Positions 1-64,000 of a stretch of 64,000 nt of DNA are shown here, piece after piece; the first letter of the stretch is position 1, and each line of letters begins with the position of its first letter. The stretch is from a virus (lineage: Duplodnaviria > Caudoviricetes). The position numbers and the translations under genes are program-made. Location: positions 42,382 to 106,381 of the IMG/VR virus record IMGVR_UViG_3300037249_000541. One strand, written 5' to 3'. The notes beneath the pieces are model-generated. The model did not search any database. It saw only the letters and a list, made by a program, of their open reading frames with translations, and was not told the origin of the DNA.

Positions 1-812
1 ATTTCTTTTGCACCTTGGCTATTGATATTTAACGTAGCTTGAGCAGGAACGTCATACTGGAAGTAAACAACTACTAAACCTCCATTTACTAAGTTGTAAT
101 TGCTTAATGATACAGTCTTTGCAGCAGTTGTAGCGGCAGTGGTACAAGATGCATAGCCAAATCCAAGGATTTGTGGATTGTACATACTGTCAATGTCAAC
201 TCCGTGGCTTACCCAAACCCAATGAGTTCCATTAAAGATATAATAAACATATTTATTGGCTGCACCATAACAATTACCAGATATTGGACGGTTATTTTCT
301 CCAGTATTATACCATACGGGATATGCAGAAGTGTTGTTCACCTTTATCTTTCCAGGTTCATCATTTATATGATTGGAATCGTCATTTGCAAACTTCACTG
401 CAATACAACTCCCCACAATCGGAGTTTCAACACCATTGACTAATTGAGTAGGGAAGTTAGGGATGTCCACTTGCTTGATGGCTACGTTACCTGCTGTGGA
501 GCAAGTGCCTAAGTAAAATCTTGGGGCAATATCAATAGCCTTCTTAATGTTACCACTGTTTACAAGATTGCTACTATTTGCCGTTGGTTCACTATCATAT
601 TCCAATACAGGACAAGGGTATATTTTTGCGTGTGTGTAAATACAAGACAATGGCTTAATGTAAGCAATGTCTGTATATAGAATATCAGGAGTACCTTCTA
701 CAATAGTGTCAGTACCTCCTGTAAAATAGTGAGTATTTGTTGAATCATAAGAGAATTTCAACGAATTAAACTCACTAAGTGTCTCTATGTGATGTGCCTT
801 TGGTAAAGCCAT
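1..812 (-). CDS. tail fibre protein (runs off the left edge)
   Basis: Open frame from ATG at 812 (MALPKAHHIETLSEFN...YTDIAYIKPLSCIYTHAKIY...GTCSTAGNVAIK...ASCTTAATTAAKTV), absent from the ORF track because truncated; CsTAA.TAAK repeats are typical of Bacteroidetes phage fibres. Confidence 0.75.
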   Translation of the reverse strand, partial: MALPKAHHIETLSEFNSLKFSYDSTNTHYFTGGTDTIVEGTPDILYTDIAYIKPLSCIYTHAKIYPCPVLEYDSEPTANSSNLVNSGNIKKAIDIAPRFYLGTCSTAGNVAIKQVDIPNFPTQLVNGVETPIVGSCIAVKFANDDSNHINDEPGKIKVNNTSAYPVWYNTGENNRPISGNCYGAANKYVYYIFNGTHWVWVSHGVDIDSMYNPQILGFGYASCTTAATTAAKTVSLSNYNLVNGGLVVVYFQYDVPAQATLNINSQGAKE

Positions 813-831
813 TTCCTTTATGTTTTAATTA

Positions 832-2061
832 TTAATGTTCTACCCAACCCAAATCAGCAATGTTAGCCTTTGCATTAAGTTGAGTTTGAATACTTGATGT
901 AACTCCAGATACGTATCCTAACTCTGTTGATGTAACATTTGATACTGCAACCTTACCATTAGCATCTGAAATAAGTGCTTTGGATGCTGTAAGGTCATTT
1001 GTTGTGATAGTTGTTGCTGCACCTGTTATAGTTGCTTGCTTTGTTGCAATGGCAGCAGCATTATCTGCAATACCTTTTGCAAGTTTACCTACTGCAATGT
1101 CAACTTTATCACCAGCAGCGGGTTCAGTATATACTTGTGCCTTGGCATAATTGCTTGAAAGCAATACATTATCACCGTTGTACACGATAAACAGTTCTGC
1201 AATAGACATCCTGATAACAGTGTGTGTAGGTTCGCCTTGTACAGTGTTAAATGTAAACTTCAAATACGGAAGTGTCGGATAGTTACTATTAGATGTAGAA
1301 CCTGTAGCCTCTGTAGCACTGGTAAGTTCAGTAATTGTAGAACTGCCACCATCTTCATATGAAGTACCATAGTAAGATATTGTTGTATCATTATCATAGC
1401 CTCCCCAATCAGTTACATTGAATTGGTAAGTAGCAGGAATAGACAACCACTTATTAAATTCAGTTCCTTCGGTTTGGTAAGAATTGTAAGCATCTGGTTT
1501 ATTATGACCAATGGTAATAGAAGTCCACTCAGATAAACTACCAGTTGATTGGAACTTCACTATGAATGTTCCTTGATTAGAGAAACTATAGTTATTTTTA
1601 GAATCATCAAAGTTGGCATTTTTAATTATATATGCTTTATTTGAATCAAGTGTTGGAATTACTTTAAACGTAAAATCTGTATCACCTGCCCCAGTATAAA
1701 CAATTGAATCAAAATCAGTAGCATCAAGTTCTACAATAGGATAGTTAGTGCCGTTTACTGAAAGTACAGCACTTGAACCTTCAGGCGTTGTAATAAGTTC
1801 AACACTTTCCAACATACCGTCCTTAATGAACGGAGAAGCATCAAGTTCTGAAATTATAGTACTGCCATTTTTCAGTTGGAGTTTCTGTGTTGCACTGTTG
1901 TAGTATTGAGACAGATTATTTAATGTCCAAAAATGTCCGTGAGTAAACAATTCCATAGTGTCCTCAATAAACACTACCGAGTTGTTAAATACTGTTGTTG
2001 CTCCCCTTGCAGTGTCAAATGCTGCCCTTGTAGGGAAATATTCAAATTTAGGTACTGCCAT
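832..2061 (-). CDS. tail fibre subunit
   Basis: N-terminal VFIEDT..LFTHG, FIKDGML...YLKFTFN and C-terminal VTSTELGYVSGVTSSIQTQLNAK fibre motifs. Confidence 0.7.
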   Translation of the reverse strand: MAVPKFEYFPTRAAFDTARGATTVFNNSVVFIEDTMELFTHGHFWTLNNLSQYYNSATQKLQLKNGSTIISELDASPFIKDGMLESVELITTPEGSSAVLSVNGTNYPIVELDATDFDSIVYTGAGDTDFTFKVIPTLDSNKAYIIKNANFDDSKNNYSFSNQGTFIVKFQSTGSLSEWTSITIGHNKPDAYNSYQTEGTEFNKWLSIPATYQFNVTDWGGYDNDTTISYYGTSYEDGGSSTITELTSATEATGSTSNSNYPTLPYLKFTFNTVQGEPTHTVIRMSIAELFIVYNGDNVLLSSNYAKAQVYTEPAAGDKVDIAVGKLAKGIADNAAAIATKQATITGAATTITTNDLTASKALISDANGKVAVSNVTSTELGYVSGVTSSIQTQLNAKANIADLGWVEH

Positions 2062-2092
2062 TTTAATTTCTTTTATATTGTTAATAATATTG

Positions 2093-3649
2093 TTAATGTT
2101 CTATCCAACCAATTTCAGAATCTGTTACATAATGTGAAGTATCTTCTTCTGGTGGAACACATTGTTGCCATTCTTCTGTATCAATATCAATAGTTTCTTG
2201 AGATACTCCTTGTACATATTCACTACTCAAATAAAGGAAATCACACACTTGTTTGTAATGTTCTCCATTATAATCAAGTGCTAACAATAGATATTGATTA
2301 TTAGCCACATCATTGTAACAATATATTTTCCTACCATCAGTGCTTTTGAATATAACTATATCTGACTCTTGGAAAAACTCTTGAACAATTGGAGTGGATA
2401 TTTTCGCATAAAGTTCTGGACCAGACCTGTCAGTATATATAATTCTACGTGGGTATTTAATGCCTTGATATGTAGAATAATATACAGTTTCTACTTTAAG
2501 AAAATGGTATGTGTTCTCACTTCCGCCTATCCAATATAAACCGATTGCATTTTCTTTTATTTCATAATTATTTCCATCCTGATATACATTTATACAGCCA
2601 CCCCCACTTGTATAACTCCAAGTTGATGCTTTAAGTATATTTCCAGAAACTTCATCTGTTTCGTTTGTTTTATAATATATACCCCTCGTAATGCCACATA
2701 CCGATAGACCAGTATCGGAATCCACCCACTGACCATTAACATTAATATAATCAGTACCAGATGGTATTACAATCTGTGTTCCTACTTTTTTATAATTGAA
2801 GCCATTAGTGTACTTAGAGTTTGTTTCTCCTATATACTGTACTATCTTGCCCTCAGATGCTTGAAAGTTATCCAAGTCATCTACTTGTTCAAGATATTTA
2901 CCTGTATATACAGTACCATCATTCCTTAAAAGACCCTCAATATCACTTTTACGTACAAGGTCAGTAGGCTTGTTTAATATTTGTGATTTACCTGATTCAG
3001 AGTTCCAATCTGCATTTACTTGTGCTTCGGGGATTGTAGGCTTATTTTGTATAAACGCTTTGGAAGATTCATTACTCTCATTCCAATCAGCCTGTACCTG
3101 AGCATCAGGTATCTCAGGCTTATTCAAGATATAAGCCTTAGAAGTTTCATCTGTTTCATTCCAATTTGATTGCACCTGTTGGATTGGATTATGTTCAATA
3201 TAATCTTCTACTGCTTCTATTACATTATCAGATATATTTTGTATATTATTTTCGTAATCACTCTTTAAAAGGAAAGGGTAGGATTTTAAATTACGGCGGT
3301 CAATAATGGCTGCACTATCTTCCAGTAGAAGAACAGGTTCTGGGTTTGGATATAACTCTTCTATACAAAGGATGTGTATATACTCTCTAAAGCCATTAAA
3401 CTTGCTGTTTTGGATAAATACATATTGTGCATTACACAAATCTTTTGCTTGAACAACAGCTACACCTGAGAACTTAGTAACACCTGAAACTTCGTATTTA
3501 ATAGCCCACAAGCGTAGTGGATGATGACATTCACATTTATCATTATCACAGCAATGAACTGGTGTAGATGGGTTGTGAACATAATCAGCATTTTGAGGAA
3601 TCTCATTAGGCTTGTAATTACTATCTATATATGTATTTTCATTAGGCAT
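2093..3649 (-). CDS. tail fibre / fibre-associated structural protein
   Basis: Three QVQ[AS][DN]WN...[FYQ]I.NKP repeats; position among fibre genes. Confidence 0.65.
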   Translation of the reverse strand: MPNENTYIDSNYKPNEIPQNADYVHNPSTPVHCCDNDKCECHHPLRLWAIKYEVSGVTKFSGVAVVQAKDLCNAQYVFIQNSKFNGFREYIHILCIEELYPNPEPVLLLEDSAAIIDRRNLKSYPFLLKSDYENNIQNISDNVIEAVEDYIEHNPIQQVQSNWNETDETSKAYILNKPEIPDAQVQADWNESNESSKAFIQNKPTIPEAQVNADWNSESGKSQILNKPTDLVRKSDIEGLLRNDGTVYTGKYLEQVDDLDNFQASEGKIVQYIGETNSKYTNGFNYKKVGTQIVIPSGTDYINVNGQWVDSDTGLSVCGITRGIYYKTNETDEVSGNILKASTWSYTSGGGCINVYQDGNNYEIKENAIGLYWIGGSENTYHFLKVETVYYSTYQGIKYPRRIIYTDRSGPELYAKISTPIVQEFFQESDIVIFKSTDGRKIYCYNDVANNQYLLLALDYNGEHYKQVCDFLYLSSEYVQGVSQETIDIDTEEWQQCVPPEEDTSHYVTDSEIGWIEH

Positions 3650-3998
3650 TTTCTTTATCGTCTATTGTTTTTATAATAACATCGTCAGAATTAGTTATTC
3701 TCTTAGGGCAGTTTGCTCTCATACAATTATATCTTAGCATAAGTTCTACCTGCGCTTTGAGAATAGTAAGCTCGCTTTTAAGTTGTAAATTTTCATCCAA
3801 TACTTCTTTTAGTTTTGCTTGATTTTCTTTTATTCTGTCTTTGTTATCATCCGAAATTTGTTTGTAAATATCAAGAGCTTCTTTTAATCCTGATATAACA
3901 GAATTATCTACCTCTGCATTATATTTACGTCTGGCTAAAAACCAAGCTAATACAGAAGAACACGCTGCTACAATTCCATTTAATATTATATCATTCAT
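3642..3998 (-). CDS. putative holin-like membrane protein with coiled coil
   Basis: N-terminal TM helix followed by RRK, coiled coil, C-terminal CxxxxC. Confidence 0.45.
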   Translation of the reverse strand: MNDIILNGIVAACSSVLAWFLARRKYNAEVDNSVISGLKEALDIYKQISDDNKDRIKENQAKLKEVLDENLQLKSELTILKAQVELMLRYNCMRANCPKRITNSDDVIIKTIDDKENA

Positions 3999-4000
3999 AA

Positions 4001-4213
4001 TTACTCTTTACTTGTTTTACTTGATTTCTTTTTAAGAGTTTCTAACTCTTTTTTAGTTGTATTTAACTCGTCTATTAATTTGTTTATTTTAGATGTTAAT
4101 GTAGTACCGTCAGACATAAATACACTGTCTGAAATAGTTGTTGGTGCTACTGGTACATCTGCTTTTATTCTTGCATTGGCAATATTTTTGCCATAAAGTT
4201 GTATTGCTATCAT
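4001..4213 (-). CDS. small hypothetical structural protein
   Basis: Tightly packed ORF; P.T..DSV.MSDG motif. Confidence 0.5.
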   Translation of the reverse strand: MIAIQLYGKNIANARIKADVPVAPTTISDSVFMSDGTTLTSKINKLIDELNTTKKELETLKKKSSKTSKE

Positions 4214-4223
4214 AATAGTTTAA

Positions 4224-6812
4224 TTATTTAGAATTATTATTACGTTTTTGCATCCTTTGGACGTTTATTTGTTTTTCTTTAAGCATTTTATCTTGACTTA
4301 ACTTTTTCTCGTTAAATCGAAGATTTTGTTCGTTATTTATTCTTGTGTCTTTTAATTTATCATCAGTTTGTTTTGCTTTTATATCAAATTGTCTTTTTTG
4401 TTCTTCGAGTTGAGCTATTCTTACAGCTAAATCACCGCCACCATCATCTGCACCTTCTATTTGCATAGCAGTAGTCTGAACTTTATTGTTGGCTTGAATA
4501 TTTGCAACTTCAATCTTTGTTTCATTATCCCTCTGGTTCATTAATTCTTGTAGCTGCAATTGTTGCTGTTGTAATTGCATTTGCATCTGAACAGCCTCTT
4601 GCTGTTGCTGTAATTGTTCTTGCTGTGATTGTTGTGCTTGCTGAATCTTCTCTTGTTCATCCTTTTCAACCATACGTTGTTTCTCTGCAAGAGATGCAGT
4701 ACCATATAGTTTCATTATAGTAGAAAATGATAATACTTGGTTTTGTAATGCAGCCTGAGCAAGCATTTCCATATTTTGTTTTAGTGTCTGAGAAGCGTCG
4801 GAATTATCAACAACAAGACCGTAATCACATTCAGCAAATTCATCTCCATCAATATCTATCAACTTATTGGCAAAATCATCTGATATATATTGGAATTTCT
4901 TTGATTTGCCCTTCATTGCAATCTTTGCTGTTTCAAGAAAAGCTTCAAGAACTCTCTTGATTGTATCTTCGTGCTTTAAAAACAACCATTCAGTAATATA
5001 AGAAGATTGTAACGTTGCTCTTTCTACGCCACCAACAGTTTCTCTGTTACTTACTTGACCTTCTCTTTGCCTTGAAATACCAACTATTTCAGACATTACA
5101 TTACGTACATATTCAAGTATTTCAGTATAAGCTCTTATAACTTCCATCTGAGAAGCCTGTATGCCACCAACAGAGTTGTTATTCAAAGCTCCTGCGAGTT
5201 TGCCAGTAGCAGAACCTATATTACCTTCATTAAATGAATCTTGAATTAATATACCAAGAGTTTTAGCATAATGCATATATTTTTCAAAAGACCATCCTCT
5301 TGGCATTTTAGCAAGGTCAACATTTACCAGAAAACCATAATCCCTTGCGATAAATCTTTCCATCTTCGCATGAATAACATCATACAAATATGCGTATGGC
5401 TTCATCATATCTACGAGAGAGAATGGTTTGTTTTCGTTAAGTGAGTAAATTGTACCAACTATACCAAAACTACATTTTGATGGATTAGATATGGAATTAT
5501 ATTGAACTGGGCAAGGTCTAATGTTAACATATATATCTTTACCTATCTTTGTACCTTCCCAAGCTTGGTTAATCCAATATATTTTCTCCGTTTCACCTTT
5601 TGCTTTATCAATGATATAGTCTTCATCATAGAACTTTTGTATCTCCTCGCCAGTTTGTGGGTCGTAAGAAGTAACCTTCTTTATCTTTCTTCTTGACTTC
5701 CAGTACATCCTTAATACCCTTATATTGCCTTCACCGTCAAATGGAGATAACTGTGATATTGCTGCATCACCGTAAGCTGCTGCTGGATTGAAATATATGT
5801 CATCTTCTGGGTTAACAATAACATCTGTAATCATTGGTCTTCTGACGAATCCTTGTCTTTCATCAATACTATTCATATTATCTGGACTTGCAGGTTCGCC
5901 AGTAGCACCCATTTGTTCAAGCTTTTTAACATCGCTTGGTGTTAAAGCATCGTAGAAAGTATCATATATAGCACCAAGTCCCCAATAGTCTTCTATGATT
6001 ATAACATCAGCATCTTCTATTTTATTTGAATAACCACAACCAAATGCTGATACCTTAAGGTTATTAAGTCTTTTTACTCTTGGTTCCCCACCAACTATCT
6101 CACATTGATACAATTCCTCACCAACTGTCATAGCATCCATAAGACCATCATTGAACATAACATTAAAGTTTTGCTCCTTTGAATAGTGATGAAGAAGCGT
6201 ATTACCTCTCATCTCTCTTATGTCCTGATATTGGTAAGTATAGTAATCTGTTATTCTTTTTAACTTTTCTTCAAAAGCTTGTTGAGCCTGTCCTTGTTGA
6301 TAAGCAGACTGCTGTGGTTGCTGACCTTGTTCTTGCGCTTGCTGTTGCTCCATCTGCTGTTGCTGCTGCTCCATTTGCGCTTGTTGATACAATTCAGCAT
6401 TCTGCTCTTTTATTAATTCTAAAACGGCATTATATACTTCATCCTTTTTCTTTGTTTCAATTTCAGATATAGATGTAGGGTTAGTAATAATAACCCTGTA
6501 ATCAAACACTCTTTTGCTTGCTTCACCTCTTAGTACATTTAATTTTGAATTAATTATAGGATAATGTTGTATCTTATTCGGAATGAAGCTTCCTTTGATT
6601 CCATCAGGATTTATAGTATTTGCTATATCTTTCATATGTATAATGCCATTCACCAAGTCGTAATTGATTTTCTTATGGATTGCAGTGTTCCTGATTAATC
6701 CATAATTCCAATATGACTTGGTGTCCGCCCAATCAAGATGCTTTTGTCGCCACTCCTTACCTTTACTTCTGAAAGATAATTGTTGTGGCGGGAATGAACT
6801 ATTTGCAAACAT
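4224..6812 (-). CDS. portal protein (crAss-type)
   Basis: FPPQQLSF, IQHYPIINSKLNVLRGE, WINQAWEGTKIG, GISRQREGQVSNRETVGGVERA motifs; start moved to ATG at 6812, downstream of the promoter. Confidence 0.92.
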   Translation of the reverse strand: MFANSSFPPQQLSFRSKGKEWRQKHLDWADTKSYWNYGLIRNTAIHKKINYDLVNGIIHMKDIANTINPDGIKGSFIPNKIQHYPIINSKLNVLRGEASKRVFDYRVIITNPTSISEIETKKKDEVYNAVLELIKEQNAELYQQAQMEQQQQQMEQQQAQEQGQQPQQSAYQQGQAQQAFEEKLKRITDYYTYQYQDIREMRGNTLLHHYSKEQNFNVMFNDGLMDAMTVGEELYQCEIVGGEPRVKRLNNLKVSAFGCGYSNKIEDADVIIIEDYWGLGAIYDTFYDALTPSDVKKLEQMGATGEPASPDNMNSIDERQGFVRRPMITDVIVNPEDDIYFNPAAAYGDAAISQLSPFDGEGNIRVLRMYWKSRRKIKKVTSYDPQTGEEIQKFYDEDYIIDKAKGETEKIYWINQAWEGTKIGKDIYVNIRPCPVQYNSISNPSKCSFGIVGTIYSLNENKPFSLVDMMKPYAYLYDVIHAKMERFIARDYGFLVNVDLAKMPRGWSFEKYMHYAKTLGILIQDSFNEGNIGSATGKLAGALNNNSVGGIQASQMEVIRAYTEILEYVRNVMSEIVGISRQREGQVSNRETVGGVERATLQSSYITEWLFLKHEDTIKRVLEAFLETAKIAMKGKSKKFQYISDDFANKLIDIDGDEFAECDYGLVVDNSDASQTLKQNMEMLAQAALQNQVLSFSTIMKLYGTASLAEKQRMVEKDEQEKIQQAQQSQQEQLQQQQEAVQMQMQLQQQQLQLQELMNQRDNETKIEVANIQANNKVQTTAMQIEGADDGGGDLAVRIAQLEEQKRQFDIKAKQTDDKLKDTRINNEQNLRFNEKKLSQDKMLKEKQINVQRMQKRNNNSK

Positions 6813-6830
6813 ATTATTATAATTTTTATG

Positions 6831-6862
6831 CAAAAATAAAAACAAGAGTTGTAGTGTTGCAA
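6831..6862 (-). promoter_or_regulatory. Bacteroidetes sigma70-type promoter overlapping a hairpin
   Basis: Minus strand TTG-N21-TATTTTTG (-33/-7 consensus TAnnTTTG) directly upstream of portal. Confidence 0.55.
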
Positions 6863-6888
6863 CTCTTGTAATTATTAAACTATGTTAT

Positions 6889-9159
6889 CTAATAACTTTC
6901 AACTTCATTATCGTAAGGATTATTGTAATTTTCACTGAAAAAAGGGTCATTGCCTATATAGTCGTCAGGTATATAATTCTTACCAATATCAAGTTGTCCT
7001 TGATATAAAACGACCTTCTCCTCCCTGTAAAGCATAACAAGACCTAATGCTCTAATCCTATCATAGTTGCCTTGCAATGGAGTATATTGTATGCACTCTC
7101 TTAACAAAGCTCTATTCTTTATATTGAATAGATTAGGAACTTGAACTTCTATTTCTTGTCCATTGCTATCTCTTGACATCTTAACAATTGGTTTTAGCAT
7201 CCATTGTTGAATCAATTTATTAGCATAATTGTTTATCGGTAATGTAGCCCTGACACCTTTGGACGTATTACCGTAGCCAACTGATTTGATTAGTTGTTTG
7301 TCAACGAGATATTCAGGAGTGTCAGCAAGTAAATGCAGACAGTTCTTCTGTGAGAAATAAGCAAAGCAACCCTTAATGTTTTGTTCATATAGACATTTGG
7401 CATTATAGAAAAGACATAACCTTCTTAATACTTCAAAGTTGTCGTCAGCCATTTTCTTCCTGCCAGTATATTCAGCTACTATTCTATCAGTCCATAAATC
7501 AAGTACAAATGTTGAAGAAAGAGAACCTTGTTTATCTTCATCATTATCAACTGGGTCGTGTCCAATAATATATCTGTCTGGTGGAATTTTTCCGTTAACT
7601 CCAGTAGCTGGCATCTCGAATATTTCTAATGCACCTTCAACAATATTATTGTCATTAACTTTAAATTCCCTTATCGGAGTATCAGTTGTAGGTTTAAATT
7701 CAACTTCTCCATTTGGTTTTACAACAAGTTCTCCTACGTATGTATCATTGTAAAACGATGGATTATTATCTATTTCAAGTAACCTTTCCTGCAATTCTGT
7801 TATAGGAAATAGATTGTTAGCTGTTTGTAATACAGCTTCTTTTGGTGTTATAGGTAATTCTGCCATACGTTTTGTAATCATTCGTATGTCAGTAGAGTTA
7901 TATTTAACTATGTACCTATCTTTAAGTATCTCAAGAAGAGCTTTTATTACGTCGCTATTTCCATTCTCGTCATAACATTCAGCCATATTAAGATATGAAG
8001 GAAAGAAATATGTAAAATCCTTTCTGCCTTGACCTTCCAAATCGTACACATTAGGAAGTTCTTGCATATTGTAGCCTTTTGGATTATACATTATTTCTTG
8101 CATAGACGAAAAGTCAGATTCATTATCACCAGCGGTACCATACATATATACTTGACCAAACACATTAGTACCATCTTCCACTGATGGCCTAAGCACTGCA
8201 TATAGTTGTAATAGCCTTGGAAATGAACCAGCCTCCTCAATTACATACAATTGACCACGAGAACCACGAAGTTTGGATTCATCATCTTTAGAAGTAATGC
8301 CTGTAACAGAATTAAGGGTCCCTTTCTTTGTATTGTTTTCAGCATCAATATATCCCATTGTCCATTGCATATCGTGCAATGAATTTACAAGACGCTTAGC
8401 AGGAAATTGCGTGTTATTTGCAAGAAAGTCTATATAATAAACAAACATATCAAGGACCTGATTGGCACCTTGAATATATTTTCTTTCCGATGCAGTAACA
8501 ACACATTGAACTTTTTTATTTACTTCCTTACTTTCGCCAAGTATAAACCTCTTTGCAATACGTGCTGCCGAGGTATAACTCTTGCCCTTACCTCTGGCTG
8601 CCAACATACAGGCATGATGACCATTCTCTCTTGCTTGTTCAAGATAATGAAATAAATAATAGTGTCCATCCCATATATTTGGAAAGTCTATAACTCTTTG
8701 AGAGCTTTTACTCTTCTTACCTTTTGATTTCTTTGATACTTGTATAGGGCAATAGTTTAAAAAGAAATAATAATCACCTGTTATCCATTCTCCATCAGAT
8801 TTTCTCATATAACCTTCATAGCATCTTCTGATTTCTTCTCTTATCCATTTGCCATATTCAGAATTAGGATTACTATTGGGAGCAAGATTTGTATAACATC
8901 CATATTTCTTATAATGTAATGCTGCTGGCCTGAAATAATCCATGTCTTCAAGTATATGAGGCTTCGTAACATCAACAATAATTCTTCCTTTGTCATCTGT
9001 TGGAAGTTCACAAGCTCTTGGTCTATCTTTTGCTATTAGAGATTTTACAAATGGTATTCCGTTGATTATTTGTAAGAACTGTTCTTGTATTTCTTGTGGA
9101 TACTTTTCAAGAATCTCGTCTGTTATTTTACTTTGGTATTTATTAAAATCAAAGTCCAT
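6889..9159 (-). CDS. terL: terminase large subunit
   Basis: Walker A ARGKGKS, Walker B YVIEEAG, YGTAG coupling motif, RNase H-like GHDPVD and C-terminal D; adjacent to portal. Confidence 0.95.
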   Translation of the reverse strand: MDFDFNKYQSKITDEILEKYPQEIQEQFLQIINGIPFVKSLIAKDRPRACELPTDDKGRIIVDVTKPHILEDMDYFRPAALHYKKYGCYTNLAPNSNPNSEYGKWIREEIRRCYEGYMRKSDGEWITGDYYFFLNYCPIQVSKKSKGKKSKSSQRVIDFPNIWDGHYYLFHYLEQARENGHHACMLAARGKGKSYTSAARIAKRFILGESKEVNKKVQCVVTASERKYIQGANQVLDMFVYYIDFLANNTQFPAKRLVNSLHDMQWTMGYIDAENNTKKGTLNSVTGITSKDDESKLRGSRGQLYVIEEAGSFPRLLQLYAVLRPSVEDGTNVFGQVYMYGTAGDNESDFSSMQEIMYNPKGYNMQELPNVYDLEGQGRKDFTYFFPSYLNMAECYDENGNSDVIKALLEILKDRYIVKYNSTDIRMITKRMAELPITPKEAVLQTANNLFPITELQERLLEIDNNPSFYNDTYVGELVVKPNGEVEFKPTTDTPIREFKVNDNNIVEGALEIFEMPATGVNGKIPPDRYIIGHDPVDNDEDKQGSLSSTFVLDLWTDRIVAEYTGRKKMADDNFEVLRRLCLFYNAKCLYEQNIKGCFAYFSQKNCLHLLADTPEYLVDKQLIKSVGYGNTSKGVRATLPINNYANKLIQQWMLKPIVKMSRDSNGQEIEVQVPNLFNIKNRALLRECIQYTPLQGNYDRIRALGLVMLYREEKVVLYQGQLDIGKNYIPDDYIGNDPFFSENYNNPYDNEVESY

Positions 9160-9619
9160 GACATTTATTTATATTTGTATTTAATTCTTGCTTTAATAAA
9201 TTCTGACTTCTTGTAAGGTCCTCAATAGTTTTATTTCTTTCAAGGTGCATCTTTTCTATTATTGACAATAGATTGTTTTCAAATGCTATTATATCTTTAG
9301 GTTTCAATAGAACCATCAAATCTTCCTTTGACATTGGCTCGTTATTGTAATACCATACTATTGAATCGTTTTCTTTTTTAAGAGTGATGATATTATAGTC
9401 TATATGACTTTCATTTCTTTTCAAGGGAATTTCCAATTCGTCTATATGAGTATTACGTAATAGTGCTTCTTCAAGGTAATATGTAAGACCTAATATTTTT
9501 CCACTAAATTTAGTTATGCCCCAAAAATATTCTGTTAGAGAATCAATATGATTGTCTTTCTTTTCAAGAAACCATAATACTTGTTCCCATACGTTCTCAT
9601 TTTTTATAACTTGTGCCAT
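9149..9619 (-). CDS. hypothetical protein
   Basis: ORF coupled to both neighbours. Confidence 0.6.
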   Translation of the reverse strand: MAQVIKNENVWEQVLWFLEKKDNHIDSLTEYFWGITKFSGKILGLTYYLEEALLRNTHIDELEIPLKRNESHIDYNIITLKKENDSIVWYYNNEPMSKEDLMVLLKPKDIIAFENNLLSIIEKMHLERNKTIEDLTRSQNLLKQELNTNINKCHGL

Positions 9620-10524
9620 TACTTATTCATTAAATTGTTAATTTTTTCTGCTATTATCTTAATATCTCCGTGAGGTTTGCCAGTAGTGCCTTTCAGCCTT
9701 AAATCAATAATATGATTCCATTCATCAGTGGTTGCTGTATAGATAGCTTTTGTATGAGTATCTAATGGAAGTATACCACGGACTTCATCAGTACTAAGCC
9801 CCATCCCAAACTCATTATCAGAACAATTCTTTAAATCGTTTGGCATATCTCTAAGTGATGTCATGTAAAATCTTTCTACTATTTCCATGATACCTTCCCA
9901 CCATTTTTTATAAGCATAACTTTTCGTATCATACCAATAAGGTTTGTTGAAAGCGACTGCATTTCCAAACTTATCCTTAGAGAAGTTGCAATAACGAGTT
10001 GATTGTTCACAGATATAGAAGTTATCGTGATGTCTATTCATTTCACGAGTACAACCAATGGAAGTATCTACAATAAATGATTTGAAAATACTATTTGTGC
10101 TGCTTATCTCTCTTAAATAGTCTAACATTAAATCAATTAGTTCTGTAATAGAATTAATTATCTTTTGTTCTTCTTTAATTTGAATGATACTTTCTACAAG
10201 TACCCTACCGTTAATATATACTGATGATTCAGTTTCTACTCTATATTTTGAGTTACCACATCGTGCTATTACAATTTCTTGTATTCTATTTGAATCACCT
10301 TTTCCAGTATATATTTTATATAGTTTTTCAAAATCAAAACTTATTATTGCGTGTTCAAATGGACTAAAATGCTTTGACTTAATAAGACTTTCAACAAGTT
10401 TCTTATCATCAGTTGTTTTGTCGCTTGCATAACAGATTCTTGCAGCACGTGCTACTGCTTTATAGAAGTTATCTACTCCTTCAAAGTCTGTTATTTCCTG
10501 TACATTTGGTTCAATTATCTTCAT
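9619..10524 (-). CDS. thyX: FAD-dependent thymidylate synthase
   Basis: ARICY, HFSPFEH, REMNRH, EQSTRY, R.ILP, LR...PH motifs. Confidence 0.93.
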   Translation of the reverse strand: MKIIEPNVQEITDFEGVDNFYKAVARAARICYASDKTTDDKKLVESLIKSKHFSPFEHAIISFDFEKLYKIYTGKGDSNRIQEIVIARCGNSKYRVETESSVYINGRVLVESIIQIKEEQKIINSITELIDLMLDYLREISSTNSIFKSFIVDTSIGCTREMNRHHDNFYICEQSTRYCNFSKDKFGNAVAFNKPYWYDTKSYAYKKWWEGIMEIVERFYMTSLRDMPNDLKNCSDNEFGMGLSTDEVRGILPLDTHTKAIYTATTDEWNHIIDLRLKGTTGKPHGDIKIIAEKINNLMNK

Positions 10525-10545
10525 AATATTTATTTTTTTAATTAA

Positions 10546-10941
10546 TTACCATCCTATTCTAAGCTCTAATGAAACTTCGTTATCTCCATGTGAATTTTCT
10601 ATAATAGAAATCATTGGAAACTTTTTATCTTCTGCTAAACGATTATAACCTTTAATTAAATGTTTTATTATATCTAAAGCATTAGCATTATCATTTATTT
10701 CTCTATGACCTACTACAATCAAATCTTCTGATTTTCTGCCATATCCACTACTGGTAATACCACCATAATAATAGCCTGTATTAGTATTAGTAAATTCAGG
10801 AGCATCTATTGTTTGTGATATTTGTATATATTCCTTAAATGATATAATTTTGTTTTGTAAAGCTAATTGTGCTAATGTTAAAAGGTCGTAATCCTTTATT
10901 TTAGCATTTAATAATAATTGAAGTTCTTCTTTAGTTTTCAT
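10546..10941 (-). CDS. hypothetical protein
   Basis: ORF in operon. Confidence 0.6.
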   Translation of the reverse strand: MKTKEELQLLLNAKIKDYDLLTLAQLALQNKIISFKEYIQISQTIDAPEFTNTNTGYYYGGITSSGYGRKSEDLIVVGHREINDNANALDIIKHLIKGYNRLAEDKKFPMISIIENSHGDNEVSLELRIGW

Positions 10942-10953
10942 AGTTTAATGGTT

Positions 10954-11286
10954 TTATATAAATAGTTTTTTACAAAATTCTTCTGTTGTTGGGTTACACC
11001 CACACTCTGCAATTTCTTCAATAAGCCATTGCCAATCTTCCAGTTTAACTGCATCAAACGTAGTAGATATATACCATACACAAACTTTATCTCCATACTT
11101 ATCTGTTTCACAAAACTCCTTACCTTCCACTATGTGAGTTTTACTTTCATCAAACCATTGTAAATCTTCTGAATATTCAGTAGTAATAGGAATTTTTAGA
11201 TATACTTTTAAATTAGACAATAACTCAAAAAAGTGTTTATTTGATATTTCTTTTTCTTCTGTAGTCATTTCACAAATCTGTTTCAA
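10954..11286 (-). CDS. hypothetical protein
   Basis: ORF in operon. Confidence 0.55.
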   Translation of the reverse strand: MKQICEMTTEEKEISNKHFFELLSNLKVYLKIPITTEYSEDLQWFDESKTHIVEGKEFCETDKYGDKVCVWYISTTFDAVKLEDWQWLIEEIAECGCNPTTEEFCKKLFI

Positions 11287-11878
11287 CTATACATTTTTCT
11301 ATTTTAAAGCCTGAACCTGGTGTAAGGTCGTAGTAAAATACTGGATAGTCATTTTTTGAAGTACGTTCTACTTTGTACGTATAACGACCATCTTTTAAAA
11401 GTGGATTACTCATAACTCTAAAAAGACAACTACTACCATATCCAGCAGATATGTATTCACCTTCATAGAAATATGGACTGTCAAATGTTAAATAGAATTC
11501 ATTATCATCTTTTGTTAGTTTTGATTTTTCTGTAATTTCATTACCATATTTATCTGTTGCTTTTATTAAACCATATTCTACAAAATCATCAGCCTGTGGT
11601 TTTCTTACGAACATACCAACATTTACTATCTTTCCAGTGATGGTAGAAATATCAAACAAGATTCTCGGAAATGATGAATTGTTATTTACAAAATTAGCGT
11701 AATTTTCCAGTTGATTAATCAAACATTTAGTTATAGGATTATTGCACCATTTTGTAAATTCATCTTTTGATTTAGAATTATTGAATTCAATTTTATCATT
11801 AGACCTATATACATTGACATCTATTTTCGATGTACTACCTTTACTTGCTGTTATCTCAGCTTCTTTAATCTCTTCCAT
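11270..11878 (-). CDS. protein resembling an internal domain of crAss major capsid proteins
   Basis: C-terminal FYLTFDSPYFYEGEYI...FRVMSNP...YTYKVE...LTPGSGFKIE..IVE recalls the crAss MCP segment FYLVF.E.WF..GE.I...FRI...YKVE...L..G.RFS.E...VE (from memory). Confidence 0.5.
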   Translation of the reverse strand: MEEIKEAEITASKGSTSKIDVNVYRSNDKIEFNNSKSKDEFTKWCNNPITKCLINQLENYANFVNNNSSFPRILFDISTITGKIVNVGMFVRKPQADDFVEYGLIKATDKYGNEITEKSKLTKDDNEFYLTFDSPYFYEGEYISAGYGSSCLFRVMSNPLLKDGRYTYKVERTSKNDYPVFYYDLTPGSGFKIEKCIVETDL

Positions 11879-11882
11879 ATTG

Positions 11883-12431
11883 TTATAAGTTTATTCCATC
11901 ATCAAACAAAGTTTTTTCTGAGCCACCTCTTGCTTTTGCTGCGCTCTTGATTTCTGAATTAACAGCTTCTTCTGCATCTTTAAGGTCTTTTACCAATGTA
12001 GGTATAACCTTGATTGTCTGCGCAAGAGTATTAAGAGGATATACTGGTCTGCCTTTGTCATCAACTTCATTGAAGTTAATCTCTTCAAGAGCTTTCCTTA
12101 GTTTGTCAATAGCATTTTTTGTACTATCAAGAAGCATAGCAGATTCAGTTTTAAATGAACTATAAAAGTCTATTGCTGCTTTTGTAATATCATCAGGTTC
12201 CCATTTTTCATCAATGCCAAGACTCATCTTAATTTTACTTGACCTTTCTTCTACATCTCTAAATATCTGGAAATCACTTCTTGAATCGGCAAAGAAATAT
12301 ATATATGCAAATACACTTTTCAAAAACTCCTTATCCTTTTTAAAATTATTAGCAAGGTTTTCAAAGGGTTTTAGAAGAAGTGCTTCTGGGTCTATTTTTA
12401 CCTCATAATTTTCGTATCTAAACAGTTTCAT
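11883..12431 (-). CDS. conserved crAss protein (possible terminase small subunit)
   Basis: MKLF.YE...I.PEALLLKPF, D.RSDF, DDKGRPVY, ARG motifs seen in crAss genes upstream of terL. Confidence 0.55.
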   Translation of the reverse strand: MKLFRYENYEVKIDPEALLLKPFENLANNFKKDKEFLKSVFAYIYFFADSRSDFQIFRDVEERSSKIKMSLGIDEKWEPDDITKAAIDFYSSFKTESAMLLDSTKNAIDKLRKALEEINFNEVDDKGRPVYPLNTLAQTIKVIPTLVKDLKDAEEAVNSEIKSAAKARGGSEKTLFDDGINL

Positions 12432-12519
12432 ATTAAAGTCGATAATTTATATTACCTAAAAATAAAAACCCCTCTAATTGCCCGAAAAAGAGGGGGAAAA
12501 TGTAAACAAAATGAAAAAA

Positions 12520-12879
12520 CTAAACTTCATATTCGTTGACTATGTAATCAATTGCATTATCTCGCAAAAATAGATACTGTTCGTTGTTTAATCTTATTGT
12601 TGGAACATCATATTCTACGATAGGATTCATTGACTGCATACTTTCTTTTATGGAACCTTCCTCGTATTTTGTCTTGCCATATTGAGTGAGGTTTATTTTT
12701 ACAATATCACCAACTTTAATATCCTTTACAAAAGAACCTACTGCTATAACTCTTTGCAATGGATGTAGACCGCTATGGTCTTCACCGAGTGTTATAATTT
12801 TACCAGATGTTCCTCTGTCTGCTGTTGTTATTACGTAGTTGAATCTTGGTGTGATTGTTTTGATATTTTTAATTTCCAT
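12520..12879 (-). CDS. groES: GroES-like co-chaperonin
   Basis: P.FNYV, VIAVG..VKDIKVGDIV, YLFLRD..I.YIV. Confidence 0.75.
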   Translation of the reverse strand: MEIKNIKTITPRFNYVITTADRGTSGKIITLGEDHSGLHPLQRVIAVGSFVKDIKVGDIVKINLTQYGKTKYEEGSIKESMQSMNPIVEYDVPTIRLNNEQYLFLRDNAIDYIVNEYEV

Positions 12880-13109
12880 TTTAAATAAGCTTTATGGTTT
12901 ATGTAATACTTCCCTAAATATCTAAGATAAAAACAATAGTTGCCTCTGTCATAATACATTTCATCTTCTGTCATCGTATCTTTCTCTTTCAGTTTCTTGT
13001 ATGTTTCGTATGCTTTCTGTTTTATAAGATTAAGATACGCTTCATATATTCTTTTGACATTAGATTTATTTAAGTTATACTTTGTTGCTATTGTTTGGTA
13101 CGCTTTCAT
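12831..13109 (-). CDS. HU/IHF-like small DNA-binding protein
   Basis: IA.KYNL.K..V..IY...F.LRYLGK pattern. Confidence 0.45.
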   Translation of the reverse strand: MKAYQTIATKYNLNKSNVKRIYEAYLNLIKQKAYETYKKLKEKDTMTEDEMYYDRGNYCFYLRYLGKYYINHKAYLKWKLKISKQSHQDSTT

Positions 13110-13503
13110 TTTTCAATACGTACAATAATAAAATGTTGCCGTCTTTATTGAAGTTTGGTATGCACACTGGATTTATTTTATTATCTTTATAGAAGTTTTT
13201 ACTTCTTAGCCCCTTTAAGATAATTTGAAAATAAGTTGGCGTCATACCAAGTTCTTGTCTAATCTTCCTCTTACTTTCAGCCGAGAATGTAACTGAGTTT
13301 AATACATCGTCATTAATTATATTAGCTTTGTTCTGATGATAGTATTTCAAAAATAATGCAGCTACTTCTATTTCCTTGTCTGTAAGTTTGTGAAGATTAT
13401 AAGTTAAGGTAAGCCACTTTACAAATATGTTATCATTGTTACATCTTATTTTAGCCATATTTGTTGGCATAAAAGCTGGCTTACCTTCACTTTGATTACT
13501 CAT
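13075..13503 (-). CDS. winged-helix/HTH-like protein
   Basis: LTDKE.EV...IRQELGMT..YF..ILKGLR.K. Confidence 0.45.
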   Translation of the reverse strand: MSNQSEGKPAFMPTNMAKIRCNNDNIFVKWLTLTYNLHKLTDKEIEVAALFLKYYHQNKANIINDDVLNSVTFSAESKRKIRQELGMTPTYFQIILKGLRSKNFYKDNKINPVCIPNFNKDGNILLLYVLKNESVPNNSNKV

Positions 13504-13810
13504 TGGGTTCCTTGGTGTCCTCAGAGGACTTCTGTTGGGGCGTTGTCATTTCACGTACTTTCTTCTGAATTTCATCCTTGACAAACTCCCTGAAATCGCT
13601 ATCGAACTCCTCAATATTCCTACAATTCATAATGTTTAACATAAGATTAAGGACATCGAAAACGTATCCATAATTTGCCATCTGGAGCTTTGCTCTTAGC
13701 TCGTCGTTTTGCATACTTAGTTGCTGTGCAAGTCTTCTTAGGTCATTGACGTTAAGCTCTTGCTTTGGTGCCTCAGTCTGAGGATTCATTTTAATTGTAT
13801 CTCCTTCCAT
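13496..13810 (-). CDS. coiled-coil hypothetical protein
   Basis: ORF in operon. Confidence 0.6.
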   Translation of the reverse strand: MEGDTIKMNPQTEAPKQELNVNDLRRLAQQLSMQNDELRAKLQMANYGYVFDVLNLMLNIMNCRNIEEFDSDFREFVKDEIQKKVREMTTPQQKSSEDTKEPNE

Positions 13811-13811
13811 T

Positions 13812-14048
13812 TTAACTATAATATTTATTTGGTTTATATTTATTTATATCGAATATTCCTCTTGGATGTAACACTCTTCCTCTTGGATATTTTTCTTTGT
13901 AAAGCCTTTCCCAGTCTTCTATATCGGCTTCTATGATTGAAGTGCATCCACATTTTGAACACACGTCGCATTTTGAGTCATCATCTATAATTATGGATAA
14001 TGACAAACAGTTTTCACAATATGCTATTTTATCATCCAAGTTATCCAT
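13812..14048 (-). CDS. Zn-ribbon protein
   Basis: CENC...CSKC. Confidence 0.65.
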   Translation of the reverse strand: MDNLDDKIAYCENCLSLSIIIDDDSKCDVCSKCGCTSIIEADIEDWERLYKEKYPRGRVLHPRGIFDINKYKPNKYYS

Positions 14049-14050
14049 AT

Positions 14051-14275
14051 TTATTTTGAGTTACATCTTGTTGTATATATTTCATATGCAGCATCTATGA
14101 ACTCATTAATTTTTTCATTGTCATAAAAACAATCAATATTTCTATTGAATTGAACTTCTCTTGCCACTCCATAGACACTATCAATTACATTGAATACAGC
14201 TTGACCTTTTCGCCAGCTCATAGGAACTTTCTTAACCTGTTCCATAATATTACATTTAAACTCTTCCTTAGTCAT
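14051..14275 (-). CDS. conserved phage hypothetical protein
   Basis: WRKGQAVFN...DCFY motif. Confidence 0.6.
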   Translation of the reverse strand: MTKEEFKCNIMEQVKKVPMSWRKGQAVFNVIDSVYGVAREVQFNRNIDCFYDNEKINEFIDAAYEIYTTRCNSK

Positions 14276-14744
14276 TTTCCTTGTTTAATTTCGTTAATAT
14301 ATAATCTACTATCTTTTTCATTTCACCTTTCCTTTGAATAAGGAATACTTCATAATGATTTCTTTTGTCTTTTGATAGACGATAAAGAAACATCTTCCAT
14401 TTATGTTCAAAGTCTGGTGTTATCTGACCCTTGCATTCTATTATATATGTGGTGTCATTTTCAGTATCACACATAACAAAGTCTGGTGTATAGCTCCAAG
14501 CTCTTATCTTCTTATTCGTTGCTCCAAAACCCTTCTTATGACCTTTTGAATCAAATTCAGGTTGAGTAAGAGTTATATTGTCAAGCTCAAACTCTGGTAC
14601 AAGATTGTATTTGAAAGGCTCGTATTCAAAATGCAATCCCACTGATTCAAGGTATTGATATACCTCAGCTTCATATTCAGACCTGAATTTGATACCATTA
14701 AACTCAACTCTTTTTGCATTGTTATTTAGAATTGCTTTCTTCAT
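14268..14744 (-). CDS. PD-(D/E)XK endonuclease (DUF1064 / endonuclease I-like)
   Basis: FRS..E, YEP, YTPDF, IIECKG. Confidence 0.85.
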   Translation of the reverse strand: MKKAILNNNAKRVEFNGIKFRSEYEAEVYQYLESVGLHFEYEPFKYNLVPEFELDNITLTQPEFDSKGHKKGFGATNKKIRAWSYTPDFVMCDTENDTTYIIECKGQITPDFEHKWKMFLYRLSKDKRNHYEVFLIQRKGEMKKIVDYILTKLNKEND

Positions 14745-15048
14745 AATGTTTGTTTTCTATTATTATGTCTTCTTCATCGTCAACAGAAATATCTTTCTGT
14801 GTTATCGGATAACAGTGTTCTCCATTCTTTATATATACTGTAAATGCAGATACTATTGCTTTGAGCTGTAAAGCTACATGGTATTTAGATTGTAGAAACA
14901 ACATTATGTTTTTACAAGTTTTTTCATCAGTATATTTAGTTGCTATTGTTTTTGCTTGTGTTGAAACTATAACGCCGTAGCTATATCCTGCGAACCCACT
15001 TATAATCACAACAACAATGGAAGCTACTATTTTTACTATTATGTCCAT
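14722..15048 (-). CDS. membrane-anchored hypothetical protein
   Basis: N-terminal TM helix. Confidence 0.55.
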   Translation of the reverse strand: MDIIVKIVASIVVVIISGFAGYSYGVIVSTQAKTIATKYTDEKTCKNIMLFLQSKYHVALQLKAIVSAFTVYIKNGEHCYPITQKDISVDDEEDIIIENKHYEESNSK

Positions 15049-15069
15049 TTTTATTATGTTTTTAGTTTG

Positions 15070-15143
15070 TACTGAGATTAGGACTTGAACCTAAATAAAC
15101 AAGAGCCACAATCTTGTGCTTTGCCAATTAAGCTATCTCAGCC
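15070..15143 (-). tRNA. tRNA-His(GTG)
   Basis: Cloverleaf; CAAGA-TTGTGGC-TCTTG; G-1 present. Confidence 0.9.
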
Positions 15144-15147
15144 TTTG

Positions 15148-15220
15148 TCTGGGTGGCAAGGCTCGAACTTGCGACCACTTGCTCCCAAAGCAAGCATACT
15201 ACCTACTGTACTACACCCAG
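15148..15220 (-). tRNA. tRNA-Pro(TGG)
   Basis: CTTGC-TTTGGGA-GCAAG; TTCGAG T-loop. Confidence 0.92.
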
Positions 15221-15226
15221 ATTATA

Positions 15227-15439
15227 TTATTGCTCACCGTTTTCTGCATTGCTTATAAATTGTTCTAAAGCTTTATCAGCCTTATCTAATTCCATTAATA
15301 AAGCATGAACTTTAATTAGGTGTTTAATAGATTTTATTTCCTCCTCAAGTGATTCTATTTTACACCATACTTCACATATTGCTATTAGCATTGTTATGAG
15401 CAATACTACTGTTAATGTTATTCCAATTTCTAACCACAT
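15227..15439 (-). CDS. small membrane protein
   Basis: N-terminal TM helix plus coiled coil. Confidence 0.55.
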   Translation of the reverse strand: MWLEIGITLTVVLLITMLIAICEVWCKIESLEEEIKSIKHLIKVHALLMELDKADKALEQFISNAENGEQ

Positions 15440-15440
15440 T

Positions 15441-15716
15441 TTATTTTAGTTTTATAGCGTCTTTACAAAAAGTACTTGCCTTTTCAATATCAGTATTTTC
15501 TATTTTACTTATATCTACTTGTACAACATTGCCGATAGGAGCATACCATTTCTTATACCATGCTCTAAAGAATTTTAATTCTTCAAGCCAAAATCTTAGC
15601 TGTTGATGTTCTTTCGCACATTGAGTGCAACCTTCACTCTTTTCTATACAATGTTGTATAGCCTCATCTAAGGTCATTAGAGTATTAGGTGCTGTATTAC
15701 ATAATGTTTCTTCCAT
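15441..15716 (-). CDS. hypothetical protein
   Basis: MTLDEAI.HC...C..CA.EH.QL..WL.ELK family motif; start moved to 15716 because the longer ORF overlaps tRNA-Ser. Confidence 0.65.
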   Translation of the reverse strand: MEETLCNTAPNTLMTLDEAIQHCIEKSEGCTQCAKEHQQLRFWLEELKFFRAWYKKWYAPIGNVVQVDISKIENTDIEKASTFCKDAIKLK

Positions 15717-15734
15717 AGTATTTTTTATTGTTAG

Positions 15735-15821
15735 CGGAGAGTGTAGGACTCGAACCCACAGACCACTCATCGCAGTCAACGGTTTTCAAAACCGTCGCAT
15801 TTACCATTCTGCCAACTCTCC
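15735..15821 (-). tRNA. tRNA-Ser(TGA)
   Basis: ACGGT-TTTGAAA-ACCGT, long variable arm. Confidence 0.92.
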
Positions 15822-15824
15822 AAG

Positions 15825-15897
15825 TGGAGAAGGTAGGTACTGCCCCTACTCCTATGGATTTTCAGTCCACCGCAATGACTTCATCTGCCACTTCTCC
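15825..15897 (-). tRNA. tRNA-Phe(GAA), atypical T-loop GGCAGTA
   Basis: GTGGA-CTGAAAA-TCCAT; acceptor GGAGAAG/CTTCTCC. Confidence 0.8.
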
Positions 15898-16243
15898 CAT
15901 CAATAATTCCACTTTGAAGCAAATCAAAATATGTACCTCTTTCTAATCTTATACCATGAAACTCTCCATAATCTTCTGTATCTGGTCTTTTAATCTTTGT
16001 CTTTAGTATCAGATACTTCCCATAAGTTTCTTCATCTTTTAACTCAGCATCAAATTCTATTGTAGGATATTTGTTCCTAATGTGCATTGGTTGAGTTTTC
16101 AAATAATCATTATATGAATCAAACATTGCGGCAACATCTCTTAATATAGCTATTGTAGAGTCAGCTCCTCTCTCATAAACAAAGCAAGGAACTTTTCTTT
16201 GCATTGTTATATCGTCTCCACTATATCTACTTTCTTTGTCCAT
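15881..16243 (-). CDS. hypothetical protein
   Basis: ORF; stop codon lies inside tRNA-Phe. Confidence 0.55.
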   Translation of the reverse strand: MDKESRYSGDDITMQRKVPCFVYERGADSTIAILRDVAAMFDSYNDYLKTQPMHIRNKYPTIEFDAELKDEETYGKYLILKTKIKRPDTEDYGEFHGIRLERGTYFDLLQSGIIDGRSGR

Positions 16244-16265
16244 ATTTCATTTTGTTTTTGATTAG

Positions 16266-16337
16266 AGCCTTCTGTTGGAATCGAACCAACGTTTGATGAT
16301 TACAAGTCAACGGTAATGACCATTATACTAAGAAGGC
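16266..16337 (-). tRNA. tRNA-Thr(TGT)
   Basis: GTTGA-CTTGTAA-TCATC. Confidence 0.88.
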
Positions 16338-16846
16338 AACATATCTAAGTAATCTTCATATTCTTCATATAATTCTTCTTCAAGTTTCTTTCTTATCTCA
16401 TCTTCCGACATATACTTAGATTCTTCTGGCTTATATTGTATGCTTCTTATTTTCTGCCATTCAATATCTATTTTTTCTTTTTCTTTTCTTATATTTTCCT
16501 TTTCTTTCTCTATATAGTCTTTATATACTTCTAAGTCAGAAGTTAGATTTATTATTTTATGTTTATGCTCTTCAAGCAATTCTTTGTATGTTGTCAAGTT
16601 GTTGTTAATTTTAATCCAATTGTCAACAGAAACATCTGTATGCTTGCCGTTAAACAAGATTATTAACTTGTTATTTATGAATTTAAATTCCAAATGTATC
16701 TTTGGAAATGGAATGTCATTTTCTTTTTGAGCATCAACGAATCTGTTATAATTTTGGATGATTGTCATTATATTCATCATAACCAACATTATAACAGGTT
16801 TGTCTTGCTCTCTGATGTCGCTTCTATTTATTAGATTGAACTCCAT
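16328..16846 (-). CDS. hypothetical protein
   Basis: ORF; stop codon lies inside tRNA-Thr. Confidence 0.6.
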   Translation of the reverse strand: MEFNLINRSDIREQDKPVIMLVMMNIMTIIQNYNRFVDAQKENDIPFPKIHLEFKFINNKLIILFNGKHTDVSVDNWIKINNNLTTYKELLEEHKHKIINLTSDLEVYKDYIEKEKENIRKEKEKIDIEWQKIRSIQYKPEESKYMSEDEIRKKLEEELYEEYEDYLDMLPS

Positions 16847-16865
16847 ATTGTTTGTTTTTTTTTAG

Positions 16866-16950
16866 TGGGAGAAGTAGGACTCGAACCTACTGTGTTTCTT
16901 TGTAACGGTTTTACAGACCGCCGCCACTCCACCATCGTAGCCGCTCTCCC
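16866..16950 (-). tRNA. tRNA-Tyr(GTA)
   Basis: GCGGT-CTGTAAA-ACCGT, long variable arm. Confidence 0.9.
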
Positions 16951-16955
16951 AATCC

Positions 16956-17276
16956 TTATAGCTTTATCCCTTCCTCTTTAATTCTTTTGTAAAGTATTGA
17001 TTTGTAGTCTCTCATTATTTGACGTTGCTTATAAAGATTTCCAAACTTTGATTTACCTACATATTCAAGTTCTTTTTTATTTACTGCTTCTATAAAAGCT
17101 TCAAGCGAAGATAATTTTGATGACAGTTCGTTATATTCTCTTACAAGTCTGTCTTGCCAAGTAGTAGCAGGTGAAGATGGAATTGGTTTTACTTTTTTAA
17201 TTAAATCGTCCAATATAGTTTCTAAGTTTGAAACTCTTTTATGTAACGCTTCAATACACATTAATTCTGTAAGCAT
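16956..17276 (-). CDS. crAss001_48-like protein
   Basis: W.DRL..EY.EL..KL..L..FI...L..Q...M..Y..IL..RI. Confidence 0.6.
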   Translation of the reverse strand: MLTELMCIEALHKRVSNLETILDDLIKKVKPIPSSPATTWQDRLVREYNELSSKLSSLEAFIEAVNKKELEYVGKSKFGNLYKQRQIMRDYKSILYKRIKEEGIKL

Positions 17277-17306
17277 AATATTAAGTTTTATAAGTTTTAA
17301 TAGTCG

Positions 17307-17378
17307 TAGCCTCTATTGGAATCGAACCAATATCAAAAGATTAGAAGTCTTCTATTCTATCCGTTGAACTAAGGGGCC
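17307..17378 (-). tRNA. tRNA-Arg(TCT)
   Basis: GAAGA-CTTCTAA-TCTTT. Confidence 0.9.
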
Positions 17379-17383
17379 ATTAG

Positions 17384-17457
17384 TAGGAGCAGTAGGGCTT
17401 GAACCTACGACCGCCAAGGTATAAGCTTGGAACTCTAACCAACTGAGTTATGCTCCT
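17384..17457 (-). tRNA. tRNA-Ile(TAT)
   Basis: CCAAG-CTTATAC-CTTGG; full cloverleaf. Confidence 0.85.
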
Positions 17458-17541
17458 ATTGGGATGCCTTTTTTAACCAGAGGCATCAGAACTGACGATA
17501 CATTTAAAATTTGCAATTATGTATAAATAATCAAAAAAAAG

Positions 17542-17612
17542 TAGCGGATAGCGGACTCGAACCGCTGTGCCTTGGTTATGAGCCAAGTGAGTAACCTCTA
17601 CTCTAATCCGCA
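17542..17612 (-). tRNA. tRNA-Met(CAT), initiator-like
   Basis: CTTGG-CTCATAA-CCAAG; 1:72 mismatch. Confidence 0.85.
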
Positions 17613-17616
17613 GTGA

Positions 17617-17704
17617 GAGAAATAGAGGAATCGAACCTCTCGAAACTCTAAGAACACCAGCAAGCTGGTCTGTCCCTCATTGAGTAACGCCATCTTTATT
17701 TCTC
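17617..17704 (-). ncRNA. tRNA-like RNA without D-stem or anticodon loop
   Basis: Acceptor GAGAAAT/ATTTCTC, T-arm AGAGG-TTCGATT-CCTCT, central interrupted hairpin capped by CCAG-CTTG-CTGG. Confidence 0.6.
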
Positions 17705-17709
17705 ATTTG

Positions 17710-17780
17710 CGGAGAAGCAAGGAATCGAACCTCGATTAACTGGTTAACAGCCAGCCGCTCTGCCGTTGAGCTACATCTCC
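17710..17780 (-). tRNA. tRNA-Asn(GTT)
   Basis: GCTGG-CTGTTAA-CCAGT. Confidence 0.9.
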
Positions 17781-17948
17781 ATAAAAGCTCCTGCTATAAA
17801 TGAACAAAAAAAATTAAATATTACATTTAAGGTTCTACATTAATATATATAAAAGTAACAAACACACCACCCAAACTAACTTATTAAGCAGGAGCCATAA
17901 TATAAAAACTTACAAAAAACAAAAAAAACAAAAAAAAACTTCAAAAAG

Positions 17949-18030
17949 TACCCTAAGTAGGACTCGAACCTACACACCTCTCGGCACTTGCTCCTAAGGC
18001 AAGCGTGGCTGCCAGTTACACCATTAGGGC
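17949..18030 (-). tRNA. tRNA-Leu(TAG)
   Basis: CTTGC-CTTAGGA-GCAAG, variable arm. Confidence 0.92.
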
Positions 18031-18033
18031 ATT

Positions 18034-18101
18034 TGTTAGATGCTTATAACGTGCTACCGTTACACTAAGGAGTCGAACCTATCTTTTACATTCATCTAAC
18101 A
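18034..18101 (-). ncRNA. circularly permuted tRNA-elbow mimic
   Basis: Terminal stem TGTTAGATG/CATCTAACA encloses a T-arm (AGG-TTCGACT-CCT) followed by a D-arm (GTG-TAACGGTAG-CAC). Confidence 0.7.
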
Positions 18102-18104
18102 TTG

Positions 18105-18190
18105 TACTACTGACAAGAATCGAACTTGCAAGAACATTTCTGTTCGGTGGATTTTAAGTCCACTGCGTTTACCAGTTTCGCCACAGTAGC
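18105..18190 (-). tRNA. tRNA-Leu(TAA)
   Basis: GTGGA-CTTAAAA-TCCAC, variable arm. Confidence 0.92.
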
Positions 18191-18226
18191 ATCTGCATTT
18201 ACAATATGTCAAAGAACTATTGTTTG

Positions 18227-18298
18227 TTGCCCAACAAGGATTTGAACCCTGACCACAAGAACCAAAATCTTGGGTGCTAACCGTTACACCATTAGGCA
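18227..18298 (-). tRNA. tRNA-Gln(TTG)
   Basis: CAAGA-TTTTGGT-TCTTG. Confidence 0.9.
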
Positions 18299-18356
18299 GT
18301 CTTAGATTCTTTTTCGAGTGTAGAATCTAAAAGAACACTGAACACATAGAAATAGT

Positions 18357-18539
18357 CTATTTCTTATTAGCTGCAATTGAAATTGCCCTAAATTTCCTTA
18401 GCATCTTGCCAAGCTCAACACTCTTGACTCTTGCTCGTCTGCCAGCAGCTTTGTTGCCATTAATGTTAGCAACATTGTTCTCCTTGATTGTGTCCATAAT
18501 GTCGGCAAGCTGCTCGACGATTTGTTTCAACTCTTCCAT
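18357..18539 (-). CDS. histone H1-like (Hc1) protein
   Basis: GNKAAG.RAR..S.EL.K.L..FR..S. Confidence 0.85.
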   Translation of the reverse strand: MEELKQIVEQLADIMDTIKENNVANINGNKAAGRRARVKSVELGKMLRKFRAISIAANKK

Positions 18540-18572
18540 TTTTATTTATTATTATAATTAAACATTAATTTA

Positions 18573-19150
18573 TTATCTTATTCTTTCTTCACCTTTATAA
18601 CGAAAATCTCTTAATGCATCAGCAAGCTCATTTCCGTTAGGACAAAAATGCCTTAACATTGCCATTACCAATGAGGCTGAACAACCACTATGACTTTGGT
18701 CGTCAAAAGCCCAGTAAGCAATTCGTAGCTTCTTCTCTTTACGGACAAAACGTTTGCGCATTATCTTGCAAAGTTCAAGAACATTATCAAGCTCCAATCC
18801 GTGATAAGGTCACCAAGCCTTATTGGAACTATCTTGTCCCATTCATCGTAAGTTTCTTTTAGAATCAAACCACGTGCAGCCTTGCGATACCTATCTGTCA
18901 GTTCAGGAATTTTAGCCTTAAATTCCTCTTCACGTTTTCTATATTCTTCTCTCCACTTTCTTTCATCTTCATCAAACTGAGCTTTTGTTTTACCTGTAAT
19001 TCTTAGGTAAGCATCATCGAGTGTGTCTGTTGATTTGATATAACTATCATTAAAGTCGATTATCAAATCTTCGCCACATTTATCTGCTGTTTCAACAAGT
19101 TCTTTCCAGCAACTTTCGATGTTTCCTCCGAATATTTCAATCTTTCTCAT
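18573..19150 (-). pseudogene. frameshifted conserved phage gene (or sequencing indel)
   Basis: ORFs 18761-19150 and 18573-18797 join as ...VPIRLGDL-YHGLELDN...QSHSG.S if one T is restored at about 18806 (GACCTT[T]ATCACGGA). Confidence 0.65.
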
Positions 19151-19192
19151 TCGTGCTTTATTTTAGTTTCATTTTGTTTTGTTTTGACGTTG

Positions 19193-19225
19193 CAAATATA
19201 AGAACTTTTATTATATATATGCAAT
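19193..19225 (-). promoter_or_regulatory. Bacteroidetes sigma70-type promoter
   Basis: Minus strand TTG...TATATTTG upstream of the 19150 gene and the first tRNA cluster. Confidence 0.6.
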
Positions 19226-19264
19226 AGTAATTTAGTTAAATAAAGTTAAAAAAATAAGCAAGTA

Positions 19265-19317
19265 AAAAAAATAGCAAGTAACACAATATTTCTATTGCAT
19301 TACTTGCTATTTTTTTA
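19265..19317. terminator. intrinsic terminator, possibly bidirectional
   Basis: A-run, TAGCAAGTAA...TTACTTGCTA, T-run. Confidence 0.6.
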
Positions 19318-19509
19318 ATTCAGCTTTACTATTGTTAATGATGTATTCCTTGAGTCATTAAGACCTTCTACTTCGACAATTGCAATCGCTTTGTTAAGGA
19401 ATGATTTGATTTTACCAACTTGCAATGTTGGCGTTGTTGTTCCTCTTTTCTTGTGAAGAATTACAACCTTATCGTTGAGATGCAACTCCTTCCCTGCCTT
19501 GTCTTTCAT
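19315..19509 (-). CDS. small SH3/KOW-like hypothetical protein
   Basis: MKD..G.EL...D.V pattern. Confidence 0.55.
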   Translation of the reverse strand: MKDKAGKELHLNDKVVILHKKRGTTTPTLQVGKIKSFLNKAIAIVEVEGLNDSRNTSLTIVKLN

Positions 19510-19783
19510 TTTGTTGTTCTTTTATTTTCTCAATGAACTCATTGACATCTTTACAATAGTAGATGTCTTTTGTTTCTGCCACAAATCTATCTAACTCTTC
19601 TTGTTGGGTCGAAGGAAACAAGTCGTCTGTGTACCCCTTTCCATGAACAATGTGAGTTATGTCATCTTTGTAGTTTAGCCATACTGCGCCATTGAAGTTG
19701 CAACAGGTGCAACATTCAATATTGTAAAGAGCCAATGTTGCTCTTATTTTCGGCGAATTTTCTTTTAGAACTAACGTTTCCAT
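19469..19783 (-). CDS. conserved Bacteroidetes phage protein
   Basis: C.CC.F.GA.WL...VHG.G motif. Confidence 0.6.
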   Translation of the reverse strand: METLVLKENSPKIRATLALYNIECCTCCNFNGAVWLNYKDDITHIVHGKGYTDDLFPSTQQEELDRFVAETKDIYYCKDVNEFIEKIKEQQNERQGREGVASQR

Positions 19784-19847
19784 TTTCTTTGCATTTACAG
19801 GTTGTTCAATACATCTGCCTTGAAAAGATGAGAGTAATACTTTTTGA

Positions 19848-20183
19848 TTAGTGCTTTCTCTGCATCTTCTTTTGATTTGTACATTCCATCTGGCAATCCG
19901 TTACCCCTATTATGTGGAAGGTGTATTGCGTGTAGTAATACTTGATACCAACGCTATCAGGAATTAGCTGATACAACATACCAGAATCTTGTGTTGTTGG
20001 ATAATACATTTTTCTTATTTGCTGCATCTCCCAATTGTTGTTTAGAAGATAGTCTATTGTCATCTGTTCGATGGCAATAGTGTCCTTTACTTCCAACTTA
20101 GGTTTCTGCATTTTCTTCGGTTCATTTGTGCAACTTGCTACGAGTAGCAACATTGCTAATAGATTGGTTATCTTTTTCATCAT
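19848..20183 (-). CDS. putative lipoprotein
   Basis: Signal peptide with lipobox VASC. Confidence 0.6.
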   Translation of the reverse strand: MMKKITNLLAMLLLVASCTNEPKKMQKPKLEVKDTIAIEQMTIDYLLNNNWEMQQIRKMYYPTTQDSGMLYQLIPDSVGIKYYYTQYTFHIIGVTDCQMECTNQKKMQRKH

Positions 20184-20682
20184 TAATTATTTTTTTTTAA
20201 AAAGAAAGGGTACAAATGTTTTGACACAAGTACCCTTTCTCTGTTGATTACTATTGTGTTCTTACTTATTGTCTTTCTTTTTAAACGCGTGTCCTACTAA
20301 AGACACTACGTATCCGCCTGCGCCAATTGACATCAGTTTGCCAACACCAAATGGCAATGCCCATACAAAGGCAACGGCTTCACCTATAGTTTCAAAAAAC
20401 GCCATTTTATTAATGTTTTATTTGTTTTATCTGCATTTCTTTATGAATTATACCAGCAACATTGTGAATATCACAATGTACTTTGCCAGTAATATTGTAG
20501 TGAGAGGGTAACGTAGGCAAAATTATTAGTAACGCTTACGTTGTATGAGTGATTTTTACAATAATAGTTTCACTGTCTCTTGTTAGATATGTAACACATT
20601 ATTGCAGTCTTTGTCATAATCCCAAAGAAATTATTAATTTCAATAAGATTTGTGACAGACGTTATTGATGGAACAATAATTT

Positions 20683-21411
20683 TTATGTTTCGTCTTCGTA
20701 AAGATAATAGTTTTCTGCCGGGAACACAGCCCATCCTCGTCTTCTCAATTGATTGATAACAGCTATCTTTTGATTAAACGTATTATCTTTAGAGTATTTT
20801 TTCGCTTTTGGTTCACTTGCAGTATCTAATTCACATAATGGAAAATACGAATGACTACAAGCAACATCTTGCAACTTGTGCTTTTCACAAAAATCTTGCA
20901 ATTCATGTGCATATTGTATTTCCTTTGAGTATGATACTACAATATTAGCAAATTTAGCACCAATTTGATAATAGTCAACAGGATTGTTATAGTCCATTTT
21001 TGCTATTGTAACATACACTCTGTCGTCAACGCTTTCAACAACAAGTACAGAATTATTATATCGTGAAGGTGCTGTCCGTACATAAGAACCAACAGTATGA
21101 AATCCTGGCAACATAAGTGAAGAAAATCTTCCGTTATATTTAAATAATCCAGTAAACACCTTTACAGGCTTGATGCTTCTTGCGAATTTTTTAGGCCAAA
21201 CAGTAACGTCTGATTTTGCCGATGTACGTTTAAACCATTCGAGGCTTTCAATTCTATTGTCTATTATATATGCGTCATCAGTGATGTCAACAATTCTCGT
21301 TATGAACTGATATTTTGGATGTGCGATTATTGTTCCAATTTTCAAGTCCTTCTCTTTCATTACATATAGTAAAGTGAGAAGTCCAAGTCTGTTGAATCTT
21401 CGATTGCGCAT
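20683..21411 (-). CDS. hypothetical protein (likely start about 21360)
   Basis: Long ORF; MKEKDLKIG start. Confidence 0.55.
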   Translation of the reverse strand: MRNRRFNRLGLLTLLYVMKEKDLKIGTIIAHPKYQFITRIVDITDDAYIIDNRIESLEWFKRTSAKSDVTVWPKKFARSIKPVKVFTGLFKYNGRFSSLMLPGFHTVGSYVRTAPSRYNNSVLVVESVDDRVYVTIAKMDYNNPVDYYQIGAKFANIVVSYSKEIQYAHELQDFCEKHKLQDVACSHSYFPLCELDTASEPKAKKYSKDNTFNQKIAVINQLRRRGWAVFPAENYYLYEDET

Positions 21412-21504
21412 TCAGAATTGTCTGCGTAATCAAGTCCGTCGAGATACTCGATATCATTCAAGTATGCATCGTCAATTTCCATCTGTTCCATTTTTTTTAT
21501 TATT

Positions 21505-22017
21505 TTAATATATTGTTTTTATTGTGTCGCAAAATGATATATATCTATCGCAGAATTTGATTTCATCGTTATGCGCTGCAACGAATTTTAAATCCTGTGA
21601 TACAATCAAATCTTTAAGACTGTATTCAAAACTATGCCATTTTGTAACGTATTGCTTTCTACAAAGATATATGTTTCCTTCTTCTTTTTTGACAATATAG
21701 AATAGATTTGTTTGCTTATGATATACAATATCATCATCAAACAAAAGTATTCCATTAATGTCAAATATGCCAGTTGATTGTTTCTCGTCTCCAACTCCAA
21801 CTACACGTCTCCCGTTTCTTATATTAGTTCGTATGTTCTCGTTTTTGTCATAAAAAAACCACCAATATCTTAGTGTTGAGCATTTAAATAGACGATTATT
21901 GATGAAATCATTATAATCAACTGGCATTTTCTTTGATGCCAAATACTTTAAGATTAACTCTTTTGATACAGTTTCTCGTTCAAGAGCTTTTCTTGTTATG
22001 GCTTCTTGTACTGTCAT
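21505..22017 (-). CDS. YopX-like protein
   Basis: QSTG..D.NG..L...DIV. Confidence 0.55.
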   Translation of the reverse strand: MTVQEAITRKALERETVSKELILKYLASKKMPVDYNDFINNRLFKCSTLRYWWFFYDKNENIRTNIRNGRRVVGVGDEKQSTGIFDINGILLFDDDIVYHKQTNLFYIVKKEEGNIYLCRKQYVTKWHSFEYSLKDLIVSQDLKFVAAHNDEIKFCDRYISFCDTIKTIY

Positions 22018-22553
22018 ACACCAGTGTGACCAAAACCACCTCTGTTGGGGTTCGTGAGGTTGTCAACAATCTCGAACTCAACACCAGAGTAGAACAGGTT
22101 CTTGATTTTCTGCCACATTGTAGCGTGTTGTGAGAGTTGTACGCGGAATTGAACAAGACGTGCGTAGATTGGAATGTCAACAAATTCACCATACTCAGTC
22201 TTCTTCCACTTCTTATTGTACTCGGTATCGTCGTACTTCTTGTCGTCCCACTCCTTCTTCTCTTGAATGCAAATGAATTGTGCTTTCCACACATCCTCGT
22301 TGCCGCAATAAGAGTTGTCTATTACTGCTTCTGAGTTAACAAGAATCATTGAATATTTCTTGTATGTACCTGACCTTGATACCATATTGGCTTCATATCC
22401 TGGTGGAAGCTGCATAGCCACACCAAGATTAACTGTTGTTATTCGCCTGTCACACATAGCAAATCCTTGTGCCGATTTCAAATCAATCCAGTCGCCGTGA
22501 ACTTCTGGCATACAGTCCTTGTCGAAAAGTTTGAGTTTTATTTTTAGTTTCAT
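22014..22553 (-). CDS. dut: trimeric dUTPase
   Basis: IDL, RSG, VIDNSYCG, RLVQ, RGGFGHTG. Confidence 0.93.
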   Translation of the reverse strand: MKLKIKLKLFDKDCMPEVHGDWIDLKSAQGFAMCDRRITTVNLGVAMQLPPGYEANMVSRSGTYKKYSMILVNSEAVIDNSYCGNEDVWKAQFICIQEKKEWDDKKYDDTEYNKKWKKTEYGEFVDIPIYARLVQFRVQLSQHATMWQKIKNLFYSGVEFEIVDNLTNPNRGGFGHTGV

Positions 22554-22718
22554 TTTCTTGTTTTTTAATGGTTAAATAAAAAGGGAGTGTGCCGTTATGG
22601 TGGACGGAATATCACACTCCCAAACATAACCTAACCTAATTCTTCTTCGTCATAAGACAACGCTTCGACATCACAATATTTGTAGTCGTCTTCGTCAAAA
22701 CGAATCTCAACACAAATA

Positions 22719-23138
22719 TCATCCATCGTATTCGTCATCTCTATCTGTTCTTACGTAGTCGCCAGACAAATATGGTGGTTCAAATTCTTTTGGTGGTGCT
22801 TTCGCAACCACGATGTCCTTGCCATTTTTGTCTTTGATTGTTGTATGACACTCGTCCCATTCGTTCAACAGTTTTCTCAATTCTGAAAGCATAATTGATG
22901 ATGACGCATAATCAGACAGAGTATTATTAAACTCTTCGAGCAACTGATTGATTATTGGCCCATTTTCAGGGTCGAACATCTTGTTTGGTTCAGTTGTTGT
23001 TACAAGAGCAATGAGATAATCTCTATTTATCTTTATAGTGCGTTCTTCTTCTTCAATTGCTTCTTCAAGCTGATACTTACTGTCAAACGTAACCGATGGA
23101 AATACATTCTCGGTTACATGGAAGGTGTAACTACTCAT
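22719..23138 (-). CDS. hypothetical protein
   Basis: ORF in operon. Confidence 0.6.
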   Translation of the reverse strand: MSSYTFHVTENVFPSVTFDSKYQLEEAIEEEERTIKINRDYLIALVTTTEPNKMFDPENGPIINQLLEEFNNTLSDYASSSIMLSELRKLLNEWDECHTTIKDKNGKDIVVAKAPPKEFEPPYLSGDYVRTDRDDEYDG

Positions 23139-23728
23139 ACAGAAGCAGCTTTTACTACGTTGTTTACGACAGAATCAACAGCATTTGCCATTGAATCATA
23201 GAACAATGATGTATTGTTGTCGCCCTTGAGAGACCTGATGCTTTGCGTGAGAATATGACCAGCCATCACCACATTACCGACAGGTGTACTCTCGTTGATT
23301 TGAGCGTCAACTCTTTCAACGATAGTGTTTGACGGAATGTTTATCGAGTTGGTTCTTGTACCACCAGTTGCGCCAAGACGTACATTGTCTTCTTCTGTCA
23401 CATAGCGTACATAGCCAGGACAAAATTTTCCAGTGTAGTTCAATGTTACTGGTTCGTGAGTACCTTCAATTTGCCTAAGAAGGTCTGCAAGCTTTCTCGT
23501 TTCTACACCTGATATAAGGTCAAAACGATGCTCTACTCCGTTCTCATCTTTGACAACGTACAAAGTTGTGTGTTTGTTGTCTACCTTACGTCTTGCGTTG
23601 TACGTAGTAAGACACAAGTGTGTTGTTGTGAGTTGTCTGCTTTTTTCAGCAAGGACATCATAGTCTTCCTCACATCCTTCTGGCGTTCTTGGGAAAAACG
23701 CTCTCAAAACTTTTTTGAAGTCTACCAT
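23135..23728 (-). CDS. hypothetical protein
   Basis: ORF in operon. Confidence 0.6.
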   Translation of the reverse strand: MVDFKKVLRAFFPRTPEGCEEDYDVLAEKSRQLTTTHLCLTTYNARRKVDNKHTTLYVVKDENGVEHRFDLISGVETRKLADLLRQIEGTHEPVTLNYTGKFCPGYVRYVTEEDNVRLGATGGTRTNSINIPSNTIVERVDAQINESTPVGNVVMAGHILTQSIRSLKGDNNTSLFYDSMANAVDSVVNNVVKAASV

Positions 23729-23740
23729 TTTTGTTTTTGT

Positions 23741-24259
23741 TTAAATTGTGATTTTGTTTAATAAATATTCAACTCTCTTCATCCACTTTTCAGCAGATTG
23801 CCAAGAAGAGAATTTGAATAAATGTTTTTTTGCGAGTTCGTATGGACCTCCACTAATCACCCAACCGTCTTCAACGTTGACATAGCAAACACAATATACT
23901 ACCTCAATATACTTAATATTCTCTTCAAGTACATCTTCAGTACAAGTATTTCGATAATCAACAATTAGTTCGTCAAATGCTTCTTTGGGTCCGCATCCAC
24001 TTATTGAGATTTTGTCATTTGGAATTGCTAAGTATTCCATAGCATCCACATAGTTTTTATACAATATCCTAAGGAAATCATCAATGAATTCACCATCTAT
24101 TTTAACAATAGAAACTGCCTTGGTGTCATCGTTAATGATTATGATTGAATCCATTATTTCTGTTGCAAGAAACGTTGTGGTTGCTTCTATCAACTTGTTT
24201 ACTGTATCATTGACAGATTTCAATGAATACAGATTACCAAGATTGTTAATGAAATACAT
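23741..24259 (-). CDS. hypothetical protein
   Basis: ORF in operon. Confidence 0.55.
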   Translation of the reverse strand: MYFINNLGNLYSLKSVNDTVNKLIEATTTFLATEIMDSIIIINDDTKAVSIVKIDGEFIDDFLRILYKNYVDAMEYLAIPNDKISISGCGPKEAFDELIVDYRNTCTEDVLEENIKYIEVVYCVCYVNVEDGWVISGGPYELAKKHLFKFSSWQSAEKWMKRVEYLLNKITI

Positions 24260-25482
24260 TAGAATCTACTACCTTTGTATGTTCCACATACCTTGAAGAA
24301 CGCTCTGCTTGCGGGTGATTCGCTATTTGCAGCAGAGAAATACACGCAATTACCAATTTGTTTTACCTCAGTAATTGTGTATTCTGAACTGAAGAAATCA
24401 AATTCATCTCCAACTTCCAAATCTTCTGGTTCGCAATACATATTTGGAATGCTATAAAGATTGGATGATTCGATAATATTGTTGATTACTTCGTCATGAT
24501 TGATACGTATTATTTCGCTTTCGCTAAAATTGTTACTCTTCTTCCTGAGAAGATTAGCTTCAATTCGATGTTGTTTCGAGAAAGCTTCACGGGCAACAAT
24601 ATCCTTAGATGTTGCTTCGCAGAAGTCAGTGAATGCTCGTTCTCCATCTGTAAGAACATTGAATGTAATATATTCAATGTGATATTCAATTCCAAGGTCT
24701 TGTGCATTGAATATCTTGGAACCTACTTCTTTGAAAGCATTGAATCCATTCAAGCGAATTTCTTCTGCAATCTTAGAGAAGATGTCGAAAGTACAGCATT
24801 CCTTTGACTTGACATACTTCACAATCCAATCAAGTTGCGCCTGTTCCAAATCTGGCAATTCATAATTGAAGTACTCAATTACCATTTTGGAATCTTTGAT
24901 ATTGTCAAAAGACAATGCGTACCTTATTCGTCCAGGACGTGAAATAAAGTTTGCGTCAATGTTGAATTGATTGGAAGTTATAAGGAAAACCCTCTTGATT
25001 GTTGCATCAGAAGTACCGTCAAAGAATGACAGCATTTCCTTTTGAGCACTTTGGTCGAACTTCTTTTCAAATTCATCGAATACGTAGATTGCAGACACTT
25101 TGATACTGTTGTCTATCCAACGCATCATCTCTTTGGTTTTGTCTGTGGTTGGCATAGAGTCAACTTTGATGACAGGCATATTGAGTTCGTTGCAAAGACG
25201 TTTAAGCATCAACGTCTTGCCAGTACCCTTTACGCCATTCAAAATTACGCCAATATTACTTGACGACATTTTGATAGAGTGAAGGATGTAATTGTAATCG
25301 TGAAAATTCCAATTGAAGATTTTTTCTGGAAGTGCGAACTTATCCTGTTCGTCAATCAAGTAGAAACCACCAAGAGATTCTTCAATTGAATAGACATGAG
25401 GCTCAAGTCCTTCCTCAATAACGGAAGTGTTGCTTGCAGGTTTGACAAGCTTTCCGCTTCTTTCAAATTTTTGTATTGACAT
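24259..25482 (-). CDS. AAA+ ATPase
   Basis: GVKGTGKT, VFDEFEK, SRPGRI. Confidence 0.9.
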   Translation of the reverse strand: MSIQKFERSGKLVKPASNTSVIEEGLEPHVYSIEESLGGFYLIDEQDKFALPEKIFNWNFHDYNYILHSIKMSSSNIGVILNGVKGTGKTLMLKRLCNELNMPVIKVDSMPTTDKTKEMMRWIDNSIKVSAIYVFDEFEKKFDQSAQKEMLSFFDGTSDATIKRVFLITSNQFNIDANFISRPGRIRYALSFDNIKDSKMVIEYFNYELPDLEQAQLDWIVKYVKSKECCTFDIFSKIAEEIRLNGFNAFKEVGSKIFNAQDLGIEYHIEYITFNVLTDGERAFTDFCEATSKDIVAREAFSKQHRIEANLLRKKSNNFSESEIIRINHDEVINNIIESSNLYSIPNMYCEPEDLEVGDEFDFFSSEYTITEVKQIGNCVYFSAANSESPASRAFFKVCGTYKGSRF

Positions 25483-25484
25483 TT

Positions 25485-27278
25485 TTAGAATAAAGTTTGT
25501 TGTGGGTCGTTAAAAATAATTTTCCTTGCTATGGAATAATACTTTTGTTTATCAACGAAATCCATTATTCTGCGTGTATCAATGTAATTAACAATTTCAA
25601 CACCACCAACACTGTCAATAATGGTATTGCCTCTCATTAAGAATGGAGCCATACTATTTTTACTGTAAAAATACCTTACGGAATTACCACAGTTTTGTTG
25701 ACCGTGAGTTATTTTGAAATTGCTACCTACATTGATTGAAAGTAGAAATCCTTTTGGGTCTTGATATTGGTTTATTGTTTTTTCTATTGGAACATTGGAA
25801 ATCAGATATTGAATAGCGGCTTCTATTACTATTCTTGGTCGTAAAACCCTTTGTAATGGCTCGTCGCTAAACAAACCTTTGCCAATACGCTGACCCGCTG
25901 TGGTATAAACAATATAATCATTAGTAGTATGTTGAAACATAAAGCGATACTCTTCTTTTTGTATATGAAGCTTATGAAGCTGCTGATACTCAAGAATGAT
26001 TTTATTCAGCTTGTCATACATACTTTCATACGTTTTTATGAATATTCCATCAACGTTGACTTGGATAATTTTGTCAGCTATTTCAGCAACTTTCTCCAAG
26101 AATCCAAGAGTATATAACATAGCTTGAATTCTAATTGCCATAAACATTGCAGGGTCGTACATATAAGACCACTCGGCGTTCATAAGTCCAATTGCAGCAT
26201 TTAACACGCCTTTATAGAACTCTGCTTCATTATGGTGTCCGTTATATTTTGCATCCAATCTTTTGTTTAAGATGTCATTATACAGCTCACGAAAATCGTC
26301 GCTTAAATGGCGAGGAAACAAATTGTTGTTCACCATTGTTTTTGGGAACATTGATGAAAAGTCCAGATAAACAATAATTTCTCCTCCTCTTAAACATGAA
26401 GTTCTTTTTGGAGCGTCCATTGTTCTAACGCCACCAGAGCCAGCAGAAAGTACAATATCGTTGTAAACAATAGTTTTGTTGTAAACGTCAGTAGGTAATA
26501 AAGATTGCTTTATAATGTCAAGTGCAAGGTCTTTAAGAGGACCTGGCTTCTCGTTACATATATGACAATACTTTTCAACTTCCAGACGTTGAGAGGGTGT
26601 CCGTTTACTGGTAAAAGAATCAAAACTTTCACCAGTCTTATCAAGATATTGTCTTGTAAAATATCTTATACCCATAAGCGTATCATCGACATCCAGAGCA
26701 TTAATCTTAAATTTCTTATATATACCAAAACGAATCTGAATCTTCTTTTGGCATATATTTAAAACTCTTACAATGACATCTGTTTCGTATTTCAATCGCT
26801 GCTTGTATTTGATATTGAAATTAGGCAGTGGTTCGTACATAGGACAATAGTCTTTGATTGACAAATTAAGACTAAAAGCCACTTGCTCGAAAGACAGCCT
26901 TTGCTTTTCAGGGAACAATATCTTTTTCAAGTCTAATGAGAAGAATAATCTTTGTTGATTGTTGTCGTGTTCTTTCGATTCCAAATATTCTTTTACGGCA
27001 ATATATATATCAAAAGCTCTAACTGTTTCTTGGTGATGCTCTATAATATATCTTAATGCTATATCATCATATTCAGAATTTCCATATCCGCACAATATCG
27101 CTGAGTTATTTGACTGAGAACTTCCAAAGATATAGGCAATAGAATCTGACTCGTCGTGTTCATTGCTTATACTATAAAAGAACATCCCACCATCTTCCGT
27201 GTTTTGCAAAGCAACAGCAAAGATGTTGGGATGTATGTCACAGCGGTACACAAAGACTATCTTGTTTTCAATAGTCAT
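25485..27278 (-). CDS. polB: family B DNA polymerase (crAss-type, divergent motifs)
   Basis: DFSSMFP, K..LN...G, NVDG, NDY, KG.F; N-terminal exonuclease-like domain. Confidence 0.8.
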   Translation of the reverse strand: MTIENKIVFVYRCDIHPNIFAVALQNTEDGGMFFYSISNEHDESDSIAYIFGSSQSNNSAILCGYGNSEYDDIALRYIIEHHQETVRAFDIYIAVKEYLESKEHDNNQQRLFFSLDLKKILFPEKQRLSFEQVAFSLNLSIKDYCPMYEPLPNFNIKYKQRLKYETDVIVRVLNICQKKIQIRFGIYKKFKINALDVDDTLMGIRYFTRQYLDKTGESFDSFTSKRTPSQRLEVEKYCHICNEKPGPLKDLALDIIKQSLLPTDVYNKTIVYNDIVLSAGSGGVRTMDAPKRTSCLRGGEIIVYLDFSSMFPKTMVNNNLFPRHLSDDFRELYNDILNKRLDAKYNGHHNEAEFYKGVLNAAIGLMNAEWSYMYDPAMFMAIRIQAMLYTLGFLEKVAEIADKIIQVNVDGIFIKTYESMYDKLNKIILEYQQLHKLHIQKEEYRFMFQHTTNDYIVYTTAGQRIGKGLFSDEPLQRVLRPRIVIEAAIQYLISNVPIEKTINQYQDPKGFLLSINVGSNFKITHGQQNCGNSVRYFYSKNSMAPFLMRGNTIIDSVGGVEIVNYIDTRRIMDFVDKQKYYSIARKIIFNDPQQTLF

Positions 27279-27799
27279 TTCTTTATTTTTATTTTAAATA
27301 CTTCAAAATCAACAATTGATTTAGTAGTCTTAAGAAATGTAGTACCTAACAAGCCTGATACAGTAACTCCACAGGTTTCCTTTATGTAGTCTATTGTATT
27401 GGCTAAATTAACCATAACAAATGGTACATTAAATACACAATCGCCATAGTTTAATTCAAGATATACATTTCCGTCTGTTGATGTTACAGTTGTAGACGAA
27501 CACATCTCATTATCATCTCCTTGGTAATAAGACACTTTATTTGCGTCAAACAAACTCATCATATCGGTATGTATAAAACATTCTGATGCACCAGTATCTA
27601 CAATAAGGTTAACTTTAACCATACCGTCTTTTCCTGGTATCTTGAATGTTATTACAGGAACCTCTACTAAATCAAGAGTTTCTTTAAAAGATATTTCCAG
27701 CTTCTTTTTCTTTCGCATAATCGACACGATATACCAAAGTATGACCAATATTATAATCTGTATTGACACACACAAGATTACAATCTGAGCATCACTCAT
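27275..27799 (-). CDS. membrane-anchored retropepsin-like aspartyl protease
   Basis: TM helix, LIVDTGA, GLLG..FL. Confidence 0.85.
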   Translation of the reverse strand: MSDAQIVILCVSIQIIILVILWYIVSIMRKKKKLEISFKETLDLVEVPVITFKIPGKDGMVKVNLIVDTGASECFIHTDMMSLFDANKVSYYQGDDNEMCSSTTVTSTDGNVYLELNYGDCVFNVPFVMVNLANTIDYIKETCGVTVSGLLGTTFLKTTKSIVDFEVFKIKIKK

Positions 27800-28859
27800 T
27801 TGGCTTTTTCAAAAGCTGTCCAAGATAGTTAATTCCGTCCTTGACAATATTTGGAGGAAGCGTAGCCTTTGAATGAATCAAGGCATTAAGCTCATTGCCA
27901 ATAACGAAAGGGTCTTCGAGAACTGTATTCCCACATTGAATATCGCCTTTTGTGAATGAATCCTCGAATTCAAACATTAAAGGTGTAAGAGAGTTTTTAT
28001 TTACAACGATAAACTTCATAGGTTTAACTTTGTAACCTGCCCACTCTCTTGAGTGTTGGACGATTTGGTTTAGTCCTTGACAGTATAATCTTGCCTGAAT
28101 ATCATAACGCCATTTAAGGAATGATTCTGGAAACTTATATTCTGGCTTGCTTGTCGTCTTCAAGTCAAAAGGCATAATTACCTTATGACTATGGTCGATA
28201 ATTAGCAAATCAAACATAAATTTATAATCAACTCCATTAACTGTTGTCATGAATTTTGCTTGATAAATTCTGTCAAGTTCATCGTCTGTTGCAAACACTA
28301 CTCCGATGAATTTGTCGTACTTCAACGCATTTACTGTTTTTATGACATCTTCAAGCGTGTCTTTTGATATGATTGTGTAATCATCTTCAGTTTTCGATTT
28401 TATATATTCTTTCACACCCTGGTCAATCATACCATCTGTGAAAAACATACGCAATTTCGACTCTACTGTTCTGTTAGAATAGAAATCAACATCAACAAAT
28501 GCAGCATAAAAATAATTTATTATTGAATCATCTTCAATAGCAGCACTTATCGTTTTGTTTCTTTCTACCAACATAGCAGATACACAATCAAGAACATCTT
28601 TTGATTTGCCAGTAAAGCTATTGTCGAGTACTTTGAACTTTTTGTTGAATTGCTCTTCACCCTCTGTAATAAGGGTGTCCACAGCAGACCCGAAGGTCAA
28701 ACTGTCGGTCTCCTCCCTATCTTCAAGATGTAAATAACCTTCAAATCCTTCTCGCAAATATTTACTTATTGCGGAATAGGATATGATTGGGAATCCATTC
28801 GCATCTTTAAGATTGCGATACTCTCTTTCAGAAAGGGATGTCATCCATATCGGAGTCAT
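27792..28859 (-). CDS. RecE/exonuclease VIII-like PD-(D/E)XK nuclease
   Basis: SYS.I, FGSAVD, FD...DLKTT, YDIQARLY. Confidence 0.85.
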   Translation of the reverse strand: MTPIWMTSLSEREYRNLKDANGFPIISYSAISKYLREGFEGYLHLEDREETDSLTFGSAVDTLITEGEEQFNKKFKVLDNSFTGKSKDVLDCVSAMLVERNKTISAAIEDDSIINYFYAAFVDVDFYSNRTVESKLRMFFTDGMIDQGVKEYIKSKTEDDYTIISKDTLEDVIKTVNALKYDKFIGVVFATDDELDRIYQAKFMTTVNGVDYKFMFDLLIIDHSHKVIMPFDLKTTSKPEYKFPESFLKWRYDIQARLYCQGLNQIVQHSREWAGYKVKPMKFIVVNKNSLTPLMFEFEDSFTKGDIQCGNTVLEDPFVIGNELNALIHSKATLPPNIVKDGINYLGQLLKKPNE

Positions 28860-29451
28860 CTTTTCGTGTTGTTTTCATTTGTTCTATTTTTGGTTGTTCT
28901 ACTTCTGCATTTAAACTTATGTTAAGTTTATTGAGAAGTGATACGGAAGCATCTGTTGTGCGTTTTACGGTTGTGATTTTCATATTCTCCAATTCTTCTT
29001 GAGAAATAAGTCTAATGTTTATTTTCAAGTTAATCTTACTCATAATAAAAAACATTATATATTTTCGGATAATAAAATATAACGTAGACTTATTGTCATA
29101 GAAGATAAGTGGGTCTATCAAAAATTCGCCATGTCTACTGTCGTACACAAATATGGGTACAAGCGAATTGTACCCATATATGTATATGCCTCGATTATAT
29201 ATTGCGAAACGCTCCCTTTTAATTCGTATTTCATATATGTCAGCTACCCAACGCGTTGAAGCGAATCCACTTAAAAACGCTTTAAGTGTTGAATAGGTAA
29301 CAACGGTTGAAATCAACATATTGTTGCCAAGAAAATACAAATTATATGGTTTCGTACTCGCATAATAAGTGAGCCTTAACGACGCGACTGATTGGGAATA
29401 TAAAAAAGTGTTCTCATTAAAACGCCTGATGGTGTTAAGAGGAATGTCCAT
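28828..29451 (-). CDS. hypothetical protein, distal gene of the Ubl operon
   Basis: Coupled to the E1 gene; acidic tail DDIPF. Confidence 0.55.
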   Translation of the reverse strand: MDIPLNTIRRFNENTFLYSQSVASLRLTYYASTKPYNLYFLGNNMLISTVVTYSTLKAFLSGFASTRWVADIYEIRIKRERFAIYNRGIYIYGYNSLVPIFVYDSRHGEFLIDPLIFYDNKSTLYFIIRKYIMFFIMSKINLKINIRLISQEELENMKITTVKRTTDASVSLLNKLNISLNAEVEQPKIEQMKTTRKDDSDMDDIPF

Positions 29452-29453
29452 TT

Positions 29454-30329
29454 TTATTTATATGCCCATGTTTTTAGCTGCTTGAACGATATACCAAGCG
29501 AATAGTCTGCTTCTGTGTAAAATTTTACATTCGTTGCAAACATTTCGTTGCTTTTGAAGTGAATATGTTGCGTCACGACGCCTGTGATACAAGCACCAAT
29601 TCCTGCTCCTATATGGCTTGTAGCCTTGTAAGAACATGGAAGATGTGCAGCTTCGTCATCGTTAAACAAACATTTCTCTCCATACATTTTCGCTTGACTT
29701 TTGTTTGATAATCTGAAAGTAAATACTTGAAATGCATCGGCTGTCATTCTGCCATCAATAAACAAACAACCTTCTGGGTCGTTTGCGTGTTGATTACAGT
29801 ATTCCTGCCAAACAAGCTTTCTTGCCTTCATACTATCAAGTGCAGTGATTGTTACTTTTGATAGAGTTTGGTTTGTGTAATACTCTGCAAAGAAACCACC
29901 TTTAACTGTTGGTACGTACTGACTGATAATATCACGTATTGCGTCAACTTTGTAGCTACCAATGTCGCTAAGTCTGTAAAGTTGACCAGCCATATTGTGT
30001 GTCTCAATCGTATCGCCATCAAACATAAAGATGTTTCCAGCACCAGCTCTTGCAAGTAGCAATGCAGTCCAAGAACCAATACCACCTGCCCCGACTATTG
30101 TAATAGGCATTTTTTCAAGTTCTTCTTTCCAAATTGCCTCACTAAATCGTTGCTGCGATGTATTGTCCTTGATATACGTTGATGGTACTGCAAGTTCTAC
30201 TGGCTCTGGTGCTGGTGCATCAGAAGGCTGTGCTGTTTCTGCTGTTTCAACAGGTTGTGGTTGTGTTGTTGCAGCAGGCGCAGCAGACCTTCCAAAAGTC
30301 ATTCTGATACTACCATTAATCCTTGCCAT
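29454..30329 (-). CDS. ThiF/E1-like activating enzyme
   Basis: GAGGIGS, D.D.I...N..GQ, K, D...AR, IDGRM, candidate catalytic Cys in LPCSYK. Confidence 0.9.
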   Translation of the reverse strand: MARINGSIRMTFGRSAAPAATTQPQPVETAETAQPSDAPAPEPVELAVPSTYIKDNTSQQRFSEAIWKEELEKMPITIVGAGGIGSWTALLLARAGAGNIFMFDGDTIETHNMAGQLYRLSDIGSYKVDAIRDIISQYVPTVKGGFFAEYYTNQTLSKVTITALDSMKARKLVWQEYCNQHANDPEGCLFIDGRMTADAFQVFTFRLSNKSQAKMYGEKCLFNDDEAAHLPCSYKATSHIGAGIGACITGVVTQHIHFKSNEMFATNVKFYTEADYSLGISFKQLKTWAYK

Positions 30330-32112
30330 TTGTTGTGTCTATTTCGTAGTTAATATAGTCAGTAATTGCTGACATAATGGCTTTTGTGTAAGGGCACTCA
30401 TACTCTCCTTTGACAATGTCTTTGAGATGTTTGAATGTCGCTACGAGCAACGTTTCGAGAAGGTCATCTCTGAACGCATAGAAACCACTCCTTAGTGCCT
30501 CTATGATTCCTTTGACTGCTTCTTCGACAGTTGATTCAAGCTTTATGCCGTCATTGTTGAGACCATAACGTTTGAGTTTTCCAACATTCTTCTTGATTGC
30601 GACTTTGATATCGTAAGGGAAGATTTTCTTCGGGTCTTTCAACTCCATTATTGACAGATTGACAAGCATCAAAGAAAGCTGGCGATATTCAATCATTCCA
30701 GTATCTTCGTCATTGTCATTTGCCGTAGTGTTGCTTGCCTCTGTTTTCTTCTCTGTATTGTTGAGGAATGTTCTCTTGTACTCCAACCAATTTTGGTAAA
30801 CAGTAGCTCCGTCAGGATTACTGTTCGGGTACTTGTTTGTCCACCATTGCCAATACTCGCCATAGTCCAAGGGTTTAGCAGCATCTACTATTCCATCGTC
30901 ATACTCATCGTTGCCATACTCATTGTTGTCGTCGTCATCAACGTATGCGTCTTCGCCAAGAATAGATAATACTGCTTTCCTAAACGATTCGCTTTCTTTA
31001 TTCTTTATTGCAAGCTCTGTTACTGAGCCATAGTCTCTGAACCACTGGTCGTCACTGTATTCGTCGTAGTAGTTTTGGTACGCGTACTCTTCCCTGGAGA
31101 TGTACTCTTGTCTTGACTGATAAGGAAGTAAACTTTGCTTCCAATAATCAAAGTCAATCTCAAAACCAGCCGTATCACAGTATTGAAGATACAGACCAAT
31201 CTTGTACCATTGGTCTTCTGTGAGAGCTGCTGTATTGAGTTTTCTTTCTCCGTTTTTGTCGTCTTGGTGGTAGTAGTGGAGCCAAGCTGAGTAGGCAAGA
31301 CTTCCACCGTTTCTTTGGTATTCCAAGAATTGCTCGTAGATGTTTTTCTTGTTCTTCCTACCTTTCTTGCCTTTCTTTGGCTGAAACTTTGTGAGTGTTC
31401 CATAGCCAGAGTAACCATAGTAGCTGGATTTCTTTCGTCTTTCCTCTTCTTCTTTCCTTTTACGCGCTTCTGCGAGGCTGTTGATACGGTCAACAAACTC
31501 AGCCTTCTGCGCTTCTGTCCATTCGGCTTCTGCATATTCAATGTTCTTTATGTCAAGAATTTCGAGAGCTTCAAAGTCCTTGAATGTTGTTTTTGTGTCT
31601 TGACCTTCGTTTTTCCATTTCGCAAACTCATTAGCGTACCTGTCGCCAGCAAGGACTTTTGTCTTTACTCGTTGTGTTATTCGCACTGAATAATCGCGGA
31701 CTTTTCTGTCGTTATATACGATTATTGAGAGGAAATTGGCTACATCAGGAGCTTTGCCTTCTTTCTCCATAGTATTATCATCTGTTCCTGATGGACCAAT
31801 AGTATACATACCATGGTGCGAATGGAGCAAGCCCATTTGGCAGCCAAGAAGCTTTCTGTGTCTGCTGATATATGTCAAAGCATACGTATCGTCATTGTTG
31901 AATGTTGTGAAGCCAGGTGTTCCTTCTTCATCCATAATAGCAAGGTCTTCAACTACTATGGACACTTTGGAATCTTCTCCTTCACCACCTTCTACCTTTT
32001 TGTGGTAGTAGTGGTTTCCACTCCATTCTTTGTCGGTACGCAGACTGCACATATATTCAATCTTCGCCATTACCAACGGCGAAAATTTCACTTTGATGTT
32101 TTCTGCTTTCAT
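30316..32112 (-). CDS. JAB/MPN+ metallopeptidase with long C-terminal extension
   Basis: EWSG...HSHH.M....SGTD JAMM motif. Confidence 0.85.
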   Translation of the reverse strand: MKAENIKVKFSPLVMAKIEYMCSLRTDKEWSGNHYYHKKVEGGEGEDSKVSIVVEDLAIMDEEGTPGFTTFNNDDTYALTYISRHRKLLGCQMGLLHSHHGMYTIGPSGTDDNTMEKEGKAPDVANFLSIIVYNDRKVRDYSVRITQRVKTKVLAGDRYANEFAKWKNEGQDTKTTFKDFEALEILDIKNIEYAEAEWTEAQKAEFVDRINSLAEARKRKEEEERRKKSSYYGYSGYGTLTKFQPKKGKKGRKNKKNIYEQFLEYQRNGGSLAYSAWLHYYHQDDKNGERKLNTAALTEDQWYKIGLYLQYCDTAGFEIDFDYWKQSLLPYQSRQEYISREEYAYQNYYDEYSDDQWFRDYGSVTELAIKNKESESFRKAVLSILGEDAYVDDDDNNEYGNDEYDDGIVDAAKPLDYGEYWQWWTNKYPNSNPDGATVYQNWLEYKRTFLNNTEKKTEASNTTANDNDEDTGMIEYRQLSLMLVNLSIMELKDPKKIFPYDIKVAIKKNVGKLKRYGLNNDGIKLESTVEEAVKGIIEALRSGFYAFRDDLLETLLVATFKHLKDIVKGEYECPYTKAIMSAITDYINYEIDTTNGKD

Positions 32113-33554
32113 TTTGTGTTGTTTATATTTACTATTTGCAATATGCCAAGTTTAATCATCGCATATACATTTGGGTGTAGTACAAGTATTGAATTATTAT
32201 CTTGATTGTCGCTGAGTTTTACCTTGTATTCTTTACCATTAAAATTAAGATGATTCTGGCACGCTTCAACGCGTGCAATAAAATCTGAGTCAAACGAACG
32301 TCCTGCTGACATTATCAATTTATTCATAGTAGAATCAAAGGTTACTCTTGTCGTACAAGATTTTGGGACAACTCCTAATCTTTTGGTACAAAGATGATAT
32401 AAATTTGTAAAATGCAAAACCAAGTCAGATTCAGTATTGGCAAAATTGATTATCTTGCCATTAGAATAGAACTTGACGAATCCATGAATTTGATTTTCAT
32501 CGAATATGTCTTTTATTGAAACTCCAATTGTTTTGAAACACAATGAATTCAATTTGTCATATTCTCTTTCGGTATTGCTGTATTTTGCATTTTCCAAATA
32601 GTCTTCTCCACCAGTAGAATTATTAATTTCAGTCATATACATATATGGGCCACCCAATGATGACTCAACTGATATGTAATTGTCTATATGAGAAAACCAC
32701 ATACGTATATATGAATCTGGAATTATATGCCATCCATCCAATCTACCTTGTTTGAATGAGTTTTCTACGTTGGTTACGTAGTCCACTATTGGTGAGTCTT
32801 CGCCAACACACTGCGCCTTGAACAAGAGAAATTTCTTTATCGCAGAGTCGCTATGACCTTCCAATCTTGGTCTATGACTGTGTACATAGTTAGATGTTAA
32901 CTGAGCCTTTGTATAAGTAGCTTTTGTCCCAAATAATCCTATTTGAAAATGTTGATGTGTCATGTTTGGTGATGCAATCATTCCATTAGTTGTGTTAAAC
33001 CGTAGGAAATAATCTTGTAGATGTACACTCAACTTTTCATTCTCATTAGATGTTACCGTTATTTCTGGATAATGAATATACACAAATTGTTCGTTGTAGT
33101 AGTAGTCGGTATCCAGAGGAAGGTCTATCTCTACTGATGGGATTATTGTTCCATACAAGTCACGGCATTTACGGTACATTAGGTCATTGAAATCTTTTGC
33201 CATAAGCAATATAATTGATGCATCTACTTTTTTGTCTCTTACATCATTTATGACATATTCAAAAACCTTAATAGGAGCTTCTATGGGCAGACTTGTACAT
33301 TCATACATTTCACGAAATTTTGCTTTACAAGCAAATCCGTAAGAACAAGTTGATACTAAATCTCGTCCAATTCCTTGGTTTCTGCCCGTTAAGAAATCAA
33401 TGAATAACTTCTTATACTCTTTATCTGTAACGTTAGTCGCTACATTTTCTTCCCCGTATTTACGCTTGGCAAGTTGCACGATTCGTCTGGTTTCGTATGT
33501 TGCACACATCCATACTAATCGAGCAATTCCTTCTTCTGATTTAAGATGATTCAT
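32109..33554 (-). CDS. prokaryotic E2-like protein
   Basis: Y.HSH...C(VG).SPI motif; position between Ubl and JAB genes. Confidence 0.55.
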   Translation of the reverse strand: MNHLKSEEGIARLVWMCATYETRRIVQLAKRKYGEENVATNVTDKEYKKLFIDFLTGRNQGIGRDLVSTCSYGFACKAKFREMYECTSLPIEAPIKVFEYVINDVRDKKVDASIILLMAKDFNDLMYRKCRDLYGTIIPSVEIDLPLDTDYYYNEQFVYIHYPEITVTSNENEKLSVHLQDYFLRFNTTNGMIASPNMTHQHFQIGLFGTKATYTKAQLTSNYVHSHRPRLEGHSDSAIKKFLLFKAQCVGEDSPIVDYVTNVENSFKQGRLDGWHIIPDSYIRMWFSHIDNYISVESSLGGPYMYMTEINNSTGGEDYLENAKYSNTEREYDKLNSLCFKTIGVSIKDIFDENQIHGFVKFYSNGKIINFANTESDLVLHFTNLYHLCTKRLGVVPKSCTTRVTFDSTMNKLIMSAGRSFDSDFIARVEACQNHLNFNGKEYKVKLSDNQDNNSILVLHPNVYAMIKLGILQIVNINNTK

Positions 33555-33624
33555 ATCTTTTTAATACGGAAAGGGTGAACTCACTTTCGTGAATCCACCC
33601 AAAAGATGAAACAGATAGATTTGA

Positions 33625-34365
33625 TTAGTTGTTCCTTGTTTGAGCAAAGATGCGCTTGCCAGGAACGTATTCTTCCTTGCTGCTGCCAGTCGTGTTAGCG
33701 TTGGTATTGTAGTTGGTACTCAACCTTGAAACTTGTTCAGAGAGCTTTCCAATCGCCGTAGCGAAATTCCTGTTTTGTTCGAGCATTGCTTCTGTTAGCT
33801 TGTTGAGCTGAGCTACGAGAGGGTCTCCTTCTTCTTTCTTCTTCTTCTCAACAAGTTTTTCTACTTGGGATTCGTTGATAAACTTCCTGAGCGTGTTGAG
33901 ACCAGCTGCTTCTGGCTGAATTCCATACTTTGCGACAAATTTGTCAACATCACCACGGTTGTTGATGATTGCGCAGCACTCTTCGATGTTGTTCATAGAC
34001 AGTGCGCACACCGCAATACCACTGTTGTAGAGCTTCCTTGATTCCGAGAGAGTCACATACAAGTATGGACCATCATCATCTTGAAGATGCTCATCAACGT
34101 AGTCTTGGTCTACGATGTTGTCGAAACGACTGTCATTAACATCGAGAATATCGCAGCTCTTTTCAAACAACGGTACAGTATTGGTTAATACACCGTGAGT
34201 GTCTGTTGTGAACTGGAACTTGTCAACATCTGAATTTCTTAATTCTGTGTTGCCGATGATGTCGCGTTTCAACTCTGCGATTGTTGAGGCTTGCGACATG
34301 ATTGCTACGTGTCCGTCTGGAATGGCAGGACAATTGATTACGATAGGTCGTGCTTTTGCGTACAT
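33625..34365 (-). CDS. ubiquitin-like (beta-grasp) precursor protein
   Basis: R.I.I...IMS.A.T.AELK.D...L.V.L...K...SG(116) followed by a helical extension. Confidence 0.55.
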   Translation of the reverse strand: MYAKARPIVINCPAIPDGHVAIMSQASTIAELKRDIIGNTELRNSDVDKFQFTTDTHGVLTNTVPLFEKSCDILDVNDSRFDNIVDQDYVDEHLQDDDGPYLYVTLSESRKLYNSGIAVCALSMNNIEECCAIINNRGDVDKFVAKYGIQPEAAGLNTLRKFINESQVEKLVEKKKKEEGDPLVAQLNKLTEAMLEQNRNFATAIGKLSEQVSRLSTNYNTNANTTGSSKEEYVPGKRIFAQTRNN

Positions 34366-34379
34366 TTTTTAATTGTTTT

Positions 34380-34589
34380 TTAAAGTTTTATTACTTCTCC
34401 AAGTTTGTGCTTGGAATTGTTAGAAAACGGGAAAACGTATGATACTGCCATGTAACCGAGGTCTTTTGCATAAGCTATAACCTTTTTGTTCATTTCGTTC
34501 ACACTGTCGCCCTTAGAAAAAAAGTTTTTAGGGAGTTTGATTTTCTTTGTCTCTTTATCCCTCTTCATTGTGAGTGTTATCCCTTCCAT
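34380..34589 (-). CDS. small hypothetical protein
   Basis: ORF overlapping the primase stop. Confidence 0.5.
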   Translation of the reverse strand: MEGITLTMKRDKETKKIKLPKNFFSKGDSVNEMNKKVIAYAKDLGYMAVSYVFPFSNNSKHKLGEVIKL

Positions 34590-35550
34590 TTTTAGCGTGT
34601 ATTAATTTGTTAAACATATTTATAAAGGGGGTTTGACCATTCAGCTTGTAATAGTCTGATACGTCCTTACCCCCTTCAAAGGGTGGGATAACAATGTTTT
34701 CGATATTGTATTTGTCAGACAAATGTGAAGAATATTCCAATCCTTTTTTATCATTATCATAGAGTATTCTAAATCTTGCATTAGGAAACATCTTTTTCAA
34801 ATATTCAAAAGGTATGTCATATCCTTCACCTTGTGGTGCAATACAATGTACTTGCAGATTTCCCCAAAGACATAATGCGTCTTTGACACTGCTACAAATT
34901 ATGATATCACCAACATCCCTATTCACAGCATATGTTAGAGACATAGTGTCTTTGGGGTAGTTGTTAAACCACTTATGGCCGTCGCTGTTTAATGGCTGAT
35001 AAATCTTATGGTAAATCTCACCATTCCGTTCTTCCACATAGGTATAAGCAAACTTATCTGCACGGAAAACATTTTCGTTTATCCAATAATAATCTATGGG
35101 GTAGATGTCAAATTGTTTTAAAAATTCTAAATCTACTCCATAGGTCTGCCAATACTCTTTGTCATATGTTTCAAACCCCCTAACTCGGACTTGAATCACG
35201 TTTGGATGCTTTTGTTCTTTTTTAACATAAGTTGTCTTATGTTGATATGTATGAGAAGTTGGTTTTACTTTAAAATCTTTCGCTATCATAGACAGCGCGT
35301 CTTTTATCGTAATTCCAAATTTCTTGCATATCATATCAAGAACATCACCATACTCACCAGTAGAGAAATCCTTATATGTAATCTTTCCTGTCTTTGATGT
35401 AAGACTGAAAGAAGGATGTCTATCTGGTCTTAATGGTGAATTTGTTACACCCATTCTCGTAATACCAAAATAATAGCTTAACAGTTCGTAATCGCTTACG
35501 TAACTATTAAGCGTATTAGTATCTAATAGTATTCGGGGTTTAGCGAACAT
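34555..35550 (-). CDS. dnaG: DnaG-like primase
   Basis: SPLR.D.HPSF, YKDF..GE.GD, TOPRIM SSVKD, GE, YDND..G, KDVSD. Confidence 0.9.
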   Translation of the reverse strand: MFAKPRILLDTNTLNSYVSDYELLSYYFGITRMGVTNSPLRPDRHPSFSLTSKTGKITYKDFSTGEYGDVLDMICKKFGITIKDALSMIAKDFKVKPTSHTYQHKTTYVKKEQKHPNVIQVRVRGFETYDKEYWQTYGVDLEFLKQFDIYPIDYYWINENVFRADKFAYTYVEERNGEIYHKIYQPLNSDGHKWFNNYPKDTMSLTYAVNRDVGDIIICSSVKDALCLWGNLQVHCIAPQGEGYDIPFEYLKKMFPNARFRILYDNDKKGLEYSSHLSDKYNIENIVIPPFEGGKDVSDYYKLNGQTPFINMFNKLIHAKNGRDNTHNEEG

Positions 35551-35553
35551 TTT

Positions 35554-36459
35554 TTAGAACGGAAGGTCGTTGTCTGGTTTCTTGATGTCGTTCTTCGTGG
35601 TTATCTTCGTTGGGCTAACCTCATACTTTACAAGGTTTGCCAAAACGTGTCCTTCGTAAAGGATGTCAGTACCTTGTATGGGGTTCTTTGCCCAATCGGC
35701 TTCGATTCCATTGAAGTTCTTGAAGTTCGACTTTTTGATTGCATAGATGGACTGATAATCGCCCTTATCGGTATGTCTGATACCGAATATAAGCAATACA
35801 TCATTAGAACCTTCCAATGCTTTCTTGATGGTCTTGACGTCGCCTTTGCAAAGAGCGATGAGTTCGGCAGGCTCGAAGTAGCAAAGGTATTCATCTTCGT
35901 TAGCCTTGATTTCCTCATCAGTAAGGTCGCGATACGAATTGTCCGCCAATCTTACAGATAAGTTTTTCAAGCCAAGATGAGCCTTCATTAACTCGATTAC
36001 CTCTTCTTCACCCTTAACGGCAGCACGGTATTCCTTGCTGATACGAGCTGGACCAGTAGAATACTGAGGAATTACTCCTGCTTTGTATTCGTCTGGTGTA
36101 GCCCACGCGAACCTACCATAGTGGTCGCATATCTGAATCTTACCAGTCCTGCTACCAACATAGGCACTGTTGGAAATCCACACCTTATACGCTACGTACT
36201 TCTTCTCTCCTTCAAAGTCGAAAGAGTACCAAAATTCGAGAGCATTCTGGGTGCCGTTGCTTTCCTTGCCGTTGACGTCTATTACCTTCGTTTCCGAAAC
36301 ATAGACTTTCTCCTTATCAAGATTTATTCCGATTTTTGCCAGCTCTTCCTTTGTCGGATTAACGAATTCAAGGTGAGCTATTGTTGAGCCAAGAAACTTC
36401 TCAATTGGTGCTGCTTCACGCACTTCTTGAGACTTGGCGAAAGCCATGAGATTTAACAT
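35554..36459 (-). CDS. ssb: single-stranded DNA-binding protein (crAss-type)
   Basis: VNPT.EEL, K.Q..D.YGR.AW, R.A..GEE, acidic tail DLPF. Confidence 0.75.
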   Translation of the reverse strand: MLNLMAFAKSQEVREAAPIEKFLGSTIAHLEFVNPTKEELAKIGINLDKEKVYVSETKVIDVNGKESNGTQNALEFWYSFDFEGEKKYVAYKVWISNSAYVGSRTGKIQICDHYGRFAWATPDEYKAGVIPQYSTGPARISKEYRAAVKGEEEVIELMKAHLGLKNLSVRLADNSYRDLTDEEIKANEDEYLCYFEPAELIALCKGDVKTIKKALEGSNDVLLIFGIRHTDKGDYQSIYAIKKSNFKNFNGIEADWAKNPIQGTDILYEGHVLANLVKYEVSPTKITTKNDIKKPDNDLPF

Positions 36460-36849
36460 TTATTCTTGGAAGTTTTGATTGTTATTACTTACCTCAGCTG
36501 CCTCCTCGACAGCTTCGGTGTTTGCTGTTGTCGGGTCTGCTGTGGGAAGATACGTGTCGTACTTCCATTGCACTGCGTTCTTGTAGATGGTTTTGCCATC
36601 CTTTTCGCCAGTAGGAACTTTAACGATGTTAAACAAATCTTTAAAGCCATACTGAGTGCCTGTCTTAGTTGCAATCAATTGGTCGGTTGCTTTAAGACTT
36701 TCCTTGATTGCATCTACTTTTTCTTGTTGCCTTTTGAGCTTTGCTTCTTCGTTAGCCAACTGAGTTCTTTCGGTAATTGAAGATTCAGCTACCTTCTTTA
36801 CAGAGTTAGCTACCATTGCAGGCAAAAGTTTTTCTGTTTTGTTATCCAT
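36460..36849 (-). CDS. hypothetical protein
   Basis: ORF in replication operon. Confidence 0.6.
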   Translation of the reverse strand: MDNKTEKLLPAMVANSVKKVAESSITERTQLANEEAKLKRQQEKVDAIKESLKATDQLIATKTGTQYGFKDLFNIVKVPTGEKDGKTIYKNAVQWKYDTYLPTADPTTANTEAVEEAAEVSNNNQNFQE

Positions 36850-36861
36850 TTTTGTGTGTTT

Positions 36862-37545
36862 TTAATAGTAATTATTCATTGCCTCAACAACATCGCCAAG
36901 GCTATTAGGTATGAATATCTCGTCAAACATTCCTGCTGGTGATTTTGCAGGGATTTCCACTCCACCTTCAACCATACAACGGTTGGTGTAGAATCCGTAC
37001 TCTGGAACGCCATCGTGATACCTTACGGCACTGAACAGCGCAATAGATACTATCTCCATAGGATTAAACTTTTCGTCGAGCAACTTGCCAACGGTAGACA
37101 GTTTATAGCCTATTAGAGAGCCATCTGAGAACACAGGTTCTGTGTGGAGCATCATAAAGACATTGAGGTCGCTTCTGAGAGAACCACAAGTCTCAATGAC
37201 TTCCTTGAAGTGTTGTGCAAGCTCGGTGAACTTGCCAAAGCCAATTTCTTTCGCTCTGTCAAAGAACTCTCCACGCATAATGTAAATAGCATCATCAATG
37301 ACGATGTTCTTTACTGATTCGTTCTTCTCTGAAATGTTTTTCAAATAAGAACATATTGTAGCGTAGTTCTTCAAGTTGAACAAATTCTTTCTGTCGGCAT
37401 TATAGTCGCCTTTGCTGCCCTTCCAAGGAAGGTTTCCCTTACCTTCATTCACCTGGAAGATGATAGTTTCTTCGGGGTTCAGTGTGGCAATAGATGAAGT
37501 CTTGCCAGTACCAGTAGCCCCTGCTATGATTATAACTGTAGCCAT
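36862..37545 (-). CDS. AAA_24 / Sak4-like ATPase
   Basis: GATGTGKT, IVIDD, H.E, AKSP.GMF. Confidence 0.88.
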   Translation of the reverse strand: MATVIIIAGATGTGKTSSIATLNPEETIIFQVNEGKGNLPWKGSKGDYNADRKNLFNLKNYATICSYLKNISEKNESVKNIVIDDAIYIMRGEFFDRAKEIGFGKFTELAQHFKEVIETCGSLRSDLNVFMMLHTEPVFSDGSLIGYKLSTVGKLLDEKFNPMEIVSIALFSAVRYHDGVPEYGFYTNRCMVEGGVEIPAKSPAGMFDEIFIPNSLGDVVEAMNNYY

Positions 37546-38783
37546 TCTTTGAGATTAATGAAAATGTTTGCAAATTTAGGAATTTTTCTTTTATTTACCA
37601 TAGTGGATAATAATAATTTTCCACGATTTCCATAAAAGTTTCTTTTGTATTCCTCTTTGAGTTTTAGCAAATCTTCATATAATCTTTCTAAGCCAGCCTT
37701 ATCAGTATATTCGGGCATCTCCTTGAATACAGAAGATTCGCCGATAAACAGAAGAGGTTCACATAGATTGATGGCTCCATTATCTCTATCTTCTTTTATG
37801 AAGAAGAATCTGATGTTATCTCTCCATTTTTGGATGTCATAACCCATAAACTCCTTCATTTCATATTTGAATGGAGACATTAATCCACACAAGAGAGTTA
37901 GGTCTTTTGAAGTTGATTTGTTTTTATCAAGTCCTTCTGCACTTGGTACAACATCATTGTTTTGACGTCTTAAAAGAGACTCTTTTTCTTGAGCTTGATG
38001 CTGAACTGCAATTACCAAAAATCCCATTTTTGAGAGTTTGATGAAGTTTTTTGAACAATCTTCAATCTCTTTATATATAGTGGAATTATTTGGAATTGCA
38101 AGATTAGCATAGTTATCTAAGATAACCATAGGCATAAGAGTATCATCGTCCCAAGTAAAAGGATTGTTTTCATCGACCACTTCTTCTTCTATGAAGCATC
38201 TCATAGTCGGATTCCAAACCTTCTTCTTGACCTTGTTGTAATGACCGTGCTGCTCTGCATATCGTAATGCAGCTTCATAAATCTCTTCTTTTGAAGAGAT
38301 ACAGAACCCAGTATATGGGTCTGTAGGGAATTCAACGTTATCAAGGAACGCATTGATATAGCGTTGATATGGTTCTGATTTAAGTTTATCAAATATCCAA
38401 GAAGGTGCAGATATTCCTTTTGTAGTAGATTTGATAATCTTGTTATCTACAATCATATTATCAACTGCATAGAACAAATAGTTATACAGTGATATTCTTT
38501 TCTTTTGTGGAGATTCCTCTAAAGAAAAGTAGAGGATATGTGGCTTTATTTTCTTATCTTCAAGAATGAGGTCTAATGATTTATATACAAATACATAGTC
38601 AACAAACTTGGATTTGCCTACCTTTTGGTTGGCAGTAACTATAATGTAGTTGCCCCTCTCGAAACCTGGAAAGCGTTCCTCTCCTCGTGGAAATGGAAAT
38701 GGCAAACAGTTATAATAACCACTGTCATTCCTATCCTTACGCTCTTCAAGAAACGCTAAATCCTGCTCGAATATCAGGTTCAC
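37530..38783 (-). CDS. dnaB: DnaB-like replicative helicase
   Basis: ANQKVGKS, YFSLEE, ILDN, VQHQ. Confidence 0.82.
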   Translation of the reverse strand: MNLIFEQDLAFLEERKDRNDSGYYNCLPFPFPRGEERFPGFERGNYIIVTANQKVGKSKFVDYVFVYKSLDLILEDKKIKPHILYFSLEESPQKKRISLYNYLFYAVDNMIVDNKIIKSTTKGISAPSWIFDKLKSEPYQRYINAFLDNVEFPTDPYTGFCISSKEEIYEAALRYAEQHGHYNKVKKKVWNPTMRCFIEEEVVDENNPFTWDDDTLMPMVILDNYANLAIPNNSTIYKEIEDCSKNFIKLSKMGFLVIAVQHQAQEKESLLRRQNNDVVPSAEGLDKNKSTSKDLTLLCGLMSPFKYEMKEFMGYDIQKWRDNIRFFFIKEDRDNGAINLCEPLLFIGESSVFKEMPEYTDKAGLERLYEDLLKLKEEYKRNFYGNRGKLLLSTMVNKRKIPKFANIFINLKEWLQL

Positions 38784-39280
38784 TTATAAAGCCAATTAGT
38801 GTCTTGCTGTTGTTCGTCGCCTTGCTCCATATCCAAATAATCGAGTAAATCCGAATGGAATCCACCTTCTTCTTTCCATATAAAGTAAGGCAACACGCGT
38901 TTGTACGTCTTGTCAATGCAGTCAATATATCTGCGTGTCGCATCAACAATCTGTTCATCGGTATAGGAAGACAAGTCTATCCTGTCCGACATAAGACGTT
39001 TTTCAATGAGTTGTACTGAACCAGTCCAAGGTTTACTCGTACTTCCGATGTTTTTTTGACCGATACATCCATATTCTTTGTATGTATTAATCATTCTTTG
39101 AGCAACATCTTTAAAGTTTCGTTTAGGTTTCTTTTCAAGATTGCTCAAATCAAGAATAATACAATTAAAGTATGGAGTATAGTCTGGTCTGTCTTTACAT
39201 ACAATATTCCTCAAACCAGTCAACTCAGTGATAACGTCTGACAACGTTTTCAAGGCTAAATAAAAAAGGCAGATAATCAT
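38780..39280 (-). CDS. hypothetical protein (replication initiator / helicase loader-like)
   Basis: AT.RY...L.YFIWK...SDL.DY motif; upstream of dnaB. Confidence 0.5.
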   Translation of the reverse strand: MIICLFYLALKTLSDVITELTGLRNIVCKDRPDYTPYFNCIILDLSNLEKKPKRNFKDVAQRMINTYKEYGCIGQKNIGSTSKPWTGSVQLIEKRLMSDRIDLSSYTDEQIVDATRRYIDCIDKTYKRVLPYFIWKEEGGFHSDLLDYLDMEQGDEQQQDTNWLYK

Positions 39281-39383
39281 TGTTCCACCGCGTTACATAA
39301 GTAAGTTGGTAAAATAATGATTATCCGCCTAATCTTGAAAATGCTATTTAAATAGCCTGGAAAAATTGCGTTGTTACGCTTGT

Positions 39384-39839
39384 TTAGAAGTCTTCGCCTT
39401 CTGCAATTGCCTGCTGCTGGTCGATGTATGCCTGAAGCTGTTCAGGAGACATCTTGGTGAGCAACTGAGCTTCTGCCTTCTCTTTCTGCTCCTTAGCGAG
39501 TTCGACATTGCGCTGCGCCTTACGCTTCCTCTCGGCAGCGTCAGCTTGCTCTTTCTTGCTGTCGTAGATGCCTTTGATTACTTCAAAGGTGAACTTGTCC
39601 TTCTTTGAAGCCTTGCTATCCTCGACGAAATAGCTTGTCGTGCCGTTTGCGTCAGAGATTTTCTTCTCATAACGCTTGCCGATAGCGGCAATTGTGGGGA
39701 GAGATTCGTCAACCAAGTCCTGTACGGGCATGAATTCGCCGTCTGCGGTTTCTACTTGGAGGTGCATCTCAACTGCTTTCTGGAAGGGAGATACTGTTGT
39801 CTGTGCAGCTGCTGCTGCGATTGTTGCTGTTTCAGCCAT
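39384..39839 (-). CDS. coiled-coil protein, probable paralogue of 46788-47279
   Basis: DL.D.SL..I..I...F..V.K.I...K...MSPEQL pattern. Confidence 0.65.
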   Translation of the reverse strand: MAETATIAAAAAQTTVSPFQKAVEMHLQVETADGEFMPVQDLVDESLPTIAAIGKRYEKKISDANGTTSYFVEDSKASKKDKFTFEVIKGIYDSKKEQADAAERKRKAQRNVELAKEQKEKAEAQLLTKMSPEQLQAYIDQQQAIAEGEDF

Positions 39840-39901
39840 AATTGATTGATTTATTAATTAATTAATAATACACCGTCTTTGGTTGGACGTGTGTTTTGTT
39901 T

Positions 39902-40031
39902 TGACACTTTACATTCTCTTTTTTCTCCATTGGACCAGTGTGGAATTGAACCACAGACGCAAGGATTTCAACCCTTCGCTCTACCTGCTGAGCTACCAGC
40001 CCCTAAAAGAGAATTATAATTGTAAGTGTCA
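39902..40031 (-). ncRNA. motif RNA A: shared helix enclosing a tRNA-Phe-like cloverleaf (6-nt anticodon loop)
   Basis: TGACACTTACA...TGTAAAGTGTCA flanks GGGGCTGGTAGCTCAG...AAGGG-TTGAAA-TCCTT...GTTCAATT. Confidence 0.8.
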
Positions 40032-40035
40032 TTTG

Positions 40036-40094
40036 TAGTGTAGCCAGGACTCGAACCTGGACGTGTTCCAACACACGTTCCTATATCTACACTA
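40036..40094 (-). ncRNA. D-armless tRNA-like element
   Basis: TAGTGTAG/CTACACTA acceptor, ACGTGT/ACACGT hairpin, CCAGG-TTCGAGT-CCTGG. Confidence 0.7.
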
Positions 40095-40735
40095 ACTCTT
40101 ACTACGTTGTCCTGGGCTAAAGCCCAACTCGGAGACATTCAGAGTGCCTTTTACGACGGCCCACGCCTTCGTGATAGAAGGATTGACGTGAGATTACGGA
40201 GAATCTCCTTGTCGTGGCTGTTGGAGGAACTGCCCCTCCTTGGTCTTGTTATCCCACAGCCTGTTGAATATGTTTCAATCCAACCCAGTCACCTCATTAG
40301 ATTTGATAATTCACCGTATAAAGTCATATGCTATTGATTACTCGCGGATTGACGTTTCAAACACATAAGTGAATACTCCGTACTGCCCTTTCTTCATCAC
40401 ATAAGTATTCTTGATATACAGCTCCTTATCGGCGTACAGGAGATGACTCATTTTCGCCCTTAGTCTTTCCCAAGTGTCAGTAGTCTTCCCCACTTCCAGA
40501 TTTACCATAAAAATCCCGCAAGATTTAAACAGTTGCAAGTTTACTCTTGGGTCTTACGTTGACCACACCGACCTGCTTCTCGGCAGGCTCATATCCATTT
40601 CGTCAGGCCACGGCACCAACTTGGCGTTTAACTATACTCCTTGCGACAATCTAACTGCGTCCAGTTAGCATTGGAAGTGTGTCGAAGTTCGCAACCTGGG
40701 TGTTCCCGTGCTGAGATAGCTGGAGAAAGAAATAT
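40095..40735 (-). ncRNA. candidate large structured RNA (about 640 nt)
   Basis: No credible ORF; GC-richer; many hairpins (CTAACTG/CAGTTAG, CCTGC/GCAGG, GAGATT/AATCTC, CCTTC/GAAGG, TGGGCT/AGCCCA). Confidence 0.55.
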
Positions 40736-40737
40736 CT

Positions 40738-41142
40738 CTACAAAAGAAAATCTTTATATACTTGCTTTAAATACCTTTCTTTTATTGCTTCTGCTTTTAC
40801 GTAAGCTGTTTCGTATTTTGCATAACCATTAGCATTGGTCTTGTAAAATCTTGCTTGACCATATGTTCGTTCGTCATACCATCTGGTTCCATAACTTTTA
40901 TATCCATATTCTCTGTCTGGTGAGAATATGATATTCCATAGAAGTATGAGAAATGTTCCATCGTCATTAATAATGATATCACTAAGCAATCCCATCCTTT
41001 TTACAGAGTCATCTTCTTCACCGAATCTTACAATAACAGGTTTCCCAAAAAACGGTTTAAGCTTATCTCTTGGTATTTCGATTGGTTTTTTCTTGCTCAT
41101 CTTGTTGAGTTTTTTGGATTGTTTGAATTGCTCTTGCTCCAC
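40738..41142 (-). CDS. hypothetical protein (likely start about 41100)
   Basis: ORF. Confidence 0.55.
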   Translation of the reverse strand: MEQEQFKQSKKLNKMSKKKPIEIPRDKLKPFFGKPVIVRFGEEDDSVKRMGLLSDIIINDDGTFLILLWNIIFSPDREYGYKSYGTRWYDERTYGQARFYKTNANGYAKYETAYVKAEAIKERYLKQVYKDFLL

Positions 41143-41371
41143 GACGGAGTAAGAAATCTCCTATTTGCATCTTTATACAATGCCAACGCATTTTACGTAA
41201 CTCTGTATCATACATCATATACCAGAGGTCGCATCCGTCGCATTTCTTTGTAGTTTCGAGATTGCAATCTATATCGCTTAATTGTTTAAGCTTCATAGAT
41301 TCAATCTCTTCAAACCTTTTGAATTCTTCTTCTATTTTATTCATAGCATTAAAATGTTAATTAATAAAATT

Positions 41372-41442
41372 AGACACTTGATTTTTTGGCAAAAAGCATA
41401 ATGGTACCGATAATCAGTCGGGAATCTTTTTTGTAAGTGTCT
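41372..41442 (-). ncRNA. motif RNA B with Ile(GAT)-like anticodon stem-loop
   Basis: AGACACTTACAA...CCGA-CTGATTA-TCGG...AAGTGTCT. Confidence 0.75.
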
Positions 41443-41446
41443 TTGT

Positions 41447-41580
41447 TGGAGTATTTGAAAAAAATTCATTGAGTCCAGACTAACCTGTTGTCGAGCGGCA
41501 CACTACCACGTGATGATTTACCGTAGCTGTTTCAGACATGGTGCGTCGCCTGGGATTTGAACCCAGATTTTTCAAACTCA
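41447..41580 (-). ncRNA. circularly permuted tRNA-like RNA
   Basis: Order is T-arm, GCGACGC-ACCA, spacer, GTGCCGC, D-arm (GAC-AACAGGTTA-GTC), closed by TTTGAAAAA/TTTTTCAAA. Confidence 0.65.
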
Positions 41581-41583
41581 TTG

Positions 41584-41705
41584 TGCAGCGAGCAGGAGTT
41601 GAACCTGCGTTTTCGGATTGGAATATTCTAACGATGTTTTTGTGAGTAAGTAATCTTACTTAAATGTTATAGTGCCGACGTTCTAACCAACTAAACTATC
41701 GCTGT
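41584..41705 (-). ncRNA. motif RNA C: tRNA (Gly TCC-like) with the shared helix inserted in the anticodon arm
   Basis: Intact acceptor, D and T arms; insert contains AAGTAA-GA-TTACTT-ACTCACAAAA. Confidence 0.75.
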
Positions 41706-41711
41706 GTGTAT

Positions 41712-41768
41712 TGTCACTTATTGGCAAAATTAGATAACAATTTGTTTTTTACTAATTTGTAAGTGACA
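41712..41768 (-). ncRNA. motif RNA D (minimal)
   Basis: TGTCACTTACAA...TAAGTGACA. Confidence 0.75.
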
Positions 41769-41837
41769 TCGAAAACATTAATAACCTAAACGTAATAAAA
41801 ACATAAATCCATGTTACAGCATCAAGATTACAAATTG

Positions 41838-41910
41838 TGTGTCAAGAGGGAATCGAACCCTCGACCCACGCATTAAAAGTGCGTTGCTCTACCAACTGAG
41901 CTATTGACAC
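41838..41910 (-). tRNA. tRNA-Lys(TTT)
   Basis: ACGCA-CTTTTAA-TGCGT. Confidence 0.93.
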
Positions 41911-41913
41911 ATA

Positions 41914-42047
41914 AAATGCAAATACTCCATATAGGTTAACTGTTCCATTCGACACGCCTCTTCCGAACATTCCAGGTCTGAGTCATACGGTTTAACAGCC
42001 ATGAGATAGAGATAGGTGTGCGTCATCTCAGGCGTGTATTTGCATTT
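41914..42047 (-). ncRNA. unknown structured RNA
   Basis: 12-bp terminal stem AAATGCAAATAC/GTATTTGCATTT; inner ACACGCCT/AGGCGTGT and TGAGAT/ATCTCA. Confidence 0.55.
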
Positions 42048-42059
42048 GTTTTTTTTATT

Positions 42060-42122
42060 TGATACTTATGTCAACGGGTTAGATTAAAAGTCTAATGTTT
42101 TTTATTTGTTTTGTAAGTATCA
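42060..42122 (-). ncRNA. motif RNA E with Lys(TTT) anticodon stem-loop
   Basis: TGATACTTACAA...TTAGA-CTTTTAA-TCTAA...AAGTATCA. Confidence 0.8.
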
Positions 42123-42142
42123 TCGTTCCATGAATGACGCGA

Positions 42143-42505
42143 TTAAACAACCGCGTTTTCTTTCTCTTTGTCAAAACATTTGTTCTGCAATATTTGACGG
42201 AAATATTCTTCTGCATCACCAAAAGATTCAAAATCTCTTTCGATGCAAGATTTATATTCTTTGCCTACCTTTAATAGTTTAAAGGTTTGGCTTAGTCCAT
42301 AAATAACACAGTTAGTTACCGTAAAATCAAATATTACTTTACCATTATCATCTTTTCGTGAAATAATAGAAATCTTTGCCATCATTAATGGTATGTAATG
42401 GCTATGTTCGTATTTCCTGAAATTCCACGAATTGATTCGTGTTAATGCAGAAATAAATGCTAACTTTAAAAATTGATAACTATTTGTCATTTCCCTTATA
42501 ATCAT
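42143..42505 (-). CDS. hypothetical protein
   Basis: ORF between RNA genes. Confidence 0.5.
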   Translation of the reverse strand: MIIREMTNSYQFLKLAFISALTRINSWNFRKYEHSHYIPLMMAKISIISRKDDNGKVIFDFTVTNCVIYGLSQTFKLLKVGKEYKSCIERDFESFGDAEEYFRQILQNKCFDKEKENAVV

Positions 42506-42509
42506 TAAA

Positions 42510-42565
42510 TGTCACTTGGGGTATTTTGATTAGCAGTCAAATCCATTTTGAATTTGTAAGTGACA
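42510..42565 (-). ncRNA. motif RNA F with Ser(GCT) anticodon stem-loop
   Basis: TGTCACTTACAA...TTTGA-CTGCTAA-TCAAA...AAGTGACA. Confidence 0.8.
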
Positions 42566-42573
42566 GTGTTTTG

Positions 42574-42686
42574 CGGACAGGATAGGACTCGAACCTATGA
42601 CATCGGCATTAACAGTGCAATTCGTTAGTTTTGTAAGTAACTAATGCTACTTGTGATACGCGCTCTACCAACTGAGCTACCTGTCC
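42574..42686 (-). ncRNA. motif RNA G: tRNA-Asn(GTT) interrupted by a 40-nt motif insert (42619-42658)
   Basis: Deleting the insert restores CGGCA-CTGTTAA-TGCCG; insert contains AAGTAGC-ATTA-GTTACTT-ACAAAA. Confidence 0.85.
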
Positions 42687-42746
42687 ATAATGACGCACCG
42701 ACCATGGAAGCTTTTACGGTGCGTCTAAGAGCAACATACTAATATT

Positions 42747-43274
42747 CTAATTCATAGATATTGAAAAATTTGACACTCTGACCATCGTGCTACGTATTCC
42801 ATCTACATCGTATTCTAACACTTCAATTTTACCATTCTCTGACAATGAACCATCCCAGTTAACCCAATCAACGTTTTTGATTTCATAGGTTTCTCCGTCT
42901 TCATCACATTTTAAAGTAAAACTTGGACGTGTCTTCGCACCTGCAATAAATGATTTCCAGGCCGTTATCAATATAGCTGCTTGGAAATCATTATTTACAT
43001 CTACCAATGGATAGTATTGAGTTAAATATTTTGCACATTCGTCATATAGCGAACATTTGGGCTCAAATGCTTTATATCTCAATACACTTATCATCCTGCT
43101 GAAGCAAATATCAATAATTTCATCTATTGTTAATTCTTCATTTAACTTTTGCCTGCCAATAACATATTGTTTGACAAACTCTTTAAGTGTTAAATACGAT
43201 TTTAACTCTTCACTTAATTCTTCAATATCTATCTCTTCCTTTTTCTTTGTTTCTTCTGTTTCTTCTTTCTCCAT
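42747..43274 (-). CDS. hypothetical protein
   Basis: 175-aa ORF. Confidence 0.6.
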   Translation of the reverse strand: MEKEETEETKKKEEIDIEELSEELKSYLTLKEFVKQYVIGRQKLNEELTIDEIIDICFSRMISVLRYKAFEPKCSLYDECAKYLTQYYPLVDVNNDFQAAILITAWKSFIAGAKTRPSFTLKCDEDGETYEIKNVDWVNWDGSLSENGKIEVLEYDVDGIRSTMVRVSNFSISMN

Positions 43275-43292
43275 TTTGTTATGAAATTTTAT

Positions 43293-43369
43293 TGTCGCTT
43301 GTGCTTGCTATCGCGGTTTTCGGCTGCGAGGTTTGCGTAACTCAATGTGTTATTGTTTTGTAAGCGACA
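43293..43369 (-). ncRNA. motif RNA H
   Basis: TGTCGCTTACAA...AAGCGACA (compensatory change); inner TCGC..CCGAAAA..GCGA hairpin. Confidence 0.75.
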
Positions 43370-43401
43370 TGAACTAAACCGTATATGAGATAAAACAAAA
43401 G

Positions 43402-43524
43402 TGGCGGAGGCTGGACTCGAACCAGCAACTTTCAAATTATCAGTTTGACTATCTTAACCTTAAAAGTATTGTTTTTGTAAGTAACATATGTTACTCAACT
43501 TTGTTTTTGTTGATATACTCCGCC
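43402..43524 (-). ncRNA. motif RNA I: tRNA-Ile(GAT) with about 50-nt motif insert in the D-loop
   Basis: GGCGGAG/CTCCGCC, TCAAA-CTGATAA-TTTGA; D-loop insert GAGTAAC-ATAT-GTTACTT-ACAAAA. Confidence 0.85.
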
Positions 43525-43531
43525 ATATAAT

Positions 43532-43633
43532 TGACACTTCTTGTAGATTTTGGATTTGAACCAAAGAACTTATGATTATTAATCATACGCTATAAACCAA
43601 CTTAGCTAATCTAAGATTATTTTGTAAGTGTCA
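43532..43633 (-). ncRNA. motif RNA J: helix enclosing a tRNA body with AAT anticodon
   Basis: TGACACTTACAA...D-arm, TATGA-TTAATAA-TCATA, T-arm...AAGTGTCA; shortened acceptor stem. Confidence 0.8.
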
Positions 43634-43640
43634 TTTTTTG

Positions 43641-43717
43641 CGGTGCTTACGGGAATCGAACCCGTCTGAATCTTCTGCGTGACAGGCAGACGGCCACACC
43701 AAGCAGCCCCAAGCACC
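43641..43717 (-). tRNA. tRNA-Asp(GTC)
   Basis: TCTGC-CTGTCAC-GCAGA. Confidence 0.9.
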
Positions 43718-43722
43718 ATAAT

Positions 43723-43816
43723 AGATACTTATTTGCTTTATGGAATCGAACCATATTTTGATGTCTTTCGACATCATAACAGAACCAATTGTAAACAATT
43801 GTTTTTGTAAGTATCT
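43723..43816 (-). ncRNA. motif RNA K: helix enclosing D/T arms with a GAAA-tetraloop hairpin in place of the anticodon arm
   Basis: AGATACTTACAA...TGATGTC-GAAA-GACATCA, TATGG-TTCGATT-CCATA...AAGTATCT. Confidence 0.8.
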
Positions 43817-43861
43817 TTCTATTCACCTAATTACTATGAAAAATTACAAACATTCCAATTG

Positions 43862-43936
43862 TAGTGGGTACGGGATTTGAACCCGTGACTTCAGCGTGAA
43901 AGGCTGATGACTTAAACCTGGCTTGTCGAACCCACC
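43862..43936 (-). tRNA. tRNA-Glu(TTC)
   Basis: TCAGC-CTTTCAC-GCTGA. Confidence 0.92.
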
Positions 43937-44004
43937 ATCCAAAGTATGCGTTATCACAACGCATACAAGATAATTTAAATTAATTATTATTTGACAAAAA
44001 AACG

Positions 44005-44114
44005 TGGGCGTGGAAGGAATCGAACCTTCTGATTTAATTGATGTGCCATTAATCATATTTTTTATTTGTGTGTATTGTAAGTGACAGAGTATCACTTGTT
44101 CTCTGTTCACGCCC
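44005..44114 (-). ncRNA. motif RNA L: tRNA shell with the motif hairpin replacing the D-arm
   Basis: GGGCGTG/CACGCCC, AAGTGATA-CTC-TGTCACTT-ACAA, GAAGG-TTCGATT-CCTTC. Confidence 0.8.
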
Positions 44115-44124
44115 ATATAAAAAT

Positions 44125-44224
44125 TGATACTTGTTTTATTGCTATTGGAATCGAACCAATGATACAAGGATTTTCAGTCCTTTGCTCTACCTCTGAGCTA
44201 AGCTTTTTGGTCTTGTAAGTATCA
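44125..44224 (-). ncRNA. motif RNA M: helix enclosing a tRNA-Phe(GAA) body lacking a full acceptor stem
   Basis: TGATACTTACAA...AAGGA-CTGAAAA-TCCTT...AAGTATCA. Confidence 0.85.
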
Positions 44225-44228
44225 TTTG

Positions 44229-44344
44229 TCGAGGAGGTCAGACTCGAACTGACGACCCTTGGAACCCCACGAATGTGATGTTCTTGTGAGTAACTCAAGT
44301 TACTTAATTCTAAACCAATGCTCTACCAGCTGAGCTACTCCTCG
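44229..44344 (-). ncRNA. motif RNA N: tRNA-Pro with about 40-nt motif insert in the anticodon arm
   Basis: CGAGGAG/CTCCTCG; insert AAGTAAC-TTGA-GTTACTC-ACAAG; TGGGG at the anticodon position. Confidence 0.8.
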
Positions 44345-44350
44345 ATAAAA

Positions 44351-44513
44351 AACAAGATTTTCTTTACTGCCTAATTCGTCTGGCACTTTCATTACGTCCG
44401 CATTATTTGTGCCAGTAATTGCCTCATGCAGTCGTTTTGTTGCGCGCATTTGACTGCCCTATTGGTTCTGCAAGGTTCATCTTTCTACTGCTATGAACGA
44501 GGAAAATCTTGTT
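44351..44513 (-). ncRNA. unknown multi-branch RNA
   Basis: 12-bp terminal stem AACAAGATTTTC/GAAAATCTTGTT; arms GTTCAT/ATGAAC, GCAGTC/GACTGC, CTGGCAC/GTGCCAG. Confidence 0.6.
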
Positions 44514-44516
44514 AAG

Positions 44517-44706
44517 TGCGCTCGTCAGGACTTAAACCTGAATCTACAAATTTACTATAATTATACCATAATATATCTTGACTAATCCCGTGAGCCATTG
44601 TTGATGCGCACACGACCGAGTTCCACGGCTATTTACATTCTTAGGCAATATATTATGATATTAAATTATAATTAATCAATTGCTTTAATTATTAAGCTAC
44701 AAGCGC
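44517..44706 (-). ncRNA. tRNA shell with an about 130-nt rod replacing the anticodon arm
   Basis: GCGCTTG/CGAGCGC acceptor, D-arm, TCAGG-TTTAAGT-CCTGA; rod CATAATATAT/ATATATTATG, CCGTG/CACGG. Confidence 0.65.
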
Positions 44707-44711
44707 GTGTT

Positions 44712-44777
44712 GGTTACTTATTTGTCAAATCCCTAATTTGATGCTTCAAAGCAAGCTATTTGAGTTTGTAAGTAACC
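44712..44777 (-). ncRNA. motif RNA O (first element of the array)
   Basis: GGTTACTTACAA...TAAGTAACC. Confidence 0.75.
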
Positions 44778-44781
44778 GCTG

Positions 44782-44825
44782 CAAAGATAACAACCCACAG
44801 CGAATCACGCAAGGGTTGTTATCTT
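44782..44825 (-). promoter_or_regulatory. Bacteroidetes-type promoter for the RNA array, within an inverted repeat
   Basis: TTG-N20-TATCTTTG ending 5 nt before element O; AAGATAACAACCC/GGGTTGTTATCTT palindrome. Confidence 0.6.
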
Positions 44826-44840
44826 AATGTTTGTTAAAAG

Positions 44841-46700
44841 TTAGATTACGTTGTTCCTGACAACATCGTAACGGTCGCTACGGAAGAACGACAGAAGAGC
44901 CGCATAAGAGTCGAACTGTTCCATATCCCTGAAATTGGTGAGGAACATCTCTATCTGTGAAGGGTTTGCTGGAATGTACATCAGATTTGGCACGGTTGTA
45001 ATCTGTGCATCTACCGATACCTGATTATTGATGTCCATAGCAATGATGAATGGTTTGAAGCCAAGAACTTCCTCTGCTTTTGAAAGCAAGTTCACAACTG
45101 AATCCAATCTATTCCTTGAAGAATTCCATTCGCCGTCAGAGATTATTGTCCAGATTGGATATCTCGCAAATTCATCTTTTACAGCATCTCCTTTGTCAAG
45201 AAGGTCTGAGATATGTTCAACGATTGCTTCGATATTAGTCCAACCCCAGTCAGCTTTCGCTCTCAAGCAGCAATACAGGTTTTTGTAGTTTTCCAAAAAC
45301 GATTTTGTTGTGTCAACAAGCGGAAGGTCAACTTTCTTGATGTTTGGCATCATCAATTGATTTCTAACTTTCTTCATGCCATCAACTTGCCTGTCTATTG
45401 TTGTTACAGGAATGACGTTGTTTCCGAACATGTACACTACGTTCCTTGCCAATGGGTCAGGGTTCTTGTAGAGGCATACAGAAGCAATGAAAGATGCGAA
45501 GTTGAATGCCATGCAACCATAATTGCTCATTGAGCCTGAACAATCTATGAATACCAAAGAGTTGTAGGGCAGATTCACTTTCTCCTGTACGAATGCTTCA
45601 ATTTTGAGTTCGTCCACATTAGCCGAACAAATCTGTTCGTACAACTCCTTGAAGTTTGTTGCGCCAGTTGTTACCTTAGCTGCTTTCTTCGCTTCCCTTA
45701 AAGCTGCTTGCAACTCAGGTGTTATAGGCTCACCATTCTGTACCTGCTCTTTGATGTCGCGTACTTTCTGTTGTGCTTCCTCTTTAAACTTCTCCCATTC
45801 CTCGAACCAAGTTTTCAGATTAGGCCATTTGAGGTCATCACTATCCTTCTTCTTGGAATAGAAGATTTTGTTCTTTACGCGGAATCTTGCTGATGCAGGC
45901 AAGTTGTTGAGCCATTCCTTGAATTGCATCTGGTCAAACTCTGCAATCTTTCCTGTAGAGAAGAGTACGCTTTCGAGTTCGCCGTTGTACTCACTGCGCC
46001 ATTTACGATAACCTACGAAGTTGACTTTTTCTTCGTTGTTTCCAACATAGCGATACTCCCAACCCATTCTCTGTGAAAGCATCTTGAGAAATTCTCCTTT
46101 TGCTTTCATATTGGCTTTTGTCTCTGGCAACATACGAGTGTGTCCTTGACGAACACCAAACCTTGGAGGTGTCAAGAATTTCGCAACGCAAGTCTTGGCG
46201 AATGGATTGTTGCCACGAACAATTTTCTCCACGAATTCGCAGAGAGATTCTCTGTACCAACCCTCGTTGAACAAACACCTATTGCTTACGATTGTCGGGT
46301 TTTTTGCTTTGACTTTTGCCGTCTGTACGCGAGACACAAACAACGAGTCCATGCACTGATACTCGCTGATTATGCCTTTGCCGAGGAATACTTTGAACTG
46401 TTCTCTTGCGTTTTTCATCATCCAGTCAAGTACAACGTTGAATCCTTTGCGGTTGCTGTTGCCACCATTGTCACGCTGTTTACGACCGAATATGTGATGC
46501 TGACGGCCTGTGATGTCGCCAATACCAATTAGAATTGAATAGAATAACTGCAATTTCTCCTTGCTTGTTGCTTCAGAGTATGCAGCTTCTATCATGTCAA
46601 CGGTGATTGTATTGCCCATATTTTGGAATAACATCATCATGCCGTCGCATCCCTGAAAGGGATTTTCCGATGTTTTGTTGAATGTTACTATTGATGCCAT
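44841..46700 (-). CDS. TROVE/DUF2828-like helical domain plus vWA domain protein (Ro60-like)
   Basis: MIDAS DCSGSM, T in WTN, ISDGEW; N-terminal GDI..R...GG...R..F and AKF..P motifs; start at ATG 46700 after an A-rich leader. Confidence 0.75.
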   Translation of the reverse strand: MASIVTFNKTSENPFQGCDGMMMLFQNMGNTITVDMIEAAYSEATSKEKLQLFYSILIGIGDITGRQHHIFGRKQRDNGGNSNRKGFNVVLDWMMKNAREQFKVFLGKGIISEYQCMDSLFVSRVQTAKVKAKNPTIVSNRCLFNEGWYRESLCEFVEKIVRGNNPFAKTCVAKFLTPPRFGVRQGHTRMLPETKANMKAKGEFLKMLSQRMGWEYRYVGNNEEKVNFVGYRKWRSEYNGELESVLFSTGKIAEFDQMQFKEWLNNLPASARFRVKNKIFYSKKKDSDDLKWPNLKTWFEEWEKFKEEAQQKVRDIKEQVQNGEPITPELQAALREAKKAAKVTTGATNFKELYEQICSANVDELKIEAFVQEKVNLPYNSLVFIDCSGSMSNYGCMAFNFASFIASVCLYKNPDPLARNVVYMFGNNVIPVTTIDRQVDGMKKVRNQLMMPNIKKVDLPLVDTTKSFLENYKNLYCCLRAKADWGWTNIEAIVEHISDLLDKGDAVKDEFARYPIWTIISDGEWNSSRNRLDSVVNLLSKAEEVLGFKPFIIAMDINNQVSVDAQITTVPNLMYIPANPSQIEMFLTNFRDMEQFDSYAALLSFFRSDRYDVVRNNVI

Positions 46701-46739
46701 TTTGATTATTTTTAATATGTTTTCGTGTTGTAAGTAACA
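46683..46739 (-). promoter_or_regulatory. motif helix enclosing the vWA gene start codon (putative autoregulatory operator)
   Basis: TGTTACTTACAA...ATGGCATCAAT-AGTAACA. Confidence 0.7.
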
Positions 46740-46787
46740 ATTCTCGTGGGAAGACTCCACACGAGAGTTGCAATGAGAGAGTTAGAA

Positions 46788-47279
46788 CTACTTGTTGTCA
46801 GTAGCAGGGGGTTCAGTTGTTGGTGCAGGTTCTGTTACAGGTTCGTCAGTTGAAAGAAGCTCTTTCTTCCTTGCTTCCAATGCAGCTACTCTCTGCTCTG
46901 GAGTCATCGAAGCATCTTTTATTGCTTCAATCTCTTTGTCGATTGCTGCAACTGCTTGTGCGTTCTTGTCGTCTTCTGCCTTCCATAGACGGTAGCCATA
47001 GATGTAGTAGACGAGGTCTTTCTGACGTTCAATCCTGTCGATTCGCTCTTTCTCTTCGTCAGACTGAGACCAAGGGTCGCCGTCCTGAGCGTCCTGGAAT
47101 TTCTTCTTCAGACCATCGTAGATTTTCTTCAACGAGCCTACATTGAGTTCATTCATAAGCTGCCATGGGTTGTACCTCTGACCAAGGTTTGTAACGATTG
47201 TTTCGCCAGCCACTGTGAAGGCGGCAATCAGTGTGAACAAGGAAGCCTTGTCACTTGTAGTGAAGTTTACTTTTGCCAT
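46788..47279 (-). CDS. coiled-coil protein between RNA ligase and vWA genes
   Basis: L...L....L..IY..L.K...V..I...MTPEQ; resembles 39384-39839. Confidence 0.65.
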   Translation of the reverse strand: MAKVNFTTSDKASLFTLIAAFTVAGETIVTNLGQRYNPWQLMNELNVGSLKKIYDGLKKKFQDAQDGDPWSQSDEEKERIDRIERQKDLVYYIYGYRLWKAEDDKNAQAVAAIDKEIEAIKDASMTPEQRVAALEARKKELLSTDEPVTEPAPTTEPPATDNK

Positions 47280-47303
47280 TTTGTTTTTGTTTTATTTGGT
47301 TAT

Positions 47304-48086
47304 TTACTTAGCCGCTTTCAGTTTCCTAAAATCGACTGTTTTGATTTTTGTTATCACTCTGTTGCCCATTCTGTCGTAGATTGGTACTTCTGGGCGCAAT
47401 ACCAATCCTTCTGCATCAAGGTTCTTATCTTCGGCTATTGCTGACTTGAAGCCAATAGATACAACATCTATTGCTTCTTCTATTGTCATTTTGCCATAGA
47501 ATGGAACTGTTGGTGCATTGAGTTTCTCGGCAATATCTTTCGTCGAATCCCACTCCAAGTACAAGTTATTGACCTTAGTGTCGAATACAATGAATGATAC
47601 GCCGTTACGAATGTAACCACCTCCGCTTTGTATTCCTGCTCCATATCCTTCTCCATAGATTGTCCATTTTGTAGGAATATCATCGATTGTTTCCCACTTA
47701 TGGTCTTTCCATTCCTCGTAAGGAATATAAGACTTCAACCCCCAAGCTGCTAATACTTTTTCAGTGGGATAGTTGTCTTCAAGGTGCTTCCTCAATGTTG
47801 GTGGAATCTGTGCGTTATCTGTTTTACCCTTGTAGTCAACTTTGAAATTAACTCCAAGAATCTGACGTATACCTTCTTTGTCTGCTTCTGAATAGACAAT
47901 CTCGATGGTTACTTCTAATCGAATATTTGTGCCATCTATCTTCTCAAAGGCAAGCCAGATGCAATTTTTAAGGTACTCGACAATTTTATCGGAGTAGTCT
48001 CCAACAATTATCAAGTCCTTTGAATCACGCTTAAAGATTGTGTTAATCTTTTGATACGTGTTCTCTGAACGTTTTTGTTTGCTCAT
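47304..48086 (-). CDS. ATP-dependent RNA ligase (Rnl2-like adenylation domain)
   Basis: EKIDGTN, YGE, F..FD, EGLV, K.K nucleotidyltransferase motifs; no OB domain. Confidence 0.88.
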   Translation of the reverse strand: MSKQKRSENTYQKINTIFKRDSKDLIIVGDYSDKIVEYLKNCIWLAFEKIDGTNIRLEVTIEIVYSEADKEGIRQILGVNFKVDYKGKTDNAQIPPTLRKHLEDNYPTEKVLAAWGLKSYIPYEEWKDHKWETIDDIPTKWTIYGEGYGAGIQSGGGYIRNGVSFIVFDTKVNNLYLEWDSTKDIAEKLNAPTVPFYGKMTIEEAIDVVSIGFKSAIAEDKNLDAEGLVLRPEVPIYDRMGNRVITKIKTVDFRKLKAAK

Positions 48087-48101
48087 AACTATTAGTTTTA
48101 A

Positions 48102-48233
48102 TTAATCCTCTGGTTCATCATCAAGGTCTTCATAAGGGCATCCTACGCAAGACCTTAATTGGCATCCATAGCATTCATCATCTTCAAATTGAAGACGACG
48201 AGCATCTTGTTGCTGTTGCTGTTGTTGTTCCAT
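48102..48233 (-). CDS. 43-aa acidic CxxC-x4-CxxC microprotein
   Basis: MEQQQQQQQDARRLQFEDDECYGCQLRSCVGCPYEDLDDEPED. Confidence 0.6.
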   Translation of the reverse strand: MEQQQQQQQDARRLQFEDDECYGCQLRSCVGCPYEDLDDEPED

Positions 48234-48263
48234 TTGTTTTTGTTGTTTGTTGTTTGTTGTTTG

Positions 48264-48416
48264 TTACATAATGTCATCTATGTCAAGACCGTCAAGGTCA
48301 TCATAGATGTCATTATAATCATCGTCTTCTTTATCGTCATCATCCCAATTATCAGGAGAATAGTATGCACATATAGTACACCATCCGTGACGACAGTATT
48401 TACATTCTATGTTCAT
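48264..48416 (-). CDS. 50-aa acidic CxxC-x4-CxxC microprotein
   Basis: MNIECKYCRHGWCTICAYYSPDNWDDDDKEDDDY... Confidence 0.6.
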   Translation of the reverse strand: MNIECKYCRHGWCTICAYYSPDNWDDDDKEDDDYNDIYDDLDGLDIDDIM

Positions 48417-48440
48417 TTTCTTTTTGCTTTAATTTGTTTG

Positions 48441-48522
48441 TATCGGTGGTGGGAATCGAACCCACACTCCTTTCGGATTCAGATTTTGAGTCTGATACGT
48501 CTGCCAGTTTCGCCACACCGAC
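48441..48522 (-). tRNA. tRNA-Leu(CAA)
   Basis: TCAGA-CTCAAAA-TCTGA, variable arm. Confidence 0.92.
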
Positions 48523-48544
48523 TTGAAATCATTTTGATATTACA

Positions 48545-48775
48545 TTATGTATTTTTAGTTTGACAATAGAAGTAAATATAGAAGTTTGTTATGACTACAG
48601 CAACAATAAATAATGCTATTGACACTGCAATTATTTCTTTCTTGTGTTTGTACATGTCTTTGAATTCTTTATCACAAGCAAGTGGAATAAAGAACAAGCT
48701 TATGATAAACAAAACCCAAAACATAATCATAAAAAACTTTACATTACCTTCAATGGTTTTTATGAATTCAATCAT
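48545..48775 (-). CDS. two-TM small membrane protein
   Basis: Two hydrophobic helices. Confidence 0.55.
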   Translation of the reverse strand: MIEFIKTIEGNVKFFMIMFWVLFIISLFFIPLACDKEFKDMYKHKKEIIAVSIALFIVAVVITNFYIYFYCQTKNT

Positions 48776-48804
48776 TTCTTTTTGCTTTTAATTATTTAAC
48801 TTAG

Positions 48805-48882
48805 TAGCGAGGGCAGGAGTCGAACCTGCAATCTCCGTAGTTGATGGCTACGGTGTGTTTATCCGTTTTCCATCGCCTCGCA
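48805..48882 (-). tRNA. atypical tRNA (initiator-like acceptor, loop CCATCAA, poor D-stem)
   Basis: GCGAGG/CCTCGC, CCGTAG-CCATCAA-CTACGG, GCAGG-TTCGACT-CCTGC. Confidence 0.55.
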
Positions 48883-48894
48883 ATTTTACTACTA

Positions 48895-49332
48895 CTATTG
48901 CTTATACCTTAATCTCAACGACAATAATGAAAATAACGTTTTCTTTTTTATTATCTTATATTCATTGCCATTAAGCGTTATTGTTCCTTTTGCCACATCA
49001 ATGATTCCGTTGTTTTGTTCAATAAAATCAATACCTAAGATTCCATTTAATCCAAAACTTTCATCAACTTCATCAATATCATTTGTTACGGCTGTTTTTA
49101 ATTTAAATTCGCAATCACTTACTTTAATTGGTAATTCATAAAAACCAGCCATTTGAACTCCATTAAGATTGCTTATTTGCATATTTTTCAAATGCTTAAA
49201 CTGTATCTTTTTCTGCATCAAAGACCTCATCATTTTGTAGTCTTTGTCATATATAATACTACTATCAGCACCTGTATCTATGCACATTGTTAGCTTAGTG
49301 GAATCTACTTCAATTTCTATCGTAATATTCAT
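48895..49332 (-). CDS. retropepsin-like aspartyl protease
   Basis: IDTGA, GILG.DF. Confidence 0.85.
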   Translation of the reverse strand: MNITIEIEVDSTKLTMCIDTGADSSIIYDKDYKMMRSLMQKKIQFKHLKNMQISNLNGVQMAGFYELPIKVSDCEFKLKTAVTNDIDEVDESFGLNGILGIDFIEQNNGIIDVAKGTITLNGNEYKIIKKKTLFSLLSLRLRYKQ

Positions 49333-49908
49333 TATAAATGTTTTTAAGTTATTAATTATATTATCAAATAATACGACGCAAGTTAAGCGACATAAAATAA
49401 GATAATATTTAATATCAAATAAAAAAAAAGGTTAAAGAAAAATGATGATAAAGAAAGAAAATAAAAAGAACGAAGGAGCGAAGCGACTGAGTGAAATAGA
49501 AAAGAGATGATGACAAAGGAGACCGCTAAGTGTCAAATATAAAAAAAGGTTAGAAGATGATGGCGTACCTATCCAATACCTTGTATTTTCCAGAAAAAAG
49601 TAGTATGGGTGAAAGCGAGGGATATATATGCAGACCCCCTACCCCCTACATTATTTTGGGTCTGTACCCCCGTATTGTTTGTGTATGAAGGTGTTTTGGT
49701 TTACTACGTAGGTAGATACTTCTTTCTGTTTGCTTTGTTTGGCATCCGCATCATCATCCTTATCTATGTTTATAGTTCTCACTTGCTATTGCTTATGACT
49801 ATTTCTTTACATATTCTATTTCTACTCTATGTCTATGTATTTAAAACTAACCTTTTTTTTTATTTGAGATACAATAATGTATTCTCACAACTTAAATTTT
49901 ACTACACT

Positions 49909-50241
49909 ATGGCAAAGCAAAACGCATCCGTAGCGACTTCGAGCAAGTTCGAGGGCTACGACCTCTCCGAGTACGATGAGATTGACAACGAGATTGTTAT
50001 GTATTTCCGTAACGACCCCAAGTTGTGGAAAGAAGCCAGTAATGGCAATGGTATGTGTCGTGTAAAACGTAACACGTTTGTGAACGCAACTGAGACAGCA
50101 GGCGTAACATCACCCTACGTTGTAAAACGCAGAACCTATCAGGGTGACGAAACCATCAGTTCTCGTTGGGAGTTTGCAGACGCTAAACCCTCAGAAGGCG
50201 ACGAGTTGACCGACATTGCCGACATCATTGCGGCTCTCTAA
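49909..50241 (+). CDS. hypothetical early protein
   Basis: ATG at 49909 (MAKQNAS); upstream part of the track ORF is low-complexity. Confidence 0.7.
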   Translation: MAKQNASVATSSKFEGYDLSEYDEIDNEIVMYFRNDPKLWKEASNGNGMCRVKRNTFVNATETAGVTSPYVVKRRTYQGDETISSRWEFADAKPSEGDELTDIADIIAAL

Positions 50242-50828
50242 TCAATCCTATTGTTCAACCATTTGCAACGGCGAATATAAATATATTCGCTGTTGCTTTA
50301 TTTTTTATACTTGCATCTATATCTATATTTATAGTTGCATTACATATCAACAATCATATCTATGTTTATAGTTGCATTGCAACTGCAAGTCCTATGAATT
50401 AGTTTCATAAATTTAATTGCAAATGCTCTTGCCAATCCAGGCCAGCCAAGTCTGCATATCCATTACAGACACAGGCCAGCCAAGTTCAGCAGATGCGTCT
50501 GTAATTGCTGTTGCATATGCTAATGTTAAATGATGTTAAATATCAGTATTTGATGCAACCTTTTTCAAATATTTTTAGTCTAAGCTTATAGTAATAATCT
50601 TACGGGTTATGCGCTTAGACTAAGTAGCATATATCGGACTACTTAGAGGCTTTGCGAAAATGGTTGCATTTGCAATTGGGTTTGCAAATAAAAACACTAT
50701 TGCTGCACGATATGTTACTGTAGGTGCAGTTGCAGGTGCATATCCTCTTTCCGCTCTAATTTTGATTACCATTAAGGTTTAGCATTTACATTATCAATAA
50801 AATACTTCTAATTTTATGCAAATATTAT

Positions 50829-50836
50829 TACCTTTG
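50829..50836 (+). promoter_or_regulatory. Bacteroidetes -7 promoter element
   Basis: TACCTTTG 35 nt upstream of ORF 50872. Confidence 0.5.
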
Positions 50837-50871
50837 CATCTGTATTATTAACTAAATAAAAGAAAGAGAAA

Positions 50872-51141
50872 ATGACATTTTATGACATAAAATATTTGTA
50901 TAAAGACGATTGTTTGCAGTGCCAATATATAACTGCCTTGTTGGATAAAAACGAGTCTATAACTGACGAAATTAAAAGAATTAATGCATATTCTGAAGAA
51001 GGCCAGCTATTGAAGGAACAATATGATATCAATCGTGTGCCATACATAATAGTATTTGATTCTAACGGCAATTATATTGGTGGAACAACAATAAACAGCA
51101 AAGATGATTTGAATATCATAATTAATAATTATATATTTTAG
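50872..51141 (+). CDS. thioredoxin/glutaredoxin-like protein
   Basis: CLQC and cis-Pro motif VPYI. Confidence 0.75.
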   Translation: MTFYDIKYLYKDDCLQCQYITALLDKNESITDEIKRINAYSEEGQLLKEQYDINRVPYIIVFDSNGNYIGGTTINSKDDLNIIINNYIF

Positions 51142-51280
51142 TGACCTATCACTTATTGCTATCTTTTTTTTCTCATCTTCTTTGTCTCTTTTCTTTTCTT
51201 TATCATCTAACCTTTTTTTTATTTTGATTAACTATATTTATTATATGTTAATCTATTGGCTATTAATTAGCTATTGATTA

Positions 51281-51339
51281 TGCCTATAATGGCAACCCAA
51301 AATAATAAGGGTTGGGAAGTTCAATTCTTCTAATAGGCA
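51281..51339 (+). ncRNA. D-armless tRNA-like element
   Basis: TGCCTAT/ATAGGCA, CAACCC/GGGTTG, GGAAG-TTCAATT-CTTCT. Confidence 0.6.
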
Positions 51340-52060
51340 CGATTAGCAGTTTTTGTATATTTTACTTATAAAATATACTGTCTTCCAAGTATCGGCATTA
51401 CGACTTGGCGCAGATTAACATAGAGTAAACTATGCTGTGGTAAAGTAAATCTATCTACGAAAAGTAGAAACATCACAAGCTTTGTGCTTCGGAACAATAA
51501 TTCATAATGTTGAAAATAACATTATTGATGTTGGTGTGCAATTCACCCGTAGATAACAAATGTATTGTACTCAATATAGTGTATGTAAATAGCTCCCAGT
51601 TTGCATACACTTAGTCTGGGACTTAGTTTAATATTTTTATGTGTTGACTACAAAGAAATGCAAATAGCCCAACATTAGACCGCATTCGGTGCGGTTAGGC
51701 TAAGTATTGTATGTGCATACATCTGGTAGTAGATGGTGCAATATGATGCCTGTTGGGATAAGGGTAACTACTGACCTGACAAACCAGTAGTAGATGTATA
51801 AGACTGACAGCCCAGAATTATATATCGAGCCGTAATAATAAATGCAGCCATTTTGAGGTGGTAATATAATTGTAGCTCAAATATCCATTATATAGACTTG
51901 AAAAATTAGTCCGAGTTAGTTGCGCTATAAATGTATGACGAATACGTATTAAATGCATTAATGATTTCGCGCAAGGAATCATATTATTACGGTGAATGAC
52001 ATCACATTTCAGCCTTCTCGTGGCGATGTCGTAAGTAAGTAGAAATACTGAAACTAATGA
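51340..52060 (+). ncRNA. candidate large structured RNA region (about 720 nt)
   Basis: No ORF of 60 aa or more in the track; dense hairpins; tRNA-like shell TATCTACG...GGTG-TGCAATT-CACC-CGTAGATA. Confidence 0.5.
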
Positions 52061-52094
52061 GATAAAAAAAATAAACTAATATAAATAAAAACAA

Positions 52095-52502
52095 ATGAAA
52101 GCAGAAGAAATGAACAATTTCTGTATCTTCCATAAAGAGCGTGGATTTATCAAATCCTGCTCTACAAAAGAAGAAGTACAGAATTGGATAGATTTCAAAA
52201 AAGAAACATTGAAATCATATCCTAACGATGCTAAATTGTCAGAGTTTGTATTAACTTTCAAAGGTTATAACCTTGGTAGCATGGATAGTCCATCAATATT
52301 AAGGAGTAATCTTGACAATGCGATAAAAAGCATTGTTTGGACTCTTGCAAACAACAACAGATTCTTGTTTAATATAGTTGCGTTTGACTTGCAAGAATCA
52401 GATTACGTAATGTTGATGCGAAGTGAAGAATCTCTTACTGATTTCAGGAAAAGAGCATCTTCGGTATTTAATCATACACCAAGATTAGCAATCGCTGAAT
52501 AA
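52095..52502 (+). CDS. hypothetical protein
   Basis: ORF with A-rich leader. Confidence 0.65.
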   Translation: MKAEEMNNFCIFHKERGFIKSCSTKEEVQNWIDFKKETLKSYPNDAKLSEFVLTFKGYNLGSMDSPSILRSNLDNAIKSIVWTLANNNRFLFNIVAFDLQESDYVMLMRSEESLTDFRKRASSVFNHTPRLAIAE

Positions 52503-52579
52503 GGCTTAGAAAGCCAGAGTTAAGCCCAATACTGTGTACTGAATTGGGCAAGAGTAATTAATTTCTAAACACATTTATT

Positions 52580-52975
52580 ATGTCAACGTTAGAAGAACGT
52601 TACGAGTATTGTAGGAAGCATCAGTTTGAAGCTCCTAAGCGTCCGCCAGAACGTGTCAATTTACTCGTAAACGGAGGCGAAATTGAGATTATGGAAGAAG
52701 GTGTACTTGTAGGAAACAACGCACCAAAGCAAGGTGTAGTTGTTAAGGTGAAGAACATTGAATCTTTCTCGGACTTTAAAAAATGGTGCGAGGGCAATTC
52801 AATTCCTACGTACTATACGAGACTCGACGAACATCTCAGGCCAGTTGGATTTCAATTCTATGATGGAATGCCATATAATGTAGATGGCTGCCATCAGACA
52901 ATTCGTCTCGACGTCAATGTTGAGGCAAATGGCGAGGATATAATGGAGATAGCACTCCGTTATTATTCCATCTGA
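52580..52975 (+). CDS. hypothetical protein
   Basis: ORF. Confidence 0.65.
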   Translation: MSTLEERYEYCRKHQFEAPKRPPERVNLLVNGGEIEIMEEGVLVGNNAPKQGVVVKVKNIESFSDFKKWCEGNSIPTYYTRLDEHLRPVGFQFYDGMPYNVDGCHQTIRLDVNVEANGEDIMEIALRYYSI

Positions 52976-53050
52976 CAACATGCCAAAACAAAGAAAAGGC
53001 TAATGTTTTCTTTGTACTATCTGATAGTTTTTCTTTAATGCTACACACAA

Positions 53051-53088
53051 CCCTGCGTTGGTCAGGCGGTTCGATTCCGCTCGCAGGG
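53051..53088 (+). ncRNA. tRNA minihelix-like element
   Basis: CCCTGCG-TTGGTCAG-GCGG-TTCGATT-CCGC-T-CGCAGGG. Confidence 0.6.
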
Positions 53089-53170
53089 GCAAACTCTAAT
53101 TACTCATTAGGATAGGCTTAAAATCTAATGAGGTATGACATGTGAAGTCTAACATTCAAAAAAGAAGAAT

Positions 53171-53524
53171 ATGGACTCAAATAAGATGGAAAATGGCAAG
53201 ATATACATAATTGTAGATGGATTTCACAATACATTTTATATTGGTAGGTTTGATTATTTCAAATTGAAAAAAGCTAATGTAAAAGGAAGTATCGTGATAA
53301 AGGATGTAATCTCAATCCTGGACCATGTATATAATGGAAAAATGCTTTTTTTCGACGAGATGAAGGAAATTTCAGATTCACATTTAGTCGCAAAAGAGTT
53401 AACTGGTCCATTTGGAACTGCATACATTTCCATTGTACAATCAATTAAGTATTTCATGTTGGTTGCCGAAAAATCGTATGGTCTTTTTAAGACTATAAAT
53501 GATATGAAAGCAGAAAACATTTAA
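53171..53524 (+). CDS. hypothetical protein
   Basis: ORF. Confidence 0.6.
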   Translation: MDSNKMENGKIYIIVDGFHNTFYIGRFDYFKLKKANVKGSIVIKDVISILDHVYNGKMLFFDEMKEISDSHLVAKELTGPFGTAYISIVQSIKYFMLVAEKSYGLFKTINDMKAENI

Positions 53525-53537
53525 AACGCAATAAAAA

Positions 53538-53867
53538 ATGGACAAAACAGAAGCTCTTGCTATCTTAAATAGCAAAGTAGAACAAGGTGTTATTGCTGTC
53601 TTTGCGCCTAACGATAGTACTGGCGGTCAAAGCTGTGTATTTAGGAAAGGTGATAAATACTATTATGCTGACAAGTCTTTCATTCCATACACTTATTATG
53701 GTGACGAAACAATGATTTTCGAGTATGACTTTGAAAATCAAGAAGTTCCAGAATGGGATGAGCTGTACACTGACCGAACTGGTAAATCACTCGAAGCTTG
53801 CATCGAGGAGTTTGCAGGTTGTAAAATTGCAAAGAAAGAGTACATCGACAGCACAAAGAAGGCATAA
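53538..53867 (+). CDS. hypothetical protein
   Basis: ETMIF...V..W.ELY motif. Confidence 0.65.
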   Translation: MDKTEALAILNSKVEQGVIAVFAPNDSTGGQSCVFRKGDKYYYADKSFIPYTYYGDETMIFEYDFENQEVPEWDELYTDRTGKSLEACIEEFAGCKIAKKEYIDSTKKA

Positions 53868-53868
53868 A

Positions 53869-54192
53869 ATGATACCACAAGAAATTCTCCGCGATATCGC
53901 ACAGGGTAAACGTCTGCTTCGCCTCGAATGGTGGGGCAGATGTTTCAGAACCTTTGCTTGGAACATAACAGTTCCGAGCATAAATCATCCACAAGTAATG
54001 TCTGTCATTAACGGCAAATGCTTCAAGAAGTGGCGTGAATGTCGTGTTTATGACATTACTAACAATCCTACTCTCTTCGACCAAGAGTGTAAGAGTTTAG
54101 CTCGAACACAAATGGTCGTTAAGAACTCTAACGTCTCTCTTGATGAGATGATGGTAGAGTTTATGCAACCCAAAGACTCAATGAACTACTAA
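53869..54192 (+). CDS. hypothetical protein
   Basis: ATG at 53869 (MIPQEILR), right after the previous stop. Confidence 0.6.
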   Translation: MIPQEILRDIAQGKRLLRLEWWGRCFRTFAWNITVPSINHPQVMSVINGKCFKKWRECRVYDITNNPTLFDQECKSLARTQMVVKNSNVSLDEMMVEFMQPKDSMNY

Positions 54193-54202
54193 ATAAATAA
54201 AT

Positions 54203-54583
54203 ATGAAAGATATTGTCAAACAAATTGTTGAAAGTAAAATTAAAAAGGTTGACTTAATATCTATCATTGTCAATGCAGTAATGACAAAACACAACTTCAA
54301 TGCAAATGATTCTACATATAAAGTTGATTCACTTATTTCTCATTTTATTAATAGAATATGTTATTTTATTAACAATGAGAAAACAGGTCAGATAACTATG
54401 GCAGAAGAAGTTGCAAAAAAGGTTGCAGATGATGATAAGTTGTATGATGACAACCTTTCTGATTATGCGCGTTGCTTGAACGCTGCAACAGAAGCAGCGA
54501 AACAAGTAGAAAGTGTATATATCAATCGACTTTCAGAATTGCAAAATAAGATTGAAATAGCGAAATACTCCAACATCCAATAA
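54203..54583 (+). CDS. hypothetical protein
   Basis: ORF. Confidence 0.6.
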   Translation: MKDIVKQIVESKIKKVDLISIIVNAVMTKHNFNANDSTYKVDSLISHFINRICYFINNEKTGQITMAEEVAKKVADDDKLYDDNLSDYARCLNAATEAAKQVESVYINRLSELQNKIEIAKYSNIQ

Positions 54584-54634
54584 AAATAAAGCAGGTAAAC
54601 ATATCAAAAATATGTGTTACTTGCTTTATTTTTT
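54582..54634. terminator. bidirectional terminator between convergent units
   Basis: AAAAATAAAGCAGGTAA...TTACTTGCTTTATTTTT. Confidence 0.7.
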
Positions 54635-54648
54635 GTTACTATCATTTG

Positions 54649-57600
54649 CTATTGCAAAAAGTTTCCAACAGCTTCTTCTGCATTTAAGTTTCCATACATT
54701 GTATGGAAGAATGGATTTACAACCTTATTCCCAAACAAATACTTAAATCCATAAGAATGACCTTTCATTTTTCCTCTTTTAACTTCCTCGAACCAATTGG
54801 GAATCCATAAGGCTTTCCAAGTATCAAGCAAATTTGTTAATGTATTAACCATTGGAAATGGAGATTTAAACAAACGAACAGATTCTCCAACTATTGAAAA
54901 TGGTGTCAATGCACCTAATTCAGACTGCAATCTTATAGATTGATACATCAACATATTGTATGCCCAATCTTCAAAATTATCATCATCATCGCCACCATCC
55001 CAATCTGCCATTAAATTAACCATGCATACAGAAACAAATGTGGATATTTCTATTAAAACTTTTTTACAGTTGGCTTTTTCTTCTTCACTCATAGAATCCC
55101 AATGGACTCCAATATTAAATTTAAATTCTTTTAAATCTTCACATAATGCGACTACAAAATTAGCACAAGAACGATAATATCCTTCTTCCCATTCTTCTGT
55201 ATCATAATTAAAATCAAGTTTGCTGAATCTTTTTGTATAAGATTTCCATATCCATTTTCTAAATAAATAAGCAGCTCTACCTATTGCATATCTCTGAATC
55301 AAGTTAGCATCTATTTTATTATATATACCATGCATACCTTGATTTATTGATGCTATTCTTGTTTGTATTCTAATAATATCATTGGAAGTAAAGGCTGTGC
55401 CATCCATTTTTGTCAATCCATCTTTTACCTTTAATCTTGCTCCTAATCCTTTATTTGTATTAGAATATGAACCATCTTCTTGTATATATTCAACTTCAAG
55501 AGCATCCCATAGATTATATACATTACCTTTTGCGTCTTTAAGTTTTGTTTGATGAGCGACAGACAATGCAGTTCTGTGCGACATATTATGTTCACCAGCA
55601 TCTTGAAGAAACATCATTGCTTCACCAGCCTTCACCCTACTGAATTTAGTTTTTTTATCCCATTCAAGGTTGTTAAATCCGTCCTTATCAAATTCCTGAC
55701 CAACATCAAACATCTCGGTAAATAGAGATAATTTATCATCTTTGATTCTATTTCCAAGATTTCCAAGCATAGGAATTAAATTCATTGCATAAGTGGCGTC
55801 GGCCCAAGCCAAATCAGCAGGAGTAAAGAACCTTTTAGAAAATGTCTCTATATTCATCATTGCATAACCAGTAGCAAGGTTTGAAAGACCATTTAATAAT
55901 GAAAATGACATAGATGCTCTTGCTGTCCACGCATTAAGCTTGTCAACAGCTTTTGTTAATGACACCTTTCCTATTTGTTTATCATCTTTATAAAAGCGAG
56001 CATATACAGCCATATCAAGATACCCATCAAACCTTTTGTATAAATTAGACTTACCATTATCTATGTATGTGGTTTGTACTCCTTGTGCATTATTATTATT
56101 TGTAATTTCATTAGCAACAGCCTCTTCATTCTGCATCTTCTTTTTAAACCAAGATATAACAGGTATTCCATTATCTTCAATTGGTATCTCTCTTTGCTTC
56201 AATACATTTCTCGTTAATTCAAGCTGATTAATAATTTTATTCATTTCAGAATACTCTATCGCCTTAGCAGCATAAGCAGCCAATGTTGAAACTGCATCTT
56301 CTGATACGTCATCCAAGGATGTCAAATCATCAAAATTAATATTATTGTAATATATTGGCAATATTTTAATCTCTTCACCATCCATATTAGTAAATGCAGT
56401 TTTAAAACCAGCCATATTATCCTCATCTTCTTGTGTCCTATTCATCCATTCGTCTTTAATAGACTCTTTGAATGTTTTCATAGCAGCAGGAAGACTACCA
56501 GAATCTTTAAGCCTTTCTAATGTATCTTTGCGAATATTTATAATTTGTCCTTCCTTAACGGTATATGGAGGATACATTCTGTCAAACTTATCTTTATTTT
56601 TCATAAAGAACGTATAAAATCTTGCCTTTGCAGGATTTTTCATTATTTCAACATACTCTTTTGAACCTTTTTTTACATACATACCAGTTTTGTATTCGCG
56701 GCCAAAGTATTCACGCTCATACATCCATTTAGTATCCTTTATGCCAGCTTGCTCAAGTAATGCTGCTTCTTTTTTTAGTTGATTTACAAATTCAATAGCT
56801 TTTAACCTTGCTATATTTTTATGTTGCTTAACTATTTTATCACTAAGTCTTAATACTCTATCTGGTGCATCTCTCATTGCATCAAGCAATCTTTCAACAC
56901 CCCACATATCTCTATCTGCACGAGATAGTTTGTCTTCAATATTAACAATCTTACCCTTCTCTTTCCCCCAAGGTATTTTCTGAGCTTTTTCAACTTCATA
57001 TTCTTTCATAAAAGAAGACACAACCTTTTTCTGTTCAAGGTCAACTTTTAATCTTAACTGCTTATACAAAACTGAAAATATACCATTAAGTTCTTCATAA
57101 CCAGTTTTAGGACTAAGTTTTAATGAATCTTTATATGCTTGCATAAGCTCATACATAACAATACCTCTTGACTCTTTGAACTCTTCTCCATTTGAATCAA
57201 ATTCTTTTGCAAGAGTAACCATATTTTTAGGTAAGACTCTTGGCCTTTTAATCTTTTTCCTATTATTCTTAATGGCCTCTCTTCTTGCTTCCCTTCTTAA
57301 TCTATTTGTCTCAGCTTTTGCATATTCTTTCTCAGCTTCCGTTATAAGTTTTTCAAGATTGCCAACTATTTCATTTTGATTAAAGAATAGCGACTCTATG
57401 TTCTTTTCAAGGACAGTAGATATTTGATTATACATTTGAAGCTCAAGGTCTATTTCCCTTAGCACTTGCGCTCTTTGTGCATCATTAATAGTAGGTTGAC
57501 TTACTTGCTCTTTATATTTCTTAATTTTGTATTGCAAATTATTATAATACATAAATATTGCAGTTTCAAAATTATTTTCTTCATAAAGTTCTTTTATTTC

Positions 57601-58869
57601 ATTCAAAACCTTCCATCTGTCATCCAAATCTTCAGGATTTGTAGATATATTAGTCTTTTGAAATATTGCAAGTTGTTGTTGTTCGTAATTAATTATGCTT
57701 TCTATAAGAATAATTGCAGCCTTTTTGGTACTATTAGCAACATTATATCTATCACCCATCTTTTTTATTACATCGGCAATATTTATTAAATATTCATCTT
57801 CTTCTGGTTTTTGTGTAAGTAAATCTTTAGGTGCTACCTTCTTGTCATACTCAGGAGACTGTATATCATTCCATCTCTTTTTAAGATTATCGGCAAAAGT
57901 ATTAATCTTATTTTTCAAATACTCTTCCTTGCTCTTATCTTTCAAAAACTCATAAGAAACATTGCCAGCTATAGTTTTTGCAACTATTGTATCAAGGATA
58001 AGATTTGTATACTTAGCTTTATTTTCATCATATTCTTGCTCGTTAAATTCTATACCCTCTTGTTCACAAAAACCTTTTACTATATCCTTTGTAAAATCAT
58101 TAGCAATATTAAATATACGTTTATTTAGTTCAGATGAAGCATCTATTTTTCTTATATTCATACTTGGTGATATACCATTATTAATTTCATGCTTAACCTG
58201 ATTTAAAAGACCTGTTATAAAATGTGGATTAAATGTTGCTATTTCATCAACACTATCTGGTATTTGATTTACACATTTCCATAATAAGTCAGTGACAACA
58301 GATTCGTTTAAAATTCCATTTGTCAACATATCATCAACACTTTGCAAATCTTCACTAAATTCTCTAAGGTTAAGATTCCATAAAGAGCTACTGCTATTTA
58401 CTTCATAAACAATATACTTTAAAACAGATTCGTCTTTTTCCTTTGACCTGACTATTGCAACTCTATAATACTGAGAACCATCAGTTGCTTTTGTCAACTC
58501 CTCATTCATCTTAATTGCGTTTGCGACAGCATCTGAAATAGATTTTCTATCTATATCAATAACCTTGCTTGTTATTTTATTGCGAGATAATATTGATTTA
58601 GATATCTTTTGTTGTGATATATACTTAGCAAGACCGCATTTATATAATGATTGAATAGTCGGTTCACCATTTTCGTCAAAATCAAGTTCGTCATACATAG
58701 GTTCTTGTTTAAACTCTTCTGATTTGAAGAGGTTGTACAGATTATCTATATTAAAATCACGTATGACCTTTTGCATATCCTTATATAATTTACTTTCTAC
58801 GGAAGTACCATCTTCACGCTGAATAACAGGTACACCCCTGTTGTCTATTGAGCAACTTTGTCCAATCAT
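54649..58869 (-). CDS. giant virion cargo / ejection protein
   Basis: 1406 aa, helical, HG.Y...D...FRKW...RF...EEG.Y crAss-like motifs, hydrophobic C-terminal segment; downstream of RNAP. Confidence 0.7.
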   Translation of the reverse strand: MIGQSCSIDNRGVPVIQREDGTSVESKLYKDMQKVIRDFNIDNLYNLFKSEEFKQEPMYDELDFDENGEPTIQSLYKCGLAKYISQQKISKSILSRNKITSKVIDIDRKSISDAVANAIKMNEELTKATDGSQYYRVAIVRSKEKDESVLKYIVYEVNSSSSLWNLNLREFSEDLQSVDDMLTNGILNESVVTDLLWKCVNQIPDSVDEIATFNPHFITGLLNQVKHEINNGISPSMNIRKIDASSELNKRIFNIANDFTKDIVKGFCEQEGIEFNEQEYDENKAKYTNLILDTIVAKTIAGNVSYEFLKDKSKEEYLKNKINTFADNLKKRWNDIQSPEYDKKVAPKDLLTQKPEEDEYLINIADVIKKMGDRYNVANSTKKAAIILIESIINYEQQQLAIFQKTNISTNPEDLDDRWKVLNEIKELYEENNFETAIFMYYNNLQYKIKKYKEQVSQPTINDAQRAQVLREIDLELQMYNQISTVLEKNIESLFFNQNEIVGNLEKLITEAEKEYAKAETNRLRREARREAIKNNRKKIKRPRVLPKNMVTLAKEFDSNGEEFKESRGIVMYELMQAYKDSLKLSPKTGYEELNGIFSVLYKQLRLKVDLEQKKVVSSFMKEYEVEKAQKIPWGKEKGKIVNIEDKLSRADRDMWGVERLLDAMRDAPDRVLRLSDKIVKQHKNIARLKAIEFVNQLKKEAALLEQAGIKDTKWMYEREYFGREYKTGMYVKKGSKEYVEIMKNPAKARFYTFFMKNKDKFDRMYPPYTVKEGQIINIRKDTLERLKDSGSLPAAMKTFKESIKDEWMNRTQEDEDNMAGFKTAFTNMDGEEIKILPIYYNNINFDDLTSLDDVSEDAVSTLAAYAAKAIEYSEMNKIINQLELTRNVLKQREIPIEDNGIPVISWFKKKMQNEEAVANEITNNNNAQGVQTTYIDNGKSNLYKRFDGYLDMAVYARFYKDDKQIGKVSLTKAVDKLNAWTARASMSFSLLNGLSNLATGYAMMNIETFSKRFFTPADLAWADATYAMNLIPMLGNLGNRIKDDKLSLFTEMFDVGQEFDKDGFNNLEWDKKTKFSRVKAGEAMMFLQDAGEHNMSHRTALSVAHQTKLKDAKGNVYNLWDALEVEYIQEDGSYSNTNKGLGARLKVKDGLTKMDGTAFTSNDIIRIQTRIASINQGMHGIYNKIDANLIQRYAIGRAAYLFRKWIWKSYTKRFSKLDFNYDTEEWEEGYYRSCANFVVALCEDLKEFKFNIGVHWDSMSEEEKANCKKVLIEISTFVSVCMVNLMADWDGGDDDDNFEDWAYNMLMYQSIRLQSELGALTPFSIVGESVRLFKSPFPMVNTLTNLLDTWKALWIPNWFEEVKRGKMKGHSYGFKYLFGNKVVNPFFHTMYGNLNAEEAVGNFLQ

Positions 58870-58870
58870 T

Positions 58871-61800
58871 TTAACACCAAGTTTTATTTAATATTGTTAA
58901 CGTTTTATTTATATACTTGTCAATTATTGTTTTGTCTGAATTTTTAATTTCATCTAAAACATCATCAAGTTCTTTCACCATAGATTCATATACTTTACTG
59001 TCTACAAAGTTTGCACTTGTAGAGGGCAAAAATATGTTCTTATTGGCATTGAAACCATAGACTGTAAATTCGTTGTTTTTGTTATTGCATATTATTGATT
59101 TACTTGTTCCTGTATAAGCGTTTGTGTAATATACAATGGTTCTATCATCATCTCTATCATCTTTTGTAAAATAATACATCTGACCTTCTCTTACTGGTGA
59201 ATTTTTATAATGATAAGGAAGTACATCTGGATTATTTTTAATAAACTGTGACACAAATGATGTAACATCTTCGTTACTATTGCAAGATTTCATGATTGCA
59301 TCTTCATATCCTTCTATAAAATGCCTAAAATCAGGTGCAAGATGGCCAAACCCATCAGGAGCAAATCTAAATGCGCTTCTATAAAATGAATATCTTAGTA
59401 AATTCATACCAAGAACTTTCACTTTTGGATAATTGCTATTTAATAAATCAGCCCAAGCGTTTGTAATACTTTCTTTAAAATCGTTTTCAAGATTACCAGC
59501 ATCAGGAAGTACAACAATGCCATTCTGATTTAACTGCAACGACTTTAATAAAACATTTTCCTTTAATTCAGGATATTCAACCATTGCAATTTTTATCCAA
59601 TTCCACATATTTTCTTTAACGGTCTTGACTTTAGTTTCTATCGAAACAAATCCATTATTTGTAAATTCATATCCAAAAAATGGAAGCTTGCATAATGTAT
59701 ATTTTATATATTCAAAAGCCATTCTTTTTAAGAAGTCATCATTTAAATATCCCCAGTCAGAAACTTGCGCGAATCTATTACAGCAGCTTAAGAAAAAGTC
59801 ACTGAACACAGGTAATTTACCTTTAAAAAAGTATGGTAACGATTGCAATGCGAATGTTGTTTGACCTTGAACATACCCAGATATTGACTCGTTGAGCAAT
59901 TCCATAATCTGAGGTTTTATAGCTTTTAGATTTGCACCATACGGTACTTGTATATTACGTATTATTCCAGCACAATTAACAAGAGATGTCTTATCACTTT
60001 CAATTCTGTTTGATACATAATTTATCTTTTGATTTTTTGATATATTCTCAGCCATAGATGCACCAACGCTTCCAGAGGTAGAATCAGCTCTTGATATGCT
60101 TGCTATATCATTTAAATCTTGACCTACAACAAACATCTTATATAATGCAAATAAAACTTTTTGCGGGTCTTCTGTTCCAGCAATCATAGCATCAGTTGAT
60201 AACGATAAATCATCATTGGTTTTATTGACTTTTATTTCGTTCTTATCATTTATACTTAAATATTTGAATGCACTCTTCTTTTTTATATCCAAATAGCCAC
60301 TACTATTATATTCTGTTGTAAATCTTTCTAATATCTTCGTAGCAAGTATTTGAGGTGATATAAACTGATTTTCAAGTTCTTTGAATATCCTCTTAACTTC
60401 TGGATGGTTCATAAAAACACCTATTGTGAGAGGGTCGTATCCAAGTCTTGCCATTGCAACAGCAACATTTACAGATTCTCTATTTATACCAAGATAGGCA
60501 AGAACAGGGTCTTTTGTATTATCAGCAGCAGCTGTAATCCATTCTTCTATTGTTTTTGTAGCAAGAACAAAATGCTCTGAATCATATTTAATCATATCAT
60601 TACTCAATGATGTGAATGTACGACCATCTATCGTAACAGAGTACTCTGGCTTTATTCCAGCAGAAGTATGTTGCATAAGAGCTTGTGCTGTATTGTTTAC
60701 AGCCATAATACCAAGTAGCTCCTTGCCACGAGTATTTGCTATAAAGAACCTTAATTGATTGTATATAGACATTCTATTGGACGTTTGATTAAGTATATCA
60801 CCTAAGTCATCAACATCCATATTTTTTAAATATCTAAACAAATCAAGTTTTGTTGCATTTTCATTACCAGTTTCTTCTTTATATATCTTATCTACAACTT
60901 TCAAATATTCGTCATCACTAATCAAAGCTGATATATATGCAGCTTTCTTTGACCTCTCGTAATTTGATGGAGATACTTCCTCGCCAGCAGATGCAGGATG
61001 TTCAAGAACAACCCAAATACAATCAAGTATACAGTTGTTTACCTGTGCTTCATTCCAAAGATGAAGAGGTTTATTAAAATCGTACATAACATATTCAGGA
61101 TAACCATCTTCATTCATCTTAAACGAATATCTATATATGTATAATTTATCAACATCATAATCCGAGCCAGCTATTTGAGTAATTTCAGCTGGTAACATTA
61201 CTGATGAACCATTATTACCTTCTATAAATCCTACACATTTCAAATGCTGAATAGAATGTTTTGCTTCTGTTGGAATACGAATACCAATGACTCTCAATAA
61301 TTTATCAGCAGTAATCTTATTAATTTTGCCTTCTTTTACAAGGTCATATAATTTACTTATTGACAAACAACCATCGTCATCCATAACTTTTTCATACAGG
61401 CTTTTGAAAGCTACTGGCAACCTACATTCCCAATATGCTATATTATGTTCTATATGAACTTCGCCAGTTTCCTTATCAACAACCTTTCTATCGGCATAAA
61501 CTATATGCAAATCATGCGCGAATACTGGTGAAACTTGAATACAAGTACCACCTTCAAGTTCCATCTCATTAACTTCTGTTCTTATCAAAGCATTAAGTAT
61601 AGAATCAATTTGACCATATACAATTGGGTCTCCGAGCATATTTAAATTACCATTTTTATCTTTACTTCTAATGGCATTTATAAGAGCTGATGTATATTTT
61701 GAGTTTCCTCTCATAGTATCAAGTAAGAAATTCTCCAAATCTTTTGGATTCTTTATCTTGCTTTTTAATTTGTCAAAATGTATAAGCATCTTTGAATTTA

Positions 61801-64000
61801 GAAGCTCATTTAACTTCTTATAAATTTGCTGACCATTCATTTTGTTTTTACCAACTGTATAATCATCAGCATTGTTATTTATAGTTATAAGCCTTAACAA
61901 CTGAGTACCTATTCTTTGTTTTTTACCAGCATAATGCTCAGGCGTTGAAGTTATTATTCCATATTCACTATAAGGTATTAAATGTATAACTTCTGGATTT
62001 AAAGACCTCATAACACGCTCTTCTGTCTCCTCAAAAGTTTCGTTTTCGGCTGGTTTTTCTATATTTGTAGCCTTATACATATAACTCAATGCAGTATTAT
62101 AAACACGAGCAATTTCTCTTTTTTCAGCCTCTTTATATAGTTCCTTAAATTTTCTATCATATTCTTCTTTTGAACCTTCTTTTGTTTTGTCAATAGTACC
62201 AGCAAGAGCCCTTCTTATTTTCTCTGTATTTACATTAACTTTAAATGTATCATCGTTGAAATCAAGAGGACCTTGAAGACCTACCTTTATTGCAGATTCA
62301 AAATGAACAACATCAATGTTGTTATCTTCCATAAATCTATTAAGAGCAAGTATAATCTGACTATCTTTCTCTGGTAGATTATTTAATTGGGTGTATAGAT
62401 ACAACAGTATAAATTCCGAATTTTTAATTTGGAATCCTACTTTCATTTTTTTATTATCACCTATTTTGGTAGAAACTGGAAGTTGAGTAAATAAGAATGG
62501 CTTTATTGTTTGCAAAGCAGTCTCCATCTCACTTGCAGTAAGTTTCTTACCGTTGATAAGCTTATCAAATATAACACCATGTTCTTCTTCATCCCAAGTT
62601 CCAGACATTGACATTATTGCCCTTAAAGACGAAAAACTTCTGAAAGATTGTGCATCGGAAGCATTTATTTTGCTAAACGCATCCATTAATGCATTTTTAG
62701 TGTCATTATCAAATTTTGATTCCTTTATTATGGCTTTTAATTCTTCAACAAGCCTATCTCTTAATATTCTATCTTTTATTAAGAGATTCTTTGCTGTTTC
62801 TCTTCCATAAGGAGCGGAAGTGTCCATTCTTGCAGTTGCAGCATATATTTGTTTATATCTCTTCTGAAAGTCAACGGCATTTTTATATTGAGCCAAGTCA
62901 GTAACAGTTAACTGAATTATAGATGCGTGAGCATACATATGTTCAGCAGCAAATTCTTCAATCAAACCTATACCTTCTTCGGAGTAAAAATCATATTTAT
63001 CTTTACCCCCTTTCGTCAATACATAACCATAATCTCTTACTTGCTTTAATAATCTGTCCCTATCCCTTCTTATTTCTTGACGAATTATATCACAAACAAC
63101 TGATTTTGCTTCTGCATCATCATCTTTTGAATTAATAAGCTTGTTTACACTATCTTTTGATAAATAATTATTAAGGAATGATACAAATTGAAGCTTATGA
63201 CCTTGACCTTGCTTGGTTTCTATTGACGACAAATCAATCAATCCATCTTGTGTGAATTTTATATCGTCATTATCGTCAAGGTTTGCTATTGGCAATGAAT
63301 AATATGGAATATCAGTAAGTTGAATATCCCTCAAAACTGATGGGTTCTCTATTTTGCCATCTTTATCAAATTTAATTATATTCCTGATATGACTTTCAAA
63401 TTGACCGTTTTTATACCATTTGTAATATTCTGGAATATCCTTTTTAGTTAAGTTAGAGCCAAGAGATTTAATCTTATTAAACTCACTATAAGCTATCATT
63501 CTAAGATTTTCTCTTGTTGCTATCAACTTAATTCTTTCTTTTTCTTGAAGGAATACCTTGAACATTTCTTCAACACAAGCATCGACTCCCCCTCTCTTTT
63601 TAAGTCTTAAAAACTCAAAAGAATTAGCATCAGCCAATATAGGTAGCACAAAATTGGCATATTCATGCATAGTGTCGCTACTTCTGTACCTGAAGAAATT
63701 ATCAAGCACGCAAGCAAGATATTCGCTTTCGGTTAATTTTGCATAGCCTTCCTTGTTAAACGTAAGTGTTATTGTGTGTTTTAAATTCTTATAAACATTT
63801 GGATTTTCACACAATTCTTCAATTACGGAATTATTCCATCCGCCTTTAACAAATACTGCATCATCAAGCTCTTTTGTAGTTGCGTTTGCATTTGATAAAA
63901 AGCTTTTGTTCTTTAAATTTGATATGAACTTATTTACACTATTTTCGGTAAGTCTATTATCTCTATTTCTTAATTTTGATATTAAATTATTTATCTCCTT
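58871..64000 (-). CDS. virion-packaged DNA-dependent RNA polymerase (5' end beyond the window)
   Basis: DF.KR, DAQS, KP, K.SE, SA.KVG, GTQ, GIRIPT..K.S and catalytic GSDYDVDK; frame stays open to 64000. Confidence 0.9.
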   Translation of the reverse strand, partial: KEINNLISKLRNRDNRLTENSVNKFISNLKNKSFLSNANATTKELDDAVFVKGGWNNSVIEELCENPNVYKNLKHTITLTFNKEGYAKLTESEYLACVLDNFFRYRSSDTMHEYANFVLPILADANSFEFLRLKKRGGVDACVEEMFKVFLQEKERIKLIATRENLRMIAYSEFNKIKSLGSNLTKKDIPEYYKWYKNGQFESHIRNIIKFDKDGKIENPSVLRDIQLTDIPYYSLPIANLDDNDDIKFTQDGLIDLSSIETKQGQGHKLQFVSFLNNYLSKDSVNKLINSKDDDAEAKSVVCDIIRQEIRRDRDRLLKQVRDYGYVLTKGGKDKYDFYSEEGIGLIEEFAAEHMYAHASIIQLTVTDLAQYKNAVDFQKRYKQIYAATARMDTSAPYGRETAKNLLIKDRILRDRLVEELKAIIKESKFDNDTKNALMDAFSKINASDAQSFRSFSSLRAIMSMSGTWDEEEHGVIFDKLINGKKLTASEMETALQTIKPFLFTQLPVSTKIGDNKKMKVGFQIKNSEFILLYLYTQLNNLPEKDSQIILALNRFMEDNNIDVVHFESAIKVGLQGPLDFNDDTFKVNVNTEKIRRALAGTIDKTKEGSKEEYDRKFKELYKEAEKREIARVYNTALSYMYKATNIEKPAENETFEETEERVMRSLNPEVIHLIPYSEYGIITSTPEHYAGKKQRIGTQLLRLITINNNADDYTVGKNKMNGQQIYKKLNELLNSKMLIHFDKLKSKIKNPKDLENFLLDTMRGNSKYTSALINAIRSKDKNGNLNMLGDPIVYGQIDSILNALIRTEVNEMELEGGTCIQVSPVFAHDLHIVYADRKVVDKETGEVHIEHNIAYWECRLPVAFKSLYEKVMDDDGCLSISKLYDLVKEGKINKITADKLLRVIGIRIPTEAKHSIQHLKCVGFIEGNNGSSVMLPAEITQIAGSDYDVDKLYIYRYSFKMNEDGYPEYVMYDFNKPLHLWNEAQVNNCILDCIWVVLEHPASAGEEVSPSNYERSKKAAYISALISDDEYLKVVDKIYKEETGNENATKLDLFRYLKNMDVDDLGDILNQTSNRMSIYNQLRFFIANTRGKELLGIMAVNNTAQALMQHTSAGIKPEYSVTIDGRTFTSLSNDMIKYDSEHFVLATKTIEEWITAAADNTKDPVLAYLGINRESVNVAVAMARLGYDPLTIGVFMNHPEVKRIFKELENQFISPQILATKILERFTTEYNSSGYLDIKKKSAFKYLSINDKNEIKVNKTNDDLSLSTDAMIAGTEDPQKVLFALYKMFVVGQDLNDIASISRADSTSGSVGASMAENISKNQKINYVSNRIESDKTSLVNCAGIIRNIQVPYGANLKAIKPQIMELLNESISGYVQGQTTFALQSLPYFFKGKLPVFSDFFLSCCNRFAQVSDWGYLNDDFLKRMAFEYIKYTLCKLPFFGYEFTNNGFVSIETKVKTVKENMWNWIKIAMVEYPELKENVLLKSLQLNQNGIVVLPDAGNLENDFKESITNAWADLLNSNYPKVKVLGMNLLRYSFYRSAFRFAPDGFGHLAPDFRHFIEGYEDAIMKSCNSNEDVTSFVSQFIKNNPDVLPYHYKNSPVREGQMYYFTKDDRDDDRTIVYYTNAYTGTSKSIICNNKNNEFTVYGFNANKNIFLPSTSANFVDSKVYESMVKELDDVLDEIKNSDKTIIDKYINKTLTILNKTWC

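What the first reader, a model, noticed from the sequence alone, without database searches (positions are those of the whole stretch)
46683..46739. The shared helix sequesters the vWA gene's own start codon
Seen: the only copy I found outside the array is in the vWA leader: TGTTACT-TACAA...AAAATAATCAAA-ATG-GCA-TCA-AT-AGTAACA. The 3' strand is formed by codons 4-6, so the ATG and the A-rich initiation region lie inside the helix. Inference: this is translational autorepression, with free protein binding its own mRNA once the small RNAs are saturated. It is the best internal evidence that this protein binds the motif.
Basis: partly seen in the sequence, partly recalled or inferred. Interest (0 to 1): 0.88.

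Follow-up and report, generated by a model that had tools for sequence, protein, structure and literature searches.

The report
RNA tag clamps phage gene's start
In a crAss-like gut phage, the short RNA helix-plus-ACAA tag that marks about fifteen tRNA-like small RNAs also brackets the start codon of the neighbouring, loosely Ro60-like protein gene, and this is conserved in related phages, so it probably lets that gene's translation be switched off, but nothing yet shows which protein binds it.

Summary
On the minus strand, TGTTACT (46739-46733) plus unpaired ACAA pairs with AGTAACA (46689-46683, codons 4-6). The ATG (46700-46698) lies in the 43-nt loop between the strands; it is not itself paired.

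This is a copy of the module (8-bp helix WGNYRCUU/AAGYRNCW, then ACAA) that flanks about 15 units at 39902-44777.

- 40 of 46 homologous loci (protein 40-50% identical) carry the 5' motif upstream of a conserved start.
- The matching 3' strand sits at six or more different places, from -22 to +52.
- Where it lies on Ser-Asn codons, those codons are AGT-AAC in 19 of 19 distinct leaders, against 26% and 35% usage elsewhere in the same genes.
- Only this gene has its ATG inside a unit.
- Three crAss-like genomes without the gene have no module cluster.

The helix is weak (-5.7 kcal/mol), so any control would need a bound factor. The protein is a basic helical-repeat domain plus a vWA/MIDAS domain, only loosely Ro60-like, and has no TROVE match.

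My reading is a conserved translational operator (about 0.65) that is probably autogenous (about 0.4). Rivals are RNA processing or another binder. This scan had already noted the tag on this gene's leader in another phage genome.

The parts
46733..46739 (-). 5' strand of the leader helix (TGTTACT), at -39..-33 relative to the ATG
   Evidence: Sequence. Paired in the MFE and centroid folds. The same NGTTACT(T) strand lies upstream of the start in 40 of 46 homologous loci.
46728..46732 (-). U plus unpaired ACAA, the invariant single-stranded part of the module. The U pairs with A in array units but faces U here.
   Evidence: ACAA follows the 5' strand in every unit of the array and in every homologous leader.
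46690..46727 (-). Loop of the leader unit: A-rich initiation region, ATG (46700-46698) and codons 2-4
   Evidence: The start is confirmed by conserved N-termini in 44 loci.
46683..46689 (-). 3' strand of the leader helix (AGTAACA), at +12..+18, covering codons 4-6 (Ile-Val-Thr)
   Evidence: In relatives the same strand sits at -22..-10, +8, +21..+27, +31 or +52.
44841..46700 (-). Gene for the 619-aa protein: a basic helical-repeat N-domain plus a C-terminal vWA domain with a MIDAS DxSxS motif. Loosely Ro60/DUF2828-like.
39902..44777 (-). Array of about 15 module-tagged units: tRNA-like bodies, isolated stem-loops, tRNA genes with inserted module hairpins, and two small ORFs
46742..46766 (-). 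G+C-rich hairpin 2 nt upstream of the leader's 5' strand (46739), between the 163-aa gene and the module
   Evidence: MFE fold. Two compensatory changes in L009.
46788..47279 (-). 163-aa protein of no known family. It is the conserved upstream neighbour (147 aa in most relatives) of the vWA gene.
   Evidence: Present just upstream of the vWA gene in nearly all loci whose upstream flank was held; not found in L046 and L048, and only a 32-residue fragment in L019.
47304..48086 (-). RNA ligase (PF09414), found only in this phage and its 88%-identical relative

Best explanation
The 57-nt stretch 46739-46683 (minus strand) is a genuine, selected copy of the RNA module that tags the phage's tRNA-derived small RNAs. 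The module is a 7-8-bp helix with a conserved inner end (ACUU/AAGU), followed by unpaired ACAA.

In the mRNA of the helical-repeat/vWA protein, the two strands bracket the translation initiation region: 5' strand at -39..-33, 3' strand at +12..+18.

The helix is too weak to matter by itself. When the factor that recognises the module clamps it, the A-rich, Shine-Dalgarno-less initiation region and the first codons are held in a closed, protein-capped loop, and the 30S subunit cannot load.

The most likely factor is the encoded protein itself. That would be negative autogenous control by mimicry of its own RNA ligands, and it would tie protein synthesis to the pool of tagged RNAs.

Shown: the element, its conservation, the relocation of its 3' strand, the synonymous-site constraint, and its linkage to the gene.
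Inferred: which factor binds, repression, and titration by the small RNAs.
For: (1) Module identity. It has the same strand pattern WGNYRCUU plus ACAA as the 10 array units that have perfect 8-bp helices, in which five helix positions vary with full compensation.

(2) Conservation. 40 of 46 loci have NGTTACT[TC]ACAA within 120 nt upstream of the conserved ATG. 25 of those 40 have an exact 7-mer complement before ATG+60, against 0.45 expected.

(3) The 3' strand was re-created in different places:
- +12 in this window and L009 (Ile-Val-Thr codons)
- +21..+27 in the main clade (Ser-Asn codons)
- +31 in L027 and L046
- +52 in L025, L029 and L051 (Cys-Ser-Asn codons)
- +8 in L043, and with a G-U pair in L035 and L053, where the 5' strand changed to UUUACUU to match AAGUAAAA or AAGUAGAA
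- -22..-10 in L037, L040, L041, L050 and L052
.

(4) Synonymous constraint. The Ser-Asn codons under the 3' strand are AGT-AAC in 19 of 19 distinct leaders, against 26% and 35% usage elsewhere in the same genes. The dipeptide also drifts in position relative to the NPF motif.

(5) Loci without the 5' motif also lack AGTAAC in the early coding sequence.

(6) Only this gene has its ATG inside a unit. Other ORFs sit 4-38 nt behind a unit.

(7) RNAalifold finds this helix as the only consensus structure of the main-clade leaders. Single-sequence MFE folds contain it.

(8) Link between protein and module:
- Arrays start 20-60 nt after the stop codon of the vWA gene in nearly all loci with downstream flank.
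- A deeply divergent homologue (N-domain E 7e-25) has an array with a variant helix, again followed by ACAA.
- cr116_1, IAS virus and crAss001 lack the gene and have no cluster.
- Non-coding hits to an exact module pattern in IMG/VR fall in contigs that carry the gene.

(9) Protein features: N-domain pI 9.3-9.6 with 17 invariant basic residues; full-length fold hits to Ro60; and matches to DUF2828+DUF7788/vWA models at TM 0.52/0.60-0.64.
Against: - There is no binding or expression data.
- The start codon is not paired. In the main clade the 3' strand begins at +21..+27, at or beyond the edge of a 30S footprint, and at +52 in one clade. Occlusion therefore has to work by enclosure, not by direct pairing.
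- Within the main clade the helix is conserved in sequence without significant covariation (covariation score reached by 50 of 500 shuffles; the outer pair is UA 6, CG 3, UG 3, unpaired 6).
- 6 of 46 loci have no leader copy, and neither does the distant homologue L108, which uses an AAGGAGG ribosome-binding site.
- The protein has no TROVE or DUF2828 HMM match. Its N-domain on its own matches only generic HEAT/ARM repeats (best Z 6.7).
- The module is not the canonical Ro60 site GNCGAAN0-1G (PMC4201824).
- A conserved 147-163-aa neighbour is an equally linked candidate binder.
Confidence: 0.42

Rival explanations
1. The module is a processing or maturation signal. A nuclease, from the host or recruited by the phage RNP, cuts at the module helices to release tRNAs, small RNAs and mRNAs from a long precursor. 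The leader copy makes the vWA mRNA a substrate, so cleavage removes or separates its start codon. This is feedback by decay rather than by occlusion.
For: - Units are packed head to tail on one strand directly behind the gene, and they flank tRNA bodies.
- Small ORFs in and after the arrays start 4-38 nt behind a unit's 3' strand, as expected if unit boundaries define mRNA 5' ends.
- No Bacteroides-type promoter is evident between the 163-aa gene and the vWA gene, which suggests co-transcription.
- RNA ligase or polynucleotide kinase-phosphatase genes accompany some family members.
Against: - An 8-bp helix is too short for RNase III, and no nuclease gene is linked to the cassette.
- In modules inserted as hairpins inside tRNA genes, the conserved end faces the RNA body. 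That fits a binding handle better than a release site.
- Repeated re-creation of the 3' strand inside the coding sequence would be a costly way just to define an mRNA end.
Confidence: 0.22
2. The leader is an operator for a different module-binding factor. Candidates are the conserved 147-163-aa protein encoded immediately upstream, or a host protein. That would be cross-regulation rather than autoregulation.
For: - The small protein is as tightly linked as the vWA gene, being found just upstream of it in nearly all loci.
- The RNA-binding activity of the vWA protein is inferred only from a loose fold resemblance.
Against: - The small protein has no recognisable RNA-binding family.
- L046 and L048 lack it yet keep a leader or nearby module.
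- The distant locus L108 keeps the vWA homologue and the ACAA modules.
Confidence: 0.15
3. The element is structural or a stabiliser only. The leader unit is simply 'unit zero' of the array, or a 5' stabilising helix, with no effect on translation of the gene.
For: - In five loci the whole unit lies upstream of the ATG, like units in front of other ORFs.
- The helix is thermodynamically weak.
Against: - The synonymous-site constraint and the relocation of the 3' strand into the first 20 codons, in six or more arrangements, argue that enclosing the start region is itself selected.
- Even the fully upstream copies end 2-14 nt before the ATG.
Confidence: 0.1
4. The element acts at the DNA level. 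Either CTTACA is a -35-like promoter box, or the units are mobile cassettes with inverted-repeat ends.
For: A weak sigma-70-type match (9 of 12 positions) uses CTTACA with AATAAT at 46734-46705.
Against: - Compensatory changes in the two strands require pairing in a single strand.
- A start site about 35 nt downstream would fall inside the tRNA bodies.
- Bacteroidota do not use this promoter consensus.
- There are no target-site duplications, and no integrase or transposase gene in the cassette.
- All units lie on the strand of the gene.
Confidence: 0.03

Closest known systems
Ro60/Rsr with YrlA/YrlB Y RNAs of bacteria and phages (PMC4201824; Thermus phage phiLo Ro60, PMC12135203; Rfam RF02553)
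   Same: - The protein combines a helical-repeat domain with a C-terminal vWA/MIDAS domain.
- Its gene lies next to genes for small RNAs whose ends pair into a stem.
- Many of those RNAs carry tRNA-like bodies.
- RNA-repair genes occur nearby in some members.
   Different: - There is no TROVE HMM match.
- The N-domain on its own is not specifically TROVE-like.
- The RNA signature is ACUU/AAGU plus ACAA, not GNCGAAN0-1G or CGAA.
- There are up to about 15 tagged RNAs instead of 1-4.
- The tag also occurs as a hairpin inserted in tRNA genes.
- A tag copy spans the protein's own start codon, which I did not find reported for Ro60.
Autogenous translational operators that mimic the protein's RNA ligand: E. 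coli thrS leader (tRNA-Thr anticodon-arm mimic), ribosomal proteins S8, L1, L20 and S15, and T4 gp32 and RegA (from established knowledge)
   Same: A copy of the RNA motif that the protein is presumed to recognise elsewhere is placed over the initiation region of its own mRNA. Feedback would set in when the primary ligands are saturated.
   Different: - The helix here is long-range: it closes a 43-60-nt loop that holds the whole initiation region, rather than forming a local hairpin or pseudoknot.
- The host lineage initiates without a Shine-Dalgarno sequence.
- Neither binding nor repression has been shown.
MS2/Qbeta/PP7 coat-protein operator hairpin over the replicase start codon (from established knowledge)
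   Same: A phage RNA-binding protein would repress a phage gene by stabilising an intrinsically weak helix that includes the initiation region.
   Different: - In those phages the AUG is part of a 7-bp local hairpin.
- The target there is another gene, not the binder's own gene.
- Those are RNA phages.

Membership tests
Ro60/TROVE - Y RNA system | TROVE domain detectable by profile (Pfam PF05731) | tested here: not met
   - hmmscan of P0001, of 26 N-domains and of 10 distant members gives no TROVE or DUF2828 hit.
- A six-frame search of the phage genome with PF05731 finds nothing at E <= 10, while the controls D. radiodurans and B. thetaiotaomicron do match.
- A profile search of 1.84 billion representatives finds only 156 clusters, a closed family.
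Ro60/TROVE - Y RNA system | Ring of HEAT-like repeats joined to a C-terminal vWA domain with MIDAS | tested here: inconclusive
   - The vWA/MIDAS part is clear: D386, S388 and S390 are invariant, with vWA hits at Z 10-12.
- The full-length model's top 11 Foldseek hits are all Ro60/TROVE entries (E 2e-6 to 2.5e-4, but TM only about 0.3). VIA gives Z 13.2 (9kop, 343 residues aligned) and 12.6 (1yvp_B, 386 aligned).
- ESM Atlas models of DUF2828+DUF7788/vWA proteins match at TM 0.52/0.60-0.64 over about 410 residues.
- Atlas feature search scores DUF2828 at 0.92 and TROVE at 0.89.
- The N-domain folded alone matches only generic ARM/HEAT/PUF repeats (Foldseek E >= 0.011; best VIA Z 6.7).
Ro60/TROVE - Y RNA system | Adjacent genes for small RNAs whose 5' and 3' ends form a stem, at least one with a tRNA-like domain | tested here: met
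   Eleven units are closed by a 7-8-bp terminal helix, and several enclose tRNA-like bodies with degenerate acceptor stems. Arrays follow the gene in nearly all homologous loci with downstream flank.
Ro60/TROVE - Y RNA system | Conserved Ro-binding sequence GNCGAAN0-1G (vertebrate GGUCCGA) in the stem; a match to Rfam YrlA | tested here: not met
   The motif occurs in 1 of 11 units, and there inside the payload, not in the stem. The best YrlA match is 20.1 bits against a gathering score of 69, E 1.3.
Autogenous translational operator by RNA mimicry | A copy of the RNA motif found on the presumed primary ligands overlaps the initiation region of the regulator's own mRNA, and is conserved | tested here: met
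Autogenous translational operator by RNA mimicry | The encoded protein binds that motif and binding lowers translation | not testable with these tools

The most novel reading that the evidence does not exclude
The helix-plus-ACAA tag is the recognition handle of an undescribed phage ribonucleoprotein system in crAss-like and related phages. Its protein is a helical-repeat/vWA protein with no sequence tie to TROVE. It loads a whole library of tRNA mimics: whole bodies, isolated anticodon arms and tagged tRNAs. The tag copy over the protein's own start codon forms a titration circuit that matches protein output to the pool of tagged RNAs. The system would serve tRNA protection, tRNA repair or decoying of host anticodon nucleases.
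Probability: 0.25. Interest if true: 0.85.

Novelty: new variant of a known kind. Interest (0 to 1): 0.62.

Why it matters
crAss-like phages are among the most abundant viruses of the human gut, and how they regulate their genes is largely unknown.

A conserved operator-like element in front of this gene gives a simple first experiment for an otherwise opaque system of tagged tRNA mimics: does this protein bind this 57-nt RNA, and does that shut off a reporter? A positive answer would do three things:
- identify the binder of about 15 small RNAs per genome;
- extend Ro60/Y-RNA-type biology to a protein family that sequence profiles miss;
- add an example of translational control by enclosing the initiation region in hosts that initiate without a Shine-Dalgarno sequence.

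If instead the modules are processing sites, the same element shows how the phage's tRNA arrays are matured.

Tried and rejected
- **Promoter reading.** There is a sigma-70-like match through CTTACA. Rejected because the two strands covary and the geometry is wrong for the tRNA-bearing units.
- **Integron attC-like or MITE-like DNA elements.** Rejected: the core sites do not match, there are no recombinase genes or target duplications, and all units lie on one strand.
- **Canonical Y-RNA site and Rfam YrlA.** Absent.
- **CUUACAA or CUCACAA as a tRNA-Val anticodon-loop mimic.** Rejected as a structure, because CUU is paired in every unit.
- **TATAGTTCAAAG upstream of main-clade leaders as a recurrent phage promoter.** It occurs only once per locus. 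The related TAGTTCWAA is at chance level in the window.
- **IMG/VR scan for an exact unit pattern.** It returned 45 stretches. About 30 were chance hits inside coding sequences of about 7 redundant, unrelated contig families without the gene.
- **Covariation within the main clade.** Not significant.
- **TROVE or DUF2828 by HMM.** No hit.
- **N-domain folded alone.** No specific TROVE match.
- **tblastn of the protein against 50,697 GenBank phage records.** No match.
- **Distant homologue loci L107, L110, L112 and L113.** No array or leader copy in the DNA held.
Full report
**What is there**

The window is the right-hand 64 kb of a 106,381-bp viral record with direct terminal repeats. Its terminase is 62% identical to that of uncultured phage cr116_1 and 54% identical to those of IAS virus and Bacteroides phage crAss001. 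It is therefore a Crassvirales/Steigviridae-like phage.

The gene in question runs on the minus strand from the ATG at 46700 to 44841 and encodes 619 aa. Upstream on the same strand lie an RNA ligase (PF09414; 48086-47304) and a 163-aa protein of no known family (47279-46788). Downstream lies a 5-kb stretch rich in tRNA and tRNA-like genes.

- TGTTACT at 46739-46733
- U, then ACAA at 46731-46728
- an A-rich stretch
- ATG at 46700-46698
- AGTAACA at 46689-46683, that is +12..+18, covering codons 4-6

**It is a copy of the array's module, and not chance**

Exact ACTTACAA occurs 14 times in the window. Thirteen of these are on the minus strand within 40020-46735.

I scanned every CT[TC]ACAA site for a partner complementary to the bases just before it:
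- All 16 sites in that interval have a partner of 6-10 bp (14 of them 7 bp or more).
- The 14 sites elsewhere reach 3-7 bp, all scoring 6.5 or less once G-U pairs count half.

Eleven units have the enclosing arrangement: 5' WGNYRCUU, then ACAA, then a payload, then AAGYRNCW 3'. Ten of these helices are perfect 8-mers, and five helix positions vary with full compensation (GAUAC/GUAUC, GACAC/GUGUC, GUCAC/GUGAC, GUCGC/GCGAC, GUUAC/GUAAC). Five more are hairpins (3' strand, short loop, 5' strand, ACAA) inserted into tRNA-like genes.

The leader unit is 57 nt, the size of the small array units (56, 57, 63 and 66 nt). It differs only in that the innermost pair is a U-U mismatch.

The protein has 1,152 relatives at E <= 1e-3, mostly about 50% identical and found on contigs of about 100 kb. 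I fetched 3 loci by identity and 45 from IMG/VR.

The start is conserved. All 44 loci checked begin M-x-x-V-[KE]-[LF]-N...NPF at the equivalent ATG, so the true start does not lie elsewhere.

Counting the window itself, 40 of 46 loci have NGTTACT[TC]ACAA within 120 nt upstream of the ATG. An exact 7-mer complement lies between ACAA and ATG+60 in 25 of those 40, against 0.45 expected from the same loci. Most of the others pair with a G-U pair or with 6 bp.

The position of the 3' strand differs between clades:

| Position of 3' strand | Loci | Note |
|---|---|---|
| +12 | this window, L009 | Ile-Val-Thr codons |
| +21..+27 | main clade | Ser-Asn codons |
| +31 | L027, L046 | |
| +52 | L025, L029, L051 | a Cys-Ser-Asn replaces Leu-Arg-Asn |
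| +8 | L043; L035 and L053 with a G-U pair | the 5' strand itself changed to UUUACUU to match AAGUAAAA or AAGUAGAA |
| -22..-10 | L037, L040, L041, L050, L052 | whole unit lies before the ATG |

Where the 3' strand lies on Ser-Asn, the codons are AGT-AAC in 19 of 19 distinct leaders. Elsewhere in the same genes AGT is 26% of Ser codons and AAC is 35% of Asn codons. The dipeptide also drifts in position relative to the NPF motif.

Loci without the 5' motif (L031, L033, L034, L038, L042, L047) also lack AGTAAC in the early coding sequence.

RNAalifold returns this helix as the only consensus structure of the main-clade leaders.

One caveat. Within the main clade the helix is conserved in sequence, and the covariation score is not beyond shuffles (reached by 50 of 500). 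Only the outer pair varies: UA 6, CG 3, UG 3, unpaired 6. The case for selection on pairing therefore rests on three things: the relocation of the 3' strand, the synonymous-site constraint, and the change of the 5' strand to UUUACUU that matches its new partner at +8.

**What is special about this gene**

Units also stand in front of other ORFs:
- In the window, units end 18, 4 and 27 nt before the ATGs at 43274, 42505 and 41344.
- In other loci, the last unit of an array ends 15-38 nt before the next gene.

Only the vWA gene has its ATG inside a unit, and this holds in nearly every clade. That argues that enclosing the initiation region is itself the selected feature.

**Strength of the helix**

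The MFE folds contain the helix, but it is marginal: -5.72 kcal/mol with z -1.4 for this window, and z between +0.2 and -2.3 in the relatives folded. The ATG is in the loop, not paired. In the main clade the 3' strand starts at or beyond the edge of a 30S footprint.

So any control must come from a factor that clamps the helix and caps the loop. This is also how an operator should behave.

**Who binds?**

Linkage points to the encoded protein:
- Arrays begin 20-60 nt after its stop codon, on its strand, in nearly all loci with downstream flank.
- A very distant homologue (P0209; N-domain E 7e-25; a 94-kb contig that uses an AAGGAGG ribosome-binding site) is followed by an array with a variant helix (YAUGCU), again followed by ACAA. 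One of its units encloses tRNA-Phe.
- cr116_1, IAS virus and crAss001 have no homologue. They carry only 5, 8 and 13 dispersed ACTTACAA copies on both strands, similar to the reversed-pattern control.
- An exact unit pattern scanned across IMG/VR hit non-coding DNA only in contigs that carry the gene. The other hits were coding-sequence coincidences in contigs without it.

What the protein looks like:
- Its N-domain is basic (pI 9.3-9.6, against about 5-6 for the vWA domain) and has 17 invariant Lys, Arg or His residues.
- The full-length AlphaFold model (pLDDT 77) has Ro60/TROVE entries as its top 11 Foldseek hits, including the Ro60 of Thermus phage phiLo. VIA gives Z 13.2 and 12.6 over 343-386 aligned residues, against 10-12 for vWA-only hits.
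- It matches ESM Atlas models of DUF2828+DUF7788/vWA proteins at TM 0.52/0.60-0.64. The Atlas feature search also points to DUF2828 (0.92) and TROVE (0.89).

What weakens that resemblance:
- No HMM finds TROVE or DUF2828.
- The N-domain folded alone (pLDDT 78) matches only generic ARM/HEAT/PUF repeats.
- The RNA signature is not the canonical GNCGAAN0-1G (PMC4201824).

'Loosely Ro60-like' is therefore as far as the evidence goes. The 147-163-aa upstream neighbour is found just upstream of the gene in nearly all loci and cannot be excluded as the binder.

**Mechanism and odds**

- I take it as nearly certain that the leader carries a real, selected module (about 0.9).
- It probably controls expression of this gene (about 0.65).
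- The controller is plausibly the encoded protein, which would make this an autogenous operator built by mimicry of its RNA ligands, as in thrS or the ribosomal-protein operons (about 0.4).

The main rival is that the modules are processing signals and the leader copy subjects the mRNA to the same cleavage. That gives the same feedback logic by a different chemistry. The third option is another binder. Promoter and mobile-element readings are rejected.

**Comparison and novelty**

The closest known system is Ro60/Rsr with Y RNAs, including the phage cases. It shares the architecture and the gene neighbourhood. It differs in the protein family as seen by sequence, in the RNA signature, in the number and kinds of tagged RNAs, and in the leader copy. 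I found no report of Ro60 controlling its own mRNA, nor of this system in crAss-like phages.

As a mechanism it would be a new variant of ligand-mimic translational operators.

This scan had already flagged the same system in other genomes, including a note that the tag sits on the protein's own leader. The tests reported here are my own.

Noticed in passing
window 46742-46766 (minus strand): A G+C-rich hairpin lies 2 nt upstream of the leader's 5' strand. The 88%-identical relative L009 keeps it through two compensatory changes (CTCTCGTG/CACGAGAG becomes CTCTTGTG/CACAAGAG). No U-tract follows. It could be a terminator, a stabiliser or a processing signal between the 163-aa gene and the vWA gene.
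   Followed up: partly
window 43293-43369, 42510-42565 and 41372-41442 (minus strand): Each small ORF inside or after the array starts just behind a unit: ATG 43274 is 18 nt after a unit, ATG 42505 is 4 nt after, and ATG 41344 is 27 nt after. In other loci the last unit of an array ends 15-38 nt before the next gene. Units may double as 5' leader elements of mRNAs.
   Followed up: partly
L108:6940-8100 (distant homologue P0209): Behind a homologue with only remote similarity there is an array with a variant module (helix ending AUGCU, then ACAAAAAC), including a unit that encloses tRNA-Phe. This phage uses an AAGGAGG ribosome-binding site and has no leader copy.
   Followed up: partly
L112:6107-7096 and L107:1039-2295: Other distant family members sit next to a polynucleotide kinase-phosphatase-like gene (PNK3P/AAA_33) or an AAA ATPase. 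The window's phage has an RNA ligase instead. RNA-repair neighbours therefore recur.
   Followed up: no
window 15069-18298: A second cluster of 12 ordinary tRNA genes carries no modules at all. The tag is confined to the cluster behind the vWA gene.
   Followed up: partly
control genomes: Bacteroides thetaiotaomicron, from the likely host genus, has a canonical TROVE protein of its own, distinct from the phage protein.
   Followed up: no
window, module core: CUUACAA and its variant CUCACAA read like 7-nt anticodon loops of tRNA-Val (UAC and CAC). The CUU is paired in every unit, so this is probably coincidence.
   Followed up: partly
L012:6933-6944 and 18 other loci: TATAGTTCAAAG is conserved about 25 nt upstream of the leader's 5' strand in one subclade and occurs once per locus. 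Its function is unknown.
   Followed up: partly
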